Below, one piece after another: positions 1 to 56,158 of a stretch of 56,158 nucleotides of DNA. The notes under the pieces were generated by a model. That model saw only the letters and a program-made list of their open reading frames with translations, ran no database searches and was not told the DNA's origin. Made by a program: the position numbers and the translations under genes. Numbering within the stretch: the stretch's first letter is position 1; each line of letters starts with the position of its first letter. This DNA comes from an uncultured bacterium. Its GTDB lineage: Bacteria > Patescibacteriota > JAHJAL01. The stretch is taken from contig CALKWM010000003.1 of assembly GCA_938004065.1 (NCBI GenBank), positions 1 through 56,158 on the forward strand. Direction: 5' to 3'.

Positions 1-133
1 TCTTCCTCTACCTCCGGCTTTACCTCTTCAATTTTTTCCTCTTTTGGCTCTACTTTTGGTTCCACCTCAGGTTGAGGTTCTTCCTCTACCTCCGGCTTTA
101 CCTCTTCAATTTTTTCCTCTTTTGGCTCTACTT
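1..133 (-). repeat. 55-nt perfect direct repeat, offset 78 nt (26 codons), inside the truncated CDS
   Basis: Positions 1-55 are identical to 79-133. The offset is a multiple of 3, so it encodes an in-frame 26-aa repeat (EPKEEKIEEVKPEVEEE...). Confidence 0.9.
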
Positions 134-248
134 CAACTTTCAAATCTACAGGCAAAATCACTACTTTTCTTGCCTCAACAGTTACAGAAACTTCTCTATC
201 AAAAATTATTTCTACCAAAGCCCCTTCAGTCATTAACCGAAAATTCAT
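1..248 (-). CDS. 5' part of a CDS running off the left edge; acidic Glu/Lys/Pro/Val-rich repeat protein
   Basis: The reverse complement reads GGAGGTG, a 9-nt spacer, then ATG (248-246). It continues MNFRLMTEGALVEIIFDREVSVTVEARKVVILPVDLKVEVEPKEEKIEEVKPEVEEE... and stays open to position 1. It is absent from the ORF track because the window edge truncates it. Confidence 0.5.
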   Translation of the reverse strand, partial: MNFRLMTEGALVEIIFDREVSVTVEARKVVILPVDLKVEVEPKEEKIEEVKPEVEEEPQPEVEPKVEPKEEKIEEVKPEVEE

Positions 249-450
249 CTTCTTCTTCACCTCCTTTTTGTTAAAGTCCAAGTTTTTGAGAAATATTCAC
301 ACCTTTAAACATACGATTATCAATAACAATATGTCAATTTTCGCGTTTCCAACATGACTGATATAATATATACACTGATCCAAAAAATCATTACTCATAA
401 TCATCGCTATGTATTACTCAACATTCTTAAATATCATTAATTAATTCCAA

Positions 451-1926
451 GTGAACAAAAAAGTCGCACAATATATAAATTCCATCAAAGGTAAAAATAT
501 TCACATAGTCGGCACCAGCGGCGCCGAAGGCGCCGCCATTATCAATTTTCTATACAAAAATGGGATCAAGACAATTACCGCCCACGATTTCCAACCCGAT
601 CTTCCCTCTTTTCGCAAAAGGTTCAAACAAACCAACTCCACACTTACTCCCAAACAACGAGCAAAAATACTCAAAAACATTATCAATAACGATATCAAGC
701 TTCACCTCAAAGATAGCTACCTTGAAAACATCCTAGATGCCGATTTAATATTCCTAACTTCCGCCTGGTATATTTACCCACCCAACTTTCCCAAAATTCA
801 GCAAGCAATTGACAAAAAAATTGCCATCTCCGGCCTCACCAAATTATACTTTGATCTCGCCCCCTGCCCTATCATCGGTATTACCGGCAGTCAGGGCAAA
901 TCAACCGTTACCACGCTAGTCACCAAACTAATGCAAAATTCCGGTAAAAAAATATATGTTGGTGGCAATATTCGTGATATATACGATCAACTTCTGGAAA
1001 AAATCGATCAAATCAAAAAAGACAATTATATCATACTGGAAATCAGTAATCGTCAATTAACCATTGATCTGCAAACCAGTCCTCACATTGCAACTATTAC
1101 CAACATATACCCCAATCACATCGAGGAACACGGATCATATCACAAATACAAACAAATCAAAGAATCAATTCTCAAACATCAAACTCACAAAGATTTTGCC
1201 ATTTTAAACTACGACAATCCCATAACTAAAAAACTATCACTTAAATATCCATCCCAAAAAATTTTGTTCAGCACCAGATACCTAAGCCATGGCCCACATA
1301 TCGAAAACGATCAAATTATCTACAAGTCAAAACCGCTAATCAATCTAAATGAAATCAAACTCATCGGCAACCACAATTTATCCAATATTTTAACCGCTCT
1401 AGCCACCATTCAACCTTTAAATCTATCAGCTAAAAAAATCGTTCAAACTCTCAAAAAATTTACCGGTATTCCCCATCGTTTGCAAAAAGTTGCCGTAATC
1501 AAACAAGTCACTTATATCGACGATTTGAAATCATCCACCCCTACCTCTACTCTTGTTGCCCTTAAAGCTATATTAACTAATTTTCCTACCAAATTATTTC
1601 CCACCAATGCACCACCAACAATTCATCTAATCATTGGTGGCAATCATAAAAATGTTAGCTACGAAAAATTAGCTCGATATGTAAACCACAAAAACATCAT
1701 CATCCACACTCTCACCGGTACCGCATCAGATGAACTATTGGCCGAACTCAAGGAAATCAATTCCAAAAATCAAATCATTAAACATCATAATATTTTTTCA
1801 TGTATTGAAAATATCCACATAAATTCCAAACCTGATGATACGGTTCTGCTCTCACCCGCCGGCGCCGAATTTCAGCAATTACACTTGGCCAATAAATACT
1901 CTCTAAAATCACTCATCAAAAAATAA
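451..1926 (+). CDS. murD: UDP-N-acetylmuramoyl-L-alanine--D-glutamate ligase (MurD-type Mur ligase)
   Basis: GTG start. Carries the Mur ligase P-loop GITGSQGKST. The GIPHRLQKV and C-terminal LLSPAGAEF motifs are typical of MurD. Confidence 0.7.
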   Translation: MNKKVAQYINSIKGKNIHIVGTSGAEGAAIINFLYKNGIKTITAHDFQPDLPSFRKRFKQTNSTLTPKQRAKILKNIINNDIKLHLKDSYLENILDADLIFLTSAWYIYPPNFPKIQQAIDKKIAISGLTKLYFDLAPCPIIGITGSQGKSTVTTLVTKLMQNSGKKIYVGGNIRDIYDQLLEKIDQIKKDNYIILEISNRQLTIDLQTSPHIATITNIYPNHIEEHGSYHKYKQIKESILKHQTHKDFAILNYDNPITKKLSLKYPSQKILFSTRYLSHGPHIENDQIIYKSKPLINLNEIKLIGNHNLSNILTALATIQPLNLSAKKIVQTLKKFTGIPHRLQKVAVIKQVTYIDDLKSSTPTSTLVALKAILTNFPTKLFPTNAPPTIHLIIGGNHKNVSYEKLARYVNHKNIIIHTLTGTASDELLAELKEINSKNQIIKHHNIFSCIENIHINSKPDDTVLLSPAGAEFQQLHLANKYSLKSLIKK

Positions 1927-2021
1927 ATAGAATTCAAAATAAAATATCTCCCCACAAATACTTATATAAACAAATTTATATAATAATTTATTACAAAGTA
2001 TTTGCTTGCTTTTTTACTAAA

Positions 2022-2052
2022 AATTGCTGACCAAATTTTTTGATCAGCAATT
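2022..2052. terminator. bidirectional hairpin between convergent murD and the kinase gene
   Basis: aattgctga (2022-2030) pairs with tcagcaatt (2044-2052), with A/T runs on both sides. Confidence 0.6.
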
Positions 2053-2055
2053 ATT

Positions 2056-2838
2056 TTATTTTTCTTTTATTATTTTCAATACCAATAATTCTCTCAGCAT
2101 ATCCTCCACATTCTGATATCGATCATCCGGATTTTCACTTATAGCTCTTTCAACGATGAACAAAAGGCAAATACAAGCATTGCATGTAAAATTTAACCTC
2201 TGAAATGGTTCCGGATTTTCTCTATTCAACATGAACATCATTGTTCTACCCAATGAATAGATATCCGACCGAAAATCAATCCGTCCACGATATTGTTCTC
2301 TTGGAGCATATCCAACTGTACCATAAAACAATCCTGGAGGATATTTTTGACCACTAAAAAAAGACAACCCAAAATCTACTAATCTTATTTTTTTACCTTT
2401 GCCTACCATAATATTATTGGGATTTAAATCTGCATAGACTACTTTTTTTCTATGTAAATATGACAAAATTTTCAATATTTGTATTGAAAAATCTATCACA
2501 TCCATTTGAGTAAACTTCAGTAACTTGCTCAACGCCCTCAGATCACAACCACTTACATACTCGAGTACTATTGCCCAATCTCCATTGTAATACAATGAAT
2601 CATAGTACTTTACAATACCATCATGATTTAATGCCTTTAAAACATATGCTTCATTTTGTAAAATTTTTCTGATGTTATGTTTAGAATCATTTTTATCTAC
2701 CTTTTCAGGTAATGTTTTTAACATAACCAATTTATCCGTCTTTTCATCTTTACCCAAAAAGAATTCGCTCATACCTCCCTTTTTACATGGCCTCAAAACT
2801 CGATATCGGTCCTTAACTAACTTCTCCCCCACTTTCAA
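2056..2838 (-). CDS. Hanks-type Ser/Thr kinase-like protein with a non-canonical catalytic loop
   Basis: Has a Gly-rich loop KKGGMSEFF, a VMLK lysine, DFGLS and GTVGYAPRE. The catalytic loop reads YADLNPNN rather than HRDLKPxN. Confidence 0.75.
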   Translation of the reverse strand: MKVGEKLVKDRYRVLRPCKKGGMSEFFLGKDEKTDKLVMLKTLPEKVDKNDSKHNIRKILQNEAYVLKALNHDGIVKYYDSLYYNGDWAIVLEYVSGCDLRALSKLLKFTQMDVIDFSIQILKILSYLHRKKVVYADLNPNNIMVGKGKKIRLVDFGLSFFSGQKYPPGLFYGTVGYAPREQYRGRIDFRSDIYSLGRTMMFMLNRENPEPFQRLNFTCNACICLLFIVERAISENPDDRYQNVEDMLRELLVLKIIKEK

Positions 2839-3002
2839 ATTTATCCCTCCTTTTTTTTAATATACTTTTTTTACAAAATGATAATACACTTTTTTTTCTC
2901 AAACAACCAAATTTACCTAATATACCATTATCCAAAAAGGTTTAAAAAAAGATTTCAACAACAGTCAAAATCTTTCTTTGCCACTTACATCAAAAAAAAT
3001 AC

Positions 3003-3167
3003 CTATTTTTCCTCTTCCACCAACATTATCTCCACCGGCTCTTTACTTCTTAACTCATGTTCCGCTCCGCAAGATTCACATTCCAAAATATCACCAATTT
3101 CATATATGGCTAAATCAATATAACTCATATCTTCACCGCAATCTTTGCACAATAAAATCATATCCAT
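3003..3167 (-). CDS. unannotated 54-aa zinc-ribbon protein with a LysW-like (amino-group carrier protein) pattern
   Basis: Hand translation gives MDMILLCKDCGEDMSYIDLAIYEIGDILECESCGAEHELRSKEPVEIMLVEEEK, ending at a TAG stop. The pattern CxxCG...GDILxCxxCGAExEL...P...EEE mirrors LysW. It falls below the 60-aa ORF-track cutoff. Confidence 0.45.
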   Translation of the reverse strand: MDMILLCKDCGEDMSYIDLAIYEIGDILECESCGAEHELRSKEPVEIMLVEEEK

Positions 3168-3245
3168 TTTTAAAAAAATTTAAGAATAATCATTATTTTA
3201 AATCTACAAACTCTACTACAATAATTCAAGTACTTTTTTTAACAT

Positions 3246-4307
3246 ATGAAAAGTTTAAAAAGTCTGAAAAGTCTGTTATGTTTGATATGTTTAAAAAGTC
3301 AATTTATAATTCAATACATGACAACATATTGGGATTATCCATTTCATCCTGCCATAAAAAAACAATACCAACTCGACCTCGGTCAGGGCAATACTCCCAT
3401 GTCAAAAGCTCCCGTCAAAATCCAACAATTTACCGGTATTAAAAACCTCTATCTTAAACGTGAAGACCTAAATCCCAACGGCTCTTTCAAAGACCGCGCC
3501 CTCGGCTATCAAATGTCTTATTTGCTCCAAAAACAAGCCAAATACTGTGTTTTGTCCTCATCCGGCAATGCCGCCATCTCCTGCTGCGCCTTTGCCCAAA
3601 AAACAGATATTAAATCAATAATTCTCGTATCTCCAGATATATCCGAAAACAAACTGTCTCAAATAGTCAACCGCAAACCATATTTATTAATCAAATCCAA
3701 AAACGCCCGCCGTTTAGCAAATTATATCAATAAAAAATATAACATTCCTATTCTTAACCCTTCCAAGGATTTAAATGCCAGTATGGGATTTGAAACATTG
3801 GGAATGGAAATTTATAAACAAAATCCCAAATGTGATGCAATTTTTTCCTACTCCACTAGTGGTGCCTCACTACTTGGAATTTTTCAATATTACTTAAAAA
3901 ATAACATCAACCCCCCTCGCTTGATTGGTGTCAAAACATACACAACAAAAATCTCAAGATACCAATCAACATCTCTACCTAGATTTTATTCATTCCCCAA
4001 CAAACAACAAATTATCCAAGCGATTTCTCAAACCAACGGATCACTCTACCAAATCCATCAAGATGAAATCAAACATGGCCAACAAATATTGCATGACATC
4101 GGCATTTCGAGTTCGCAAGAAGGGTCTGCATGTCTTCATGCTGTCAAAGGATATATCGAATCAGCGAAAGAACTAAACGAACCCAAAAAAATCCCTTCAA
4201 ATATTGTTTTGATCATCTCCGGCACCGAACACAAAACCCTCCCAATCGACCCCAAATTTCCCATTCATTCTCTGGAAGCAAAAGAAGAAATTGATAAACT
4301 ACTTTAA
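3246..4307 (+). CDS. PLP-dependent enzyme of the threonine synthase / Trp-synthase beta fold family
   Basis: NPNGSFKDRALGY carries the PLP lysine and SSSGNAAISCCAFA follows. The real start is probably ATG 3318 (MTTYWDYPF), because codons 1-24 lie within the 9-nt repeat array. Confidence 0.75.
   Translation: MKSLKSLKSLLCLICLKSQFIIQYMTTYWDYPFHPAIKKQYQLDLGQGNTPMSKAPVKIQQFTGIKNLYLKREDLNPNGSFKDRALGYQMSYLLQKQAKYCVLSSSGNAAISCCAFAQKTDIKSIILVSPDISENKLSQIVNRKPYLLIKSKNARRLANYINKKYNIPILNPSKDLNASMGFETLGMEIYKQNPKCDAIFSYSTSGASLLGIFQYYLKNNINPPRLIGVKTYTTKISRYQSTSLPRFYSFPNKQQIIQAISQTNGSLYQIHQDEIKHGQQILHDIGISSSQEGSACLHAVKGYIESAKELNEPKKIPSNIVLIISGTEHKTLPIDPKFPIHSLEAKEEIDKLL
3248..3301 (+). repeat. six tandem 9-nt units (gaaaagttt/aaaaagtct/gttatgttt type)
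   Basis: Read directly from the sequence. The array accounts for the MKSLKSLKSLL... start of ORF 3246. Confidence 0.8.
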
Positions 4308-4341
4308 AATAATTTTGGAATAATTATACTTCATTATTACA

Positions 4342-4366
4342 AAAGCGACTTTTTCTAAGTCGCTTT
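4342..4366. terminator. bidirectional hairpin between convergent genes
   Basis: aaagcgactt pairs with aagtcgcttt. Confidence 0.6.
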
Positions 4367-4374
4367 TCTCTGTG

Positions 4375-5826
4375 TTATTTAAATATCAAGTAAAAAACAA
4401 CAAACATCAATGCCCACATAACAATATCAAGATATGAAATAGTACTTTTCAGTTTAAATTTGATATCAACCCAATTTAACACACCAGTCGATTTCAAAAT
4501 AGCCAAAAAGACCATTCCAAATGCATAATTATAAACACTCATCCCTCCTAAATAAAATTTTTGAAACAAAATAATTGACAATGGATAAAATATCCAACTG
4601 AATACTTCAAAAGATTTTTTCCATTTTTTTGCAACTTGTTCCTTCCGTAACAACACCAAATTGTTTATAGTAAAGTAAACCCAGTCAGGTTGATCAGTAT
4701 CTTCCTTTGACTCCAATAGTTTCAAAGATTCTTTATATCTTCCTTTTTGTTTGAATTCAGACACCATATACTCAATCTTGGACCAATGAGCAATTTCAAA
4801 CAAATTATTTTTCTCTTGCATGTCTGAAAGCAAAGATAACAATTGTTTCTTGGCAATTTCTTTGGTTTCTTCAAAACTAAAATACTTTCTAATTTGGCAT
4901 ATTCTTTTGAAATAAAAATCATCAGATGATTTATCTTCTAAAAAAGAATATATGTCATCTATTATTTTTTGACAAACATCTAAATCATTTCTTACCAGCA
5001 GTAATTTTTGACCATCCCTCTTTACACGAAAAATATTTTCTAGATCTTTCTTCATTTGAAACATATCCTGATACCTCTCATCCAATCTGGTATCAGTCGC
5101 TTTTTTTATCACACTCGCTAGTTCTTTATGGGTTTGCGGTCTTATTTTTTCCACCGACCTCACACTCATGATATCTTCAGGTTTGACTTTCGTAAGCAAA
5201 TAATACAACGTCATCCCCAAAGCATATATATCAGATCTCACATCAGCTTTTCCATAATATTGTTCTAAAGGTGAAAAACCCGGCGTACCAATTATTGTCT
5301 GTTTATTTTCTAATTTCTTGGTATTAATACCATCCACAATTTTTCTAGCTATACCAAAATCAATTAGCTTAACTTGTTTATTATCGTTCATCATAATATT
5401 CGATGGCTTCATATCGCGATAAATAATCGGCGGAGATTGATTGTGCAAATATTCTAAAACTTCACAAATTTGAATTCCAATATCGACTACTTCCTGATCG
5501 GTAAAATCTTTTTTCTGCAACATCTCTTCCAGATCAAGACCATCAACAAATTCCATCACTAGAAAATTATTTCCATTCGATTTGAAATAATCCGTAACAC
5601 TCGGCAATCTCACATGATCTATTTTTCCCAAAATCTTTGCTTCTCTCTCAAAAGATTTTTCTATTTCTTCTCTTTCACTCAAATCATTGGAATTAATCAA
5701 CAACATCTTTAAAACACAAATTTTCTCCAAACGTTTGTCATTTATTTTATAAACTGCTCCCATACCACCATTTTTTATTAGTGCAATAATTTCATACCTA
5801 TCATTAACTACATCTCCAATGTTCAT
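4375..5826 (-). CDS. Ser/Thr protein kinase with a C-terminal multi-TM region
   Basis: Canonical motifs are present: GGMGAVY, VLK, YRDMKPSNIMM, DFGIAR and GTPGFSPLEQ. The C-terminal roughly 120 aa are hydrophobic. Confidence 0.85.
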   Translation of the reverse strand: MNIGDVVNDRYEIIALIKNGGMGAVYKINDKRLEKICVLKMLLINSNDLSEREEIEKSFEREAKILGKIDHVRLPSVTDYFKSNGNNFLVMEFVDGLDLEEMLQKKDFTDQEVVDIGIQICEVLEYLHNQSPPIIYRDMKPSNIMMNDNKQVKLIDFGIARKIVDGINTKKLENKQTIIGTPGFSPLEQYYGKADVRSDIYALGMTLYYLLTKVKPEDIMSVRSVEKIRPQTHKELASVIKKATDTRLDERYQDMFQMKKDLENIFRVKRDGQKLLLVRNDLDVCQKIIDDIYSFLEDKSSDDFYFKRICQIRKYFSFEETKEIAKKQLLSLLSDMQEKNNLFEIAHWSKIEYMVSEFKQKGRYKESLKLLESKEDTDQPDWVYFTINNLVLLRKEQVAKKWKKSFEVFSWIFYPLSIILFQKFYLGGMSVYNYAFGMVFLAILKSTGVLNWVDIKFKLKSTISYLDIVMWALMFVVFYLIFK

Positions 5827-6062
5827 CCATATCAGTCCTTTCTAACTAATTTTTAATAATACATTTTTATATCAAAATTATAATACAAAACAGCATCTCA
5901 AACAATATAATCAACAATATTATTCTGGGAAAAAATAATATTATTAAAAACCGTCCCACAAGCAAAAAAAATTTGCTTAAATTAATTTTTATGCAAGAGT
6001 TTGATATGTTCACACTCATTTGATACGTTTGATATGTCAAATCAATCATAATAATTCACCAT

Positions 6063-7493
6063 ATGATATCCGACTCCAAAACAACTCAAAAATTTTTGAA
6101 TTCCACCCTCAACCCCCGTGATTTCTTCTATGTAGTCACTTTTCCCAAAGATGCTCTTGCGATTGAAAATATTTTCCCATACAACATCGTCTGTTTCGAC
6201 AACCACCCCATTGTTGACCTAATATTGGCTGAAAAAATAAACATTTTTTCCCTCGATCGGGAAGCAAAAGACAACCCCAAAAGACGTTCTACCAGTGTTT
6301 TACTAAAACACCCCCAAACTGTCAAATGGATCAATTCCATTTCCCAAAACCCTCATATCATCGTCTTTAAACCTTCCCCTTCCTTGGAAGCAATCTGCCG
6401 ACAAAACAACTGGAAATTAATCGCCAATCCGGCCAAATTGAACCGTCAAATCGAAAATAAAATCAATTTTACTATAATTATCGACAAACTATCATTACCA
6501 CAACCAAAATATATCATTAAAAAACTGAATGAAATAAACTTCAATACAATTTTTAAAGAATTGGGAAATGGTTTTTTCTTGCAATTCCCGCGCGGTTTTG
6601 CCGGCTCTTCAACGTTCCAAATCAAATCCGAAAAAGAATTATCCCAAATTCAATCTGAATATTTAAACTACCCCACCAAATTTTCCACCAAAATCGACGG
6701 ACCAACCTATACCCTCAATGCTTGCGTTACCAAAAACCACCAAACCATCATTCAAAAACCCTTTTTTCAAATAACTAACATACCCGAGCTCAATCCCTCC
6801 CCCGGCGGTACCTGTGGTAATATCTATTCCCACCAATCTTGTTTACCAGAAAACAAATACCTGAAACCATGGGACCAAAATTTATCTAAAATTGAATCAA
6901 TATCATTTTTAAACTCTCCCGACATTTTTAACCAAATCAATCTATCCATAATCAATGACGCAAAAATATTTGGTAATTACCTTTCTTCATTGGGATACCA
7001 AGGAATTTTCGGACTGGATTTCGTCATCGATCAAAATACAGGAAAATACTATTTTATCGAATGCAACCCCCGGTTAACTGCCTCTATTCCCATGATTAGT
7101 AAATTACAAATCAAAAACAACGAAATTCCACTCATCGCCATTCATATACTGGAATTTTCTAACACTCCATATGAATTATCAGAAAATTCCATTCATACAA
7201 TTTCTCAAAACCCAAGTATGGGCTCCCAAATAATATTCCGCAACACCACCCCCAATCCCATCACTCCACCTATAAAACTAGAGAGTGGAATCTATACTCT
7301 CAATCAAACACCGGAAAATATCTACGAACTGCAAGAAATTGTTTTACATCACTCATCAGACATGCTTTTCTTAAGACCGGGCAAAGACATCCAAGACATC
7401 AAAAACGAGCAAGAATTTTTAATCCTTGCTGAACCATCTGACAAAAATATCTCACCCGACATTGAATATCTAAGAATTCAAACCTTGGTTTAA
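6063..7493 (+). CDS. ATP-grasp domain protein (CPSase/PurK-like E-x-N-P-R type), function unknown
   Basis: GIFGLDFVIDQNTGKYYFIECNPRLTAS is a typical ATP-grasp C-terminal Mg/ATP motif. Confidence 0.7.
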   Translation: MISDSKTTQKFLNSTLNPRDFFYVVTFPKDALAIENIFPYNIVCFDNHPIVDLILAEKINIFSLDREAKDNPKRRSTSVLLKHPQTVKWINSISQNPHIIVFKPSPSLEAICRQNNWKLIANPAKLNRQIENKINFTIIIDKLSLPQPKYIIKKLNEINFNTIFKELGNGFFLQFPRGFAGSSTFQIKSEKELSQIQSEYLNYPTKFSTKIDGPTYTLNACVTKNHQTIIQKPFFQITNIPELNPSPGGTCGNIYSHQSCLPENKYLKPWDQNLSKIESISFLNSPDIFNQINLSIINDAKIFGNYLSSLGYQGIFGLDFVIDQNTGKYYFIECNPRLTASIPMISKLQIKNNEIPLIAIHILEFSNTPYELSENSIHTISQNPSMGSQIIFRNTTPNPITPPIKLESGIYTLNQTPENIYELQEIVLHHSSDMLFLRPGKDIQDIKNEQEFLILAEPSDKNISPDIEYLRIQTLV

Positions 7494-7497
7494 TTTT

Positions 7498-7995
7498 CTA
7501 GATTGATTTATCTTTAGCACTGATGATGACATGCTGCACATGTTCCGGACTGGCCACATCTAGAAATCTGATATTTTGCCCGCTACTGGCAGTCAAAATG
7601 TTGACCGTGCCATAGTTAAATACTGTTTGCCACAACCCCTTGATTTCATAGGTGGTGTCTTGGATATTGTCCAAATCCGCTTCACTTACTACTCGATGAA
7701 ATAGTGTCTTTTGATCAAAATCAATCACTCGTCGGTTAGTCAAAATATAAACATCCCACCACCAAATAACAAAGTTATACAAAAGATAGCTCAAAGATGC
7801 TAAAAAAATCACATAACCAAACAACAACAAACCAGTCCCCAACTCTCCTTGATAATACAAAATAACAACCGAAATTATAAAAAATGGAAAAAAAATCGCC
7901 ACCGGCCGAATAAAACTTATCCAGTGTTTATGAAAAACTTTAATCACTTCCTCATCATCTCTCTGACCGCGAAATAATTTCTTCTTGTTTTTCAT
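7498..7995 (-). CDS. membrane protein with a bacterial PH (YdbS/YdbT-like) domain
   Basis: Two TM helices are followed by WWWDVYILTNRRVIDF..., a bPH-like pattern. Confidence 0.5.
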   Translation of the reverse strand: MKNKKKLFRGQRDDEEVIKVFHKHWISFIRPVAIFFPFFIISVVILYYQGELGTGLLLFGYVIFLASLSYLLYNFVIWWWDVYILTNRRVIDFDQKTLFHRVVSEADLDNIQDTTYEIKGLWQTVFNYGTVNILTASSGQNIRFLDVASPEHVQHVIISAKDKSI

Positions 7996-8118
7996 ATTTC
8001 TTTCAAATAATATTTTATATACTTACTGTATCAATTTTCATCAAAAAAACGAAAAAATACTGGATTTATTTTTTCACCAGTATTTTTAAATAGTTTTTGT
8101 TTTTTAAATAGTAGAATA

Positions 8119-8361
8119 TTATACACCTTCTTTCATAAAATATTTTTTATCCCGATTTTTTGCCGTAACAATTTTTTTATAAAAATTATTACATTCTGGA
8201 CATATCAAATAGTGTGTTTCTGCATCAATACAGTCATTTTCGGACAATCCATTTTCTTTCAAATTGTCCAGTTTTGCTTTGATTTTTTCCAACCAGACAC
8301 ATTTGCACCTATTATTTATTTTTGTATCCTCGATCACTCTCACCCAATTTACTATAGTCAT
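8119..8361 (-). CDS. small Cys-rich protein with one H-x3-C-x2-C (zf-HC2 / ZAS-like) motif
   Basis: Contains THYLICPEC. Confidence 0.45.
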   Translation of the reverse strand: MTIVNWVRVIEDTKINNRCKCVWLEKIKAKLDNLKENGLSENDCIDAETHYLICPECNNFYKKIVTAKNRDKKYFMKEGV

Positions 8362-8442
8362 TTTTATTCACCCCCCTTTTTTTTCTTACCATTTTTTAAA
8401 ACAAAAGGTTCGAGACAAATCTCCAACCTTTTTAACAATGCT

Positions 8443-9078
8443 TTATTCTATTTTAATTCTACCACTCCTGTTGCTGATGCAAAAACGGTCGGTATATTCA
8501 TTCAACGAATATACAAATCTGTCATTGCATCCCTGACATAGTAGAAAATGATTTTGCATCAACACCGACGCCTCATCTGAAAGCAAAAAATCTTTGTAAA
8601 AATCTTGGTATTTACAAAAATTTTTACAATCAACATTCCCCCAATTCTCCAAAACAGTATTGGCCTCCTCAACCAATTTCAACAACTTCTCCAATTTTTC
8701 CATACATTTTTTGCAACTTCGGCAATGATTAAGAAAATAACTATACGGTTTTTCTCCATACGACTTGGAAATAATTTTACGGATTTTTTTTATCAAAAAG
8801 AGACAAACTTTTTTTTGTTTATCCAATTCTTGAAAAAATCCATCCTCAAGAGAAATGATTTTTTCTAACTCTTTCGCGGAATTGTATCCAGCCATATAAT
8901 TTGCGCATTTCGCACAATCATATATGTGAAATTCAATCCACCGATATGATTCAGAGTCCAGATTTTGACCACCATTTTTATAATTACCCATCAGTTCTCT
9001 TACCACCTCACAAAGACCACCATTGGAGTTTATCAACTTATTTTGATTCTCCAAACATTTCATTTCTTCCTTAGTCAA
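8443..9078 (-). CDS. protein with three H-x3-C-x2-C (zf-HC2 / ZAS-like) motifs
   Basis: Contains HIYDCAKC, HCRSCKKC and HFLLCQGC. The start is TTG, or the internal ATG of MKCLEN. Confidence 0.55.
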   Translation of the reverse strand: MTKEEMKCLENQNKLINSNGGLCEVVRELMGNYKNGGQNLDSESYRWIEFHIYDCAKCANYMAGYNSAKELEKIISLEDGFFQELDKQKKVCLFLIKKIRKIISKSYGEKPYSYFLNHCRSCKKCMEKLEKLLKLVEEANTVLENWGNVDCKNFCKYQDFYKDFLLSDEASVLMQNHFLLCQGCNDRFVYSLNEYTDRFCISNRSGRIKIE

Positions 9079-9187
9079 AACCCAATCACCGGTAATTTCT
9101 TCAAATTTTTCTCGCTTGATATTAATGGATATTCTCCCCTTTCATAAAATATTTTTTTGTATTAAGTTATTAATCTTCATAAAAAAA

Positions 9188-9259
9188 TACCTCTGGCAGG
9201 AATCGAACCCACAACTACCCCTTAGGACGGGGTTGTTATATCCATTTAACTACAGAGGC
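9188..9259 (-). tRNA. tRNA-Arg(CCT)
   Basis: Hand-folded cloverleaf with anticodon stem ACCCC/GGGGT, loop GTCCTAA and T-loop TTCGATT. Position 1-72 is a G1-U72 pair and no CCA is encoded. Confidence 0.8.
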
Positions 9260-9331
9260 ATAAATAAAAAGTACTATCATATTATACAATAGTACTTTTA
9301 CATCTCACAAATTTATTTGTAAAAATATATC

Positions 9332-10030
9332 CTACTTCTTGTCACCCTTATTTTCAGTTTTCTCACCTTCGGCACCTTCAGCTCCTTCCTCTTCCTTTTT
9401 ACCTTTTTCTTCCACTTCTACACCCTCAACGTTCTCTGATACTTCCTGATCCAAAGAAGCCAACTCTTCCTCACTGCGAGGCGGGATAACATTGGCCACC
9501 ACGATTTCCGCTTCATGCTCTACCTCAACACCCGCTGGAATATTTAAATCACTGATTTTAATTGCATCATCAAATGTAAGCAAACTGTCAATATTTACCT
9601 CGATCAATTTAGGCAAATCTCCCGGCAAACAAGTTACTTCAATTTCATCCATATCGGTATTGAAAATTCCTCCTAGATCTTTCACCGCTTTGGAAAGACC
9701 AACAAATTCCAAAGGCACTTTTGTCGTTATCTTCTCATCCATTCTCACTCGGATAAAATCAATGTGATCCACCTCGTCGGATACTGGATGATAAGATACA
9801 CTATAAATCAACACATTTTCACTTTCTTTTTCATCAATACTAAGTTCCACCACAGTATTGTTACCGGCTGTTCTAAAAAGCCGCACAAAATCATTTCTAT
9901 TTACACCCACATTCACATTTTCCTTGCCGGCACCATATACACAAGCCGGAACTATACCCGCTCTTCGCAATTCTTTTACTTTCGATTTCTCAACATCTCT
10001 TGATGTAGCCGCTAAAGTAATTTTATCCAT
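9332..10030 (-). CDS. rplY: 50S ribosomal protein L25 / general stress protein Ctc
   Basis: The N-terminus is AATSRDVEKSKVKELRRAGIVPACVYG and the C-terminal tail is acidic. Confidence 0.9.
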   Translation of the reverse strand: MDKITLAATSRDVEKSKVKELRRAGIVPACVYGAGKENVNVGVNRNDFVRLFRTAGNNTVVELSIDEKESENVLIYSVSYHPVSDEVDHIDFIRVRMDEKITTKVPLEFVGLSKAVKDLGGIFNTDMDEIEVTCLPGDLPKLIEVNIDSLLTFDDAIKISDLNIPAGVEVEHEAEIVVANVIPPRSEEELASLDQEVSENVEGVEVEEKGKKEEEGAEGAEGEKTENKGDKK

Positions 10031-10126
10031 AATTAATTATCTAATATTAATATCCCGTATATAATAGCACATTTCAAATGAAAAAAGGAAGAACCTACTT
10101 CCCAATTCCTTTTTAAAACAAAAAAA

Positions 10127-10468
10127 CTATTTCAATCTCCCATCAAATCTTTCCAAGAAATAATGTACGTCAATTAAATCATTTGAGGAAATTATTTCCT
10201 TTTCAGAATTATAATTCAGATCATCTTCAAAAATCAAATTCAAGTCCACTGCATCTTTACTGTTTTTTATCGCTTGCACATTTACCAGTGATGCCACAAC
10301 ATTTAACCCGCAAGTCGAGCAAGCCAATTTCACAAAATATGCCTTTTTACCTCCAGTTATCATTTCAATGTCTTTATCAACAAAACTACCACCACAACTG
10401 GGACACTTGATGGCATATTTTATTGCATCCATTATCGCTTTAAATTTTTTTGAATCAAAATTATTCAT
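10127..10468 (-). CDS. hypothetical zinc-ribbon protein
   Basis: Contains the pair CPSCGG ... CSTCG. Confidence 0.5.
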   Translation of the reverse strand: MNNFDSKKFKAIMDAIKYAIKCPSCGGSFVDKDIEMITGGKKAYFVKLACSTCGLNVVASLVNVQAIKNSKDAVDLNLIFEDDLNYNSEKEIISSNDLIDVHYFLERFDGRLK

Positions 10469-10561
10469 AATTTACCATAAATTTAAAACATCAAATTAAA
10501 CATTCCATCTGCAAACTACTCCCCAATTATAACACTTTTTGCCCCCCGTTATCAAAAACTA

Positions 10562-11602
10562 CTACTTTTTTCTTCTTTCCAAATACCTCACCGTAAATAT
10601 TACAAACAAGATCAACAATAAAACCCCCAAACTCAATTTTCCTACACCCGAAGGAATATACAATGCCAATAACCCTAAAATCAAAGAAACTACCATATAC
10701 AATCCTAGAATAGACCAAATCCCCCAACCACGATCCAATAACTTGTGATGTAAATGCGACATATCTCCATCCCAGATCTTTTTTCCATGTTTCATGCGAC
10801 CATATATCACAAATAAAACATCCAACAAAACCACACCCAACACCAAACTCACGGTCGCCATTTTACTCCCTGAAATAATTGACATCACCGCCAACATAAA
10901 TCCAAGCAACATCGAACCGGTATCACCCAAAAATATCGATGCCGGAGGTAAATTATAAAACAAAAAACCCAAACACGCCCCGACCATTATAACTGCCAAT
11001 AAAGCACTATCATATTGATGAACATAAGAAGTGATACTCAGGAAAAATATGATTACAAAAGAAATCAAACTCACCCCTCCGGCCAATCCATCCATTCCAT
11101 CAAGAAAATTGACTGAATTGACCAACAATACTGTCCAAAAAATAGTAATCAAAGCCGACAATATATTTACATCCAAACTATAACCACCAATCGCCCATGA
11201 CACATCCCACGATGAAAAATCAAACACCACTCCAAATGGCAGATTCAATAGATTCACTCCAATACCTGACAAAACTAAAAATACTCCAATCAACAACTGT
11301 CCGCAAAGTTTTTGCCATGGTTTGATATTGTATAAATCATCCACAAATCCCAAAAAAGCTATGGCAATCACACCGATCATAATAGTCAAAATTTTCGGTG
11401 AAATCTCCATAAACATTGACATCGTTACTATAAGTGCCAAAAGGATACCCAATCCCCCCAGATATGGTACCACTCGCCCATGTTTTTTCCTTATCTTGTC
11501 CGGCCGATCAACTATCTGATTTCTCTTGGCCACCCAGGCAAAAAACGGCGTCGCTATCAAAGTAATGATGAAACTTACTATTAAAACCTTGATAAAAATC
11601 AT
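10562..11602 (-). CDS. glycosyltransferase family 4 polyprenyl-phosphate sugar-1-phosphate transferase (MraY/WecA family)
   Basis: Contains GFVDDLYNIKPWQKL and NFLDGMDGLAGG and is a multi-TM protein. Confidence 0.85.
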   Translation of the reverse strand: MIFIKVLIVSFIITLIATPFFAWVAKRNQIVDRPDKIRKKHGRVVPYLGGLGILLALIVTMSMFMEISPKILTIMIGVIAIAFLGFVDDLYNIKPWQKLCGQLLIGVFLVLSGIGVNLLNLPFGVVFDFSSWDVSWAIGGYSLDVNILSALITIFWTVLLVNSVNFLDGMDGLAGGVSLISFVIIFFLSITSYVHQYDSALLAVIMVGACLGFLFYNLPPASIFLGDTGSMLLGFMLAVMSIISGSKMATVSLVLGVVLLDVLFVIYGRMKHGKKIWDGDMSHLHHKLLDRGWGIWSILGLYMVVSLILGLLALYIPSGVGKLSLGVLLLILFVIFTVRYLERRKK

Positions 11603-11682
11603 ATATTTTTACAATTTATATAAACTTGATCTAAATAAATAAATGATATAATTAATACGAAATTATTATTTACATTATACCA

Positions 11683-12489
11683 ATGCCAAAAGGATTATTC
11701 ACTTCCATTTTACTACTTATAACAATTTTATCATTTTCCGGTTGTTGCGGCCCATCACAATATCAATTTACCAATACTCAACTCTCTGATGCCAGAAATG
11801 AAAAAACATATAAGATTATTGAACCGAAAAATACATTTCCCAGTGATATCCAAACAATTTATGGACAATCTTCATTTGTTATGCCCAATGACGGTGAGAT
11901 GACATATATCATGATCAATTTTGCTCAAATTGACGAAAACGGTTACCAGGAAATAGTCGATTCATCTACCAAATCCACACAACATGCCGGTTTATTAATT
12001 TTTGAAGGCAAACGCCCGGGATTTAGCTGGCCGGTAGGTCAATACGTAGTTGATTTTATCGTCAATGATATATCCTATGCTCAATATCCTTTCGAAATTG
12101 TTTCCTCCAATATAGTGTCCGACACTGCTAAAAGCGAATGGGGTACCGACTATCAAACCAGTATCGATATCGACTCTGAACATAACCCCATTCAACCTAG
12201 CTCCAATTTCAAAACTACTGATGAAGAAATATTTCTTTCCTTTGCTTCCACCCCCAGCATGCCAAAAACTACTGCCATCCGCGTTGAATGGTTTTATCTT
12301 GATCAAAAACAATTAATTATTTCGCAAGAACAGACTATGAACAAAAGCCAAAAAACTCATTTCACTTTGGACAAAACTCACAGCCGCAATTTCCTCCAAT
12401 CCAACAGCGATTGGCCAACCGGTAACTATAAAGCCGATATTTATTTTGACAACACCCTCGTCAATATCATTCAATTTAGAGTAAAATAG
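11683..12489 (+). CDS. hypothetical lipoprotein
   Basis: Signal peptide with a lipobox-like LSFSGC. Confidence 0.6.
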   Translation: MPKGLFTSILLLITILSFSGCCGPSQYQFTNTQLSDARNEKTYKIIEPKNTFPSDIQTIYGQSSFVMPNDGEMTYIMINFAQIDENGYQEIVDSSTKSTQHAGLLIFEGKRPGFSWPVGQYVVDFIVNDISYAQYPFEIVSSNIVSDTAKSEWGTDYQTSIDIDSEHNPIQPSSNFKTTDEEIFLSFASTPSMPKTTAIRVEWFYLDQKQLIISQEQTMNKSQKTHFTLDKTHSRNFLQSNSDWPTGNYKADIYFDNTLVNIIQFRVK

Positions 12490-12510
12490 TTCAAAAAAAT
12501 TCATAAATAA

Positions 12511-12539
12511 AATATCCCGCTATAAATATTCGGGATATT
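12511..12539. terminator. bidirectional hairpin
   Basis: aatatcccg pairs with cgggatatt, followed by a T-run. Confidence 0.6.
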
Positions 12540-12562
12540 TTATTATCTACCTATCAAACCCC

Positions 12563-13123
12563 CTATCCAAAAATATGAACCTCATGTACGGTTTTGTATT
12601 CATATAACTCCGAATCATCAAACCACAAACCTATCTCTTCCTTTGCTTCTTCCAAATTACCTGAAGCATGTATCATATTGGCCGCCCCTTTATGTTGCAT
12701 ACTGGCATAACCCAAACTCAAGTGAGAAAAATCTCCTCTGATAGTACCCGGCAAAGCGTCTTTTGGTCCGGTAGAACCAACAATTTTCCTAATAACTTCC
12801 ACCGCATTGACACCTTCCATTACCATCGCCACCACCGGTGCAGACATTAAAAACTCCCTGGTTTTTTCGATAATCATTTTACCAATCTCTTCCACCTCAT
12901 CCGTACACACCACCCCCATTTTATCCCAATCTGTCTTGGTCTTGTTACCCACAATAGGAATAAGCATATCCTTGTAGTGTTTCTTCGCCAATTCCGCATC
13001 AACTTTAACCATTTTCATACCAATAATTTTTAACCCGGCATCTTCAAACCTGGTAATAATTTTCCCCATCAAACCTCTTTGAACAGCATCCGGTTTCAAT
13101 AAAACCAACGATCTCTCAATCAT
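12563..13123 (-). CDS. ndk: nucleoside diphosphate kinase (long form with internal insertions)
   Basis: Contains ERSLVLLKPDAVQRGL, PGTIRGDF and NMIHASG. At 186 aa it is longer than the usual roughly 140-150 aa. Confidence 0.9.
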   Translation of the reverse strand: MIERSLVLLKPDAVQRGLMGKIITRFEDAGLKIIGMKMVKVDAELAKKHYKDMLIPIVGNKTKTDWDKMGVVCTDEVEEIGKMIIEKTREFLMSAPVVAMVMEGVNAVEVIRKIVGSTGPKDALPGTIRGDFSHLSLGYASMQHKGAANMIHASGNLEEAKEEIGLWFDDSELYEYKTVHEVHIFG

Positions 13124-13132
13124 ATTTGACTC

Positions 13133-14413
13133 CTATTTAAAATTATTTAATACCCTTTTAAAATCATTATCATTTTTATAAGGTCCGATAATTGCCATGT
13201 TTAACTTCTCCGGAACAAAAATATCTTTTGCCACTCGCATCACATCCGCCTCCGTCACTTCGTCAATTTTAGCCATCATTTTTTCCGGCGACAACACCTT
13301 ACCAAACATCAACTCTTGCATACCAACAATATTGGCAATCGTTTCCGGAGATTCCAAAGAGATTATCAATTTACCCTTCCAATACTCTTTTGCTTTCAAC
13401 AACTCTCTTGCTTCCACTTTCTCTTTCTTGATTCTGCTAAATTCCTTTAAAATCACCGCCAACGCTTCACCGGCCTTTTTGACATCTGTCCCCGTTTTTA
13501 CCACCAGATTTCCCGCATCTGCATAATTATCCACTGAAGAACTGATTGAATAAGCTAATCCCCGACGTTCCCGCACATTGATAAACAATCTGGAACTCAT
13601 TCCCTGTCCCAAAATCACGCTTATTAAATGCGTAACAAAATGATCAGGATGAAATGCCTTGTAAGTCCTAACTCCCACACAAAAATTTGTCTGACTGGTA
13701 ACTTTTTTATGCAACAACAAATCCGGTTTTTCTTGCGTCTCAGTTAATCCACTATAAATTGACTTATGCCCCTGTCCAATTTTGGACCAATATTTTTCCA
13801 ATAACTTAATCATAGTGGTTTCTGAAAAATTACCTACAACCACAATCAAACCATTGGCCACGGAATAATACTCATCACGATAATGAATTATATTTTTTTT
13901 ATTTACATTATCCACCGTTTCAAAAACTCCGGCAATATCTCTCCCCAAACCATGATCACGATACAAAACTTGATTCCAAAACCGCCAAATGCACACCTGT
14001 GGCGTATCTTCATACATTTTAATTTCTTCTTTTATAACATTACGCTCCCGATTGATTTCCTTCTCCTCAAATTTGGAATTGATCATCATATCTGACAACA
14101 CATCAACCGCAACTTCCGAATGCTGCTTGGCAACTTTTATGTAATAACCGGTATATTCGTAACTGGTAAATGCATTCATCTCTCCTCCAACACTATCAAC
14201 CGCCTCCGAAATTATCCTCGCTTCCGGCCTTTTTTTTGTACCCTTGAAAAACATATGTTCCAAAAAATGCGAAATCCCGGACAAATCCGGCACTTCACAC
14301 CTCGATCCCACTCTGAAAAAAACTGACACATTGACCGAATCGATACTTTTATTTGGCACCAATAACACATTTAAACCGTTAGACAATTTTCGAAATTTGT
14401 ATTTATTATTCAT
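13133..14413 (-). CDS. M16 family (pitrilysin-like) zinc peptidase
   Basis: Carries the inverted zincin motif HFLEHMFFKGT. Confidence 0.85.
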   Translation of the reverse strand: MNNKYKFRKLSNGLNVLLVPNKSIDSVNVSVFFRVGSRCEVPDLSGISHFLEHMFFKGTKKRPEARIISEAVDSVGGEMNAFTSYEYTGYYIKVAKQHSEVAVDVLSDMMINSKFEEKEINRERNVIKEEIKMYEDTPQVCIWRFWNQVLYRDHGLGRDIAGVFETVDNVNKKNIIHYRDEYYSVANGLIVVVGNFSETTMIKLLEKYWSKIGQGHKSIYSGLTETQEKPDLLLHKKVTSQTNFCVGVRTYKAFHPDHFVTHLISVILGQGMSSRLFINVRERRGLAYSISSSVDNYADAGNLVVKTGTDVKKAGEALAVILKEFSRIKKEKVEARELLKAKEYWKGKLIISLESPETIANIVGMQELMFGKVLSPEKMMAKIDEVTEADVMRVAKDIFVPEKLNMAIIGPYKNDNDFKRVLNNFK

Positions 14414-14585
14414 ACCTTCATTAAATATTATTCTTCTTAATAATATAATATTTTCACTATAAAAAACATCTATAATTTTTTACAATTTCATAATTTATTA
14501 AGCATAAATTAATTTTTTCTTAATTACATATCATATACACTTTAAATCGATCATATTTTAATATCCAAGGAGGTATTAAAAATTA

Positions 14586-15200
14586 ATGCAAATTACCAAA
14601 TATTGCCCCCATTGCCAAAAAATGATAAATTCATCCAAAAATCTCGTCTTTTGTGAAAATTGCGGCGATAAATTACAAATCGTTACTTTCGAATCCCCAC
14701 CTACTGACCAATCCCTCGGAAAAACAGCCACCGAACTTGGCAAGCAAATTGGTAATAAAGTTTACCAATCAGCCACAACCGCCACCAATACCTTAAAGAA
14801 AACATGCCAAGATTATCAAAATAACAAACGGCAAACAAAAACGCACGAAAACAATTATTCTGAGCTGGACACTGTTTTCAAAAGCTTACAAAGCATCGGT
14901 CGTTGGATCATCAATATTTCAAAAACTCTTACGGTAATTTTCTTTATTATTGGCATTCTGGCATGTCTTTTCAATATTGGAAAAAACCCCACTATTGCCT
15001 TTCTAATGCTTTTCTTCCCAATTTTCCCCTGTTTTATACTTTGTTTACCCATCTATATCGCCGGACTCGTTTTTACAGCCCTACCCCAAATTGTCCTGGT
15101 TATCAAAGAATGTGGCGTATATCTCAAAAAAATATATCTAAAAACAGAAAATATTACTGAAAAACTGGATAAAATTATCCAGCACACATCCCAACCCTAA
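14586..15200 (+). CDS. hypothetical zinc-ribbon membrane protein
   Basis: An AAGGAGGT RBS lies upstream. CPHC...CENCG at the N-terminus is followed by C-terminal TM helices. Confidence 0.55.
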   Translation: MQITKYCPHCQKMINSSKNLVFCENCGDKLQIVTFESPPTDQSLGKTATELGKQIGNKVYQSATTATNTLKKTCQDYQNNKRQTKTHENNYSELDTVFKSLQSIGRWIINISKTLTVIFFIIGILACLFNIGKNPTIAFLMLFFPIFPCFILCLPIYIAGLVFTALPQIVLVIKECGVYLKKIYLKTENITEKLDKIIQHTSQP

Positions 15201-15212
15201 AAATATATTTGC

Positions 15213-15236
15213 ACAGGACTTTTCGTCCTGTCTTTT
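15213..15236. terminator. hairpin between convergent genes
   Basis: acaggac pairs with gtcctgt, followed by a T-run. Confidence 0.5.
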
Positions 15237-15838
15237 TATCTTTTATACATCACACTTATCGTCAACATTGCAAATATCAGACCCAGCAACGCCCCGGCCG
15301 CCACATCTGATAAATAATGCACCCCCAAATACAATCTGGAAAAACATACCAATATTGCTAAAAAATAAATCAAAAATTTCAATCTTGAATTCTTCCATAT
15401 AGTATTGGACAAAAAATAAGCTACAAAAATTGAATACATTGCATGTGAACTGGGAAAACTGTAAAAATCAAGCATATTACTCGTAGATAAATTAGCAATC
15501 TCCGGCATCACTTCAAACGGCCTTAACCTCATCACACAATTTTTGATTGTAAAGTTTATCAGCAACATCAACAAACACACTATTCCAAAAAAACCCAACT
15601 CTCTAATCTTTTCCTTCTCCAAAAGGTAAAATACTACCACAATCAAACCAAATACACTACCAATAGTATAATTACTCACCCAATTGACTACTTTCACAAT
15701 CCATAAACTATGGGCAGTATTGTAAAGAAAATTCGCAATCGTCTTATCCAACGCAAAAACCAGTTCGATGTTCAAATACACCAAACCCATAATAAACAAA
15801 AAAACCAATACTAATATCAGTACATTACTCCTTTTCAT
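15236..15838 (-). CDS. PAP2 family phosphatase (undecaprenyl-diphosphatase-like)
   Basis: Contains the SFPSSHA and SRLYLGVHYLSDV motifs. Confidence 0.8.
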   Translation of the reverse strand: MKRSNVLILVLVFLFIMGLVYLNIELVFALDKTIANFLYNTAHSLWIVKVVNWVSNYTIGSVFGLIVVVFYLLEKEKIRELGFFGIVCLLMLLINFTIKNCVMRLRPFEVMPEIANLSTSNMLDFYSFPSSHAMYSIFVAYFLSNTIWKNSRLKFLIYFLAILVCFSRLYLGVHYLSDVAAGALLGLIFAMLTISVMYKR

Positions 15839-16077
15839 AACAAATATATCTTCTCAAAAAACGGCCAAAAAATAAACCCTAAATATTCCTATTAATCTAC
15901 CTCAAATAGACAAAATGTTCAGGAATATTATAGCTAAAGGAAGAATTTATTTCTATTTTTTAATTACTTAAAAAAAAGAAACTATGGGTTTAATTCTCAA
16001 ATTAGGGTTCCCAAAAAATTAGGGCTTTAGCACCATATTTTTTAGGATAGAGGAAAAAACGGTTCGATTTAAGTGCA

Positions 16078-16105
16078 AAGAAAGCCAACATGAGTTGGCT
16101 TTCTT
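16078..16105. terminator. 12-bp hairpin downstream of tRNA-Asp
   Basis: aagaaagccaac pairs with gttggctttctt. Confidence 0.55.
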
Positions 16106-16132
16106 GAAATGAAGAGAAGCGTTTTTGACGAG

Positions 16133-16206
16133 CGGAGTCGACGGGACTCGAACCCGCGACCTCAGCCGTGACAGGGCTGCGTTCTAACCAACTGAACTAC
16201 GACTCC
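16133..16206 (-). tRNA. tRNA-Asp(GTC)
   Basis: GGAGTCG TA GTTC AGTTGGTTA GAAC G CAGCC CTGTCAC GGCTG AGGTC GCGGG TTCGAGT CCCGT CGACTCC G. No CCA is encoded. Confidence 0.9.
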
Positions 16207-16233
16207 AAATAACAAATGTACATGAACCTAACT

Positions 16234-16290
16234 CCCGCGACCTGTCCGACGTAACGTCGGACCGTTCTAACCAACTAAAACTACGACTCC
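16234..16290 (-). pseudogene. 5' tRNA-Asp-like fragment with the anticodon arm replaced by the hairpin GTCCGACGTTACGTCGGAC
   Basis: It shares the acceptor 5' strand, D-arm, variable loop and T-stem 5' strand with tRNA-Asp. The 17-nt anticodon arm is swapped for a 19-nt palindrome, and there is no T-loop or 3' acceptor strand. Confidence 0.6.
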
Positions 16291-16347
16291 ATACATCTCC
16301 CCCTACAAATGTATTCTACTTGAAATCTAACTATAAAATCCAGTATT

Positions 16348-17319
16348 TTATTGTACTTCAGGCACTTTATAAAACTCCCAAATCCTCATCGATGCTTTTT
16401 GACTATCCAACCACTGCAAAAAATCCTGATCTATTTCCCCTCTTTTATCTACCACTTTTATGATATGCCAACCAAAATCGGTCCTCACTAAATTACTTAC
16501 TTGACCCTTTGAAAGAGAAAAAGCAATATTTTCAAAATCAGAAACCATTACTCCTCTAGCAAAAAATCCCAAATCTCCACCATTATCTTTGGTCGATGTA
16601 TCATCGGAATATTCTTTAGCCAAGGCATCAAAATCCCCACCACCATTTATCTTGTCCAAAACTTCTTGTGCTTTATCTTTGGCTTTATTAACTTCCTCTT
16701 CACTCGCCCCCTCGGCAATCGCAATCAAGATATGTTTGGCATCAACTTTCTCTATCAATTTATCTTCCAGATTTTTAGCCAACAAAGACAAATTAACTCT
16801 TTGTTTAAAACTATCCATATTCCAACCAAATTTTTCCACCAATAATTTTTCAAATTCTTCTTTCCCACCATTTTGTTCGATAATACTATCCATTTCATTA
16901 TTTAAATCCTCATCGGCTACTGTTACTCCATAATCTTTTCCCAATTCATATATCACTTGTTCATTGATCAAGTTGGTATAAACCTGACTTCGATCATTAT
17001 CCGTAATTTGACAATCAGTACCGACACCCTCACAAGTACGTAAAATCAAATCCAACTCTTTCCAGTAATCTTTTAACATCACCGGCCGATACTCCACCAT
17101 CGCCATCGGAAAAGGCAAAACACTCGCTACCGCCTTCACTATACTATTTTCATCTTTTTTAAAACCATACAAAAGCACACTTTCGAGAATTAGCAACAGC
17201 AACAATATAACAACGACTATCATAACTATACTCTTTATCTCAACACTTTTTTTTGGTAAAGCCGGTTTTGAAATAAAGTCTTCTTTTTCTCGAACTGCAT
17301 CTTTTTCTTTATTTTCCAT
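16348..17319 (-). CDS. PpiC-type peptidyl-prolyl isomerase (PrsA/SurA-like), membrane anchored
   Basis: Contains AKHILIAI and GGDLGFFARGVMVSDFENIAF...DFGWHIIKV. Confidence 0.85.
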   Translation of the reverse strand: MENKEKDAVREKEDFISKPALPKKSVEIKSIVMIVVVILLLLLILESVLLYGFKKDENSIVKAVASVLPFPMAMVEYRPVMLKDYWKELDLILRTCEGVGTDCQITDNDRSQVYTNLINEQVIYELGKDYGVTVADEDLNNEMDSIIEQNGGKEEFEKLLVEKFGWNMDSFKQRVNLSLLAKNLEDKLIEKVDAKHILIAIAEGASEEEVNKAKDKAQEVLDKINGGGDFDALAKEYSDDTSTKDNGGDLGFFARGVMVSDFENIAFSLSKGQVSNLVRTDFGWHIIKVVDKRGEIDQDFLQWLDSQKASMRIWEFYKVPEVQ

Positions 17320-17334
17320 AACAATTTCCTTTTT

Positions 17335-18096
17335 TTAGATTAAAAACGGTGGTAACCAACTGGCAGTTACCAAAACTACCACCATCAAAACTATCCCAAC
17401 GAATAAATATTCAAACACCACTCGATTGGTTAAAACTCTTTCCAGCCAATGGCTCAACAACCCCCAAAAAATATACATGGTAACAACCAAAACGATACTT
17501 TTTGCCGATGGGTCAACCGGCCAAAAACTAACAATCAAAAATATCTCCGACATCAAAAAACCAAACAAAACTGTATACAAAATTGTTTTCGCCCGTTCCA
17601 AACCACTCGCCCACAACACCGCATAAAATATCAAAAAACCGATTATCACCACAATCAACATCAACAACCAAAGTGGCATTGCAAATCCTACACTAACATT
17701 AAAAATTGAATAAAACAACAAATACGCCGCAATCAAAGAAACAAATGAAAAATTCAATCTGGTAATCAAAAAGCTTTTGTACGGAAACTGATCCACATAT
17801 AACATTAAAAAATACACACACAAACTACCAACCACAAAAATTATTTGCTTAAATAACATTACTGGCATAAAGAAACCAAAAGACAACACTCCTATGGTTA
17901 ATAACACGGGTAATATTGAACGACGAATTATCCCACCTTCCCAATTACCACCCATCATCCACAAAACACCCGTTACAACCAAAACCAACATCACAAAACT
18001 TCCCCACAGCATTACCGCCGGGAAAAAAGCAAAAACTTGCAACAAACCCAAAAATAACAAACTGACAATCAAAGGTTTAATACTGAAATATTTCAT
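17335..18096 (-). CDS. hypothetical polytopic membrane protein
   Basis: Roughly 7-8 hydrophobic segments. Its stop overlaps the upstream gene. Confidence 0.5.
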   Translation of the reverse strand: MKYFSIKPLIVSLLFLGLLQVFAFFPAVMLWGSFVMLVLVVTGVLWMMGGNWEGGIIRRSILPVLLTIGVLSFGFFMPVMLFKQIIFVVGSLCVYFLMLYVDQFPYKSFLITRLNFSFVSLIAAYLLFYSIFNVSVGFAMPLWLLMLIVVIIGFLIFYAVLWASGLERAKTILYTVLFGFLMSEIFLIVSFWPVDPSAKSIVLVVTMYIFWGLLSHWLERVLTNRVVFEYLFVGIVLMVVVLVTASWLPPFLI

Positions 18097-19397
18097 TCTT
18101 GTATCTCAAAATTATCTCCTAAAACCAATACACAATCCTTATCTTCATAAACTTCATCAGATGATTCAACCACGATATCCCATTTTGAAAAATAATCCTC
18201 TGCCAATTCCATTTTATCCTTATTGCATTTAACAAATGATTCCGTTACATCTTCATCCCAATTATCCAATTCCGTTACAATATTGCCATCACCTTCCACC
18301 AACTCTCCCGCTTTGCTGGCTAAACCTACTCGATTTGTACCATTATGAATAGACATAGTTAAAATTTCTTTCTCTTTTATTCCTTGAGTATCAATTTGAT
18401 TCTGCACAAAATCATGAATTTCAGAAAAATCACCAGCTCTCGGTACCAAAGTATAAATCTCTCCGGAACTTGAATCCATCAACATTCCTTCTGCAGTATT
18501 ATCAAAAACAAAGTTATTAATGCTAATATCATCCCCCCAATCACGTACCAATTTAACCACTCTCTCCCATTCCCATATTTTCAAGTCCGTTTCCAAATGA
18601 TTGGATATTACATCGATCATTTGTACTAAAATAGTTGCCCCCTCCACAAGACTCTTTGATAAAAAAGCTTCTTTCATACCCAACAAAACTTGTTGCTGAC
18701 GTCTGGCGCGATCAAAATCACTTGTTGTTTGTCGGCTACGCGAATATTTTAAAGCCGTCTCTCCATCCATATGCTGTCTACCGGCCTGTACAGAAAATAC
18801 TTGATATCCCCCATATCCATCAGGATACATATAATCATATATATCATTTTCCACATTTACTTCAATTCCACCCAACAAATCCACCGCCTGGACAAAACCG
18901 TCAAAATCAACTTTTACATAATAATCAATATCCTGACCAACCACATTTGTTACCGTATCCTCCAACACAGACATCCCACCACCGGCTACATTATAATTTT
19001 TCCCCATAGAATAAGCAGCATTAATTTTTGAATAACCAAAACCTGGCACTTCCACATACAAATCCCTTGGAATACTAAACATATCCAATTCATGATTTTG
19101 CGTATCAACAGACACAAACATAATTGTATCCGTCAAATCCGGAGCGGTATTATCACCACCAGCGACCCCCGTCAACAATACATTAACATGTCCATCACGC
19201 TCTCCTGTCAATCTCCTGGTATTTAAACCCATGCTATTGCTGATATTTGACCAAAAACCACCATCTTCACCTGTTTGTGTTTTTTCCGCACCAACTTGAG
19301 CTGTTACCAACCTATATCCCACCAAACCTGTGTATAAAACAAAAAGTGCTCCAAAAAATATTATTGGGATATACCACCAATTAAATACTATTTTCAT
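18093..19397 (-). CDS. LytR/CpsA/Psr (LCP) family protein with a C-terminal LytR_C-like extension
   Basis: An N-terminal TM helix is followed by VNVLLTGVAGGD...LTDTIMFVSVD and RSRQTTSDFDRARRQQ. Confidence 0.8.
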   Translation of the reverse strand: MKIVFNWWYIPIIFFGALFVLYTGLVGYRLVTAQVGAEKTQTGEDGGFWSNISNSMGLNTRRLTGERDGHVNVLLTGVAGGDNTAPDLTDTIMFVSVDTQNHELDMFSIPRDLYVEVPGFGYSKINAAYSMGKNYNVAGGGMSVLEDTVTNVVGQDIDYYVKVDFDGFVQAVDLLGGIEVNVENDIYDYMYPDGYGGYQVFSVQAGRQHMDGETALKYSRSRQTTSDFDRARRQQQVLLGMKEAFLSKSLVEGATILVQMIDVISNHLETDLKIWEWERVVKLVRDWGDDISINNFVFDNTAEGMLMDSSSGEIYTLVPRAGDFSEIHDFVQNQIDTQGIKEKEILTMSIHNGTNRVGLASKAGELVEGDGNIVTELDNWDEDVTESFVKCNKDKMELAEDYFSKWDIVVESSDEVYEDKDCVLVLGDNFEIQE

Positions 19398-19698
19398 AAC
19401 TTTTTTAGTCAGATTAAATTTTTCTTTTTCCCGTTCTTAAACGATTGTAACAAATTTATCACTTTTTTTTAATAATTTTCCAAAAATGTCAATAGCAAAC
19501 GTCTTTCGCGCCATTTAAATAATATCTCAAATAATTACGAATTTTTTATCATAATAATGAAAATTTTTGATAAGTAATATATTAACTCAACATTCTATTG
19601 CAAAACTACCTTTTTAAACAAAAATCACCAATATTATCACATCCGTAAAAAATGTTCTATAATAATTAAGTACCATAATCATTTATATAACAAATTAC

Positions 19699-20295
19699 AT
19701 GAAAGACGAAAACAACACTTTGCATACTATTGCGGAATTCATCTGGGAAATGATCAAAACTGCCGTTACCGTAGTTATCATAGTATATCTGATAAAAACT
19801 TATATATTCCAGTTATTTATCGTCGACGGTCAAAGCATGGAACCCACTCTACATCACAACGAAATGCTCCTGGTTGACAAATTGAGCTACCATATTCGCA
19901 AGCCACATCGTGGAGAAATTATCGTATTCCAAAAACCACACGAAACTACCAACATCAATTTCATTAAACGAATTATTGGTCTTCCCGGTGAAAAAGTTAC
20001 AATCCGTGATAACTCAATTTATATCACTACAAACGGTGTAGAAACCAAAATTAATGAATCATATTTACCAATCGACATTATAACCAATGGCGAACACGAA
20101 TATACTGTTGGTCCTGATGAAGTTTTTGTATTGGGAGACAATCGTACCAATTCACAAGATTCCAGAGTCATCGGAGCCATTAAATACGATCTTATCGTCG
20201 GTAAAGCATTGTTCACCTACTGGCCAATCAATGAATCAACCTGGTTATTTACACCCGATTACAACCTCAATCTAATCAAGCTAACTTTATTTTAA
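19699..20295 (+). CDS. lepB: signal peptidase I
   Basis: Contains GQSMEPTL, FIKRIIGLPGE and VLGDNRTNSQDSR. Confidence 0.9.
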   Translation: MKDENNTLHTIAEFIWEMIKTAVTVVIIVYLIKTYIFQLFIVDGQSMEPTLHHNEMLLVDKLSYHIRKPHRGEIIVFQKPHETTNINFIKRIIGLPGEKVTIRDNSIYITTNGVETKINESYLPIDIITNGEHEYTVGPDEVFVLGDNRTNSQDSRVIGAIKYDLIVGKALFTYWPINESTWLFTPDYNLNLIKLTLF

Positions 20296-21610
20296 TCGCT
20301 ACTCCTCGTAAACCAAAATAATCTCTTACAATATCTTCCAACATCTTCTCATCATTTGACGAGAAGATTTTTTTATTATTGATATCAATCTTAAACATCG
20401 GCGGACCGGAAGACACTTGTTCGATTTTTTTTATTCCCATCGACGACATTCTCTTATTTTTTGTCTGTAGCTCCCACCCTAAATCCTCCATTGAACCTAG
20501 GGGAGCTTCAAAATAATACCCTTTTTTTATTTTCCTGATATTGTCAAGCAACGGTTTAATGTTTAAACCGGTTTTAGCCGATCCAAAAACCACCGGTACC
20601 CAATAGATAAAATTTATTTTTTGCCGCAAGTTATCAATCATTCTTTTCATTTTTTTCTCCCGATCAACTTCAGCAATCAAATCCCATTTGTTCACAAACA
20701 AAATCAATCCTTTCTTCATCTGATCAACTTTTCCTATCAAAGCCATATCACGATGCGTTAAACCTTCTTCCGCGTCCAACATCATAATCACCAAATCAGA
20801 TTTGCTCATCGCCATCAATGCCCTCATAATACTAAACCGTTCAATATACTTTCGATGGACTTTTCCCATTCGTCGAATTCCGGCAGTATCCAATAATTCG
20901 AAATCCAAACTCCCATATCTAACCGTTACTTCACCTATGTCCCGAGTCGTTCCTGATACTTCACTTACGATTCTTTTTTCTCTCCCGCATATCCGATTGA
21001 CCATCGAAGATTTTCCAACATTGGGACGGCCAATAATACTGACGGTAAAATTTCCACCGAGTTTCTTGTTTTCGTATAACTTTTCCTTTTCGTGCAAATA
21101 TCCCACCGCATAGTCCAAAACATCTCCCAAGCCGGCGCCGGTTCGACCGGAAACATCAAATATCTTGCTTACTCCAAATTTTTCATACTCCCAACAATCA
21201 ATATTTCGGGACTTTTTATCTGTTTTATTTAACAACAACACGATTTTATCCAAATACTTACGGTATTTCTTTACCACCGCCAGATCTCGATCAACACTAT
21301 CTTTGCTGACATCCACCACCCACAAGATAATTTCCGCATCTTCTATACTCAACAACACCTGCTCCTCTATCTGAATTTCCATTTCTCCCAACTCCTTTTC
21401 GGCCCGTATACCGGCTGTATCTATCAACCAAAAAGAATCTCCCTGCCAATTTACTCTACCCAAAACACTATCCCGAGTTGTACCCGCAATATCTGTAACA
21501 ATCGATTTGCGTTCTCCGATCAAGCGATTAAAAAGTGTCGATTTACCCGCATTTGGTAAACCTACCACCGAAACCAGACTTTTTAACTGTTTTTTTAATT
21601 CATAACCCAT
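20276..21610 (-). CDS. der: ribosome-associated GTPase Der/EngA
   Basis: Two G domains (GLPNAGKST/DTAG/NKTD and GRPNVGKSS/DTAG/NKWD) plus a KH-like C-terminus. Confidence 0.9.
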   Translation of the reverse strand: MGYELKKQLKSLVSVVGLPNAGKSTLFNRLIGERKSIVTDIAGTTRDSVLGRVNWQGDSFWLIDTAGIRAEKELGEMEIQIEEQVLLSIEDAEIILWVVDVSKDSVDRDLAVVKKYRKYLDKIVLLLNKTDKKSRNIDCWEYEKFGVSKIFDVSGRTGAGLGDVLDYAVGYLHEKEKLYENKKLGGNFTVSIIGRPNVGKSSMVNRICGREKRIVSEVSGTTRDIGEVTVRYGSLDFELLDTAGIRRMGKVHRKYIERFSIMRALMAMSKSDLVIMMLDAEEGLTHRDMALIGKVDQMKKGLILFVNKWDLIAEVDREKKMKRMIDNLRQKINFIYWVPVVFGSAKTGLNIKPLLDNIRKIKKGYYFEAPLGSMEDLGWELQTKNKRMSSMGIKKIEQVSSGPPMFKIDINNKKIFSSNDEKMLEDIVRDYFGLRGVAIKIKLA

Positions 21611-23826
21611 TATTTTATCCCCAGTTTATCCATCATTTTTCTACCATATGACTTATTGAATAACCTTTCATCACCCACCACCAAGTCACCCTCAGGTTTA
21701 ATCAAAGTCAATACATATTTAAAACGTTGCATCATACGTGGTAAAAAATATTTATCAAAATTATCATCTCCCAATCCTATTGATCGAAATGATCCTATCA
21801 ACTCTCCCGGCACATCAAATATCAAATCATTGAGATAGATAAAATCAAACTGTTCGCATATTTCAATCAATTTATTTAAATCATAATAACTAACCAGCAC
21901 CAAACCCTGTTTTAAATTCTTGTTTTCATATTTCAATACATCATTCGCCAGATAAATACCCCTAAAATTCACTGAATTAAACATACTTTCATAAAATGCT
22001 TCCAATTTTGCCCGTGATGAAAACACTGCCAAATTATATCCTTTTTTTGTAACCGCTTCAATATCAAAACCACATTCATGAATTGTCGTATCTTTTGGAC
22101 TTAAATAAAATTTTTTCAAATTTGATTCATAAAAACCATATTTATCAGATAAAAGATAATCATAATACAATCCCCCATTCAATCCGGCAACTCGTGAAAA
22201 TATTAAAATTTCCTCAAAGTTTCCCAACTTTGACAAATCCAACTTTTCCGGATACACCACAATTTCTATTTCACCCGAAGTATTTTGATTTATTCGCCAT
22301 ATTACGTCCTCTTGACTAAAAAAACCGGCAAAAGTAGCCAAATCAAGCAATAATTTGTTTGATTTTTTCGCCAAAATCCGCATTGCCTGATTTTCAATTA
22401 TTAAAAATTTCTCAGTAATTTGTTGAAAAAGTCGATCCCTTCTAATCGCTGGAGTTACATCCAAACTATTGCCATATTCCGATTTTTGACCTTGCGCTTT
22501 CAAAATCATATCCAGCATCCCTACCATAATTTGTAAATTTTTCTGCAACTCATACAAATCTTCTTTATTTTTCCCAACCGGCATACTATCAACTTCTTTG
22601 GAGAAAATGCTGGTAAAATTAATAATTTTAAAATTTAATTTCAAAACATCCGTGATTCCATCCTCCAACAGAACCATATCATTCCAAAACATTAAAATCT
22701 TCGCCGAAATATTTTTTTGTTCTCGTAAAAAATCAGACGTTACCACCAAAGAACTTCCTTTCTTTAAATTGTCAGCTAAACGAAGATCAAAAAAACATTG
22801 TCCTCCGCAATTATCTCCAAAACATCTTACTTCATCCAATCTCTGATACTCTTCTCTCGACCACCTGATTTGAACGATAGAACCATCCCAGAAACCTAAA
22901 GCCGAGCGAAGCATAATTTTTACCAATATCGACATAAGCACACGATCGATCTCGTACAATTTCATCAATTTGTCTAATTTATCTTTGCAAATATAATTCC
23001 ACCGACTATTAAATCGATGCCAGGAATTATTTTTTCGCGACATTTTATCAAATACTCTATTTGTCAATAACCAACACCGACCATCTGCTACTAAATTATT
23101 TTTCGCATGAGACCAATTGGCCTCAACTATCATCCTATTACTTACAATCGGAGTTTGATTTTCATCTTTGGTCAAATCGTTCGGGTTAAAAAAAATATTT
23201 TTTACTGTCCCAATTTTTGCCTTATTTCCCCAGATATTTTCAAACAAATACTGATAGACAAAATCACCTTTCGTCCATAACTTCTTCAATCTTTCTCGTA
23301 CCAAAGGTGAAACACTGTTTATCTGCTTAAACATATACTTCATCAATACGCTTACCGCTATCGCGTCATTCAAAGCTCGATGTGCATTGTATTCCCAATA
23401 AATATAACGTGATAAATATTGTAATGAAAAAGAAGAAATATTAAAAATCAAAAAAGAAGCTAAATCTTGACTATCAATTTTTCGAAATTTATCCACCTCC
23501 ACTCCGGCTACACGCAAAAAAGACAAGTCAAATTCGATATTATGACCCACCAATATCACATCGTCGGTAAAAAAACCATCAATTATCTTGGCCACATTTT
23601 CCCATTTGGGAGCCATCGATAATTCATTTTCATTTATACCCGTGATGATCTTGATTTTATCGGACAACCTGCGCTCATAATGAATCAAGCTTTCATATCG
23701 CTCAATCTCACCATCAAAGTCAAATTTGATTAACCCAACCTCAATTATCGAATCTCGGGTACTGTCCAATCCGGTTGTCTCTAAATCTAGAGACACAAAA
23801 ACCAATTTTTTATATAATTCATTCAT
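21610..23826 (-). CDS. DnaQ-like 3'-5' exonuclease fused to a DinG-like helicase scaffold with degenerate ATPase motifs
   Basis: Exo motifs are LDLETTG, GHNIEFD and HRALNDA. The C-terminus GDLVVGDERLFNKSYGRKM resembles a DinG Helicase_C_2 end. No GxGKT Walker A or DEAH box was found by eye. Confidence 0.7.
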   Translation of the reverse strand: MNELYKKLVFVSLDLETTGLDSTRDSIIEVGLIKFDFDGEIERYESLIHYERRLSDKIKIITGINENELSMAPKWENVAKIIDGFFTDDVILVGHNIEFDLSFLRVAGVEVDKFRKIDSQDLASFLIFNISSFSLQYLSRYIYWEYNAHRALNDAIAVSVLMKYMFKQINSVSPLVRERLKKLWTKGDFVYQYLFENIWGNKAKIGTVKNIFFNPNDLTKDENQTPIVSNRMIVEANWSHAKNNLVADGRCWLLTNRVFDKMSRKNNSWHRFNSRWNYICKDKLDKLMKLYEIDRVLMSILVKIMLRSALGFWDGSIVQIRWSREEYQRLDEVRCFGDNCGGQCFFDLRLADNLKKGSSLVVTSDFLREQKNISAKILMFWNDMVLLEDGITDVLKLNFKIINFTSIFSKEVDSMPVGKNKEDLYELQKNLQIMVGMLDMILKAQGQKSEYGNSLDVTPAIRRDRLFQQITEKFLIIENQAMRILAKKSNKLLLDLATFAGFFSQEDVIWRINQNTSGEIEIVVYPEKLDLSKLGNFEEILIFSRVAGLNGGLYYDYLLSDKYGFYESNLKKFYLSPKDTTIHECGFDIEAVTKKGYNLAVFSSRAKLEAFYESMFNSVNFRGIYLANDVLKYENKNLKQGLVLVSYYDLNKLIEICEQFDFIYLNDLIFDVPGELIGSFRSIGLGDDNFDKYFLPRMMQRFKYVLTLIKPEGDLVVGDERLFNKSYGRKMMDKLGIK

Positions 23827-23894
23827 CTACAAAAACTCCAATAAATATTTCATGGAGCTAAAAAAATTTAAAAAAAATAAAATCCAATATCTAT

Positions 23895-25985
23895 TTATAA
23901 CTTACGCATTTTCATTTCCGTCACCCAAAATTCCAAACTATCACCCTCATGCAAAAATAAATTGCCATTTAGTCCAATTCCGCACTCAGATTTTTCGGCT
24001 GCAGTATTGATACATTCAGTACCCTTTTGCAAATTTTCTACTTTACCTTCACCCACTTTTTCGCCACCACGATAAGCAATTACATCCGCGTTTTTTTCAA
24101 TCTTGCCCTTTGTCACATTGACTCCGATAATCCGAAATTTCTTGCCACGAGTAAATATTTTCAATACTTTCGCTTTACCAATTTTTGTTCTCACTTCCTC
24201 CGGTTCCAACAATCCTTCCAGTGCTGCCTTTACATCTTCCAATAGACGGTAAATAACATCATAGCTGGAAATCTTGACTCCCATTTTTTTCGACATTTTC
24301 AAAGCATTTGGCTCAATTTTAGCTCTAAATGCCAATATTAAAGCATTACTTGAAGCCGCCATCATCACATCCGATTCGTTAACCGATCCCGCCGCTTCAT
24401 GCAAAATATTGATTTTTACTTCCTCATTTCTTAAATTATCCAACGAAGATTTAATCGCTTCCATCGAACCTTGCACATCGGTTTTGAGAATTATCGGTAA
24501 TTCAGATATTTTACCCTCCCTTACCGCCTGTGATAATTCTGCCATTCCAACCAGCTTTGTCAATATTCCTTTTGAAGATAAATTTCTCTTACGCTCAGCC
24601 GTAATAAACTTGGCCATTTTTGTCGATTCCACCACAAACAAGCTATCACCAAATTCCGGTACATCATTTAGACCGGCGACTTTTACCGGATCGGAAGGAT
24701 AAGCTTTAGTTAAACGTTCTCCGGTATAATCTACCATCGCTCTTACCACACCCTCGGTTAAACCGATTACCACGCTATCACGTACATTTAAACAACCTTG
24801 TGTAATCATAACTGTTGCCACCGGACCAACTCTTTTACTTAAATGAGCTTCGATCACCACACCCTGCGCCGGACCGGAAAAATACGCTTTTAAATCTTCC
24901 ACTTCCGCAACCAGTAAAATCATTTCCAATAATTCATCTATCCCCACACCGGTTTTTGCCGACGTCCCGACCATTACCGTGTTTCCACCCCATTCTTCCG
25001 GAATTAAATTGTAATCGGCCAATTCCTTTTTAGTCTTATCAATATTTGCTTCTGGTTTGTCAATTTTATTAATCGCCACCACTATCGGCACTCCCGCCGC
25101 CCTGGCATGATTGATCGCTTCTACCGTTTGCGGCTTAACCCCATCATCAGCCGCTACCACCAATACGGCAATATCAGTTAACTTGGCACCATGTGCTCTC
25201 ATTGCTGAAAAAGCTTTATGACCGGGAGTATCCAAAAAAGTAATCTTTTTACCATTTTTTTCCGCCTGGTATGCTCCCATATGCTGTGTAATACCTCCGG
25301 TTTCCGATGCCACCACCTTTGCATGACGAATCTGATCCAAAATTGAGGTCTTACCATGATCCACATGTCCCATTACTGTAACAATCGGGGGCCTGGTTCG
25401 AAAACTCTCCACTGAGTATTTTTCCAAACTTGACAATCCACTTTCAAAATCATCTTCGTCTTCTTCTTTTCTTATTACTTCCACTCCCAGATCTTGCCCG
25501 ATAATAACCGCCGTATCAAAATCAATTCTCTCATTGATATTTGCTAACACTCCATTTTTCATCAATTCTTTAATAACATCCCCAACCGGTATTCCCAATT
25601 CACTGGCAAATTCACCAACCGAAATAGAATCACCTATTGCTACCTGAGGCAACTTTACAACTTCCAAATCTTCTTCTGCAGAAATTTCTTCATTTAAAAC
25701 TACATTTTGTTCTTCCTCAACTTCTAACTCCGGTTTAACCGTAATATCCAAAGGATGTTTTTTTTCATTACTATCTTTCTTTGACAAATTAGCTTTATCA
25801 TTGGTTTTGACTTTTGACTTTTTTTCATTACCACTAGTTAACCTTCTTTCAATCTCCATAGCTAAATCATCACGAAACACATTTGCTCGTTCACTAACTC
25901 CCAAGTGTAAATCTTGAATCTTGGAACGCAAATCCTTTACTTCCATCCCAATTTTCTGAGCTAATTCTGAAATCTTAATACTCAT
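23895..25985 (-). CDS. infB: translation initiation factor IF-2
   Basis: The G domain motifs are GHVDHGKTS, DTPGH and NKID, and the domain order is that of IF-2. Confidence 0.95.
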   Translation of the reverse strand: MSIKISELAQKIGMEVKDLRSKIQDLHLGVSERANVFRDDLAMEIERRLTSGNEKKSKVKTNDKANLSKKDSNEKKHPLDITVKPELEVEEEQNVVLNEEISAEEDLEVVKLPQVAIGDSISVGEFASELGIPVGDVIKELMKNGVLANINERIDFDTAVIIGQDLGVEVIRKEEDEDDFESGLSSLEKYSVESFRTRPPIVTVMGHVDHGKTSILDQIRHAKVVASETGGITQHMGAYQAEKNGKKITFLDTPGHKAFSAMRAHGAKLTDIAVLVVAADDGVKPQTVEAINHARAAGVPIVVAINKIDKPEANIDKTKKELADYNLIPEEWGGNTVMVGTSAKTGVGIDELLEMILLVAEVEDLKAYFSGPAQGVVIEAHLSKRVGPVATVMITQGCLNVRDSVVIGLTEGVVRAMVDYTGERLTKAYPSDPVKVAGLNDVPEFGDSLFVVESTKMAKFITAERKRNLSSKGILTKLVGMAELSQAVREGKISELPIILKTDVQGSMEAIKSSLDNLRNEEVKINILHEAAGSVNESDVMMAASSNALILAFRAKIEPNALKMSKKMGVKISSYDVIYRLLEDVKAALEGLLEPEEVRTKIGKAKVLKIFTRGKKFRIIGVNVTKGKIEKNADVIAYRGGEKVGEGKVENLQKGTECINTAAEKSECGIGLNGNLFLHEGDSLEFWVTEMKMRKL

Positions 25986-25997
25986 AACTACATTATT

Positions 25998-28580
25998 TTA
26001 TTTGATTTTCAAAACTTCATTCTCCAAAGACTGCTCAGTATTTCCTCCATGCAAACCACGTTGTCGATCAGCTTCTTTATCCAAATCAGATAACAAAGTC
26101 ATGGACGCCACTCGATCCTTATTTTTCATTCTCATTACTATCACACCTTGCGTCGCTCTACCCATTTTCCTAATTTTTTTAATTGGGGTCCGTATCACCT
26201 GACCATTGGCAGAAATTGCCACCAAATCCAAATCATCTCCCACATCCTCCATAATAATCTTTGTATCAACAATATTGCCATTTTTTGCGGTAATTTTGGC
26301 AGTCTTAATACCTGATCCGCCTCGATTCTGCACTTTATATTGTTCCAATGAAGTTCTCTTACCATAACCTTTTTCAGTCAATACCAGCATATCACCTTTG
26401 GCATAAATCGCATTCATACTCACCACTTCATCGCCCGCTCTCAGTTTTATACCCCTAACACCCGCCGCCCCACGACCCATACTACGCACATCACCTTCTT
26501 TAAACCTGATTGACTGACCTTTTTTCGTTACCATAATCACTTCATCCATACCATGTGTTACTCTCACCCATCTTAGTTCATCAAGATCATTTAAACCAAT
26601 TGCAATCAAACCGCTCTTTCTCACTTTTTTGAAAAACCTTATTTCAGTTTTTTTAACTTTACCATTTTTAGTCGCCATAAACAGATACTTACCACGACGA
26701 TAATCATCAATAGTTATCACTCCGGATATTTTTTCGTCCGGCAACAATTGCAACAAATTTACTGCTGCAATTCCTTTTGCCTGTCTGGAAGCCATTGGTA
26801 TTTCATATACTTTTGACTGAAACACACGGCCTTTGGTTGTAAAAAACAAGATATCATCATGATTATAAGTAATTACAAAATGATCAACCACGTCTTCTTC
26901 TTTCATAGTCATTCCCACCACTCCTTTACCACCTCGTTTTTGAACCTTATAGGTATTGCTTGGTAATCTTTTTATATAACCACTCTTGGTTACCGAAACT
27001 ATCACTTGTTCATTTGGAATTAATGCTTCACTTTCCAGCTTTCCGACTTGGTTTTTATAGACTTTTGTCCGTCTCGCATCGCCAAACTTTTCTTTCAATT
27101 CCAACAACTCATGTTTAATAATTTCCCGCACTCTTTGCTCGGATGCCAATATTTCTTTCAATTCTTTAATTCTTTTCACTATTTCTGTTAACTCATCTTC
27201 AATCTTTTTTCTCTCCAATCCGGCCAAAGTTTGCAATCTCATATCTAAAATCGCATTTGTTTGAATATCGGTAAATTTAAACTTCTTTATCAAGTTTTTA
27301 TGAGCATCATCCCGACTGGCTGATTTTTTGATTGTAGCTATCACTTCATCAATTCTATCTAACGCCTTTTTCAACCCTTCCAATATATGTGCTCTTTCTT
27401 CGGCCTTTCTTAACTCAAATTGAGTACGCTTAACTACCACCTCTACCCGATGATCAACAAAATAACTAAGCGCCATCGGCAATGTCAACACTCTTGGCTG
27501 AATCTCATCCACCAAAGCCAAAATATTCACCGAAAAAGAAGTCTGCATCGGAGTCATTTTGAAAAGTTGATTTAGAATTTTGCTCGAATATGCATCTTTT
27601 TTCAAATCAACCACAATTCTCACCCCATCTTTATCCGATTCATCACGCAAATCAGATATACCAACAATCTTTTTATCCTTTACCAACGCAGCAATTTTCT
27701 CCACCAAGGAACTTTTGTTTAACATAAACGGAATTTCACTTACAATAATCTGTTTTTTTCCTTTTTTGCTTTCAACAATTTCGGCAGTCGCCCGTACTAT
27801 AACCCGTCCTCTTCCGGTTGCATAAATATTTTTTATATCTTCTTGACCATATATCGCCGCCCCGGTTGGGAAATCCGGACCTTTTACATATTGCATCAAC
27901 TCATCAACCCCGATTTCCGGATTGTCTATCAAAGCTACTATGGCATCAACCAATTCGGATAAATTATGTGGCGGAACACTGGTCGCCATACCCACCGCAA
28001 TACCGCTCGAACCGTTTAACAACAAATTTGGCAAAACTGACGGCAAAACCGATGGTTCCAGTAATCGTCCATCATAGTTATCCCGCCATTTTACAGTTTC
28101 TTTATCGATATCTTTTAGCATCTCATCAGAAATTTTTTGCATTTTGGCTTCGGTATAACGATAAGCCGCCGCTCGATCACCATCCATCGAACCGAAATTG
28201 CCTTGACCCCAAACCAAAGGATACCGAAGCGACCAATCTTGAGCCATTCTTACCAAACTGTCATATACGGCTACATCTCCATGTGGATGATACTTACCCA
28301 ACACATCACCAACAATCGTTGCACACTTTCGAAATTTAGCATTGTATCTCAAACCCAACTCATGCATCACATACAGTATTCGACGATGAACAGGTTTCAA
28401 TCCGTCACGTACATCAGGTAAAGCTCTTTGCACAATAACACTCATGGCATAATCAAGATAGGATTTTTCCATCTCATCAACGATATTGACTCGGCGCACA
28501 TAACCAATATTTTGTTGCAAATCCAATGATGCCTGTTCTTCAGAATTATTATTTTTAGGATCTTTACTCATTTTATACAA
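25998..28580 (-). CDS. gyrA: DNA gyrase subunit A
   Basis: Contains DGLKPVHRR and [10 protein letters not shown] with the active-site Tyr. The C-terminus carries beta-pinwheel repeats. Confidence 0.95.
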
Positions 28581-28608
28581 GAAAATAATATTAATTGAAA
28601 AATATTTT

Positions 28609-30618
<2,010 letters not shown>

Positions 30619-30727
30619 TCATGACTTAATATTTCATAAGTACGTAACTTCATTCTACAATAATAAACCACAAAAAACAATTGTTACAAATGTCTTTTGT
30701 CAAACCAAAACCTAAAAATATTTATAT

Positions 30728-32995
30728 TTATTTAAAATCAATTTTTAATTGCAAATCCTTCTCCAGTTGATTGTTAATTACCAAATCACCAACTTCGTTT
30801 GTCTCAGAATTAACAATTTTACCTACATCACTTTTAACCACCAACTGATAGGTTAAATTTTCTCTCCCTGGTTGTTTTTGCAAATACATTTCATAACTTT
30901 TTTGTCCCCAATCATCAATTTTAAATGGCAATCGATATCTGTATCTTACTCTGGAAGCATTGTAAGGGTCTGTTACAATCCAATTGGCAAAAACCTCTTT
31001 TCCGTGATCTTCGTATATTTTCGTATTGGCCAATCCCGCCTCTCCACGAGAGACGTCATAATCAATTACCTTATCCTGATTGATTATTATTCCTTCGGGA
31101 TTAACGAAGCCATCCACCTCCAACAATTCCGATCCCCTGGGCACATAAACCCGCAAATAATCAAAATTCGGATAATTCGGCCACGACCAATCATCGATAT
31201 TCCGTCTTATAATCTCTAAATCAATTTCAATAGTGCCATCAGACTGTACAAACACCTTGTGATTAACAGATTCCTTTATAAATTCATCACTCTTTCGTCC
31301 ACCAATATTGGCATGAACCATATACAAATAATCACTATTGATATCAACCTGTTCAATTTCTCCTCCCCAACCAATATTTTGCAACATATCTTCAACTTCC
31401 TTGTCATAAAAAAACACTAAAACATCTTTGTTATTTAATAATTCCATCAAAATAGTCCATAACTGTTTCTTTTTTGATTCATCCAATTCGGCCAATCTTG
31501 CCATCAATTCCGGTAAAAAATCCGACAATATTTTTTTTGGAGCATTTAATTCTTTATCATGATCAAGTTCAACTTCCCGTTGTACTTCAGACACAAAGTT
31601 CTCACTCGACAACTCGACATCATAATCTACCATATAGATCGGCCCGGTTAATTCCAGTAATTTTTCAATAATCTTTGGTGTAAAAGCCACCACCCCATCA
31701 ACTGAATATCCACCACCTTTTTCAAACATTTTCACCGCTTGATTGGCTGCCCCGGGAAAATCCGGATCCCAATTCGAATCTCTCATCCCCCACTGCTCTG
31801 TCATATACCACACCGGATAAGGCGGAGTGATATTCTGCGTGATCTGCCCATCAGGATTGTAAACATCATCAAATTTTAGATCCTCCATCATTCCATTCTT
31901 CATTGTCAATACACCATAACTACCGATAAACCCCCCCGTCGGACGCAATTCATTGGTATTTTGAAACAATAGCAAATACTTGGCCGGCACATTTTCCCCC
32001 AGAAAAAAACCGGAATCAGCGATCAATACATTTAAACCTCGTAAAATATTTAGATAACGTGGTATGTCCTGCATATTTGACTCATACAATTCTCGATATT
32101 TTTCCGGCAATAAATCGATATTCACCTGATCCAACTTCTCTACCGCTATGTTTAATTCATTTGATGACATGGACAAATATTCCCCGGCTCTGGTCAATTT
32201 CAAAAACAAATCATCCTTTTCCATTTCTCCCAATATCATTCCAAAAAATAAACCGGCAAAACTCCCTTTGTCATCAACAGATTGAATTTCAGCAAGGGAT
32301 AACGCCATAAATTTTGCTCCCCTCATCAAACTTTTCATTCCCGATAAAACATTTGAAATTTCCGACATTTGGTTTCCTGCCATACTCTGACTCAAAAATT
32401 GCTCATTATAACCTGTTTTTTCAATTTTTAACTCAATCTCTTCCAAATTTTTATCCGCATCCGCAAACTTAATCGCTGCTTGAGAAAAATTCTCATTTTT
32501 TAATTGATCAATCCCCGCTCTCATATCTTCCATACCATCACCGGCTGCACTTACCACTGAATCTTTTAAATCAACCACCATCCCCACCACTAACCATCCA
32601 CTCATACTAATCACACTGCTAACTGCCACTATCAAAAAAATATAAATTACTCGCCGATATTTTTGCCAACTACAACTACAAACCTTAAAACTAACATGTC
32701 TAACAACTACCCCCAATTTCTCAAATATTCCCCGGCCAGATTCATTTACCTCTATGCTATTGTTTTTTACAAATTCAAAAATATTTTTACCCCACAACCA
32801 AAACTTGGACAATCCCGATCTCAAAGTCAAAAACATCCGCCACCAAATCTTTGGAAACGAAGAACAAATTATCAAAAAGTAGTGTTTTATTTTTGACAAA
32901 AAAACTACTGATCGATATTTATCAGTATTTGCCTCATTTTTCTGCTGATGCGGCAAAATGCCGTCGATTATTTTCCGATTATCCAAAACAAACAA
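30728..32995 (-). CDS. DUF4012-type membrane-anchored protein (polysaccharide/cell-wall locus)
   Basis: An N-terminal TM region is followed by LLLFQNTNELRPTGGFIGSYG, a motif characteristic of DUF4012 as recalled from memory. Confidence 0.65.
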   Translation of the reverse strand: MFVLDNRKIIDGILPHQQKNEANTDKYRSVVFLSKIKHYFLIICSSFPKIWWRMFLTLRSGLSKFWLWGKNIFEFVKNNSIEVNESGRGIFEKLGVVVRHVSFKVCSCSWQKYRRVIYIFLIVAVSSVISMSGWLVVGMVVDLKDSVVSAAGDGMEDMRAGIDQLKNENFSQAAIKFADADKNLEEIELKIEKTGYNEQFLSQSMAGNQMSEISNVLSGMKSLMRGAKFMALSLAEIQSVDDKGSFAGLFFGMILGEMEKDDLFLKLTRAGEYLSMSSNELNIAVEKLDQVNIDLLPEKYRELYESNMQDIPRYLNILRGLNVLIADSGFFLGENVPAKYLLLFQNTNELRPTGGFIGSYGVLTMKNGMMEDLKFDDVYNPDGQITQNITPPYPVWYMTEQWGMRDSNWDPDFPGAANQAVKMFEKGGGYSVDGVVAFTPKIIEKLLELTGPIYMVDYDVELSSENFVSEVQREVELDHDKELNAPKKILSDFLPELMARLAELDESKKKQLWTILMELLNNKDVLVFFYDKEVEDMLQNIGWGGEIEQVDINSDYLYMVHANIGGRKSDEFIKESVNHKVFVQSDGTIEIDLEIIRRNIDDWSWPNYPNFDYLRVYVPRGSELLEVDGFVNPEGIIINQDKVIDYDVSRGEAGLANTKIYEDHGKEVFANWIVTDPYNASRVRYRYRLPFKIDDWGQKSYEMYLQKQPGRENLTYQLVVKSDVGKIVNSETNEVGDLVINNQLEKDLQLKIDFK

Positions 32996-33028
32996 TTATT
33001 ATTTCATTTGTCCCTATTATATCATTTA

Positions 33029-34153
33029 TTAATTCTCAAATTCGACTAAATTTTGTCGAAAAAACTCCGCCGTTTTCTCCCATTTAAAATTATCTTCCAC
33101 ATACTTATCTCTACCAAATACTTGCTCTCCGGAATTGTCTTGATAGACCATTTCCATCGCCCCCACGATTTGTGTTAAAGACAAACTATCAACCATCAAA
33201 ACTTTATCTTCCAAAACTTCACCCAAAGACCCGGCAAAACTTGATATCACCGGTACACCTAATCGCATTGCTTCCAAAGGTGGAAAACCAAATCCTTCAT
33301 AAAAAGACACATAAAACAAAACCATCGCACTGGAAATCAAAGATTCTTTATCCATCTCATCCACAAATCCTAGATATCTAATCTTTTTTTCCATCCGAAT
33401 CATCTCCCACAAATTATTGTTCATTGACCATCCCTTACCACCAACCAATACCATATCCGGTAAACTATCCTTGGAAATACCTTTATTAATCTGCATATTC
33501 AACCATAAAATATACGCTTCGATTAAACTCAATACGTTTTTTCTTTTTTCAAGCGTTCCAACATGCAAAAAATACTTACTTGTCAATCCATACTTATTTC
33601 TGATATTTATTTTACTTTCCACCAACTCCACCCCCAAGTGATGCCATTTAACCTTATTATTATCAATCCCATAAACCTCTTCCACATCTCTTGCGGTTGT
33701 TTTGGAAACCGCCAACACCAATTCGGCATTTTTTATATTGTTCTTGATGTTCATATACCAATGCCACCACTTGCTTTGAATACGATAACACTCCGGTAGC
33801 AATTCAAACGACAAGTCATGTACCGTAACCACTTTTTTAATACCTTTACTTACCGGCATGAATCGAATATTGGGATACCAAACCCAATCAATATCTCGGC
33901 AATATCGATCAGCTTTTGGCCACTGTAAAAATCGCCACGACAATGACGCCAATTTATTTGGCCACTTTTTATGTATCCATTCAAAACAACGGCTAATTTC
34001 TCGGTCGGGTTGTTTCTTCCAAGAATAGGAAAAAAGAATGTATTCATCTTCTGGATAAATTCTTTTCAAGTTTATTAGCATCTGCCAAGTATAACCTTCC
34101 ACTCCCGCTCTAAATTCTTCCAACAATCCCCTCGCATCAACCAAAATCCTCAC
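33029..34153 (-). CDS. glycosyltransferase family 4 (GT-B)
   Basis: Contains the EGFGFPPLEAM motif. Confidence 0.85.
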   Translation of the reverse strand: MRILVDARGLLEEFRAGVEGYTWQMLINLKRIYPEDEYILFSYSWKKQPDREISRCFEWIHKKWPNKLASLSWRFLQWPKADRYCRDIDWVWYPNIRFMPVSKGIKKVVTVHDLSFELLPECYRIQSKWWHWYMNIKNNIKNAELVLAVSKTTARDVEEVYGIDNNKVKWHHLGVELVESKINIRNKYGLTSKYFLHVGTLEKRKNVLSLIEAYILWLNMQINKGISKDSLPDMVLVGGKGWSMNNNLWEMIRMEKKIRYLGFVDEMDKESLISSAMVLFYVSFYEGFGFPPLEAMRLGVPVISSFAGSLGEVLEDKVLMVDSLSLTQIVGAMEMVYQDNSGEQVFGRDKYVEDNFKWEKTAEFFRQNLVEFEN

Positions 34154-34779
34154 TTCTTCTCCTTCTTTTTATCTTCAAAGGCATAAAAAACATAAGCTAA
34201 AAACGCTCCCAAACCCAGCGCTCCTACCAATCCGGCCCCGAATTGCAAACGATAATCTATTTCATGCTGCAATACCAAAACCGGTGTTGTGTCAATTGTA
34301 AACAACGGCTTGCTGTTTTTATCCACCAACAACGATTCCGTCTTTTCTTTCATAACTTGAATCATTGCTTCCAAAATCTGTTTTACCTCGTCAGCACTAC
34401 CTCGATTCAATCTGACCGCCACACTCTGAGAGATTACTTTATCAAAATCAAAAACACCTTTCAAAGCATTCATGCCCTCGGGAGCACTCAAATTGGCTCG
34501 ATCAAATATTAACTTAACAAAATCCGGCGCCTCCAGCCAAGTTTCCACACTATCGGAAAACATTTGATTGGCCTGAATCGTATAAAAACCATCGTATTTA
34601 TAATCTTGACCTTCTTCCGGACCGGCAACCATCTGTTTCAAAATTAACGTCGTGGACCCATCATAACTGACTTTAGATATCTTATTGGCAATTACAATTC
34701 CGCCTAAAACTATCACCACCGACAACAATATAAGCCACCAATACCTAACCAAAGGAATTATTGTTTCTCTCAAATTCAT
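34150..34779 (-). CDS. Wzz-like polysaccharide chain-length determinant (short)
   Basis: TM helices at the N- and C-termini flank a soluble domain. It overlaps both neighbouring GT genes. Confidence 0.5.
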   Translation of the reverse strand: MNLRETIIPLVRYWWLILLSVVIVLGGIVIANKISKVSYDGSTTLILKQMVAGPEEGQDYKYDGFYTIQANQMFSDSVETWLEAPDFVKLIFDRANLSAPEGMNALKGVFDFDKVISQSVAVRLNRGSADEVKQILEAMIQVMKEKTESLLVDKNSKPLFTIDTTPVLVLQHEIDYRLQFGAGLVGALGLGAFLAYVFYAFEDKKKEKK

Positions 34780-35954
34780 AATAATTTTTTAATATTATCT
34801 AAAATAAATTCTTCAAATTCGCGACAAAAACGTTCTTTACTAAAAATCTTAGCTCTCTCAATTATCTTTTCACTATCAAACTCACTTCCCTCCAACCTTT
34901 CAATTGCTTCATTTAAACTTTTTACCTTCTGTCTTTCAAAAAACACACCGGTTACTCCATCAACAATCGACTCCCTGGCGCCTCCTTGACCAAACGCCAC
35001 CACCGGCTTACCTAAACTCATCGCCTCTACAGGAACTATACCAAAATCCTCGAGTGAAGGAAATATCACCGCTTTGCATTTTTTCATTATCTCCATTTTT
35101 ATTTCATCATTACCAAAACCCAAAAATTCGATATTCTCACTTCCTTGAGACAACTTTTTTACTTTCCCCAACATCGGTCCTTCACCAATCACTTTTAAAT
35201 TCCTGCCGTTTTCCACAAATGCCTCCACCACCAAATCCGCCTTCTTGTACGGCACCAATCTCCCCACAAACAGATAAAAATCCTCTTGTTTTTCTCCAGT
35301 CTTGTTTTCGTGTGATTTATTGGATATTGGATATTGAATATTGAATCTTTGATTTACTTCAACTGGTGGATAAATTACTTTCGCATCTCGCCGATAATAC
35401 TTTTTGATCCTTGATGCAATATATTTTGAATTTGCCACAAACAAATCTACTCTTTCAGCCGACATGCGATCATTCATTCTTAGATCAAACACCATTCGCG
35501 GCATAACCAGACGCACCAAGGGATTCAATATACCAAATTCCAATCTTTCACGAATATATTCATGATAGTCACTCCAATAATATCTGATCGGAGTATGACA
35601 GTAACATACATGCAAAGTTTCCGGTTTGGTAATTACGCATTTCGACTCCGCACTACTGGAACTAATTACCAAATCATATCCCCCAAAATCAAAACTTTCA
35701 AACAATATCGGTCTAAGCCAGGCAAACAGTTGATGTTTGTTGCGAAAATACGGAATTTTATTTAGCCAAGTCGTAAATATTTTCCGACCTTTTAACCATG
35801 GAAATAAATTTGGATTGCATACAGAAGTATAAATATCCGCGCTTGGGAAAATTTCCGCAATCACCTCTTCCACTTTCGCCGCTCCACCCCGGCTAGTTAA
35901 CCAATCACACACAATCGCCACCCGTAATTTTTGAAAATCATTTTCCAAATTCAT
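34776..35954 (-). CDS. glycosyltransferase family 4 (GT-B)
   Basis: Contains the EDFGIVPVEAM motif. An in-frame heptamer-repeat segment lies in the inter-domain region. Confidence 0.85.
   Translation of the reverse strand: MNLENDFQKLRVAIVCDWLTSRGGAAKVEEVIAEIFPSADIYTSVCNPNLFPWLKGRKIFTTWLNKIPYFRNKHQLFAWLRPILFESFDFGGYDLVISSSSAESKCVITKPETLHVCYCHTPIRYYWSDYHEYIRERLEFGILNPLVRLVMPRMVFDLRMNDRMSAERVDLFVANSKYIASRIKKYYRRDAKVIYPPVEVNQRFNIQYPISNKSHENKTGEKQEDFYLFVGRLVPYKKADLVVEAFVENGRNLKVIGEGPMLGKVKKLSQGSENIEFLGFGNDEIKMEIMKKCKAVIFPSLEDFGIVPVEAMSLGKPVVAFGQGGARESIVDGVTGVFFERQKVKSLNEAIERLEGSEFDSEKIIERAKIFSKERFCREFEEFILDNIKKLL
35318..35352. repeat. five tandem 7-nt units (attggat/attgaat) inside the GT4 CDS
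   Basis: Read directly; it encodes ...FNIQYPISNK.... The same unit family occurs in inverse orientation at 50397-50431. Confidence 0.8.
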
Positions 35955-36069
35955 TTTATTATTTCTCTAATCTATAATATAATATTTCACAGGCACATTA
36001 AAAAAACAAATAATTCACAAATTATGACATCTGCCTATCTTACAAAAATTCCAAAGGAGGTATAAAAAA

Positions 36070-36345
36070 ATGAATCTTTCTAACAAAACAATCAAAGGTA
36101 TAAATAACGATATCGAGCTAATAAACAAAGAGATTAAAAAAATAATTGACAATCCAAAAATAAACTTCGAAGTCATCCATTTACAGTATATTAGTCCTAC
36201 TGTAGGATTTTATATTCTTCCCCTCGATCACAAAGACGGATCTTTGTTTTATTACAAAGATTTACGGTCAGAGTTAGAAAATATTTTAGATAAAAATGAA
36301 TACGAAGCCATTCCAATCTACTTACATAAATACCTAAAAAATTAA
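36070..36345 (+). CDS. hypothetical protein (91 aa)
   Basis: An AAAGGAGGT RBS lies 8 nt upstream and a terminator follows. Confidence 0.45.
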   Translation: MNLSNKTIKGINNDIELINKEIKKIIDNPKINFEVIHLQYISPTVGFYILPLDHKDGSLFYYKDLRSELENILDKNEYEAIPIYLHKYLKN

Positions 36346-36362
36346 GGTCTAATGACATTTTC

Positions 36363-36387
36363 AAAAAGAACCCTCCGGTTCTTTTTT
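36363..36387. terminator. bidirectional hairpin
   Basis: aaaaagaacc ctcc ggttcttttt. Confidence 0.65.
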
Positions 36388-36396
36388 ATTAATATC

Positions 36397-36417
36397 GTCC
36401 CGAGCTTATCAAGGGAC
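36397..36417 (-). repeat. GC hairpin family C copy 1 (GTCCC...GGGAC within the AATATCGTCCCGAGC...GGGACAC context)
   Basis: Related to 46556-46578, with shared flanks ATATCGTCCCGAGC and GGGACAC. Each copy abuts an ACTTGNN heptamer array. Confidence 0.7.
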
Positions 36418-36422
36418 ACACC

Positions 36423-36463
36423 ACTTGAAACTTGCTACTTTTTACTTTTACTTGATACTTGTA
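36423..36463 (-). repeat. about six tandem 7-nt units (acttgaa/acttgct/acttgat; CAAGT-N2 on the coding strand) in the 3' UTR of the sugar transferase gene
   Basis: Read directly. The array lies between the stop codon (36467) and hairpin C1. Confidence 0.8.
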
Positions 36464-36466
36464 CTC

Positions 36467-37876
36467 TCACCGACCCGCTCTCGTCAACATCAACCAAATT
36501 GTTTTAAAAAATATCTGCATATCCAACATAATCGACCAGTTTTCGATATAGTAAGTATCCAGTTTGACAATATCCTCAAACGATAAATCATGCCTGCCGG
36601 TAACTTGCCATGGTCCGGTTATCCCACTTTTGATCGCCAATCTTTTCAAATGATGCTCTTCATACTGTTCCACCTCGGCTGGAATCGGCGGCCTGGGCCC
36701 TATCCAACTCATATCGCCCACCAACACATTCCACAACTGAGGCATTTCATCAATCCTGGTTTTACGCAAAAATTTTCCCATCCGAGTAATTCTGGGATCA
36801 TCTTTAATCTTGAACATTGGTCCATCGGCTTCATTTTGATTTTTCAATTCCTGTAATTTTTTCTCTGCATCAACCACCATCGATCTGAATTTATATATTT
36901 TGAACAATTTTCCTTTGCGACCAACCCTTGTGGATGCGTACAATACCGGCCCTTTTGTATCAATTTTTATCAAAATCGCTATCAGAAGAAATACTGGCCA
37001 AAAAAACAGTATTACCAAAATAGAAAATACCACATCAAAAATCCTCTTGATAATCCTGCCCCATCCTTCCAAAGCCGTTTCTTTTAATGCAATTACCGGC
37101 ATTCCAGCTATGGTTTGCGTTTCCACATTGGCACTAACCACATCCAATATACTAGGCACAAAACGAAACAATTTATCTTGATCGTTACAAAACTTGATTA
37201 GTTTCAACATATAACCATCATCACCTTCTCCCGCTAACCATATCTCGTCTGGATGATATCTTTTATTAATTTTATAGATCCTGTCTATATTACCCAAAAC
37301 TCTATATTCACCGACCTTCTCACCCTTTTGTCTGGTTTCATCCAGCACTCCCACCAATTCTAAACCGCTATTTTTATTCTTCTCAAAATATTCCACTAAA
37401 TCTATTACTTTCCCGTTAGAACCCGCCAACATCACTCGCCGCACTCCGATTCCATATCTATATAAATATTTCTGTAATATTCGCAACATTCCACGACCGA
37501 AAATTACGAACAAAGACACAAAAAACAATGCATAAATAATTATTAAACGTGAAAAAAATGTGTCCTGATTGAAAAAAATGATGATAATCATAAGCCCCAT
37601 CACTGTAAAAACTCCCGCTGTACTCATCCACATTTCTTTGACAAAATTTCCAATTCCTCTAAAAGTATATAAACCTAACGCCGCGAAAACAATCCACCAC
37701 ACCGGCATAAACAAAGCCAGAAATTTCATATAATCAATTAGCGGCGGCACCCATTTCACCTCCACAAAATCAGACACATGTAAACGTACTTCATACGCCA
37801 CCACAAAACCTACCAATATCATCAAGACATCGATAAAAACTAACGCTATATTGAAAAACACTTCCGATCTTTTCAT
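36467..37876 (-). CDS. undecaprenyl-phosphate sugar phosphotransferase (WbaP/EpsB-type bacterial sugar transferase)
   Basis: Contains KIKDDPRITRMGKFLRKTRIDEMPQLWNVLVGDMSWIGPRP, with N-terminal TM helices. Confidence 0.9.
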   Translation of the reverse strand: MKRSEVFFNIALVFIDVLMILVGFVVAYEVRLHVSDFVEVKWVPPLIDYMKFLALFMPVWWIVFAALGLYTFRGIGNFVKEMWMSTAGVFTVMGLMIIIIFFNQDTFFSRLIIIYALFFVSLFVIFGRGMLRILQKYLYRYGIGVRRVMLAGSNGKVIDLVEYFEKNKNSGLELVGVLDETRQKGEKVGEYRVLGNIDRIYKINKRYHPDEIWLAGEGDDGYMLKLIKFCNDQDKLFRFVPSILDVVSANVETQTIAGMPVIALKETALEGWGRIIKRIFDVVFSILVILFFWPVFLLIAILIKIDTKGPVLYASTRVGRKGKLFKIYKFRSMVVDAEKKLQELKNQNEADGPMFKIKDDPRITRMGKFLRKTRIDEMPQLWNVLVGDMSWIGPRPPIPAEVEQYEEHHLKRLAIKSGITGPWQVTGRHDLSFEDIVKLDTYYIENWSIMLDMQIFFKTIWLMLTRAGR

Positions 37877-38046
37877 AATAAAATCCTAAACAATACGTAA
37901 ACCCCAATGTTTTATAATTTTATGAAACTATATTACATTTGAAAAGCTTGCACAGGTTTGGACCAATTTATAATAGTTTAATTTCCAACCCAAATTATAT
38001 CATAAAACATAGCTGATAAAACTTAATAAATCAATACTTTAATTAT

Positions 38047-38078
38047 CAAAAAAATAACTCCCTTCAAGGAATTATTTT
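38047..38078 (-). terminator. intrinsic terminator after rnpB
   Basis: The minus strand reads ATAATTCCT TGAA GGGAGTTAT followed by T7. Confidence 0.6.
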
Positions 38079-38087
38079 TATAATTAT

Positions 38088-38438
38088 AGCAAATTTCATA
38101 AGCCGAGTTCTGTTTCCCCCGACGTAACGTCGGGGTAGTCATCATCAATCTAGGTCGGATGTCGCCATCCTGACTCATGCGGTGGTATTCCACCTTGCAC
38201 CCAAGTAGGGTTTACCAAAATTTCATTGTCACCAATGAATTTCCGCCCAAGGCGGACTTTTCACCTTTCCTCCGACATTACGTCGGAGTAGTATCGTCTC
38301 TGTGGCACTTTCCCTACCCCGATTTCTAACATCGGGGCGGTTGCCGTTAGCAACTACTTCTTGTTAACCAAATAACCAGGTGCTCGGACTTTCCTCTCCG
38401 ACTTTATTAGCGTCGGAGCGATGACTGTTAATTTGCTA
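38088..38438 (-). ncRNA. rnpB: RNase P RNA, bacterial type A
   Basis: The minus strand carries GAGAGGAAAGTCCGAGC, GGGAAAGTGCCACAGAGA, GGTAAACCCTACTTGGGTGCAAG and CCTAGATTGATGATGAC...ACAGAACTCGGCTTAT. P1 is formed by GCAAATT/AATTTGC. Confidence 0.9.
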
Positions 38439-38526
38439 TATCACAGTAACACAAAAAAATGATTTTTGCAAATCTAAAATTCATAATTCTAAAGATATTT
38501 ATCAAATTTTTTTAAAGCTCCAAATA

Positions 38527-39681
38527 TTGACAAAAATAAAATATAAGTATAATATTAAAGACATGACCAAAAAACCTATCCAACTCGATGTTATCATAGT
38601 TTATTCCGGTACAATTGCCCATAGTGCAAATAACCGTAAATATTCCGAAAAAAAACCATTCTCCGCTTTTGGCAGACACTATGCATATAACAAAAGTTAT
38701 CAATATCTTCTCCAAAAATGCCAAAATACCAACCTGAAAGCAGCTTTTTGCACTTCTGATGATATCGTCGGTCCGGGACTGTTTTCCAGTTATTGGACCT
38801 ACCGCAACAAATGGATTAGACACCAACATCCGGCCCAAAGCCGGCTATTGTTTGACAAATTCACTCCTACCAATTTAACCCAAACCAACCAGTTTGAACT
38901 TCTAACCTCTTGTAAATCCATATATACTTTCAATAACCGAAAGCTGACTCAACTTTTTCAAAACAAATTAAACACATACCTGTTTTTCAAAGAATTCTCA
39001 ATTCCCACTGTTGAAATCTCTCATCCATCTAAAAAACATATTGCCGAGGCCAAAACCAAACTGGACAATCTGATTCAAAAACACAAACACAAAATTGACT
39101 TCAAACATGGTTATATCTCCAAAGACACCAAAGGAGTGGGAGGATTTAAAATCTACAAAGTTAATTTTGATAAACCGGGAATTGAAAATCTAATCAAGCA
39201 ATACAAAATAGACAAAAACAACAAAGAGCTTTTGTCTTACGTCCTACAACCATTTATCGATTGCCGTCATCACTTAAAAAAAACCGAACACAAAGGATTG
39301 ATTGATTTTAGATTAATTTTAGTTAACAAAACTATCGTTCAAACATATATCCGAATAGCCCAAAAAGGCAATTTCAAATGTAACGAACACCAAGGTGGAA
39401 ATTTGATTTATTTACCATTAAATATAATCCCACAGGACATTCTGACCATGACCAAAAAAATCACCAATCAACTGCATCAGGAAATAAATATTGAAAACTC
39501 TATCTACGCGCTGGATTTTATCCGCAGTAATCATAACGGAAATCTATATTTTATCGAGGGCAACAACAATCCCGGCCTTGATTGGGATCAAACAAAAACT
39601 ATCAATCAGAACAAATCCAAGCAATTAATCGACATCATAGTTAACAAATTGTTCTCGATCAAACAAACAATCGCAAATTGA
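38527..39681 (+). CDS. ATP-grasp enzyme (RimK-like E-x-N-x2-PG type), function unknown
   Basis: Contains YALDFIRSNHNGNLYFIEGNNNPG and YVLQPFID. The likely true start is ATG 38563 (MTKKPIQ). Confidence 0.7.
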   Translation: MTKIKYKYNIKDMTKKPIQLDVIIVYSGTIAHSANNRKYSEKKPFSAFGRHYAYNKSYQYLLQKCQNTNLKAAFCTSDDIVGPGLFSSYWTYRNKWIRHQHPAQSRLLFDKFTPTNLTQTNQFELLTSCKSIYTFNNRKLTQLFQNKLNTYLFFKEFSIPTVEISHPSKKHIAEAKTKLDNLIQKHKHKIDFKHGYISKDTKGVGGFKIYKVNFDKPGIENLIKQYKIDKNNKELLSYVLQPFIDCRHHLKKTEHKGLIDFRLILVNKTIVQTYIRIAQKGNFKCNEHQGGNLIYLPLNIIPQDILTMTKKITNQLHQEINIENSIYALDFIRSNHNGNLYFIEGNNNPGLDWDQTKTINQNKSKQLIDIIVNKLFSIKQTIAN

Positions 39682-39682
39682 T

Positions 39683-40534
39683 TTATAATATTTTTTCCAC
39701 CACAAACACCACTTCATTTTCAAAATCAATAATTTCCACTTTCCATCCCTGTCCATCAATCAATTCCATAAAATACTTTTTATAATACTCTCTCATCTTT
39801 TTCTTCTTGCCGGAAATGGTTCTGGTTGGAAAAGAAACTACCACATATTTTGATTTACATTTTTGTATCATATTCAAACTACTTCCCTTCTTCTGACGCT
39901 CAAGCAAAATCAAAACTTTCAAAAACATCGTGATATCCGCCTCGATATATTTCTCCTCAAAAATATCACCCAACATCACTCGCGCTCTATTCTCCACTCC
40001 GCAATCAACAAATATCTGATTTACAAAATCAATTTGCCTTTGATCAACGTCATATCCCACATATTTTACACCCTCACCCATCCAAAAATAAGTCAAAGCA
40101 TTGAGTCCGCACGCCGGTTCAAACACAATCTTTGGCTTCCCGGTAATTTCAAAAATCTTTTTATAATATTCATCCAAAATATTTATCCGCTCATCCGTCG
40201 AAGTCTGCAACTTCAAAACGGGCAATAAACAATATTTAATCGCACTATTTTCGATATTGTTTTTGGAAAGTTTGTAATTGTTTGTACATGTTTGGAAAGT
40301 TTGACTATGTTTGACCAAGTTTTTTCTCTTGGCATACGCTCCCCAAACTTGATGCATTTTATTTCTCACCGCCTTCTCCAAATCTTTTACCGGATATCGT
40401 CCAACTAATTCATTCACAATCCGCTCCACAGTCGGACGATATATCCCACGATATTTCGCCGACACCAATATCGTATCCACAATTAATTTTTTATCAACTT
40501 TTTCCATTATTTTTTTATTAACTCGGTGCAACAT
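39683..40534 (-). CDS. 16S rRNA (guanine1405-N7)-methyltransferase family protein (ArmA/RmtB/Sgm/FmrO-like)
   Basis: SAKYRGIYRPTVERI, MHQVWGAY, TSTDERINILDEYY, EPACGLNALTY, LKVLILLERQ and VVVSFPTRTISGKKKKM line up with RmtB motifs recalled from memory. The start may be the internal MEKVDKK. Confidence 0.85.
   Translation of the reverse strand: MLHRVNKKIMEKVDKKLIVDTILVSAKYRGIYRPTVERIVNELVGRYPVKDLEKAVRNKMHQVWGAYAKRKNLVKHSQTFQTCTNNYKLSKNNIENSAIKYCLLPVLKLQTSTDERINILDEYYKKIFEITGKPKIVFEPACGLNALTYFWMGEGVKYVGYDVDQRQIDFVNQIFVDCGVENRARVMLGDIFEEKYIEADITMFLKVLILLERQKKGSSLNMIQKCKSKYVVVSFPTRTISGKKKKMREYYKKYFMELIDGQGWKVEIIDFENEVVFVVEKIL
40265..40325. repeat. six 9-10-nt periodic units (G-N5-GTTT: ggaaagttt, gtaattgttt, gtacatgttt ...) inside the methyltransferase CDS
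   Basis: Read directly. It encodes ...KHSQTFQTCTNNYKLSKNN..., which is extra relative to RmtB. Confidence 0.7.
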
Positions 40535-40541
40535 GGGGGTT

Positions 40542-40613
40542 CGGGGGGAATACTTTTGGCACTACAGCGTATTATTATACTTAAGATAGAGTACCCAAAA
40601 TTATTCCCCCCCG
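40542..40613 (-). promoter_or_regulatory. long G/C-clamped inverted repeat (about 17 bp stem, 35-nt loop) ending 8 nt upstream of the methyltransferase ATG
   Basis: cggggggaatacttttgg (40542-40559) pairs with ccaaaattattcccccccg (40595-40613), with one mismatch and one bulge. Confidence 0.5.
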
Positions 40614-40655
40614 AGGATTTTTGGTACTTTTTGTCCCCAAAAAGTACAAAGAAAA

Positions 40656-41801
<1,146 letters not shown>

Positions 41802-41908
41802 TTATTTCATTTATCTTTCATAATTCCTGATTCATCAAAATCGTCAAATTTATTTTGCGATTTTGATTCATTGTGGAGTAGGAGAGCGAGTGAGTCCTAC
41901 GAACGAGC

Positions 41909-41940
41909 GATGAGGGAGAGGATACATCCTCTCCCTCATC
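41909..41940 (-). repeat. perfect 15-bp GC-rich hairpin 5 nt downstream of tRNA-Gly
   Basis: gatgagggagaggat ac atcctctccctcatc. No U-run follows on either strand. Confidence 0.8.
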
Positions 41941-41945
41941 TTCGA

Positions 41946-42017
41946 AGCGGGCAACGGGAGTCGAACCCGTATCTCTACCATGGCAAGGTAGTATAATAGC
42001 CATTATACTATGCCCGC
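41946..42017 (-). tRNA. tRNA-Gly(GCC)
   Basis: Acceptor GCGGGCA/TGCCCGC, anticodon stem CTACC/GGTAG, loop TTGCCAT, T-arm ACGGG TTCGACT CCCGT. Confidence 0.85.
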
Positions 42018-42095
42018 AACTAATTTAAATTCTAATATATACCCACCTCAATTGCAAACTCAAAAAAAAATTCTAACTAACATTATTTTCGTACC

Positions 42096-42114
42096 GGCGA
42101 CCCTCGCGGTCGCC
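42096..42114 (-). repeat. GC hairpin family A, variant copy (GGCGACC/GGTCGCC)
   Basis: It keeps the flank context of family A (GTAC on one side, purine-rich AAG on the other), but the stem sequence is changed on both arms. Confidence 0.65.
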
Positions 42115-42145
42115 CTTTTCTCTTACTTCACCCGCCCGAGGCGAT

Positions 42146-42179
42146 TGTGCCTCGCCTGCCCGCCTTGGGAGGGGGCGCA
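42146..42179 (-). repeat. GC-rich element family B, copy 1
   Basis: The tgtgcc / ggcgca stem encloses tcgcctgcccgccttgggaggg. About 50 nt is shared with 45681-45727, immediately after a permease stop codon. Confidence 0.75.
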
Positions 42180-42189
42180 TATCTCTTGC

Positions 42190-42987
42190 TCAAGCCGCCG
42201 AATTATATCTCTTAAATCCCACTCTCCATTCTAATGCCAAAATCATTACAAACAACATAAGCATTAACAGCATTTGAACTATTTTTCCCATACCAAAAGA
42301 CCCTTCAAGCACATCGTAAATGGGGTTGGCGACCAAAAAGAAAGGAACTACATACGTCACCGCCAACTGAACCCACCCTGGATATAATTTCCTTGGATAG
42401 ATACCAAACCCCGACAAATTATCTACAAAATATACAAAAAAAGTTGCCTTCTCAATAAAAAATACAATAAAAATTGACACCCAATACAATACCGTTACCA
42501 ATACTATCGAATAAAAAAACACAAACCCAACTTGCAACAACAGATTAATATCCCAACTCAATTCCATTTTTACCAAAATATATGGCAGAAATACAAAACC
42601 ATAAACAAATGCCGGTAAAAATTCTCTCAGAGACATTTTTTGAAAAATCGTTATCCAAAAAGTATTTATTGGTCTTAATATCAACATATCTAAACCGCCA
42701 AAATGAATTTGATTAAAAATCAATCTTATCAACATCCCGGGTGTAATAATAAAAGAAAAAGACATTACCACTTGATACAAAATATAAACAAATAATATTT
42801 CATATCGACCAAATCCGGCAATAGACTCCACTCCAGAAACATCATAAATCATGTTTATTAAATACACTTCCAAAACCACCCAAGAAAGACCCGTAACAAA
42901 TCGAGCCAAAAAATCCACCTTAAAAACCATATCACGCATTATACTCATCCTTGCAATTCGCCACCAAATTTTGAAATACTTCTGCAT
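42190..42987 (-). CDS. ABC-2 type permease, paralog B1 (uncharacterized ABC transport system permease, ABC2_membrane_6/COG3694-like)
   Basis: The N-terminus is MQKYFKIWWR and the C-terminus is KRYNSAA. It has 6 TM helices, plus G-LD-L-RP and YPRKLYP motifs shared with the four other paralogs. Confidence 0.75.
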   Translation of the reverse strand: MQKYFKIWWRIARMSIMRDMVFKVDFLARFVTGLSWVVLEVYLINMIYDVSGVESIAGFGRYEILFVYILYQVVMSFSFIITPGMLIRLIFNQIHFGGLDMLILRPINTFWITIFQKMSLREFLPAFVYGFVFLPYILVKMELSWDINLLLQVGFVFFYSIVLVTVLYWVSIFIVFFIEKATFFVYFVDNLSGFGIYPRKLYPGWVQLAVTYVVPFFLVANPIYDVLEGSFGMGKIVQMLLMLMLFVMILALEWRVGFKRYNSAA

Positions 42988-43003
42988 AAATATAATTTTA
43001 TTT

Positions 43004-43032
43004 CCCGTACGGGCGGACCCATGTGTCCGCCC
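43004..43032 (-). repeat. GC hairpin family A copy 1 (CCCGTAC + GGGCGGAC/GTCCGCCC)
   Basis: It lies within a 69-nt block (42981-43049) identical to 45600-45668. Confidence 0.85.
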
Positions 43033-43033
43033 T

Positions 43034-43072
43034 CTTATTTCTTACTTCTTAATTCTTATTTCTTATTTCTTG
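43034..43072 (-). repeat. heptamer array (AAGAAAT/AAGAATT/AAGAAGT on the coding strand), 5-6 units, starting at the stop codon of paralog B2
   Basis: Plus strand reads cttattt cttactt cttaatt cttattt cttattt cttgcta. Confidence 0.85.
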
Positions 43073-43864
43073 CTAGGCTGCCGAACTATACCTCCTCAAA
43101 CCATCTCTCCACAATAAAAGATATATCATAACTACAATGGTTGTCATCGATATCATCAACCAAAAATCACCCCAAGTATACGTATTCTTTATTATCATAA
43201 AAACAGGATTAATAATCAAAAACATCGGGATCAAATATACAAGCATATTTTGTAATATTTTCGGATAAAATTCCCTGGGATATCTGGTAATATCTTGCGT
43301 ATTGTGGATAAACCATCGTAAAGATTTAAATCTCGGCCAGATAAACCACAACAAACTACTAATCCAAATCATACAAAAAAACAAAATATTCGAAAGTATC
43401 AAAACATATAATAATTGCATAAACCTGGCGATTTCAAAGACAGAAAAAACCTGTTTGATTACCGAAAAGAAAAATAATAGATAAACTACAATAATCAAAC
43501 CAACCGTCATACTAACTTTTTGCATACTGGTAACAAAAACGGTATTTATGGGCTTTATTAAAATAAAATCCAGATTACCTGTAAATATTTGATTGGCAGC
43601 CAAATCAAGACTCGGGTAAACAAATACAAACTGAAACCCCATCATAATTTGTATCATATAAAACACGAACAAAAATTCAGCTTCTGTATACCCTGCAATA
43701 TTGTCTAATCCAGAGGCAGTAAAAAATAATTTGATCAATAAAATTTGAACTGCCATATAAACAAAAGTCGTAACCAATCCCAACAAAAAATCCAATTTAT
43801 AAACCATTTCTTTCATCATACTCATCCTCGCCACCCGCCACCAGATTTTGAAATATTTCTGCAT
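43073..43864 (-). CDS. ABC-2 type permease, paralog B2
   Basis: MQKYFKIWWR...GLRRYSSAA, with the same architecture as the other paralogs. Confidence 0.75.
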   Translation of the reverse strand: MQKYFKIWWRVARMSMMKEMVYKLDFLLGLVTTFVYMAVQILLIKLFFTASGLDNIAGYTEAEFLFVFYMIQIMMGFQFVFVYPSLDLAANQIFTGNLDFILIKPINTVFVTSMQKVSMTVGLIIVVYLLFFFSVIKQVFSVFEIARFMQLLYVLILSNILFFCMIWISSLLWFIWPRFKSLRWFIHNTQDITRYPREFYPKILQNMLVYLIPMFLIINPVFMIIKNTYTWGDFWLMISMTTIVVMIYLLLWRDGLRRYSSAA

Positions 43865-43900
43865 AATTTTTTCTTCTTATATTTCTTTTTTATTTTTTCT

Positions 43901-43939
43901 CTTACTTCTTACTTCTTAATTCTTATTTCTTATTTCTTG
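43901..43939 (-). repeat. heptamer array (AAGAAAT family), 5-6 units, after the stop of paralog B3
   Basis: cttactt cttactt cttaatt cttattt cttattt cttgcta. It degenerates into an A-rich tract reaching the next ATG. Confidence 0.85.
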
Positions 43940-44734
43940 CTAGGCTGCCGACTCATACCTTCGTAAACCATTTACAAACATCAAAACATAAACACTAATC
44001 AAAACAAAAACCATCAACAAGGTTAAAATAAAAATGTTCACGTCATAATTACCTGAGATTACATCATAAACCGGGTTAACTACCAAAAATAATGGCGCTA
44101 CAAAAATCAAAAAATATTGCATCGCATCCGGATAAACTTTTCTGGGATATTTATTGACATCATATGCATAACCCAAAAACCATCGTAGTGCTCCAAATTT
44201 TGGCCAAAAAAACCAAATCAAGCTGGAAATAAAAAACATCAAAGAATAAATTACAAAAGATACAATCATTACCCACAAAATTAACAACCAAATTTGCAAA
44301 CTGAAATTATAATCAAAGTAAAAATAAACCCCGAAAAACAAAGCAACATTCAATAACATCACACTCAAAGCATCCATCAACCAACTGTTAAAAATCGTTG
44401 TATATAGCATTACATTAACGGGCCGAATCAAGAACATATCCAATTTACCACTATATATACTATCAGCCAATCTATGAACAGATGGTATTATATTTATATA
44501 CAAAGAGAACAACAACATTTCTGACAAACACATTACGAGCAAAAAGTCCGATCGTGAATATCCTTCGATAGTTTGTACTCCACCTGATTCAAATAAAAAA
44601 TAAACAAAAGCAAAGTAAATCAACATATACACCGAATTTGCAACCAATCCAACCAGCCAATCGGTTTTATATATCATCCTGATCATTACCCCCACTTTAA
44701 TCACCCGCCACCAAATTTTGAAATACTTCTGCAT
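43940..44734 (-). CDS. ABC-2 type permease, paralog B3
   Basis: MQKYFKIWWR...GLRRYESAA. Confidence 0.75.
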   Translation of the reverse strand: MQKYFKIWWRVIKVGVMIRMIYKTDWLVGLVANSVYMLIYFAFVYFLFESGGVQTIEGYSRSDFLLVMCLSEMLLFSLYINIIPSVHRLADSIYSGKLDMFLIRPVNVMLYTTIFNSWLMDALSVMLLNVALFFGVYFYFDYNFSLQIWLLILWVMIVSFVIYSLMFFISSLIWFFWPKFGALRWFLGYAYDVNKYPRKVYPDAMQYFLIFVAPLFLVVNPVYDVISGNYDVNIFILTLLMVFVLISVYVLMFVNGLRRYESAA

Positions 44735-44774
44735 TTTTTCTTATTTTATTTCCTGTTTCTTTTTTCTCTTTCTT

Positions 44775-44814
44775 CTTATTTCTTATTTCTTATTTCTTAC
44801 TTCTTGCTACTTGC
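44775..44814 (-). repeat. heptamer array (AAGAAAT family), about 6 units, after the stop of paralog B4
   Basis: cttattt x3, then cttactt, cttgcta and cttgctc. Confidence 0.85.
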
Positions 44815-45606
44815 TCACGACGCCGACTCATATCTCGGTATACCATTTCGCCACATTAAAACATTAATCAATAATTGCACTAACAAAACACCTATAATAA
44901 TCATCAAAAATTGCAAATCAAATGTACCATCAATTATTTTGTATATCGGACCAGCAACCAAGAAAACAGGCACTGCAAATGTAAATATCCATTGCATAGA
45001 CCGGGGAAACAACTTGGCCGGTTTTTGTCCCATCCGATCCGCTATCCTTACAAAATTATAATAAGCATCAAATTTTGGAAAATAAAAATACATATAAGCG
45101 CTATTCCAATACAAAAAATACAATATTAAATATGAACTAATAACCACAAACAAAACTAAACCAATGTTTTCTAATGTCCATTCAAAAGAAACTTTGTGAT
45201 AAATATAAATCAAAATAACCAAAAAAAACGATAATCTTAAAATCAAACCGGCTACCCAAGATCTCTGATTATGTATCAAGAAATTACTTTTAGGTCTAAC
45301 TAAAAATAAATCCAACTGTCCCATAAAAATCATATTTCTAAGTCTAACTGCATTTGGATAAACCGACACAGCCGATAAAGTCATTATCAGTTCACTAATG
45401 ATATAAACTAGATAAAAATCGTACATTGTCATTCCAACTATTGTTTCCGAATCTCCAGCTGTAAACAACAAATAAATATATAACAAACTCACAAACTGAA
45501 AAATAAATTCACTGACATTCAAGCAAATATAATCCAAACCATACATCATCTCCGTCTGCCAATTTATATTCATTAACCGCCACCAGATTTTGAAATATTT
45601 CTGCAT
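44815..45606 (-). CDS. ABC-2 type permease, paralog B4
   Basis: MQKYFKIWWR...GIPRYESAS. Confidence 0.75.
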   Translation of the reverse strand: MQKYFKIWWRLMNINWQTEMMYGLDYICLNVSEFIFQFVSLLYIYLLFTAGDSETIVGMTMYDFYLVYIISELIMTLSAVSVYPNAVRLRNMIFMGQLDLFLVRPKSNFLIHNQRSWVAGLILRLSFFLVILIYIYHKVSFEWTLENIGLVLFVVISSYLILYFLYWNSAYMYFYFPKFDAYYNFVRIADRMGQKPAKLFPRSMQWIFTFAVPVFLVAGPIYKIIDGTFDLQFLMIIIGVLLVQLLINVLMWRNGIPRYESAS

Positions 45607-45622
45607 AAATATAATTTTATTT

Positions 45623-45651
45623 CCCGTACGGGCGGACCCATGTGTCCGCCC
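45623..45651 (-). repeat. GC hairpin family A copy 2
   Basis: Identical to 43004-43032 and sits within the 69-nt identical block. Confidence 0.85.
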
Positions 45652-45680
45652 TCTTATTTCTTACTTCTCCCGTCATCAGG

Positions 45681-45714
45681 TGCGCCTCGCCTGCCCGCCT
45701 TGGGAGGGGGCGCA
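45681..45714 (-). repeat. GC-rich element family B, copy 2
   Basis: The tgcgcc / ggcgca stem encloses the same 22-nt loop as copy 1. Confidence 0.75.
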
Positions 45715-45724
45715 TATTTCTTGC

Positions 45725-46519
45725 TCACGCTGCCGAACCATACCTCCTCAGTCCATATTTAAACAACACCAAAAACAACATTACGAACATTCCGGTAACC
45801 AAAAATATTTGCCAAAAATCATCCCACCCCCAACTTTTATCCAATATTTCATATACCGGATTGATAATTAAAAGCATCGGAAATAAAAATACTAAAAAAT
45901 TTCTCATTACGGTTGGATAAATCTTTTTTGGATACTTGGTGACTTCAAATGATTCCCCGACAAATACCCACGCCGCATTAAGCTTCGGCCATATAAAACA
46001 AACTATGATTGATAACCACTTCAACAAACTGTAAATTAGAATGCTATTTAAAACGACAAAAATTATGGCAAACCACTCCCAGTATTCAAAATTCATTACC
46101 CCTGTAAAATACAAATACGGAAAAAACACCAACATATACAAAATAATTACATGTGACTGAACAGACACAAAATGTTGAAACATCATCAAAAATTTCGCAT
46201 TAGCCGGCTTTACCAGCATAAAATCCAAACCTCCGGTATATATTTGCCGCCAAACCAATCTGGCGTTTGGTTGCACAAAAACAAAAATAAAGTAAATCAA
46301 AACCTGTGTCATTGCAAACACTAGATATACTTCATTTAAATCAAACCCAGCTATTTCTTTTACATTACCAGCTTGAAAAAAATATTTAATAAACAGCACT
46401 TGCGTTAAAAAATACACCACTGATGTTACCGATCCAAAAATCATATCAGTCCGATACATCATTGTCTGTTGCACACTCATCCTCATCACCCGCCACCAAA
46501 TTTTAAAATAACTCCACAT
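45725..46519 (-). CDS. ABC-2 type permease, paralog B5
   Basis: MWSYFKIWWR...GLRRYGSAA. Confidence 0.75.
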   Translation of the reverse strand: MWSYFKIWWRVMRMSVQQTMMYRTDMIFGSVTSVVYFLTQVLFIKYFFQAGNVKEIAGFDLNEVYLVFAMTQVLIYFIFVFVQPNARLVWRQIYTGGLDFMLVKPANAKFLMMFQHFVSVQSHVIILYMLVFFPYLYFTGVMNFEYWEWFAIIFVVLNSILIYSLLKWLSIIVCFIWPKLNAAWVFVGESFEVTKYPKKIYPTVMRNFLVFLFPMLLIINPVYEILDKSWGWDDFWQIFLVTGMFVMLFLVLFKYGLRRYGSAA

Positions 46520-46555
46520 ACTTATTTTTTCATTTCATATTTCTTCATAAATATC

Positions 46556-46578
46556 GTCCCGAGCGCTAGTCGAGGGAC
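46556..46578 (-). repeat. GC hairpin family C copy 2
   Basis: ATATCGTCCCGAGCgctagtcgaGGGACAC; compare 36391-36420. Confidence 0.7.
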
Positions 46579-46583
46579 ACCAT

Positions 46584-46618
46584 ACTTGATTCTTGAAACT
46601 TGTTACTTGAAACTTGCT
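46584..46618 (-). repeat. heptamer array (CAAGTTT/CAAGTAA/CAAGAAT on the coding strand), 5 units, after the stop of permease A
   Basis: acttgat tcttgaa acttgtt acttgaa acttgct. Confidence 0.85.
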
Positions 46619-46625
46619 TATTCGC

Positions 46626-47417
46626 TCACCCTCCCACCAACTCCAATCTCTTTAATCCTCGATTCCACACCAATGTGAGTAACAAATACAATCCAACCAT
46701 CCAAGCAATCTGCACCGCAAAATGCACCACCAATTCATCATAACTATACTTTCCCAAATATATTGACGCCGGCAAGTTAAAAATCGCAACAAAAGGTGTA
46801 TATTGCATCACATTTTGGATGATCTCGGGCATAAATTGTACCGGTATCATCTTGCCCGCAAAAAAGCTGACAATAAAATTAAACGCCCAGATAATATTGC
46901 CCGTCTCCACTGTCCAAAAGGCGATTGAGCCCAACATTGTGTACAAAAACATACTGGAAAACAACGCAATAATCACCATCAATACTGTCAAAATCAAATA
47001 CATCCAATTGCTTGGACCAACAAAAATATCCGTAAAATACACCAAACCAAACACCGGCAACACAAAGAAAAACATCGACATTAAATTTTGAGAAATATTT
47101 TTTGCAAAATAAATATATAAACTATTCAAAGGTAATATGAGATAATTAGCGATATTCCCATGCTGAACACCATCTTTAATTTCTTCAAAAGTACTGACTG
47201 CCAAAAAATGCCGGAACAATTCCACCAGCAAAAAATACGTTAGCAATTCCTTGAAAGTAAATCCGGCAATATCACCACTCTGTGCATAAACCGCTTTCCA
47301 GAGATAAATCATGATCAAGAAACCCAAACTGCGCATCAAAATTTCCGCAAAAAAATTTGCTTTAAACGCCAGCACTGATTGAATTTGATTAACAAAAAAC
47401 CTTCGGTACTTATTCAT
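46626..47417 (-). CDS. ABC-2 type permease, type A (COG4587-like partner permease)
   Basis: A 6-TM protein with a distinct N-terminus (MNKYRRFFVNQ) and C-terminus (RGLKRLELVGG). Confidence 0.75.
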   Translation of the reverse strand: MNKYRRFFVNQIQSVLAFKANFFAEILMRSLGFLIMIYLWKAVYAQSGDIAGFTFKELLTYFLLVELFRHFLAVSTFEEIKDGVQHGNIANYLILPLNSLYIYFAKNISQNLMSMFFFVLPVFGLVYFTDIFVGPSNWMYLILTVLMVIIALFSSMFLYTMLGSIAFWTVETGNIIWAFNFIVSFFAGKMIPVQFMPEIIQNVMQYTPFVAIFNLPASIYLGKYSYDELVVHFAVQIAWMVGLYLLLTLVWNRGLKRLELVGG

Positions 47418-47441
47418 TTTATTTTCTATTATTCATTTTTT

Positions 47442-47477
47442 AAGTTTGAAAAGTTTGGAAAGTTTGCTAAGTTTATT
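47442..47477. repeat. four tandem 9-nt units (aagtttgaa/aagtttgga/aagtttgct/aagtttatt) between the ATPase and permease A
   Basis: Read directly. The last unit overlaps the ATPase stop codon. Confidence 0.8.
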
Positions 47478-48474
47478 TCCCTTCCGCAAATATCTCCGCA
47501 ATCACATCTGCCGCTTGTTTCTCTTGTACATCGATATCGTCAATTTTGAATTTCTTTACCAATTTCGCCAAGACATCGGAGACATTTTCCCTCGGTATCG
47601 CAATCTTGGCACTCAATTTATCAAACTCCAAAACCTTGCCATATTTCAACAAATCCTTTTTCAATACTTTCTCATCAAAAACCAAATCAATATATTTCTC
47701 CCGCGCGTATTTTTTCACCAATCCGGCATAACTGTTATCATAGATCTTTTCACCCTTGTTGATAATTATCACCCGCTCACACAATTCTTTGATATCATCC
47801 ATATAGTGACTGGTCAAAATAATCGTCGCCTTCTTTTCTCGATTATATCTCTTGATAAAACCCCGCACCGCTTTTTGCGCCGTCACATCCATCCCGATCG
47901 TTGGCTCATCCAAAAATATCACCTGTGGATCATGCAGCAACGCCGCAATCAACTCACATTTCATTTTTTGCCCCAATGACAACTTTCTCACCGGTACTTC
48001 CAAAAATTCTTTTACCTCCAGCAAATTTGATAGATAATCCAAATTGGCCCGAAATTTTTTCTCCGGTATTTCATAGATATCGCGATTGAGTAGAAAACTC
48101 TCAATCGCCGGCAAATCAAACCACAACTGTGATTTTTGCCCCATGACCATCGAAATTTTCCGTTTATAATCATCCTGGTGATCCCACGGATAATATCCCA
48201 ACACCTTGGCACTACCCGAAGTGGGATACAAAATCCCCGACAACATCTTTAAAGTTGTCGTCTTGCCCGCCCCATTTGGACCCAAAAACCCGATCAATTC
48301 TCCTTTTTCAATATCAAATGACACACCATTCACTGCGTGTACATACTGTTTTTCGCTTTTAAATAAACTCTTAACCGAATTCCAAAAACCTTCCGCTTTT
48401 TTCGTCAGCTCAAAGGTTTTCGTCAAATTCCTAACAATTATCGCTTTCGCCATAATTTCCATCCTTTTTATCAA
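47473..48474 (-). CDS. ABC transporter ATP-binding protein (COG4586-like, with C-terminal extension)
   Basis: Walker A GPNGAGKTT, signature LSLGQKMK, Walker B VIFLDEPT. Confidence 0.9.
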   Translation of the reverse strand: MIKRMEIMAKAIIVRNLTKTFELTKKAEGFWNSVKSLFKSEKQYVHAVNGVSFDIEKGELIGFLGPNGAGKTTTLKMLSGILYPTSGSAKVLGYYPWDHQDDYKRKISMVMGQKSQLWFDLPAIESFLLNRDIYEIPEKKFRANLDYLSNLLEVKEFLEVPVRKLSLGQKMKCELIAALLHDPQVIFLDEPTIGMDVTAQKAVRGFIKRYNREKKATIILTSHYMDDIKELCERVIIINKGEKIYDNSYAGLVKKYAREKYIDLVFDEKVLKKDLLKYGKVLEFDKLSAKIAIPRENVSDVLAKLVKKFKIDDIDVQEKQAADVIAEIFAEGK

Positions 48475-48523
48475 TTTTTTATACTATTTTTATTCTATCA
48501 AAAATCTTTCAAATCAAAAAAAC

Positions 48524-48556
48524 ATCAAAAAAAGACCTGGACACAATCCAAGTCTC
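48524..48556 (-). terminator. intrinsic terminator of the ABC-F gene
   Basis: The minus strand reads GACTTGGA ttgtg TCCAGGTC followed by T7. Confidence 0.6.
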
Positions 48557-48608
48557 TTTTTCATATATCGTCGCAAACTTGTCACTATTATTTTGCTTCA
48601 TTTCTTCC

Positions 48609-48657
48609 GTAATTCGTAATTCGTAATTCGTAATTTTTTACTTATTACTTATTACTT
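48609..48657 (-). repeat. seven tandem 7-nt units (gtaattc x3, gtaattt, tttactt, attactt x2) in the ABC-F 3' UTR
   Basis: Read directly. The array lies between the stop (48679) and the terminator. Confidence 0.85.
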
Positions 48658-48678
48658 CCCAAATAAGTTTACAACACT

Positions 48679-50130
48679 TTATCTATGACCTTCCCCTCCC
48701 TCCACATGCAATTCCCTAGTCATTTTTAACTGTTCCACAAAATACCGGTCATGCGACACCAGCATAATCGCCCCTTGATATTCATTCAAAGCATTTTCGA
48801 TAATTTCCCGTGAATATATATCCAGATGGTTAGTCGGCTCGTCCAAAACCAATAACTGGTTTCCCTCACTGGCTATTTTGGCAAAAATCAGTCGCACCCT
48901 CTCACCATAGCTTAAATCCCCCACCCGTTTAAACACATCATCCCCGGAAAATTTAAACGCACCCAGTACTGTCCTGGCTTCCGTCTGGGTTATTTCCATT
49001 TCTTTTCCTTTCAGATACTCATCAATCACTTTATTTTCCTGATTTATTCCTTCCTGCTCTTGCGAAAAATATCCAATCGTCACTCCTTCACCCAAACGAA
49101 TATTACCATTATCAGATTTTATCTTGCCTACAATCATTTTAAGCATCGTACTTTTTCCCGATCCATTTAACCCCGACACAATTATTCTCTCTGGCCCTCT
49201 TACCTCAAATTCCACATCTGACAAAATTATTTTTTCACCATAACTTTTATTAAGTCCAACCACCCTCAAGACTAGCTTGTCTTTATGAACTTGTCCTTTG
49301 AGCAATAAATTTTTCATCGGTGTAAAATCAGCCGGCTTGGAAATTATGTTTTCTTCAATCTCCCTCTCGTACCTTCGCTGCATAGCGTGCAGCTGTTTAC
49401 CCTTGGATGGATCTGAATGAGCTGACGCCTGCTGTCTTTTCAACACTATCCACTCTTCCATTTTTCTTTTTTGCTTCTGCTGCTGTTTATAATCAATTTC
49501 CCATCGCTCCCTTTCTACTTTTTTCTGCTCTACATAATCACTATAACCACCTTTGTATTCATGCAATTCATGCATTACTGTATCCATTTCCATAATTTTA
49601 TCCACTGTATTGTCCAAAAATTTCCGATCATGCGAAACTACCAATATCGCTCCTCGAAAGTTATTAACCAGATTTTCCAGCCAGACAATTCCCTCCAAAT
49701 CCAAATGGTTGGTCGGCTCATCCATCAAAATCATCGTTGGTTTATCTAACAGTATCCGAGCCAAAGACAATCTGGTCTTTTGTCCACCACTCAACTTTTT
49801 TACTTCTACATTTTTTGCTACTTCATTCAATCCTACTTCCTTTAAAACCCTGTCCACATCTCTTACTTGAAAATTTTTCAAAAAACTTTCTATAGTCTCA
49901 CCTTCATCAGCAACCAACATCTGGCTTAAATATCCAATTCTTTCTCTACCCTTATCAACGCTTCCTTCAAAATCATCATCATGCCCCGCAATCATTCGCA
50001 TCAAAGTCGATTTACCGCAACCATTGGGCCCAATCAGCCCCACTTTCTCACCATCATGGATAATAAAACTATAATCCTCAAATAAATCCCGATGATCGAT
50101 ATATTTAGTTAAATTTTTTGCAACTAACAT
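48679..50130 (-). CDS. ABC-F family ATPase (two NBDs, no TMD)
   Basis: Two sets of Walker A / signature / Walker B motifs (GPNGCGKST, LSGGQKTRL; GLNGSGKST, LSYGERVRL) flank a charged linker. Confidence 0.85.
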   Translation of the reverse strand: MLVAKNLTKYIDHRDLFEDYSFIIHDGEKVGLIGPNGCGKSTLMRMIAGHDDDFEGSVDKGRERIGYLSQMLVADEGETIESFLKNFQVRDVDRVLKEVGLNEVAKNVEVKKLSGGQKTRLSLARILLDKPTMILMDEPTNHLDLEGIVWLENLVNNFRGAILVVSHDRKFLDNTVDKIMEMDTVMHELHEYKGGYSDYVEQKKVERERWEIDYKQQQKQKRKMEEWIVLKRQQASAHSDPSKGKQLHAMQRRYEREIEENIISKPADFTPMKNLLLKGQVHKDKLVLRVVGLNKSYGEKIILSDVEFEVRGPERIIVSGLNGSGKSTMLKMIVGKIKSDNGNIRLGEGVTIGYFSQEQEGINQENKVIDEYLKGKEMEITQTEARTVLGAFKFSGDDVFKRVGDLSYGERVRLIFAKIASEGNQLLVLDEPTNHLDIYSREIIENALNEYQGAIMLVSHDRYFVEQLKMTRELHVEGGEGHR

Positions 50131-50159
50131 TTTATTCCTTATATATTCTTTAATATGTC

Positions 50160-50205
50160 ATCCTGAACCCGAATCCGCCCTAGCGGATATCGAGCGATTC
50201 AGGAT
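50160..50205 (-). promoter_or_regulatory. 46-nt GC-rich nested palindrome 30 nt upstream of the ABC-F start codon
   Basis: The outer stem atcctgaa/ttcaggat encloses the inner hairpin atccgc ccta gcggat. Confidence 0.5.
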
Positions 50206-50396
50206 CTATTTTTATTGTAATAAACCACAAACAAACACCCCTACACAAATTAGTATACGGGTTGAAAAAATTATTCACCAAACAATATTTCTTAAACATT
50301 TGCAAACATCTCAACCCATACACCTTTAACAGCCACATTCCTATGCTGTTCTCCGGATATAGGTTAAATTGTTATGCATAAATTTTTCCATAACAC

Positions 50397-50431
50397 ATCC
50401 AATATACAATATCCAATACGCAATATGCAAA
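50397..50431. repeat. five tandem 7-nt units (atccaat/atacaat/acgcaat)
   Basis: Read directly. This is the inverse-orientation relative of the array inside the GT4 gene. Confidence 0.8.
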
Positions 50432-50597
50432 CAAATCTTTAAGATTAAATATCAAATAAATATACATCACAGGATTCAAAACTCAAATCTTTACTCTCAA
50501 ACTATTAATTAAAAATTGTATTTTTTCATTTTTAAATTTTGAATTATGCTTTTGAATCTTGATTTTTACATTTTGAATTACTTTTAGTAATTAGCAA

Positions 50598-51740
50598 TTA
50601 GTAATTCATTACTCTGCGAAGCTTCCTCTCCACATGCACCAATATTTCATATGGTATTGTCCCACAAATACAAGCAATATTTTCCACCGAATTTCTATCT
50701 TTCGGATTAGAAGAAATAACTACCACTTCATCCCCAATTTTAGCATCATTAACCTCACTTACATCAATCGAAGTGATATCCATACTAACTCGCCCCACAA
50801 TCGGACAAAAATCATTTCCAATTTTTACATAACCACAATTTGACAATCGCCGGTCAATCCCTTCAAAATACCCCATCGGTATTGTTGCCACCTTCATGTT
50901 TCTTTTAGCTTCAAATGTACAGTTATAACCAATTTTTTCACCTTTTTTGACTTCACGAATCGAGGAAATAGCAGTTTGAACTTCCATAACCGGCTTCAAA
51001 TCTAAATTAAGCTTAGAATCGACATTGATTCCATACAAACCCAAACCCAAGCGCATCAGATTTGCATCAATTTTTTTATTAAAATTCAAACTAGACGTCG
51101 CGCCCAAATGCCAATGTTTAATATCTGGAAACTCCCCCCTCAATAGTCGCACAACATTATTCCACCTCTTTATTTGTTTACTAGTAAAATTTTCATTATC
51201 GCTATCCCCATCAGCCAAATGCGAACAAACCCCATCCAATTCAACATTTTCATTTGATTTAATCAAATGAATCACCTCATCAATTTCTTCCAATTCTATC
51301 CCCTGCCGATTCATCCCGGTATCAATTTTCAAATGAAATTTAGTTTTTCTGGTTAATTTTGCTGACAATTCCTTTAACCATTCCAAATCTGCAATTACAA
51401 AACTGACATCATCCAAATTTGAATTTAAAACATTTGACATCATCGAAAATCCTACTATCAATATTGGCATTTCTATCTTTTCATTTCGAAGCACCAATGC
51501 CTCGTAAAAACTATCAACCACCAACATCGGCGGTTTATGTTTTTCCAAAATTTTTGCAATTTCTATCAATCCATGTCCATAAGCATTGCTTTTCAAAACC
51601 GGCGCCACCCCCACTTTATTCCCAACAAGTTTTTGTACAATATGTAAATTATGTTCCAAATTTGATCTATTGATCAACACTTTCACCAACTGATCATAGT
51701 TATAATAATCAGCCCTGATTTTACGAAATAAATTACGCAT
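50598..51740 (-). CDS. alr: alanine racemase
   Basis: Contains PVLKSNAYGHG with the PLP lysine and a C-terminal beta domain. Confidence 0.9.
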   Translation of the reverse strand: MRNLFRKIRADYYNYDQLVKVLINRSNLEHNLHIVQKLVGNKVGVAPVLKSNAYGHGLIEIAKILEKHKPPMLVVDSFYEALVLRNEKIEMPILIVGFSMMSNVLNSNLDDVSFVIADLEWLKELSAKLTRKTKFHLKIDTGMNRQGIELEEIDEVIHLIKSNENVELDGVCSHLADGDSDNENFTSKQIKRWNNVVRLLRGEFPDIKHWHLGATSSLNFNKKIDANLMRLGLGLYGINVDSKLNLDLKPVMEVQTAISSIREVKKGEKIGYNCTFEAKRNMKVATIPMGYFEGIDRRLSNCGYVKIGNDFCPIVGRVSMDITSIDVSEVNDAKIGDEVVVISSNPKDRNSVENIACICGTIPYEILVHVERKLRRVMNY

Positions 51741-51779
51741 AAAAAAAATTTACGTTATTGCTCTTTTAATAATCATATC

Positions 51780-51800
51780 AAAAAAACCGAATAATTCGGT
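51780..51800 (-). terminator. hairpin plus T-run downstream of the tRNA-Ala array
   Basis: The accgaat a attcggt palindrome is followed by T7 on the minus strand. Confidence 0.55.
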
Positions 51801-51833
51801 CCATAACAAATTACATCACTTTATATCCTCATT

Positions 51834-51868
51834 TTACTTAATTTCTTATTACTTACTTCTTATTTCTC
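51834..51868 (-). repeat. five 7-nt units (AAGAAAT/AAGTAAT family on the minus strand)
   Basis: ttactta atttctt attactt acttctt atttctc. Confidence 0.75.
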
Positions 51869-51912
51869 ACACCAATCGGTGGATACGCCTTGGGCGCATA
51901 CTTCTATCAAAA

Positions 51913-52066
51913 TGGACCTTAAAGGGACTTGAACCCATGACCTGTCCGACGGTCGCCTTGCGGCTCGTCGGACCGCTCTAGCCAATAAATGGACCTTGAA
52001 GGGACTTGAACCCATGACCTGTCCGACGGTCGCCTTGCGGCTCGTCGGACCGCTCTAGCCAATAAA
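51913..52066 (-). repeat. two tandem 77-nt tRNA-Ala-derived units lacking the 5' acceptor/D-stem strand and carrying a 30-nt hairpin in place of the anticodon arm
   Basis: Each unit reads TTTA TTGGCTAGAGCG [GTCCGACGAGCCGCAAGGCGACCGTCGGAC] AGGTC ATGGG TTCAAGT CCCTT CAAGGTCC A. The period is exactly 77 nt. Confidence 0.85.
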
Positions 52067-52140
<74 letters not shown>

Positions 52141-52147
52141 GAAAAAC

Positions 52148-52190
52148 AAACTACTACAAACTTTACCAAACTATTCCAAACTTTTCAAAC
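52148..52190. repeat. four to five 10-nt periodic units (aaactactac/aaactttacc/aaactattcc/aaacttttc) directly upstream of tRNA-Ala
   Basis: Read directly; the units read AAGTTTG on the minus strand. Confidence 0.75.
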
Positions 52191-52209
52191 AGAAAATAAA
52201 TCGTTTAAT

Positions 52210-52244
52210 ACTTATCTCTTATTCCTTCTTACTTTTTACTTACC
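52210..52244 (-). repeat. five 7-nt units (acttatc tcttatt ccttctt acttttt acttacc) straddling the stop codon of the DUF360 gene
   Basis: Read directly. Confidence 0.7.
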
Positions 52245-52600
52245 TCTCGCCCATCATCTTCCACCAACCAATGTAAAGTCCAGTTTACCAACGCTACTAT
52301 CAATCCCATTCCGACAGCATTCCACAATCCCTCGATCACAAACCCTGGCACCAGTGCCGAAGTTAGCCACAACATCAAACCGTTTACTATCAGATAGAAA
52401 AATCCCAAACTGAAAATTATCGCCGGTATCGACAATATCGTTACCACCGGTTTGATAAAAGTATTCACAAATGCAAATACCAGTACCGCTCCGGCAATCG
52501 ACCAATAACTACCTTGAAAACTTACTCCAGCCAGCACATAATCCGCCAGCAAAAATCCCGCTGCATTAGCTAGCAACCTAAATAAAAATTTTTTAAACAT
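52229..52600 (-). CDS. DUF360 / phage holin family 4-like small membrane protein (YvlD-like)
   Basis: Four TM segments, with the FIKPVVTILSIPAIIFSLGFFYLIVNGLMLWL pattern. Confidence 0.65.
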   Translation of the reverse strand: MFKKFLFRLLANAAGFLLADYVLAGVSFQGSYWSIAGAVLVFAFVNTFIKPVVTILSIPAIIFSLGFFYLIVNGLMLWLTSALVPGFVIEGLWNAVGMGLIVALVNWTLHWLVEDDGREVSKK

Positions 52601-52673
52601 AAAGAAATATTACAAATAAATATAATCATTTATATTATTACAACAATTTAACCATTTAACAATTTCTCATATC

Positions 52674-54746
52674 TCACAACACCTCAAATATCCTCCTCAC
52701 CATTTTTTCCCCCACCACCTTCACTACCTTTTCCTCCCCGGCATCAATTATCCCCTTTATACTACCAAATTCTTTCAACAATTTCCTTTTTGTTTTTGGA
52801 CCCAATCCCTCAATCCGATCCAAAACCGATTTTCTCACCTCTTTCTTTCTTACGATTCTCTGATAAGAAACCGCAAACCGATGCACTTCATTTCTGATAC
52901 TTTGCAACAACAAACCCGCTAACTCCCCCTTCTCAATATCTAACTTCTTATATTCAAAAACCGTACTACCAGACAACCTGTCTTTTTCATGATTTTCTTT
53001 ATCACTTTTTTCTTGCTTCTTTGTTCTTGTTTCTTGATTTTCCTCACTTGAAACTTGATACTTGAAACTTAATACTTGATCTCTCCCTGCCCACACCTCC
53101 TCCTCTCTCTTTGCCAAACTTATTACTGGCACATCTAAACCCAACTCATCCAACACCCTTAAAACTACCCCCAACTGTCCTTTACCGCCATCAACCAATA
53201 TCAGATCGGGATATATCCATTTCTTACTATCTTTTTTTACTTTCGCAAATCTTCTCCTGAAAACCTCTTTCATCGCCCCAAAATCATCCTGCCCCTGAAA
53301 ACTTTTGATTTCAAACCGTTTATAATAACTTTTATTGAATCCTCCTTTCCACTTCTTCATCTGCTCAAACATTTTCTCTTTCTTTTCTTTTTTTATTTTT
53401 TTATGTTTATTTTTTTCCTTGATACTTGAAACTTGAAACTTGTTACTTGATTTAAGTTCCCAAACCACCATCGCCCCCACCACTCCACTATCTCCTAAAT
53501 TCGAAATATCATATCCTTCAATTCTAAAAACATCCTTAATTTTACTAAATTTATAACTATCCCAATTCAAATCATGTAACTTATTTATCAAATCTACAAT
53601 TCCCAATCCCTCATTTCTGGCAAATTTTATCACCGATTGTTGTCTCAAATATTCCATCTTGGCATTTTTATTTGCCAATTCGATCATTTGTTTTTTTTCA
53701 CCAATTTTTGGAAATTCAAACTTAATTTTTTTCTGATACTCCACTTCCATATACTCACACAAAATTTTTTGTTCAGTCAATTCCAAGGGTAGATACACAT
53801 ATTTTGGATAATCCTGTGTCCTGGCATAATAATCAACTACAAATCTGGCAAACATCTCCGGCAAATCCTCGCCCCTGTAACTCACGGCCTGCATATTGCG
53901 AATATCAACAATTTTTCCATCCCTAACCACAAGCAAAGTAACTACCCATTTATTTTTTTGTCCATAATACCCTACCACATCCACATCAATTTTTTTGGGA
54001 CTAACCACCTTCTGTCCCTCGACTATTTGATTGATATCCCGTATACGATCACGCAAAATTGCCGCCTGCTCATAATTTTTCTCATTTGCAGCCTCCTTCA
54101 TTGCATTTTTGAAAATATCAATCACATGATGAGCATTTCCCCGTAAAAACTTCTTCAAATCCGATATCATTTCTAAATACACTTTCTGTACACTCAAATC
54201 ACCCCATGCCGTTTGTGATCTCTTCTGAAATAATTCTTTCCCCGCCACACTATCCATCGGCGACACGCCTGATGAATTTTGATAAGTAAAAAAAGAAAAT
54301 ATCCTGTTTATCGAACGTAAAATCTTGTTTACTTTTAAACCGTTTGTATAAGGACCAAAATAACTCGCCCCATCTTTTTGTACTCTTCTAACAGTTATTA
54401 CTCTGGGAAAATAATCATTGGTGATCTTGATATAAATATAATTTTTGTCATCTTTCATCAAGATGTTATATTTCGGACGATATTTTTTGATCAAAGTCGT
54501 CTCCAACATCAACGCCTCCAATTCAGTATCAGTCACCAACCACTGTAAATCATCAATTTTTTCCACCAATCTTATAGTCTTGATATCAGTTTGTTCACGA
54601 TTGAAATAACTTTTTACTCTCTTGGATAAATCAAGCGCCTTACCCACGTAAATTGGTTCTTCCTGTTTATCTTTCATGATATATACTCCGGGAGATTTTG
54701 GCAGAGTCTTCAATCTTGATTCAATTTTTGAGTTATTTTTTTGCAT
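52674..54746 (-). CDS. uvrC: excinuclease ABC subunit C, with two repeat-derived insertions
   Basis: Contains GIY-YIG (GVYIMKD...IYVGKA), the endonuclease domain (IEGYDISN, LILVDGGKGQ) and a C-terminal HhH2. At 690 aa it is longer than the usual roughly 600 aa. Confidence 0.9.
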   Translation of the reverse strand: MQKNNSKIESRLKTLPKSPGVYIMKDKQEEPIYVGKALDLSKRVKSYFNREQTDIKTIRLVEKIDDLQWLVTDTELEALMLETTLIKKYRPKYNILMKDDKNYIYIKITNDYFPRVITVRRVQKDGASYFGPYTNGLKVNKILRSINRIFSFFTYQNSSGVSPMDSVAGKELFQKRSQTAWGDLSVQKVYLEMISDLKKFLRGNAHHVIDIFKNAMKEAANEKNYEQAAILRDRIRDINQIVEGQKVVSPKKIDVDVVGYYGQKNKWVVTLLVVRDGKIVDIRNMQAVSYRGEDLPEMFARFVVDYYARTQDYPKYVYLPLELTEQKILCEYMEVEYQKKIKFEFPKIGEKKQMIELANKNAKMEYLRQQSVIKFARNEGLGIVDLINKLHDLNWDSYKFSKIKDVFRIEGYDISNLGDSGVVGAMVVWELKSSNKFQVSSIKEKNKHKKIKKEKKEKMFEQMKKWKGGFNKSYYKRFEIKSFQGQDDFGAMKEVFRRRFAKVKKDSKKWIYPDLILVDGGKGQLGVVLRVLDELGLDVPVISLAKREEEVWAGRDQVLSFKYQVSSEENQETRTKKQEKSDKENHEKDRLSGSTVFEYKKLDIEKGELAGLLLQSIRNEVHRFAVSYQRIVRKKEVRKSVLDRIEGLGPKTKRKLLKEFGSIKGIIDAGEEKVVKVVGEKMVRRIFEVL
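53046..53080 (-). repeat. five tandem ACTTGNN heptamers inside uvrC
   Basis: acttgaa acttgat acttgaa acttaat acttgat encodes ...SFKYQVSS.... Confidence 0.85.
53424..53451 (-). repeat. four tandem ACTTGNN heptamers inside uvrC
   Basis: acttgaa acttgaa acttgtt acttgat encodes ...NKFQVSSIK.... Confidence 0.85.
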
Positions 54747-54812
54747 ATTACCATTATAAATTAAAAAACTTGGGGAGTTTAATTATTATCCCAAGTTTAG
54801 ATATTTTTCCTT

Positions 54813-55241
54813 TTAAAAAGCATCCGACACTTTGTACAATTTTATCGTTTTTTCATAATCAAAACCGTATTCATCACAATATTCCAGAAACTGACCTCTT
54901 TCTCCAAAAAAAATAATTTCTAGTATTTTCCTACCATCTGTCTCCCTTTTCCTCATTATCAACTCACTATCCTCGATATCCACTTTTCCATTTTTAACTA
55001 TATTATATTTTACAAACAATAAAATTAAATCTTCATTTTCTTGAAAAAATTCATACCGAAAAAAATCTTCTTCAATATCGGCTACTCTCAATATCACAAA
55101 TTCTTTCGCGTAATCATTTACCGTTTGTAATCCATAATCCCTTACCATAACACTTGCCAAAATTTTATCTTGGCTATAAATTTTTTCCACACTCACTAAA
55201 ATCACTAGAAATATCAAACCAAAACACAAATATTTATACAA
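54813..55241 (-). CDS. hypothetical secreted/membrane-anchored protein
   Basis: An N-terminal hydrophobic segment; no recognisable motifs. Confidence 0.45.
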   Translation of the reverse strand: MYKYLCFGLIFLVILVSVEKIYSQDKILASVMVRDYGLQTVNDYAKEFVILRVADIEEDFFRYEFFQENEDLILLFVKYNIVKNGKVDIEDSELIMRKRETDGRKILEIIFFGERGQFLEYCDEYGFDYEKTIKLYKVSDAF

Positions 55242-55425
55242 ATTACTTCCCCTTTCTAAGAAAATTTTTAAACAACTTTAAACAATATTTTTACAAAATC
55301 ATTTAACATACTAAACCATATCATTCTTAGATGATCATCATATTAAGAAAATATTAACAAAATCTTAAATCAATTTAATACACATCACATAACAATACCT
55401 TACACTACTTTCGTCAACTTTAACC

Positions 55426-55454
55426 TTGACATTTATTATAATGTATGCTACTAT
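55426..55454 (+). promoter_or_regulatory. candidate sigma70-type promoter
   Basis: TTGACA (55426-55431), a 17-nt spacer, then TACTAT (55449-55454). Confidence 0.3.
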
Positions 55455-55490
55455 CCCATTGTAACCAATTATTGCACATAATTAATAAAT

Positions 55491-55546
55491 AAAGAGGGTC
55501 AAAAAGACTTTTCATAAGTCATTTTCACCCTCTTTTTATTTTTATT
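55491..55546. terminator. 9-bp hairpin (aaagagggt/accctcttt) with a 27-nt loop, followed by a T-run
   Basis: Read directly. Which transcript it terminates is unclear. Confidence 0.4.
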
Positions 55547-55555
55547 CATAATAAT

Positions 55556-55881
55556 CATCAAAATGACGAATTTACTTCGGCATTTTGATTCTTCAAAAAG
55601 AAAGGGAGAGTATCGTATCGAGAGAGAAAACCTCAGTTATGCTCTCTAATACTGGGCTCCCGCAAAATTACTAGCGAAGCTTAGAATTTTGTGGGATAAA
55701 GGAGGAGCCATTCGACTTAAGTGGAGCGAAAGACGGTTTACCGGCTTACGCGAAACGAGGAGAATGTGCTCCGACGATGAACTGACTCTGTGCCGCTGGG
55801 GACCGACTAACGTGTTATCATGTTTGGTTTACGCCATCATCGCATAACCTTTAGCCTCAAAAGACCAAAGTCGGTTTTTTT
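55556..55881 (+). ncRNA. candidate structured RNA of unknown class (GC-enriched non-coding block)
   Basis: No ORF of 60 aa or more on either strand. It holds several nested helices: GGGAG-AGTAT-GAGAGAG.../CTCTCT-ATACT-CTCCC; CAAAATT/AATTTTG; and ACCGACT/AGTCGGT followed by T7 at 55876-55882. Confidence 0.35.
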
Positions 55882-55950
55882 ATGCCCAAAACTTGCTTTT
55901 ATATCATAAAAAATGTAAATTGAGAATTGATCATTGTAAATTTTTTATAC

Positions 55951-56024
55951 GCATCCGTAGCTCAACTGGATAGAGCGTCTGGCTTCGGACCAGAAGGCTG
56001 AGGGTTCGAATCCTTCCGGATGCA
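55951..56024 (+). tRNA. tRNA-Arg(TCG)
   Basis: GCATCCG TA GCTC AACTGGATA GAGC G TCTGG CTTCGGA CCAGA AGGCT GAGGG TTCGAAT CCTTC CGGATGC A. No CCA is encoded. Confidence 0.9.
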
Positions 56025-56060
56025 TTTAAGAGCAAAATAATTATTTGCTCAGTTTAGTCT

Positions 56061-56158
56061 AGGGTTCGCCCGGGCATTCGCCGGGCGTGGGGCGGATGCC
56101 CCACGAATCCTTCCGGATGCATTTAAGAGCAAAATAATTATTTGCTCAGTTTAGTCTA
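56061..56158 (+). repeat. partial tRNA-Arg copy (T-arm to 3' end plus 37-nt trailer) with two GC hairpins inserted in the T-loop; period 97 nt, cut by the window edge
   Basis: 56105-56158 is identical to 56008-56061. The insert reads CGCCCGG gcattcg CCGGGCG followed by TGGGGC ggat GCCCCA (56067-56103). Confidence 0.85.

Follow-up and report, generated by a model that had tools for sequence, protein, structure and literature searches.

The DNA analysed here, hereafter the window, is a stretch of 56,158 nucleotides from a CPR/Patescibacteria chromosome, as indicated by its named protein homologues, which belong to Patescibacteria. It encodes housekeeping genes, including one for a DUF5656 protein, and has a bacterial class A RNase P RNA, a GC content of about 35% and a GC skew of about -0.38 throughout. 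On the minus strand, a complete tRNA-Asp gene is preceded by a partial copy of itself, and the locus is composed of the following features:

16132-16206, minus strand: complete tRNA-Asp(GTC), the source gene of the fragment (ARAGORN; Rfam, 72 bits)
16207-16233, minus strand: 27-nt spacer between the fragment and tRNA-Asp (sequence reading)
16234-16290, minus strand: 5' pseudo-tRNA-Asp fragment of 57 nt (sequence reading; BLAST; alignment with L255, L256 and L257)
16244-16262, minus strand: 19-nt palindrome GTCCGACGTTACGTCGGAC within the fragment, with an 8-bp stem and a 3-nt loop (pattern search, hairpin census, folding)

A 5' fragment of tRNA-Asp with an exchanged anticodon arm

The fragment contains the acceptor 5' strand, the D arm, a palindrome in place of the anticodon arm, the variable loop and the T-stem 5' strand. 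Its first 28 nt (minus strand, 16290-16263, GGAGTCGTAGTTTTAGTTGGTTAGAACG) comprise the acceptor 5' strand and the D arm and match positions 1-26 of tRNA-Asp, with a C->TT change in the D stem relative to the gene that keeps the D-stem pairing. Where the gene has its 17-nt anticodon arm CAGCCCTGTCACGGCTG, the fragment has the 19 nt of GTCCGACGTTACGTCGGAC, followed by the variable loop and T-stem 5' strand (minus strand, 16243-16234, AGGTCGCGGG). Both flanks were recovered when tRNA-Asp was compared with the window by BLAST (28 nt at 93% identity, E 7e-4, and 10/10 nt). The hairpin folds at -10.7 kcal/mol (z -3.2 against shuffles), whereas the whole leader folds no better than shuffled sequence (z -0.7), so that only the hairpins alone beat the shuffles. 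A second, independently made assembly of this population (L001) agrees at 100% identity over the locus, which excludes an assembly artefact.

The T-stem 3' strand and the acceptor 3' strand are missing from the fragment, which therefore cannot fold as a tRNA; it obtained no ARAGORN call and no Rfam family at E<=1. An intron, a split tRNA or a permuted tRNA was also considered for this locus and rejected, since the corresponding halves are not there and a complete gene lies next to the fragment. The interval between the fragment and tRNA-Asp revealed no promoter-like site. Lying between the conserved upstream leader and the tRNA, the fragment is therefore probably transcribed together with it, and its co-transcription as a leader of tRNA-Asp is plausible from the arrangement of the sequence.

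Related hairpins at other RNA genes of the window

The pattern GTCCGACG-N3-14-CGTCGGAC was searched in the 56-kb window and in 100 shuffles of it. It matched three times in the window (16244-16262, 51944-51973 and 52021-52050) and in none of the shuffles (0 in 100/100), and all three full palindromes lie within tRNA-derived scaffolds. The two further matches belong to a tRNA-Ala locus 36 kb from the Asp fragment, and another set of tRNA-derived repeats follows a tRNA-Arg gene:

51913-52066, minus strand: two tandem 77-nt tRNA-Ala-derived 3' units, from the D loop to the 3' end (pattern search, BLAST, repeats)
52067-52140, minus strand: intact tRNA-Ala(GGC), directly upstream of both 77-nt units (ARAGORN; Rfam)
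55951-56024: tRNA-Arg(TCG)
56025-56158, plus strand: 97-nt units after tRNA-Arg(TCG), the window ending within unit 2 (repeat analysis)

In the Ala units, the anticodon arm is exchanged for GTCCGACG-AGCCGCAAGGCGAC-CGTCGGAC, that is, the 8-bp stem of the Asp fragment around a nested GNRA mini-hairpin (GCC-GCAA-GGC), which folds at -18.4 kcal/mol (z -4.2). The first-pass annotation had described the Asp fragment as a 57-nt copy situated 27 nt upstream of the gene, its anticodon arm replaced exactly by a palindrome with a stem common to the Ala units; the boundaries of the copy proved exact base for base, the replacement is indeed of 17 nt by 19 nt, and the same 8-bp stem is present in both Ala units.

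Each Arg unit consists of a spacer and a copy of tRNA-Arg from the T loop to the 3' end. A GC-rich double hairpin of 35 nt (56069-56103) splits the T loop at TT-CG-AA, with the CG duplicated on both sides, and this duplication at the centre of the T loop would fit a 2-nt staggered cut. Where the anticodon arm is concerned, the hairpin is a replacement with no target duplication. In a 10-kb extension of the window (L267), two full Arg units are followed by a terminator-like hairpin. The genes around the loci are housekeeping genes (PpiC, PAP2, alanine racemase, UvrC), and no integrase or prophage genes were found near the Asp, Ala or Arg loci; given these neighbours, an integrase or prophage explanation was rejected.

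A census of GC-rich hairpins in the window recovered the CCGAC core outside the tRNA-derived units in the RNase P RNA only, where four helices carry a CCGAY/RUCGG core:

38117-38135, minus strand: P19-like helix of RNase P RNA, CCCCGACGTTACGTCGGGG (hairpin census and reading of the RNase P RNA)
38270-38288, 38317-38337 and 38396-38418: further RNase P RNA helices with the CCGAY/RUCGG core

The inner 15 nt of the P19-like helix are identical to the hairpin of the Asp fragment, and these helices are native ones of normal length. A solo hairpin was also found between protein genes of another CPR genome (L247:325-355), with a direct repeat of 7 nt (AGAACCT) on either side; it is the single copy outside tRNA-derived and RNase P contexts in about 133 kb of CPR loci, a sample biased to tRNA regions. 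Given the core in the RNase P RNA and this solo copy, the hairpin is not strictly tRNA-specific. The preference for tRNA scaffolds implied in the first-pass annotation thus holds for the full copies in the window, but not for the core in the RNase P RNA or for the solo copy elsewhere.

The 5' arm of the hairpin, GGTCCGA, is suggestive of a T loop, being a one-mismatch mimic of GGTTCGA. Its leading GG derives from the insertion site and is missing from the RNase P copies, and the mimicry is therefore retained as an idea only. Separately, a viral contig with 13 copies of the palindrome (L065) was treated as unrelated, having 57% GC and no UPF0213-type nuclease in 14 kb.

Distribution in relatives and in other CPR genomes

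The gene order PpiC - tRNA-Asp - PAP2/M16 is kept, with the same GC and skew, in five syntenic relatives (L250-L254), on which the presence/absence comparison rests and which are distant, their PpiC proteins being 50-65% identical. Neither the fragment nor the hairpin was found in any of them (0/5), and in all of them tRNA-Asp(GTC) directly follows the same upstream leader, which indicates that the fragment is a recent lineage-specific gain and not a conserved leader.

The arm exchange itself recurs well outside these relatives. A scan of a genome collection with the pattern stem-N3-30-stem-NGGTC gave matches that, among those listed, were mostly chance ones in high-GC Actinomycetes; also among the matches listed was a Patescibacteria MAG (L238), in which a 5'-truncated tRNA scaffold beside tRNA-Val carries the identical 19-mer. 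The same 19-mer GTCCGACGTTACGTCGGAC is present in a tRNA scaffold of another Patescibacteria sequence (L249). On metagenome contigs, a tighter pattern retrieved eight loci, all of low GC and all adjoining tRNA-Val genes, with an invariant stem around the loops TTA, CAA, TCA and TGA; three of the eight have an ORF of 86-88 aa between the tRNA pieces. In viral contigs, the general palindrome gave chance matches, the tRNA-context pattern gave none and the nuclease profile gave weak relatives only; from these scans, the system does not look viral.

In total, the arm exchange was found at tRNA-Asp, tRNA-Ala and tRNA-Val genes in at least 10 further CPR loci, with stems that are identical or compensatorily changed. 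The stem variants are GTCCGACG/CGTCGGAC, GTCCGATG/CATCGGAC, a U·G intermediate and TCCCGACG/CGTCGGGG, so that C:G changes to T:A via the U·G intermediate and T:A changes to C:G. Hairpins occupy D loops, anticodon arms and T loops, and the insertions in D and T loops come after GG. Eight distinct hairpin loci were defined by pattern (two in the window and six from the scans), five of which have no nuclease gene in the stretch examined.

Two further proposals of the first-pass annotation can be judged from these comparisons. It had argued that the exchange reflects a specific mechanism or function rather than random decay: the same exchange at one structural position in two tRNA families is indeed not random decay, and it recurs in the further CPR loci; there is no evidence of function for the Asp copy. 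It had also counted an absence of the fragment from close relatives against its own reading; the fragment is missing from the five relatives, which are, however, not close ones.

Intact cassettes and their GIY-YIG nuclease

We examined ten clusters of the nuclease encoded at such loci, three from the pattern loci and the others from contigs of homologues. All ten adjoin tRNA genes, and in nine of them CCGAY/RTCGG hairpins lie within about 100 nt; the exception (L263) has another hairpin, GTCGCC-GAC-GGCGAC. The cassettes consist of a 5' pseudo-tRNA, a gene for a GIY-YIG nuclease of 86-90 aa (UPF0213/SLX1-like) and an intact tRNA (Asp, Ala or Val), in this order. The pseudo-copy usually begins at position 1 and extends as far as the T stem or T54-T55, and its anticodon arm, sometimes together with the D and T loops, is exchanged for GC-rich CCGAY/RTCGG hairpins. 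In most cassettes, the stop codon of the ORF is U8-A9-G10 of the intact tRNA.

The arrangement at tRNA-Asp is exemplified by L256, in which positions 1-27 of tRNA-Asp are followed by GTCCGATGTTACATCGGAC, AGGTTGCGAGTT, 7 nt and a GIY-YIG ORF of 89 aa whose stop TAG is U8-A9-G10 of the intact tRNA-Asp. A Daviesbacteria genome (L257/L260) presents the same type of arrangement at tRNA-Asp with an extra D-loop hairpin; the protein encoded in L260 (MFDS01000010) has 87 aa. Cassettes with 5' fragments are also found at tRNA-Ala (L255) and at tRNA-Val (L246, L275 and L277), while a mirror form, in which the intact tRNA is followed by the ORF and by a hairpin-bearing 3' pseudo-copy starting with TAGAGCG, was observed in L245/L247, L248 and L263. 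Hairpin-bearing pieces are present on both flanks in L246, L263 and L277. When four of the 5' fragments were aligned with their genes, the flanks matched the local tRNA and the arm was swapped, and several fragments broke off after T54-T55. The equivalent position is occupied by a GIY-YIG ORF in L256, L257, L255, L246, L275 and L277; in the window, a six-frame translation of the 56 kb revealed no GIY-YIG ORF, and none was found in the 10-kb extension.

The 27-nt spacer at the Asp locus contains an ATG (16223-16221) in frame with a TAG at positions 8-10 of tRNA-Asp (16199-16197). In local alignments, the spacer was similar to the start of the L248 ORF (TCATG-CCATTTGTT) with p about 0.09 and to the leader of the window itself (TACATTTGT) with p about 0.04. 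The spacer may derive from the beginning of a GIY-YIG ORF that has been lost, or the leader may have been partly duplicated; fitting the nuclease ORF start no better than its own leader, it is ambiguous between the two.

The cassette ORF corresponds to the GIY-YIG catalytic domain (Pfam, E 1e-13 to 1e-17), without a DNA-binding domain. Among solved structures, it comes closest to two UPF0213 proteins (E 2.5e-14 and 1.6e-11) and to SLX1, I-TevI being more distant. In phages, tblastn matched Rhizobium and Ralstonia phage proteins at 33-39% identity and gave no T4-like matches. Together with the small size and the lack of a DNA-binding domain, this indicates that the protein and SegB are not orthologous. 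The family is a large one of 3540 representative clusters at E<=1e-10. Of its gene calls, 52 start upstream of the GIY motif, and tRNA or CCGAY-hairpin DNA is translated in 24 of these, compared with maxima of 7 (hairpin signature) and 6 (tRNA signature) in shuffled controls; therefore, the association of the nuclease with tRNAs and hairpins reaches well beyond the loci that we read.

Origin of the tRNA-Asp fragment

We consider it probable, with moderate confidence, that a small selfish cassette, encoding a GIY-YIG nuclease and living in CPR tRNA genes, left the Asp fragment as the relic of its left-hand flank. As the window lacks a GIY-YIG ORF, the Asp locus can only be a relic, and a cassette at this exact site is an extrapolation from the intact loci. 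By comparison with the latter, the Asp locus has the first cassette form (5' flank) minus its ORF, and the Ala locus has a right-hand flank that is present twice in tandem; both loci, like the tRNA-Arg set, look like ORF-less relics. Against a cassette, the fragment could stem from a duplication followed by gene conversion without there ever having been an ORF in between, and the hairpin core in the RNase P RNA helices and the one intergenic copy are not predicted by the cassette model alone.

In the proposed mechanism, the nuclease would break tRNA genes in or close to the TΨC loop, by analogy with SegB, and recombination would repair the break, with conserved D-loop, variable-loop and T-loop sequences common to Asp, Ala and Val tRNA genes serving as homology. 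Such repair would copy the cassette into new tRNA genes and yield partial and tandem tRNA duplications. The fragment ends at T54-T55 and the CG duplication of the Arg units are no more than indirect hints of site-specific cleavage and repair copying. The hairpin, located between the nuclease gene and the homology arm, would be carried along, which would account for flanks that always match the local tRNA around a hairpin common to different tRNA families and genomes. The exchange of the arm probably inactivates the pseudo-copy and interrupts a direct repeat that would otherwise delete the ORF, and binding of the nuclease by the hairpin is a further possibility. We also considered, and rejected, that an altered T loop makes the neighbouring intact tRNA immune: judged by eye, the intact tRNA beside the ORF has a canonical T loop in 8/9 loci, only L277 (TCCAATC) deviating, and thus a simple picture of an immune donor allele fails. 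As RNase P cuts 5' of the stop codon in the intact cassettes, processing of the tRNA would leave a non-stop mRNA. At the Asp locus, the ORF would have been lost, and the remnant, transcribed as part of a lengthened leader of pre-tRNA-Asp, would be cleaved off by RNase P; the remnant is most likely inert.

The hairpin could instead be the mobile entity, a tiny MITE- or REP-like palindrome that enters or replaces stem-loops in the DNA of structured-RNA genes, with the GIY-YIG gene either as its autonomous partner, providing a structure-specific nuclease in trans, or as a mere co-occupant of sites permissive for both, and with the Asp fragment as a partial tandem duplicate hit by the hairpin. We regard this as possible though unlikely. 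It would accommodate the five of eight pattern-found loci without a nuclease gene in the stretch examined, the variety of sites (D loops, anticodon arms and T loops, after GG in D and T loops), the nesting of a GNRA mini-hairpin inside the loop of the first hairpin in the Ala unit, the AGAACCT repeats around the solo copy L247:325-355 and the core common to four RNase P RNA helices, as well as the likeness of the nuclease to SLX1/UPF0213, that is, to structure-specific nucleases and not to site-specific ones with a DNA-binding domain. However, the full palindrome never occurs outside tRNA-derived units in the 56 kb, only one copy was neither at a tRNA nor in RNase P RNA in the tRNA-biased sample of about 133 kb of CPR loci, and no transposase is associated with it. 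Moreover, cut-and-paste insertion would not give an exact replacement of a 17-nt arm, and the RNase P helices, native and of normal length, could owe their common core to a lineage-typical helix sequence. That the fragment is a functional RNA element, either a tRNA-like decoy or a structured leader at the 5' end of pre-tRNA-Asp that acts in stability, processing or regulation, seems very improbable to us. The position between the conserved leader and tRNA-Asp, where it is probably transcribed, the very stable hairpin and the compensatory changes, with U·G pairs on the sense strand only, would fit selection at the RNA level. Nevertheless, the fragment is missing from all the syntenic relatives examined (L250-L254), has no tRNA fold without the T-stem and acceptor 3' strands, lies in a leader that as a whole folds like its shuffles (z -0.7) and escapes detection by ARAGORN and Rfam, and the equivalent fragments elsewhere end at differing points and carry differing insertions. 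Finally, partial copies beside tRNA genes, of the 3' part in the Ala and Arg units, recall att-site duplications left by integrase-mediated insertion or excision. This origin is extremely improbable, since the Asp copy is of the 5' part and lies upstream of the gene, the copies directly adjoin the tRNA with no integrase or element between or near the repeats and with housekeeping genes as flanks, and the anticodon arm is replaced, not duplicated.

A more speculative proposal, which we hold to be quite doubtful, joins the hairpin and the minimal SLX1-like nuclease in a two-part selfish system acting on DNA structure instead of sequence. The nuclease would cut stem-loops or cruciforms that structured-RNA genes extrude (the D, anticodon and T arms of tRNAs, and peripheral helices of RNase P RNA), and repair would install the hairpin of the element. 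The RNase P core, the solo copy with its 7-nt repeat, the insertions that follow GG and the SLX1-like nuclease are the reasons for which we have kept a reading of the hairpin as a mobile, structure-directed element in its own right. If true, the two-part system would account for arm swaps in dispensable tRNA copies and for homogenised RNase P RNA helices, and it would amount to hairpin-for-hairpin replacement; we know of no described mobile element with such a mechanism.

Returning to the reading as a cassette relic, what remains within the window alone is a decayed relic, probably functionless. Its interest lies in the family to which it points, about 3500 representative clusters (E<=1e-10) of a nuclease that leaves partial tRNA copies. 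CPR genomes are tiny and their tRNA genes are probably mostly single-copy, so that a nuclease family nesting in them matters for annotation and for stability. The conserved hairpin swap may be a structure-directed mechanism of mobility or a built-in safeguard of the cassette, and the position of the ORF stop within the tRNA, past the RNase P cut in most cassettes read, suggests a coupling between tRNA processing and nuclease expression.

Comparison with known systems

Partial tRNA copies beside tRNA genes are a classic footprint of integrative elements, whose integrases generate att duplications. The window shares with them a partial copy next to an intact tRNA gene; in contrast, it has no integrase or element between the copies, the copy is a 5' fragment and its anticodon arm is substituted. 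REP/BIME sequences, MITE-like palindromes, mitochondrial GC clusters and double-hairpin elements are likewise short GC-rich hairpins of AT-rich genomes, with a conserved stem, a variable loop, occasional nesting and possible short target duplications. Unlike these, the hairpins of the window are not dispersed between genes but confined to tRNA-derived units (the core being also in RNase P RNA), they replace an arm exactly, and the associated gene encodes a GIY-YIG nuclease and not a RAYT or transposase. We found no description, in the literature searched, of the arrangement of pseudo-tRNA, hairpin swap and GIY-YIG nuclease at CPR tRNA genes.

GIY-YIG ORFs have been reported in non-intron insertion sequences of CPR rRNA genes (PMC11270868). 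These are also CPR cases of GIY-YIG genes in or beside structured-RNA genes without an intron ribozyme, with insertions at the tops or bases of stem-loops; however, that report concerns rRNA genes only, and a term search of it turned up neither tRNA, hairpins nor palindromes.

The closest parallel is SegB of the T-even phages T4 and T6, a free-standing GIY-YIG homing endonuclease encoded in a tRNA gene cluster. The target of SegB is an 11-bp TΨC motif in tRNA genes; the enzyme leaves 2-nt 3' overhangs and spreads along with neighbouring tRNA sequence (PMC2330249). It also cleaves its own genome in many places and is the driver of a recombination-dependent amplification of tRNA segments in tandem (PMC13096335). 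The CPR gene is also embedded at tRNA genes, the amplification is comparable to the tandem 77-nt and 97-nt units of the window, and the T-loop breakpoints and the CG duplication recall the 2-nt cuts at TΨC. In contrast to SegB, the CPR genes are chromosomal and encode only a UPF0213/SLX1-type catalytic domain of 86-90 aa, the ORF ends inside the tRNA, and the copy in the window has no ORF. The CPR flanks are, moreover, pseudo-tRNAs with an arm swapped for a conserved hairpin, a feature not mentioned for SegB in the text consulted (PMC2330249, PMC13096335). By analogy, the CPR system would operate like a SegB-type tRNA-targeting homing endonuclease from outside that protein family, with the window holding a copy devoid of the ORF, and it would carry the principle of SegB, in which a GIY-YIG nuclease directed at tRNA genes remodels their loci, over from phages to the chromosomes of bacteria, by means of a minimal enzyme reduced to its catalytic domain.

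Hairpins of the RNase P RNA and of the tRNA-derived units

Four RNase P RNA helices share the stem core CCGAY/RUCGG with the pseudo-tRNA hairpins, and across the whole 56 kb hairpins with this core are confined to the RNase P RNA and the tRNA-derived units. The P19-like hairpin of the RNase P RNA reads CCCCGACGTTACGTCGGGG, the inner 15 nt of which also occur in the hairpin that replaces the anticodon arm in the tRNA-Asp fragment.

RNase P RNA and tRNA-Arg features
38083-38438, minus strand: RNase P RNA
38117-38135, 38270-38288, 38317-38337 and 38396-38418: hairpins within the RNase P RNA
55951-56158, plus strand in the window (8530-8800 in L267, the 10-kb extension): tRNA-Arg(TCG) with two 97-nt tandem units

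The tRNA-Arg is the third tRNA of the window having partial copies disrupted by hairpins. Each 97-nt unit, located 3' of the tRNA, carries a partial copy running from the T loop to the 3' end, and the centre of the T loop is interrupted by a GC-rich double hairpin of 35 nt, with CG duplicated on both sides.

GIY-YIG ORFs overlapping tRNA genes

GIY-YIG ORFs with their stop inside the tRNA
L246, 1722-1988
L256, 1501-1770
L257, 1501-1764
L277, 1175-1447

In these four loci from other genomes, tRNA positions U8-A9-G10 constitute the stop codon of the ORF, so that the mRNA would lose its stop codon once RNase P cuts at the 5' end of the tRNA. L245, which has the mirror form, starts its ORF with an ATG that overlaps the CCA end of the tRNA lying upstream. 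Another GIY-YIG ORF, more distantly related (L276, 1663-1953), is located 3' of a tRNA-Ser and is followed by short tandem repeats and then by a partial tRNA-Ser copy that starts in the T loop and comprises the 3' end; therefore, the habit extends beyond the Asp, Ala, and Val tRNAs.

Composition and other repeats of the window

The window (35% GC) presents an extreme and uniform GC skew of about -0.38 on the plus strand over 1-56158, the same as in its syntenic relatives (L250-L254), and in the regions examined the minus strand carries almost all of the long ORFs. The left edge of the window (1-133) has a direct repeat of 55 nt with two identical copies (1-55 and 79-133; period 78), which is probably inside a repetitive coding region.

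ABC-2 permease array and GC-rich hairpins
42190-47417, minus strand: six tandem ABC-2 family permease paralogues, 263-265 aa each
47473-48474: ABC ATPase gene, upstream of the six paralogues
43011-43032 and 45630-45651: GC-rich hairpin GGGCGGAC-CCATGT-GTCCGCCC, in spacers of the array
42096-42219, 45681-45754 and 51880-51900: further GC-rich hairpins amid AT-rich spacers

Some spacers of the array contain GC-rich hairpins together with other GC-rich repeats. Several of the further hairpins have GNRA-type loops (e.g., GGCGACC-GCGAG-GGTCGCC upstream of tRNA-Gly), and a GC-rich 74-nt block recurs 3.5 kb apart.

Palindromes outside tRNA scaffolds

A solo hairpin, CCCGACGTAACGTCGGG, is located between two protein-coding genes of another CPR genome (L247, 325-355). 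The sequence AGAACCT stands on both sides of it as a direct repeat, which may be the target-site duplication of a mobile mini-palindrome. The viral contig IMGVR_UViG_3300001336_000118 (14 kb, 57% GC) contains 13 copies of GTCCGACG-NNN-CGTCGGAC between 960 and 14089, all intergenic and mostly abutting gene ends. No UPF0213-type GIY-YIG gene was found in these 14 kb. The 8-bp stem of this palindrome is identical to that of the Asp-fragment hairpin; it is probably an unrelated phage regulatory palindrome.

Follow-up and report, generated by a model that had tools for sequence, protein, structure and literature searches.

Heptamer arrays and REP-like palindromes in the intercistronic spacers of a Patescibacteria permease gene array

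The gaps between six tandem transporter (permease) genes in the AT-rich genome of an uncultivated Patescibacteria bacterium are composed of 7-base tandem repeats and small GC-rich hairpins. These spacers add an example to a class of repetitive DNA that is already known and do not represent a new regulatory system. In the explanation that we consider probable, the spacers consist of heptamer arrays generated by slippage and of REP-like palindromes, with possible secondary effects on mRNA stability, and do not constitute a dedicated regulatory device. The stretch of DNA that was analysed spans 56,158 nucleotides and is referred to as the window.

Spacer layout and copying between junctions

All genes of the permease region are carried on the minus strand:

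47473-48474, minus strand: ABC ATPase
46626-47417, minus strand: A-type ABC2_membrane_6 permease
45725-46519, 44815-45606, 43940-44734, 43073-43864 and 42190-42987, minus strand: five B-type paralogs
41946-42017, minus strand: tRNA-Gly

The spacers share a modular build that had been recognized in an initial annotation of this DNA, namely stop codon, GCAAG, optional hairpin B, heptamers, hairpin A or purine-rich filler, and ATG:

46520..46625, minus strand: spacer 1, with a CAAGTWW heptamer array (46581-46616) and hairpin C (46556-46578), then GATATTTAT
45607..45724, minus strand: spacer 2, with one heptamer unit, hairpin B (45681-45714), a small hairpin (45669-45680), a two-unit heptamer linker (45652-45668), hairpin A (45630-45651), a GTAC tag (45626-45629) and 23 nt of leader before the ATG
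44735..44814, minus strand: spacer 3, with a heptamer array (44766-44814) and then a purine-rich tract; no hairpin
43865..43939, minus strand: spacer 4, with a heptamer array (43898-43939) and a degenerate purine-rich tract (43865-43897); no hairpin
42988..43072, minus strand: spacer 5, between paralogs 43073-43864 and 42190-42987, with a TAAGAAW x5 array (43033-43072), hairpin A (43011-43032), GTAC (43007-43010) and a 23-nt leader up to the ATG at 42987
42018..42189, minus strand: terminal spacer, 3' of the last paralog, with composite GC hairpin B' (~42130-42180), hairpin A' (42096-42114), GTAC (42091-42094) and, beyond hairpin A', a T-run plus a site that resembles a promoter for tRNA-Gly

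The coordinates assigned initially to hairpin families A, B and C were all correct. The proposal that every spacer starts with an array held for most spacers, but in spacer 2 and the terminal spacer a single GCAAGARAT unit precedes hairpin B and approximately two units follow it. Spacers 3 and 4 are 88% identical over 75 nt, and the purine-rich tract of spacer 3 retains the A-flank motif ACAGGAAATAAAAT despite the absent hairpin. The spacer between the ATPase and A-type permease genes, just beyond the range of the initial annotation, contains units of 8-9 nt. The two copies of family B, at 42146-42179 and 45681-45714, differ at 1/34 positions. The family C copies lie inside ~100 nt of 83% identity that begins at the TGA stop codon at both loci. 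Hairpin B produced no matches outside this genome, and matches to hairpin C outside this genome were at chance level only. The second locus of family C and a small hairpin that resembles family B are located elsewhere in the window:

36375..36466, minus strand: second composite of CAAGTWW array (36423-36465) and hairpin C (36397-36417), immediately 3' of the sugar transferase TGA and followed by a canonical bidirectional terminator
51884..51898, minus strand: B-like small hairpin, TATGCGCC CAA GGCGTA, downstream of tRNA-like repeats, with one G.U pair on the minus strand

Positions 42981-43049 and 45600-45668 are identical over 69 nt, as noted initially, and form part of a longer block of 91 nt with two mismatches, both of which are synonymous and within the first 8 codons:

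42959..43049, minus strand: shared block, copy 1
45578..45668, minus strand: shared block, copy 2

The identical block points to a recent non-reciprocal transfer. The gene bodies of the paralogs exhibit 45-54% nucleotide identity (~48% overall) compared to 84-100% for the spacer blocks and 89% for the first 10 codons. This disparity between diverged gene bodies and similar spacers argues for gene conversion across conserved coding ends, in agreement with the initial proposal. The hairpin is present in some and absent from other, otherwise alignable spacers, and the order of the paralogs in the related strain L005 (44815-like, 42190-like, 43940-like) differs from that in the window. By these comparisons, modules evidently passed from one junction to another through gene conversion or unequal recombination, anchored in the conserved ends of the coding sequence (RRYxSAA-stop at the C-terminus, MQKYFKIWWR at the N-terminus).

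Hairpin A and GTAG-tagged palindromes

On the plus strand hairpin A has the form 5'-GTAC-GGGCGGAC-N6-GTCCGCCC. The stems are perfect at both 43011-43032 and 45630-45651, as is that of the variant GGCGACC/GGTCGCC at 42096-42114. The three copies have folding energies of about -15 to -16 kcal/mol, and the fold of spacer 5 has a z-score of -4.2. Among five distinct variants of hairpin A, 97.5% of cells were paired, 3/8 pairs were altered on both sides and the GTAC next to the stem was invariant.

The exact hairpin A with GTAC was found in six unrelated IMG/VR contigs, its CTAC form (GTAG when read from the opposite strand) in at least 120 IMG/VR stretches, and the GGGCGACC subtype in 72 such stretches. 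The window loops ACATGG and GCGAG recur in IMG/VR matches, and the contigs that possess the stem, loop and tag of hairpin A are unrelated and GC-rich, with CTAC as the usual tag. GTAC is a minority form elsewhere, at 7/152 and 17/94 sites among the matches listed. Judged from these matches, the GGGCGGAC and GGGCGACC stems are both widespread subtypes of a GTAG-tagged palindrome family. As the same stem and loop occur with GTAG in unrelated contigs, hairpin A by this measure is a GTAC-tagged relative of widespread GTAG-tagged REP-type palindromes. The initial suggestion of a search for a RAYT gene thus was apt, since hairpin A bears a conserved tetranucleotide tag and matches this family. The initial annotation also proposed compensatory stem changes: the stem indeed was kept while pairs altered on both sides, but both stems are common subtypes and compensatory change in place therefore is one reading among others and probably not the main one. 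Of the selection claimed initially at the RNA or DNA structural level, that at the RNA level is no more than hinted at, by two G.U pairs and a slightly better fold of the sense strand.

GTAG-tagged REPs, which were defined and surveyed in PMC3733652, resemble hairpin A in being 20-40-bp GC-rich palindromes, one end of which carries an unpaired tetranucleotide tag (REP/REPIN; Di Nocera et al. 2013, PMC3733652; Bertels & Rainey 2011, PMC3116915). Further likenesses are location between co-directional genes, 3' of coding regions, where they probably are transcribed, the presence of some members inside genes, including repair genes, and the canonical CTAC that the window stem and loop bear elsewhere. 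Hairpin A differs in the GTAC tag and in the AT-rich Patescibacteria host. Against a REP reading, the copy number is low: ~70 kb of this genome contains three A copies in a single operon and in one orientation, no inverted doublets, and no Y1/HUH transposase or RAYT gene. The lack of counterparts of hairpins B and C in other genomes likewise speaks against it. The small GC-rich palindromes in or beside the heptamer arrays would be a second kind of repeat, and hairpin A may have been seeded by way of single-strand DNA, the HUH/RAYT-type route along which elements of this sort spread.

Hairpin A instead might be a locally evolved, selected cis-regulatory stem-loop in the 5' leader that acts in translation or cistron stability, with the REP likeness reflecting convergence, although we regard this as rather unlikely. 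The stem lies 23 nt from the ATG in four spacers (2 and 5 of the window, 1 and 2 of L005), and in three species (window, L008 and L006/L007) the hairpin is retained, with both stem arms altered, at the orthologous end of the operon; the terminal spacer and its L008 ortholog are 88% identical. A selected cis-regulatory element also would fit the fixed distance and this retention. Moreover, two G.U pairs in hairpin A variants are seen only on the sense strand, sense-RNA folding is equal or better in 5/5 variants (0.6-3.6 kcal/mol better), and the B-type permease genes lack a Shine-Dalgarno sequence. However, many GC-rich, unrelated contigs share this stem, loop and tag, and the hairpin is absent from 2/5 paralog leaders and missing from the more distant relatives L003, L015 and L016.

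Hairpins A and B alternatively might be intrinsic terminators of antisense (plus strand) transcription, in which the GC stem is followed on the plus strand by the T-rich complement of the array. A pattern scan rated the three A and both B copies as terminator-like on the plus strand, with 13 such sites in the region compared to 4.3 +/- 1.9 in shuffles. This function nevertheless is improbable: read on the plus strand, each G.U pair turns into an A.C mismatch, and the L006 variant weakens from -10.7 to -7.1 kcal/mol. Moreover, a T-rich tail is lacking from both strands at hairpin C, a terminator would have no use for the conserved GTAC, and plus strand genes or promoters were not found beyond chance matches.

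Once transcribed, the hairpins (-15 to -17 kcal/mol for hairpin A) would be expected to fold in the polycistronic mRNA. REPs are intercistronic stabilizers in E. coli operons, for example malE-malF, and by analogy the hairpins would most likely serve to block exonucleases or to punctuate processing. Hairpin B may protect the 3' end of the upstream cistron, and hairpin A may cap the downstream cistron 23 nt ahead of its ATG. As in malE-malF, stable GC hairpins lie between ABC-transporter cistrons and lack a U-tract on the sense strand. The arrangement differs in that B is on the 3' side of the upstream gene and A at a fixed pre-start distance.

Heptamer arrays inside and outside the operon

The array units conform to YAAGWWW and are of two types, TAAGAAW and CAAGTWW. 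A lag-7 identity of at least 78% was reached in 121 windows of 35 nt compared to 0-5 for periods 4-12, which bears out the 7-nt periodicity noted initially, and Tandem Repeats Finder also reports the arrays. In co-directional spacers of at least 70 nt from six loci of this lineage, arrays were present within 45 nt past the stop codon in 12/39 cases and within 45 nt of the next start in 0/39. No arrays of periods 5, 6, 8 or 9 were present among the 39 spacers. The YAAGWWW arrays are a lineage trait; in relatives the same spacers also bear arrays, but the unit there is CAAATYT or CAATKAA. Arrays also are present in frame within genes:

53346..53456, minus strand: UvrC in-frame insertion 1 (residues 408-444), a CAAGTWW array and then a purine-rich tract, built like the permease spacers
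52965..53090, minus strand: UvrC in-frame insertion 2 (residues 530-571), a CAAGTWW array and then degenerate CAAGAAM units, only in this species and one 96%-identical strain
35316..35350, minus strand: GT4 glycosyltransferase in-frame array, TTCAATA/TCCAATA x4, in an inter-domain linker

The UvrC and GT4 insertion points are lineage- or species-specific. Thus, the arrays are not specific to the permease operon or to intercistronic RNA, contrary to the initial assignment to the coding strand of intercistronic regions; one array between two genes encoded on the other strand retains the same DNA-strand orientation. The arrays may grow and decay by slipped-strand copying, and would accumulate just past the stop codon because this part of the spacer, unlike the leader of the next gene, is likely to be free of constraint. 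Arrays occasionally may survive in frame within tolerant protein loops. Rickettsia palindromic elements and yeast mitochondrial GC clusters are small repeats that invade AT-rich genomes, sometimes in frame within protein genes; the in-frame insertions here are heptamer arrays instead of palindromes, and the elements have no apparent sequence relationship. In Nostoc and relatives, tandem heptameric repeats reportedly harbor small dispersed repeats, which are said to comprise hairpin-forming elements of ~21-27 nt within the arrays, with possible nested insertions (compare family B), presence or absence between related spacers, and RNA-gene contexts. They differ in phylum and sequences and are likened here by description only.

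HutP binds NAG-N4-NAG-N4-NAG, and the arrays analogously could be bound by an oligomeric protein that recognizes AAG in the RNA every 7 nt and controls the hairpin or ribosome reloading after termination. The strict 7-nt spacing of YAAG, the arrays that begin at the stop codon and adjoin hairpin A, and the presence of arrays at orthologous spacers agree with such a role. We consider it very improbable, as the unit varies among relatives (CAAATYT and CAATKAA lack AAG), arrays also are inside coding sequence and between genes encoded on the other strand, a candidate protein was not found, and in bacteria generally no long simple repeats are commoner than heptamers (PMC4679880, citing Mrazek 2007). 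That the B-A composite codes for a small basic peptide, or recodes the TGA 11 nt upstream of B as a SECIS-like element, is scarcely credible: an open frame of 27-35 codons runs from an ATG 11 nt past the TGA across both hairpins and three versions differ in length by multiples of 3, but peptide conservation ends at the first 10 codons, stops are rare in GC-rich DNA, TAG-ending paralogs terminate at the same residue, an Rfam search gave no match, and spacer 5 carries A without such a frame.

Dispersed heptanucleotide repeats include cyanobacterial STRR and TAACTGA in Beggiatoaceae, Cyanobacteria and Bacteroidetes (MacGregor 2015, PMC4679880). These too are short tandem arrays of 7-nt units, with many dispersed arrays per unit family that are mostly intergenic and occasionally in ORFs (PMC4679880). 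The arrays here differ in their position just past stops, not just before starts, and in purine-rich YAAGWWW units. Their orientation tracks an extremely G-skewed strand; read on this G-rich strand, none of the arrays is pyrimidine-rich, compared to 15 that are purine-rich and 13 that are intermediate.

The permease array and its spacers

The spacer elements of the permease array are a real feature and probably constitute a known kind of repetitive DNA in a new host lineage, not a new system. The small, AT-rich and extremely strand-skewed Patescibacteria genome extends the reach of tagged REP-type palindromes and dispersed heptamer arrays, for which Proteobacteria and Cyanobacteria are the best-known hosts. 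The initial annotation was re-checked and every coordinate in it holds.

Genes, spacers and hairpins of the permease locus
47473-48474, minus strand: ABC ATPase, first gene of the locus
46626-47417, minus strand: A-type ABC2_membrane_6 permease, second gene of the locus
45725-46519, 44815-45606, 43940-44734, 43073-43864 and 42190-42987, minus strand: five B-type permease paralogs, followed by tRNA-Gly and TGT on the same strand
46520-46625, 45607-45724, 44735-44814, 43865-43939 and 42988-43072: spacers 1 to 5
42018-42189: terminal spacer
43011-43032 and 45630-45651: hairpin A, with variant A' at 42096-42114
42146-42179 and 45681-45714: hairpin B
46556-46578 and 36397-36417: hairpin C

The B-type paralogs share about 30% amino acid identity, with a common N-terminus (MQKYFKIWWR) and C-terminus (RRYxSAA-stop). 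Public gene calls in 42190-46519 omit the first 11-16 codons of all five by choosing internal Met codons that have AAGGA-like sequence ahead of them; the MQKYFKIWWR start has no Shine-Dalgarno sequence. A perfect 13-bp hairpin with no U-tract (GATGAGGGAGAGG...CCTCTCCCTCATC; 41909-41940) adjoins the 3' side of the tRNA-Gly gene, and a different hairpin lies directly after tRNA-Gly in L008, a locus from a related species.

Alignment of the spacers revealed a common plan that reads, 5' to 3', conserved gene end, stop codon, (G)CAAG, an optional GC cluster B, (TAAGAAW)n, hairpin A or a purine-rich filler, ACRGGAAATAAWAT... and ATG. An array starting at the stop codon, originally described for every spacer, is the general arrangement, although spacer 2 and the terminal spacer have a single unit before hairpin B. 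Spacers 3 and 4 are 88% identical over their full length and can be aligned to spacers 2 and 5, but purine-rich filler replaces the hairpin, and spacers 4 and 5 have 40 of 41 array positions in common with the variant units in matching order. Hairpins A (22 nt plus tag) and C adjoin arrays. GC cluster B is composite, its copies differing by one GC hairpin inserted within another. Spacer 1 and the region behind the sugar transferase gene 10 kb away are 83% identical across about 100 nt, a stretch that begins at TGA in both places and comprises a CAAGTWW array and hairpin C.

The 69-nt identical block previously attributed to mobility or gene conversion was confirmed, and can be lengthened to 91 nt if two synonymous mismatches are allowed. 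Nucleotide identity among the paralogs is 45-54% in the gene bodies, 89% in the first ten codons and 68% in the last ten, compared to 84-100% in the spacer blocks, which favors gene conversion. The conserved coding ends of the B-type paralogs are kept in other species with synonymous differences, and thus are constrained at the protein level. These ends supply homology on both sides of each spacer, and gene conversion between the junctions explains the identical block, the order of variant units and the patchy occurrence of hairpins. In L008 the permease array ends after the 43940-type gene, so that paralog number changes between species, and the terminal hairpin region is as in the window (88% identical). 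The close strain contig L005 (positions 1-1421; ENA ERZ15185023) is 92-99% identical to the window and carries the order 44815-like, 42190-like, 43940-like; its B is another version, and an A' hairpin occupies a site that is filler in the window. Any reshuffling of paralogs that L005 may reflect is weaker evidence because the 1.4-kb contig is short and of very low coverage, and the odd order could stem from misassembly or a chimera where the junctions repeat. Both concerted evolution and reshuffling of the tandem permease family appear to be driven by the repeats. The array provides a useful natural example of repeat-driven genome plasticity in uncultivated bacteria and reveals no new mechanism.

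Hairpin A and the tagged REP palindromes

Hairpin A comprises an 8-bp stem and a loop of 4-6 nt with a folding energy of about -11 to -17 kcal/mol, which places it among GC-rich palindromes of 20-40 bp. Five versions were recovered from the window and related loci.

Versions of hairpin A (L006 to L008, related species)
Version 1: window spacers 2 and 5, matching L005 spacer 1
Version 2: window terminal copy
Version 3: L005 spacer 2
Version 4: L006 and L007 terminal copy
Version 5: L008 terminal copy

The 8-bp stem is kept in all five, with 97.5% of cells paired and three pairs changed on both sides. In all 500 shuffles both pairing and covariation scored below the observed values, and pairing in slid controls fell to 35-62%. 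The two G.U pairs among the versions are on the gene-sense strand, and the sense fold equals or exceeds the antisense fold in every case. GTAC follows the stem in 5/5 versions. When stem plus GTAC was sought on both strands of all loci of the lineage, matches were confined to the sense strand and to permease-array spacers; the distance from the end of the stem to ATG is exactly 23 nt in four spacers.

The hairpin also occurs in very different genomes. The pattern GGGCGGAC-N6-GTCCGCCC-GTAC matched in six unrelated IMG/VR contigs and has 20 specified bases, for which our own rough estimate of the chance expectation is less than about one in the collection. With CTAC in place of GTAC, GGGCGGAC-N6-GTCCGCCC was found in at least 120 IMG/VR stretches, and the other stem, GGGCGACC-N5-GGTCGCCC-[CG]TAC, in 72. 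Among the matches listed, CTAC and GTAC tags numbered 145 and 7 for the first stem and 77 and 17 for the second, the loops included the ACATGG and GCGAG of the window (6 times each), and the contigs ranged from 38 to 71% G+C. Sister palindromes such as GTAG-GGGCGCAC-CTGCGT-GTGCGCCC lie near matched hairpins. The core of B gave no matches in IMG/VR, and the C and D patterns matched at about the estimated chance rate and thus carry no information. A 22-nt hairpin that is common, loop included, to such different genomes bears on how these elements spread.

The GTAG-tagged REP superfamily is defined by GTAG ahead of the stem (PMC3733652). A CTAC that follows a stem reads as a GTAG preceding it on the opposite strand. 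The matched hairpins have the layout of this superfamily (PMC3733652), and hairpin A is probably a GTAC-tagged relative of it. GTAG-tagged REPs are found mostly after genes, are thought to be RNA elements, and sometimes lie within repair genes (PMC3733652). These elements are extragenic and mostly lie downstream of ORFs, with co-directional or convergent genes on either side; hairpin A likewise is flanked by co-directional genes or lies at the end of the operon. GTAC differs by one base from the defining tag, an unpaired GTAG (or CGTC) at one end of the palindrome. Whereas GTAG-tagged REPs are dispersed through genomes in high copy number, hairpin A is present three times in about 70 kb, always in the permease array. 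Unlike REPINs, in which two inverted REPs form a larger hairpin, all copies of hairpin A are single and in one orientation. The genes within the window and 10 kb to either side include no RAYT (Y1 HUH transposase). The two stems correspond to two widespread subtypes, which qualifies the earlier proposal of compensatory changes: the stem is indeed maintained and three pairs are doubly changed, but exchange for a different member of the family is just as likely as compensation step by step at the same site.

A rival reading in which hairpins A and B are terminators on the antisense strand is retained. In a pattern scan the two resemble terminators on that strand because the complement of the array is T-rich. 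On the sense strand the stem of A is followed by GUACGGGAAAU with no U-tract, unlike an intrinsic terminator; ordinary U-tract terminators are present elsewhere in the window. The terminal hairpin of L008 is enclosed by pairing between the array and a U-run downstream, which gives a long terminator-like fold (z = -5.1). The layout of spacer 2, namely stop codon, 11 nt, hairpin B, a short single-stranded purine linker, hairpin A, 23 nt and the next start, would fit processing within the linker that leaves each product with a hairpin cap. It is very improbable that the post-stop arrays, with YAAG every 7 nt, and the GTAC-tagged hairpins are more than repetitive DNA and form functional operon punctuation, domesticated to tune the gene dosage of alternative permease subunits; if so, the hairpins could be processing or stability sites, and the arrays could be recognized by an RNA-binding protein that forms oligomers or by ribosomes after termination.

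Other candidates were discarded. A transcription factor operator was rejected on the basis of half-sites that covary and are not conserved, and a restriction-site effect was set aside because GTAC is only mildly under-represented (0.81 of expectation). Cassettes resembling integron attC sites were dismissed as there is no integrase and no GTTRRRY core, and the "cassettes" are paralogs. Reading TGA as glycine (code 25) conflicts with long housekeeping ORFs that are intact under code 11 and with TAG-ending paralogs that stop at the same residue. A small ORF or SECIS element in the spacers also was set aside. In Rfam searches of the window, tRNAs and RNase P RNA alone reached threshold, with nothing credible in 41800-46700 at E<=5, and literature searches with the accession numbers and the hairpin A sequence returned nothing relevant.

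Heptamer arrays in spacers and genes

The 7-nt periodicity noted in the initial annotation is borne out: identity at lag 7 reaches at least 78% in 121 overlapping 35-nt windows, compared to 0-5 for each other period from 4 to 12. Stricter settings left six arrays, four of them in non-coding sequence, which makes up 12% of the window. The same unit families recur at several dispersed sites, with TAAGAAW at no fewer than six and CAAGTWW at four.

A census at six loci covered co-directional spacers of at least 70 nt. A period-7 array is present within the first 45 nt past the stop codon in 12 of 39 spacers and within the last 45 nt before the start in none of the 39, counts that are not independent as they include paralogous and orthologous spacers and involve at least five unit types. 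No arrays of period 5, 6, 8 or 9 were found in these spacers. On the G-rich strand, 15 arrays are purine-rich, 13 intermediate and none pyrimidine-rich, and a TAAGAAR array lies between the L27 and methyltransferase genes, both of which are transcribed from the other strand.

Gene order and extreme skew in the related loci L006-L008 and the more distant L003, L015 and L016 are as in the window, with arrays at the same spacers, although the units often are others (CAAATYT, CAATKAA or decamers). The heptamer arrays are a trait of the lineage, not of the permease operon. Orthologous arrays of the window, L005 and L008 differ in unit number and order, as slippage between close relatives may produce, but the spacers also are rearranged. 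The distribution of the arrays over spacers and genes fits a mutational process that operates throughout the genome and leaves survivors at tolerant sites. The stop-proximal bias most simply would reflect constraint on the leader of the next gene and freedom from constraint just past the stop. At 48603-48657, after the ABC-F gene, two different perfect arrays, (AAGTAAT)x3 and (AATTACG)x4, lie back to back, and the orthologous spacer in L003 has decamers (CAAACTTAAT) in place of heptamers.

Elhai et al. in 2008 reportedly described small hairpin repeats embedded in heptamer arrays of Nostoc. Repeats of that type are hairpins of about 21-27 nt that are variably present within heptamers, as are hairpins A and C here. 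The window arrays likewise conform to dispersed heptanucleotide tandem repeats (STRR), which have at least three tandem 7-nt units at several sites. Among long simple repeats of bacteria, heptamers are the most frequent class, and dispersed arrays with no role assigned to them are described from Cyanobacteria and Beggiatoaceae (PMC4679880). In unrelated contigs a period-7 array lies within 70 nt of 13 of 192 tagged hairpins, a modest enrichment over random controls (18 of 576), and units shared with the lineage include CAATTRA in contig L114 and CAAATTT in contig L084.

Arrays also visibly remodel proteins by in-frame insertion in UvrC and a glycosyltransferase.

In-frame arrays within genes
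53346-53456: first UvrC insertion, 37 residues, from a CAAGTWW array with a purine-rich tail
52965-53090: second UvrC insertion, 42 residues, from a CAAGTWW array with a purine-rich tail
35316-35350: four-unit array TTCAATA/TCCAATA (TYCAATA) in the linker of a GT4 glycosyltransferase

Neither UvrC insertion has a counterpart at its position in the Thermotoga structure 2NRT. The first site is a variable Lys-rich loop across all Patescibacteria relatives; the second insertion is confined to the window species and a 96%-identical strain. The CAATATC-type unit of the GT4 array also occurs in L003 and L016 spacers and, in reverse orientation, at 50397-50430. An exact 55-nt direct repeat with a spacing of 78 nt (1-133) at the left window edge probably reflects repetition of 26 residues in a protein that the edge truncates.

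Genome setting and tRNA-like fragments

The window is 35.6% G+C with a (G-C)/(G+C) skew of about -0.38 along its whole length, unchanged over plus-strand genes. Absolute skew is about 0.38-0.50 in the window, L003, L006-L008, L015 and L016, and L009-L014, from distant relatives, are without it. The window is identical to parts of contig DAIUKQ010000002.1 (218,679 bp) of GCA_036848155.1 and to two ENA metagenome contigs. Housekeeping content includes gyrA/B, IF-2, Der, UvrC, TGT, RNase P RNA and DUF5656, and the nearest named relatives of UvrC (49% identity) are labelled "Patescibacteria group bacterium". A permease profile search of GTDB genome contigs found no relatives. A TGT search of GTDB genomes reached distant genomes only (42-53% identity), without GC skew or arrays, so the lineage lacks a close GTDB representative. 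The metagenome search yielded L015 and L016, which have arrays and no A hairpin, and the unrelated locus L017.

GC hairpins also occur in tRNA-like fragments. On the minus strand at 51910-52140, intact tRNA-Ala(GGC) (52067-52140) is followed by two 77-nt tandem copies of its 3' two-thirds. Each copy spans D-loop to acceptor 3' strand and has the hairpin GTCCGACG-AGCCGCAAGGCGAC-CGTCGGAC in place of the anticodon arm. A tRNA-Asp-like pseudogene just upstream of intact tRNA-Asp (16210-16290, minus) has the same stem in that position, as GTCCGACG-TTA-CGTCGGAC. At 56007-56158 and in L018 (8420-8660), tRNA-Arg(TCG) has behind it a series of copies of its own 3' end, in which the T-arm holds GC hairpins (CGCCCGGGCATTCGCCGGGCG, GGGGCGAATGCCCC); the public assembly has a run of N at this array. 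The class A RNase P RNA (38083-38438) has NCCGACG...CGTCGGN-type stems at 38117-38135 and 38270-38288 that resemble the hairpin replacing the anticodon arm in the tRNA-like fragments.

Follow-up and report, generated by a model that had tools for sequence, protein, structure and literature searches.

Hairpin-plugged partial tRNA gene copies behind tRNA-Arg(TCG) in a patescibacterial genome, and their association with a small GIY-YIG nuclease

The window, i.e. the whole stretch of 56,158 nt that was analysed, corresponds to an entire contig (C3) of an assembly of 1.28 Mb in 41 contigs. It ends with the only tRNA-Arg(TCG) gene of the genome, which is followed by a partial copy of its own 3′ part (Table 1). 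The initial annotation had described this arrangement as a gene with a downstream partial copy and a period of 97 nt, and ARAGORN, Infernal and a repeat search all agree with this description. The direct repeat is perfect, as had been stated, and joins the 18 nt at the 3′ end of the tRNA to a 37-nt trailer; its length had been put at 54 nt (17 + 37), one base short of the 55 nt (18 + 37) that we measured. Chance is no issue for an exact repeat of this size. The second copy restarts with TAGGGTTCG, which combines the 5′ strand of the T-stem (with G49 changed to T) with the TTCG of the T-loop, and whose counterpart in the tRNA is GAGGGTTCG. The T-loop is then interrupted by two GC-rich hairpins of 6–8 bp, with the sequence CG-(CCCGGGC ATTC GCCGGG)-CG-(TGGGGC GGAT GCCCCA)-CG, in which CG dinucleotides are common to the stems (DNA fold z = -2.4). 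These two hairpins had been correctly recognized, but the insert had been counted as 36 nt; since the second T-arm measures 49 nt versus 12 nt in the tRNA, the net insertion is 37 nt.

Table 1. Features at the end of contig C3 and related loci of the same genome.
Feature	Position	Strand	Units or size	Remarks
tRNA-Arg(TCG), intact, single-copy	C3: 55951..56024	+		ARAGORN; Infernal/Rfam tRNA, 70.7 bits
Anticodon of tRNA-Arg(TCG)	C3: 55985-55987
T-loop of tRNA-Arg(TCG)	C3: 56005-56011			TTCGAAT
Central CG of the T-loop	C3: 56007-56008
Exact direct repeat	C3: 56007..56061 = 56104-56158	+	55 nt, period 97	Repeat search
Unit trailer 1	C3: 56025..56061	+	37 nt	Terminator-like hairpin GAGCAAA/TTTGCTC, 56030-56050
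tRNA-derived restart	C3: 56060..56068	+		(T)AGGGTTCG / TAGGGTTCG
Double GC hairpin element	C3: 56067..56105	+	Net 37-nt insertion	In the TCGA core of the T-loop
tRNA 3′-end copy	C3: 56104..56121	+	18 nt	3′ part of T-loop, 3′ strand of T-stem, 3′ acceptor strand, discriminator
Unit trailer 2	C3: 56122..56158	+		Identical to trailer 1; terminator-like hairpin, 56127-56147
tRNA-Ala(GGC) array	C3: 51913-52140		2 units	GC hairpin in place of the anticodon arm
Pseudo-copy upstream of tRNA-Asp	C3: ~16222-16290			Stem of the kind found at tRNA-Ala(GGC)
tRNA-Arg(GCG) array	C20 to C33		At least 2 units, 108 nt	Double hairpin as at Arg-TCG
tRNA-Val(GAC) array	C39 from C15		At least 2 units, 78 nt	Double hairpin as at Arg-TCG, opposite orientation
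tRNA-Met array	C13 from C22		At least 4 units, 62 nt	Single hairpin
tRNA-Leu(GAG) array	C28, complete		3 units, 61 nt	Single hairpin
GIY-YIG ORF	C12: 62-307		82 aa	PF01541, 51.4 bits
IS200-type Y1 transposase	C12: 7978-8325

The second unit is devoid of the 5′ acceptor strand, the D-arm and the anticodon arm; it gave neither a match to RF00005 at E ≤ 1 nor an ARAGORN call, and the unit did not match any Rfam family at the same threshold. Such hairpin-plugged copies are non-functional as tRNAs. No ORF of at least 50 aa is present within positions 55951-56158, and a search for further copies of the unit trailer across the genome retrieved none.

In this assembly, 10 pairs of contig ends overlap by exactly 55 nt, which indicates that the assembler used k = 55. 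Because the direct repeat has precisely this length, 55 nt has to be read as a lower bound. C3 terminates exactly at the end of the repeat, on a 55-mer that it already contains, and C16 starts with another 55-mer of the same contig (C3:56072-56126) before continuing into a different trailer, the native one, which parts from unit trailer 1 after the first 5 nt. Two paths leave the hairpin-bearing copy, one looping back through the unit trailer and the other leading out of the array through the C16 trailer. The minimal genome that fits this graph reads tRNA, trailer, unit, trailer, unit, C16, and at least two hairpin units of 97 nt are required before the exit, so that the array does extend beyond the edge of the window, as had been proposed from the sequence of C3. 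The junction between C3 and C16 is confirmed by synteny, since three genomes of the same family (G001, G003 and G005) have a gpsA-like gene after tRNA-Arg(TCG) and the orthologue of this gene is located on C16 from position 1313 onward, the downstream genes on this contig being SPFH and gpsA-like.

A comparison with relatives and a search for an integrase-bearing island had both been suggested by the initial annotation. The tRNA-Arg(TCG) locus is clean and single in the five same-family genomes G001-G005, and the tRNA-Arg(GCG) locus is likewise clean in G001 and G002. No island was found between the repeats: the 3′ end of the tRNA is present twice on C3 and once on C16 (position 35), nowhere else in the genome, and the array directly meets syntenic genes.

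The array is linked, as had been suspected, to other hairpin-bearing tRNA loci, and a comparable architecture is found behind several further tRNAs of the genome. At the Arg(GCG), Val(GAC), Met and Leu(GAG) loci, an intact tRNA precedes tandem 5′-truncated copies with a GC hairpin in the T-loop (Table 1). The tRNA-derived parts of these arrays differ from locus to locus, and the double hairpin is common to Arg-TCG, Arg-GCG, Val-GAC and a locus on contig C12. The window itself contains, as first noted, two other hairpin-substituted partial copies, at tRNA-Ala(GGC) and upstream of tRNA-Asp. The distal units are more decayed in both the Leu and Ala arrays.

The pattern of the hairpin pair, GCATTCGCYGGGCGTGGGGCNNNTGCCCCA, is present in seven copies in the genome, on C3, C12, C16, C20, C33 and C39 (twice). 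The double hairpin is confined to T-loops: all seven copies are located in a T-loop, between its TTCG and its CGA, their orientation with respect to the tRNA varies, and none is intergenic. The TCGA core of the T-loop is palindromic, so that both orientations of the pair fit. A CG dinucleotide flanks the pair on both sides and also separates its two hairpins. The C12 copy exhibits CCCAGC/GCTGGG, versus CCCGGC/GCCGGG in the others, i.e. a compensatory double change, and the hairpin loops vary among copies (GGAT, GTAT, GAAT and AAAT). Folded as RNA, the module gives a three-way junction with an extended T-stem as its closing helix. Searching 150 relatives with the pattern GCATTCGCYGGGCGTGGGGCNNNTGCCCCA retrieved no copy and searching a collection of genome contigs with the exact hairpin pair retrieved no match; the exact pair was found in a single metagenome contig (L048).

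On C12, the hairpin pair interrupts the T-loop of a degenerate 5′ tRNA copy, and an ORF encoding a single-domain GIY-YIG protein (Table 1) begins about 20 nt downstream of the pair. The best solved relatives of this protein are the UPF0213 proteins 1zg2 and 1ywl, 1zg2 being the best. The ORF and a second tRNA-like copy overlap, at the stop codon of the former and the start of the latter, and the other side of the cassette runs off the contig. In L048, a 5′ tRNA copy likewise has the exact hairpin pair in its T-loop; 10 nt past the pair, an ATG opens a frame (MYYV..) that stops, 12 codons further, at the end of the contig. Another GIY-YIG gene lodged at a tRNA was detected at tRNA-Ser(GCT) on C20, where a distinct double hairpin occupies the D-loop. 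The canonical NTS-like GIY-YIG genes present on C14 and C38 form a separate set. A nuclease gene is absent from the Arg-TCG array and from its immediate surroundings; the putative link between array and nuclease comes down to the shared hairpin and to comparative statistics.

Homologues of the C12 nuclease are encoded by 198 of 401 sampled Patescibacteria genomes (49 %). A tRNA gene on the same strand is present within about 250 nt at 22 of the 29 nuclease loci that were fetched; as a rough estimate, a random gene would be expected near a same-strand tRNA in a few per cent of cases. Several of these loci exhibit the same succession of elements: a 5′ tRNA copy up to the TTCG, hairpin-CG-hairpin, CGAxTCC, a short leader, the nuclease and an intact tRNA. 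We also searched for modules independently of the nuclease in the same 401 genomes, using the pattern GGTTCGCC..GGCG..CGAWTCC and, as a control, the reversed pattern. This led to 24 matches in 20 genomes versus 2 matches for the control. The match in G188 is a look-alike without hairpins and was left out of the genuine module-bearing genomes (n = 18). The nuclease is associated with the modules at the level of the genome, being present in all of these 18 genomes and in the source genome, versus 49 % overall.

It is also associated with them at the level of the locus, since a nuclease gene directly adjoins the module, in a fixed arrangement, at 6 of about 21 module loci. The order module, nuclease, tRNA was observed at L055, L057 and L069, and at L050 and L056 the nuclease precedes the tRNA and the module follows it. 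In G054 (L053), modules are present on both sides of one cassette. About nine module loci (L051, L054, L058/71, L059, L061, L064-67) correspond to ORF-less units directly behind an intact tRNA, and L049 is an ORF-less 5′ version whose hairpin pair matches that of an ORF-bearing cassette in the same genome (G308). The closest homologues of the C12 nuclease, in G088, G309 and G342 (60-64 % identity), share the hairpin core GCG(A/G)ATGC with the pair of the source genome. The hairpin pair is the hallmark of cassettes encoding a single-domain, UPF0213/Ssn-like GIY-YIG nuclease of about 80 aa.

The distribution of the modules is patchy among close relatives. The tRNA-Leu locus of G170 (L058) contains a tandem pair of units, each with its own, different, terminator-bearing trailer, and the congeners G113, G152 and G170 have 0, 1 and 2 modules, respectively, at this tRNA. 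In the empty-site comparison within the genus (g102), this 0/1/2 series is clear, the downstream flanks being unalignable. The different trailers of G170, together with congeners with one module or none, indicate that units can arrive singly, rather than solely by local duplication. In G088, one tRNA-Ser is represented by a 5′ fragment (GGAGAGG..) and a 3′ fragment (..CCTCTCCGCCA), between which lie the nuclease and a different, intact, tRNA-Ser; this arrangement fits an element that would split a tRNA gene and supply a replacement for it. The units copy the 3′ tail faithfully and, in other genomes, the encoded CCA as well.

Taken with the anatomy of the locus, these data suggest that the array behind tRNA-Arg(TCG) is probably made of non-autonomous, ORF-less units of a selfish GIY-YIG/hairpin element that targets tRNA genes, stacked by break-induced repair. 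A nuclease provided in trans would break or nick the tRNA gene near the T-loop. It counts against this scheme that GIY-YIG enzymes cut DNA without joining it. Repair would then copy a module-bearing template, the tRNA body serving as left homology arm and the 18-nt tail past the hairpin as right arm. Such an insertion would deliver a new 3′ end together with a terminator and a spare T-arm plugged by the hairpin, leaving the essential tRNA intact and displacing its old tail downstream, along with the native trailer that is now on C16. The number of units could have changed later by repeated breaks, by out-of-register repair or by slippage between repeats of at least 55 nt, and either of the last two processes would account for the identical units of the Arg-TCG array. 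Since the two unit trailers are identical, plain tandem duplication accounts for the number of copies found here no less well than repeated homing. Every cassette retains an intact T-loop, which also counts against this scheme, as an element open to its own nuclease would be self-destructive.

Among published systems, the nearest is the Ssn family, which consists of single-domain GIY-YIG site-specific ssDNA nucleases whose cognate hairpin repeats (NTS/SRM) flank the gene and are also dispersed in the genome (Nat Commun 2025, PMC11893778). Several features described for Ssn are found again here: a tiny one-domain GIY-YIG protein, in our case encoded on C12 and not at the Arg-TCG locus; GC-rich hairpin repeats of 20-50 nt located beside the gene and also dispersed without it, with seven copies in the source genome; an IS-like repeat-gene-repeat layout, here in G054; and hairpin sequences and nucleases that appear to change together. 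In contrast to Ssn repeats, the hairpins described here are present only inside the T-loops of partial tRNA gene copies, and they form a CG-linked pair that is tied to the duplication of a tRNA gene end; tRNA is mentioned 0 times in the Ssn paper (PMC11893778). Moreover, the best solved relatives of the C12 protein are UPF0213 proteins, and its membership of the Ssn clade (cd10448) would be putative.

Homing endonuclease genes offer a second comparison. Free-standing GIY-YIG homing endonuclease genes are known in tRNA gene clusters, SegB of phage T4 being an example, and in fungal mitochondria a duplicated gene end accompanies mobile endonuclease ORFs. By analogy, the cassettes would correspond to selfish nuclease genes located beside or inside essential RNA or protein genes, and the element would bring a replacement piece of its target gene, the function of which would be kept. 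The patchy occurrence among close relatives, from the clean loci of G001-G005 to the series G113/G152/G170, is a further likeness. Unlike homing endonuclease genes, the Arg-TCG array has no adjacent nuclease ORF, such adjacency being observed at C12, C20, L053, L055-57 and L069. A conserved hairpin at the junction and the tandem stacking of units also set the present system apart, and the protein has no DNA-binding domain beyond its ~80 aa.

One alternative, which we regard as unlikely, is that the tail of the tRNA gene was duplicated in tandem and that a REP- or MITE-like palindrome was inserted independently, by a Y1 HUH transposase/RAYT or without any enzyme, the GIY-YIG protein being a bystander. 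REP/REPIN-RAYT and IS200/IS605 elements also involve short, GC-rich and often paired palindromes, with dispersed non-autonomous copies and one enzyme gene, and, like the present system, they probably act on hairpins of single-stranded DNA. Moreover, an IS200-type Y1 transposase is encoded on C12 (Table 1), Y1 transposase matches were obtained in 13 of the 18 module-bearing genomes, and the identical trailers at Arg-TCG are those expected from simple duplication. However, the C12 transposase gene is flanked by hairpins (ACCACCAG..CTGGTGGT) that are unrelated to the T-loop pair, the Y1 transposase is absent from 5 of the 18 genomes and it is adjacent to a module in none, whereas the GIY-YIG nuclease is encoded by all 18 and adjoins modules in a fixed arrangement at the loci counted above. 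Simple duplication is not what is observed in G170, where the units carry different trailers, and a freely moving palindrome would be hard to reconcile with seven copies out of seven in T-loops and none in intergenic regions. The present system differs from REP/REPIN-RAYT by a GIY-YIG rather than a HUH enzyme, by a target strictly limited to tRNA T-loops instead of intergenic ends, and by the duplicated gene tail that accompanies the insertion. The REP/RAYT reading is weakened by these data.

It is quite unlikely that the units are instead working RNA parts co-transcribed with the tRNA, i.e. signals for processing or stability, terminators, or decoys that would occupy tRNA-binding enzymes or toxins. 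The compensatory change in the C12 copy, which keeps the stems while the loops vary, would be expected from such an RNA, as would the faithful copying of the 3′ tail (with the encoded CCA in other genomes), the terminator-like hairpin of each unit and the predicted three-way junction with an extended T-stem. Nevertheless, the units lack the 5′ acceptor strand and do not score as tRNA at E ≤ 1, and the terminator-like trailer behind the intact tRNA would restrict read-through into them. The presence of the hairpin pair in both orientations suits a DNA-level site better than a single RNA shape. Finally, the units are absent from close relatives, and distal units decay in the Leu and Ala arrays.

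A third possibility, relic attL/attR sites of tyrosine or serine integrases targeting the T-loop, with an island since lost and the central CG as crossover dinucleotide, is very improbable. As in the att sites of integrative elements, a direct repeat corresponds to the 3′ end of a tRNA gene and a tail borne by the element keeps this gene intact. The T-arm and the hairpin pair form imperfect inverted repeats around CG, like the sites of serine integrases, and the genome encodes four large serine recombinases, some of which adjoin tRNA or tmRNA genes. On the other hand, the repeats are 97 nt apart, without cargo or integrase, and the hairpin is located inside the T-loop rather than at the end of an island. 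The order B-CG-hairpin-CG-hairpin-CG-B′ is not the product expected for attL/attR. No additional copy of the tRNA tail is available in the genome to delimit an island, the array adjoins the syntenic downstream genes, and some 12 kb separate it from the nearest recombinase, on C16. Of 20 module-bearing genomes, 8 have no serine recombinase, and in the others this enzyme is not consistently encoded close to a module and never next to one; tyrosine recombinase matches (1-3 per genome) mostly correspond to a single strong Xer-like gene that is not adjacent. We therefore rejected integrase att sites, there being neither an island nor an extra tail copy nor an adjoining recombinase.

An assembly artefact, i.e. 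a chimeric or mis-joined contig end in an assembly of low quality, is scarcely credible for the sequence itself, although C3 stops exactly at the k = 55 repeat and other contigs end in Illumina adapter sequence: it is excluded by the complete arrays that other genomes and, in this one, contigs C28 (Leu-GAG) and C13 (Met) contain, the reads must contain k-mers spanning the hairpin and each of the two trailers, units exhibit point differences, and the architecture recurs in many independent genomes, some of them closed; it is accepted for the 55-nt length, which is the k of the assembler.

Returning to the selfish element reading, we propose, more tentatively than for the array itself, that T-arm::double-hairpin modules and GIY-YIG proteins of about 80 aa could form an undescribed two-part selfish system aimed at a universal feature of tRNA genes, the T-loop. 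The nuclease would break the gene and repair would install a new end with a plugged spare T-arm, and the ORF-less units would be non-autonomous passengers spreading in trans and stacking behind essential single-copy tRNA genes across Patescibacteria. In this proposal, the hairpin loops (GCGAATGC) could resemble the T-loop (TTCGAAT) and give the protein a handle. In the literature searched, drawn largely from outside subscription journals, we found no description of arrays of hairpin-plugged tRNA tails or of tRNA-lodged mini GIY-YIG cassettes. The array belongs to a recurrent class that appears to be undescribed. If the proposal is correct, it would correspond to a new lifestyle for the recently defined mini GIY-YIG/hairpin pairs, which would survive in essential tRNA genes while rebuilding them, and it would point to small nucleases that may recognize DNA folded like a T-arm, with possible use as tools. 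It would also explain the recurrent partial tRNA copies and contig breaks observed in the genomes of ultra-small bacteria; in the present assembly, such arrays host at least five contig junctions.

Mini GIY-YIG genes are found elsewhere in the source Patescibacteria genome (Table), and three of them, one on contig C14 and two on C38, are flanked by inverted repeats of the form GTCATTCCC../..GGGAATC or GTCATCCTGAAC../..GTTCAGGATGAC. None of these three genes is linked to a tRNA, and their organisation closely resembles the published NTS-ssnA-NTS layout, in which an Ssn-type GIY-YIG gene lies between cognate hairpin repeats. The tRNA-Ser(GCT) cassette of C20 begins with a 5′ tRNA fragment whose D-loop contains a double hairpin, continues with a 92-aa GIY-YIG ORF that overlaps the intact tRNA, and is followed downstream by a second D-loop fragment, which also bears a hairpin. 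The short contig C12 carries both a Y1 transposase and the tRNA-linked GIY-YIG gene.

Partial tRNA copies bearing hairpins are also present at other loci. In the tRNA-Asp pseudo-copy, the hairpin GTCCGACG-TTA-CGTCGGAC takes the place of the anticodon arm; the stem of this hairpin is the one present in the tRNA-Ala units of the window (51913-52066). Downstream of the tRNA-Lys(CTT) gene come a terminator, the hairpin TGAGGGGAAAGTTTGTTTCCCCTCA and a partial tRNA copy beginning in the anticodon stem. This arrangement represents a further type of hairpin-plus-fragment locus; it likewise breaks the assembly (C39/C9).

Location of additional features in the source genome (C, contig)
Feature	Location	Strand	Context
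Mini GIY-YIG gene	C14:2536-2760		flanking inverted repeats
Mini GIY-YIG gene	C38:24105-24338		flanking inverted repeats
Mini GIY-YIG gene	C38:28608-28829		flanking inverted repeats
tRNA-Ser(GCT) cassette, full	C20:59480-60010		
Y1 transposase, IS200/IS605-type, 154 aa	C12:7978-8325	-	between ACCACCAG..CTGGTGGT hairpins
tRNA-Asp pseudo-copy, 5′ two-thirds of gene	window ~16222-16290	-	upstream of tRNA-Asp 16132-16206
tRNA-Lys(CTT) and fragment	C39:137159-137347 / C9 end		
Large serine recombinase gene, 556 aa	C13:94890-95321		~1 kb from tRNA-Asn C13:93696-93767

Comparison of the tRNA-Leu(TAA) modules of two congeners (L058 in G170 and L059 in G152) revealed that both stems are unchanged, whereas the loops are swapped between the hairpins and reverse-complemented (ATGAA/CTTGT versus ACAAG/TTCAT). 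These sequences give the impression of flipping loops, or of an inverting element, with the stems being kept.

A short distance 5′ of tRNA-Arg, a GC-enriched block without ORF (55556-55881) terminates in a strong terminator (..AGCCTCAAAAGACCAAAGTCGGTTTTTTT). Its 3′ end is kept at the equivalent position in two relatives of the same family, G001 and G002 (loci L011 and L012), and no Rfam family matched the block above threshold. The block is a candidate for a small RNA that has yet to be named.

The C13 region comprising tRNA-Asn and the serine recombinase gene may be another tRNA-targeted island, separate from the hairpin arrays. CGY codons are usually read in bacteria by a tRNA-Arg with anticodon ACG. 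Here the corresponding tRNA has anticodon GCG instead (C20:66954-67029), which suggests decoding without A34-to-inosine editing.

Many contig ends (C1, C4, C8, C17, C20, C27, C29 and C36) carry tandem arrays of the heptamer GCAATAA or GCAATAT, which are a second assembly-breaking repeat class in this genome. Illumina adapter sequence (e.g., GATCTACACTCTTTCCCTACACG, GTGACTGGAGTTCAGAC) is present at ends of C10, C28, C35, C38 and C41; the assembly was made without adapter trimming. The GC skew is extreme in most contigs (about -0.38 across the full 56-kb window, +0.3 to +0.39 on others) and greatly exceeds the usual bacterial strand asymmetry.
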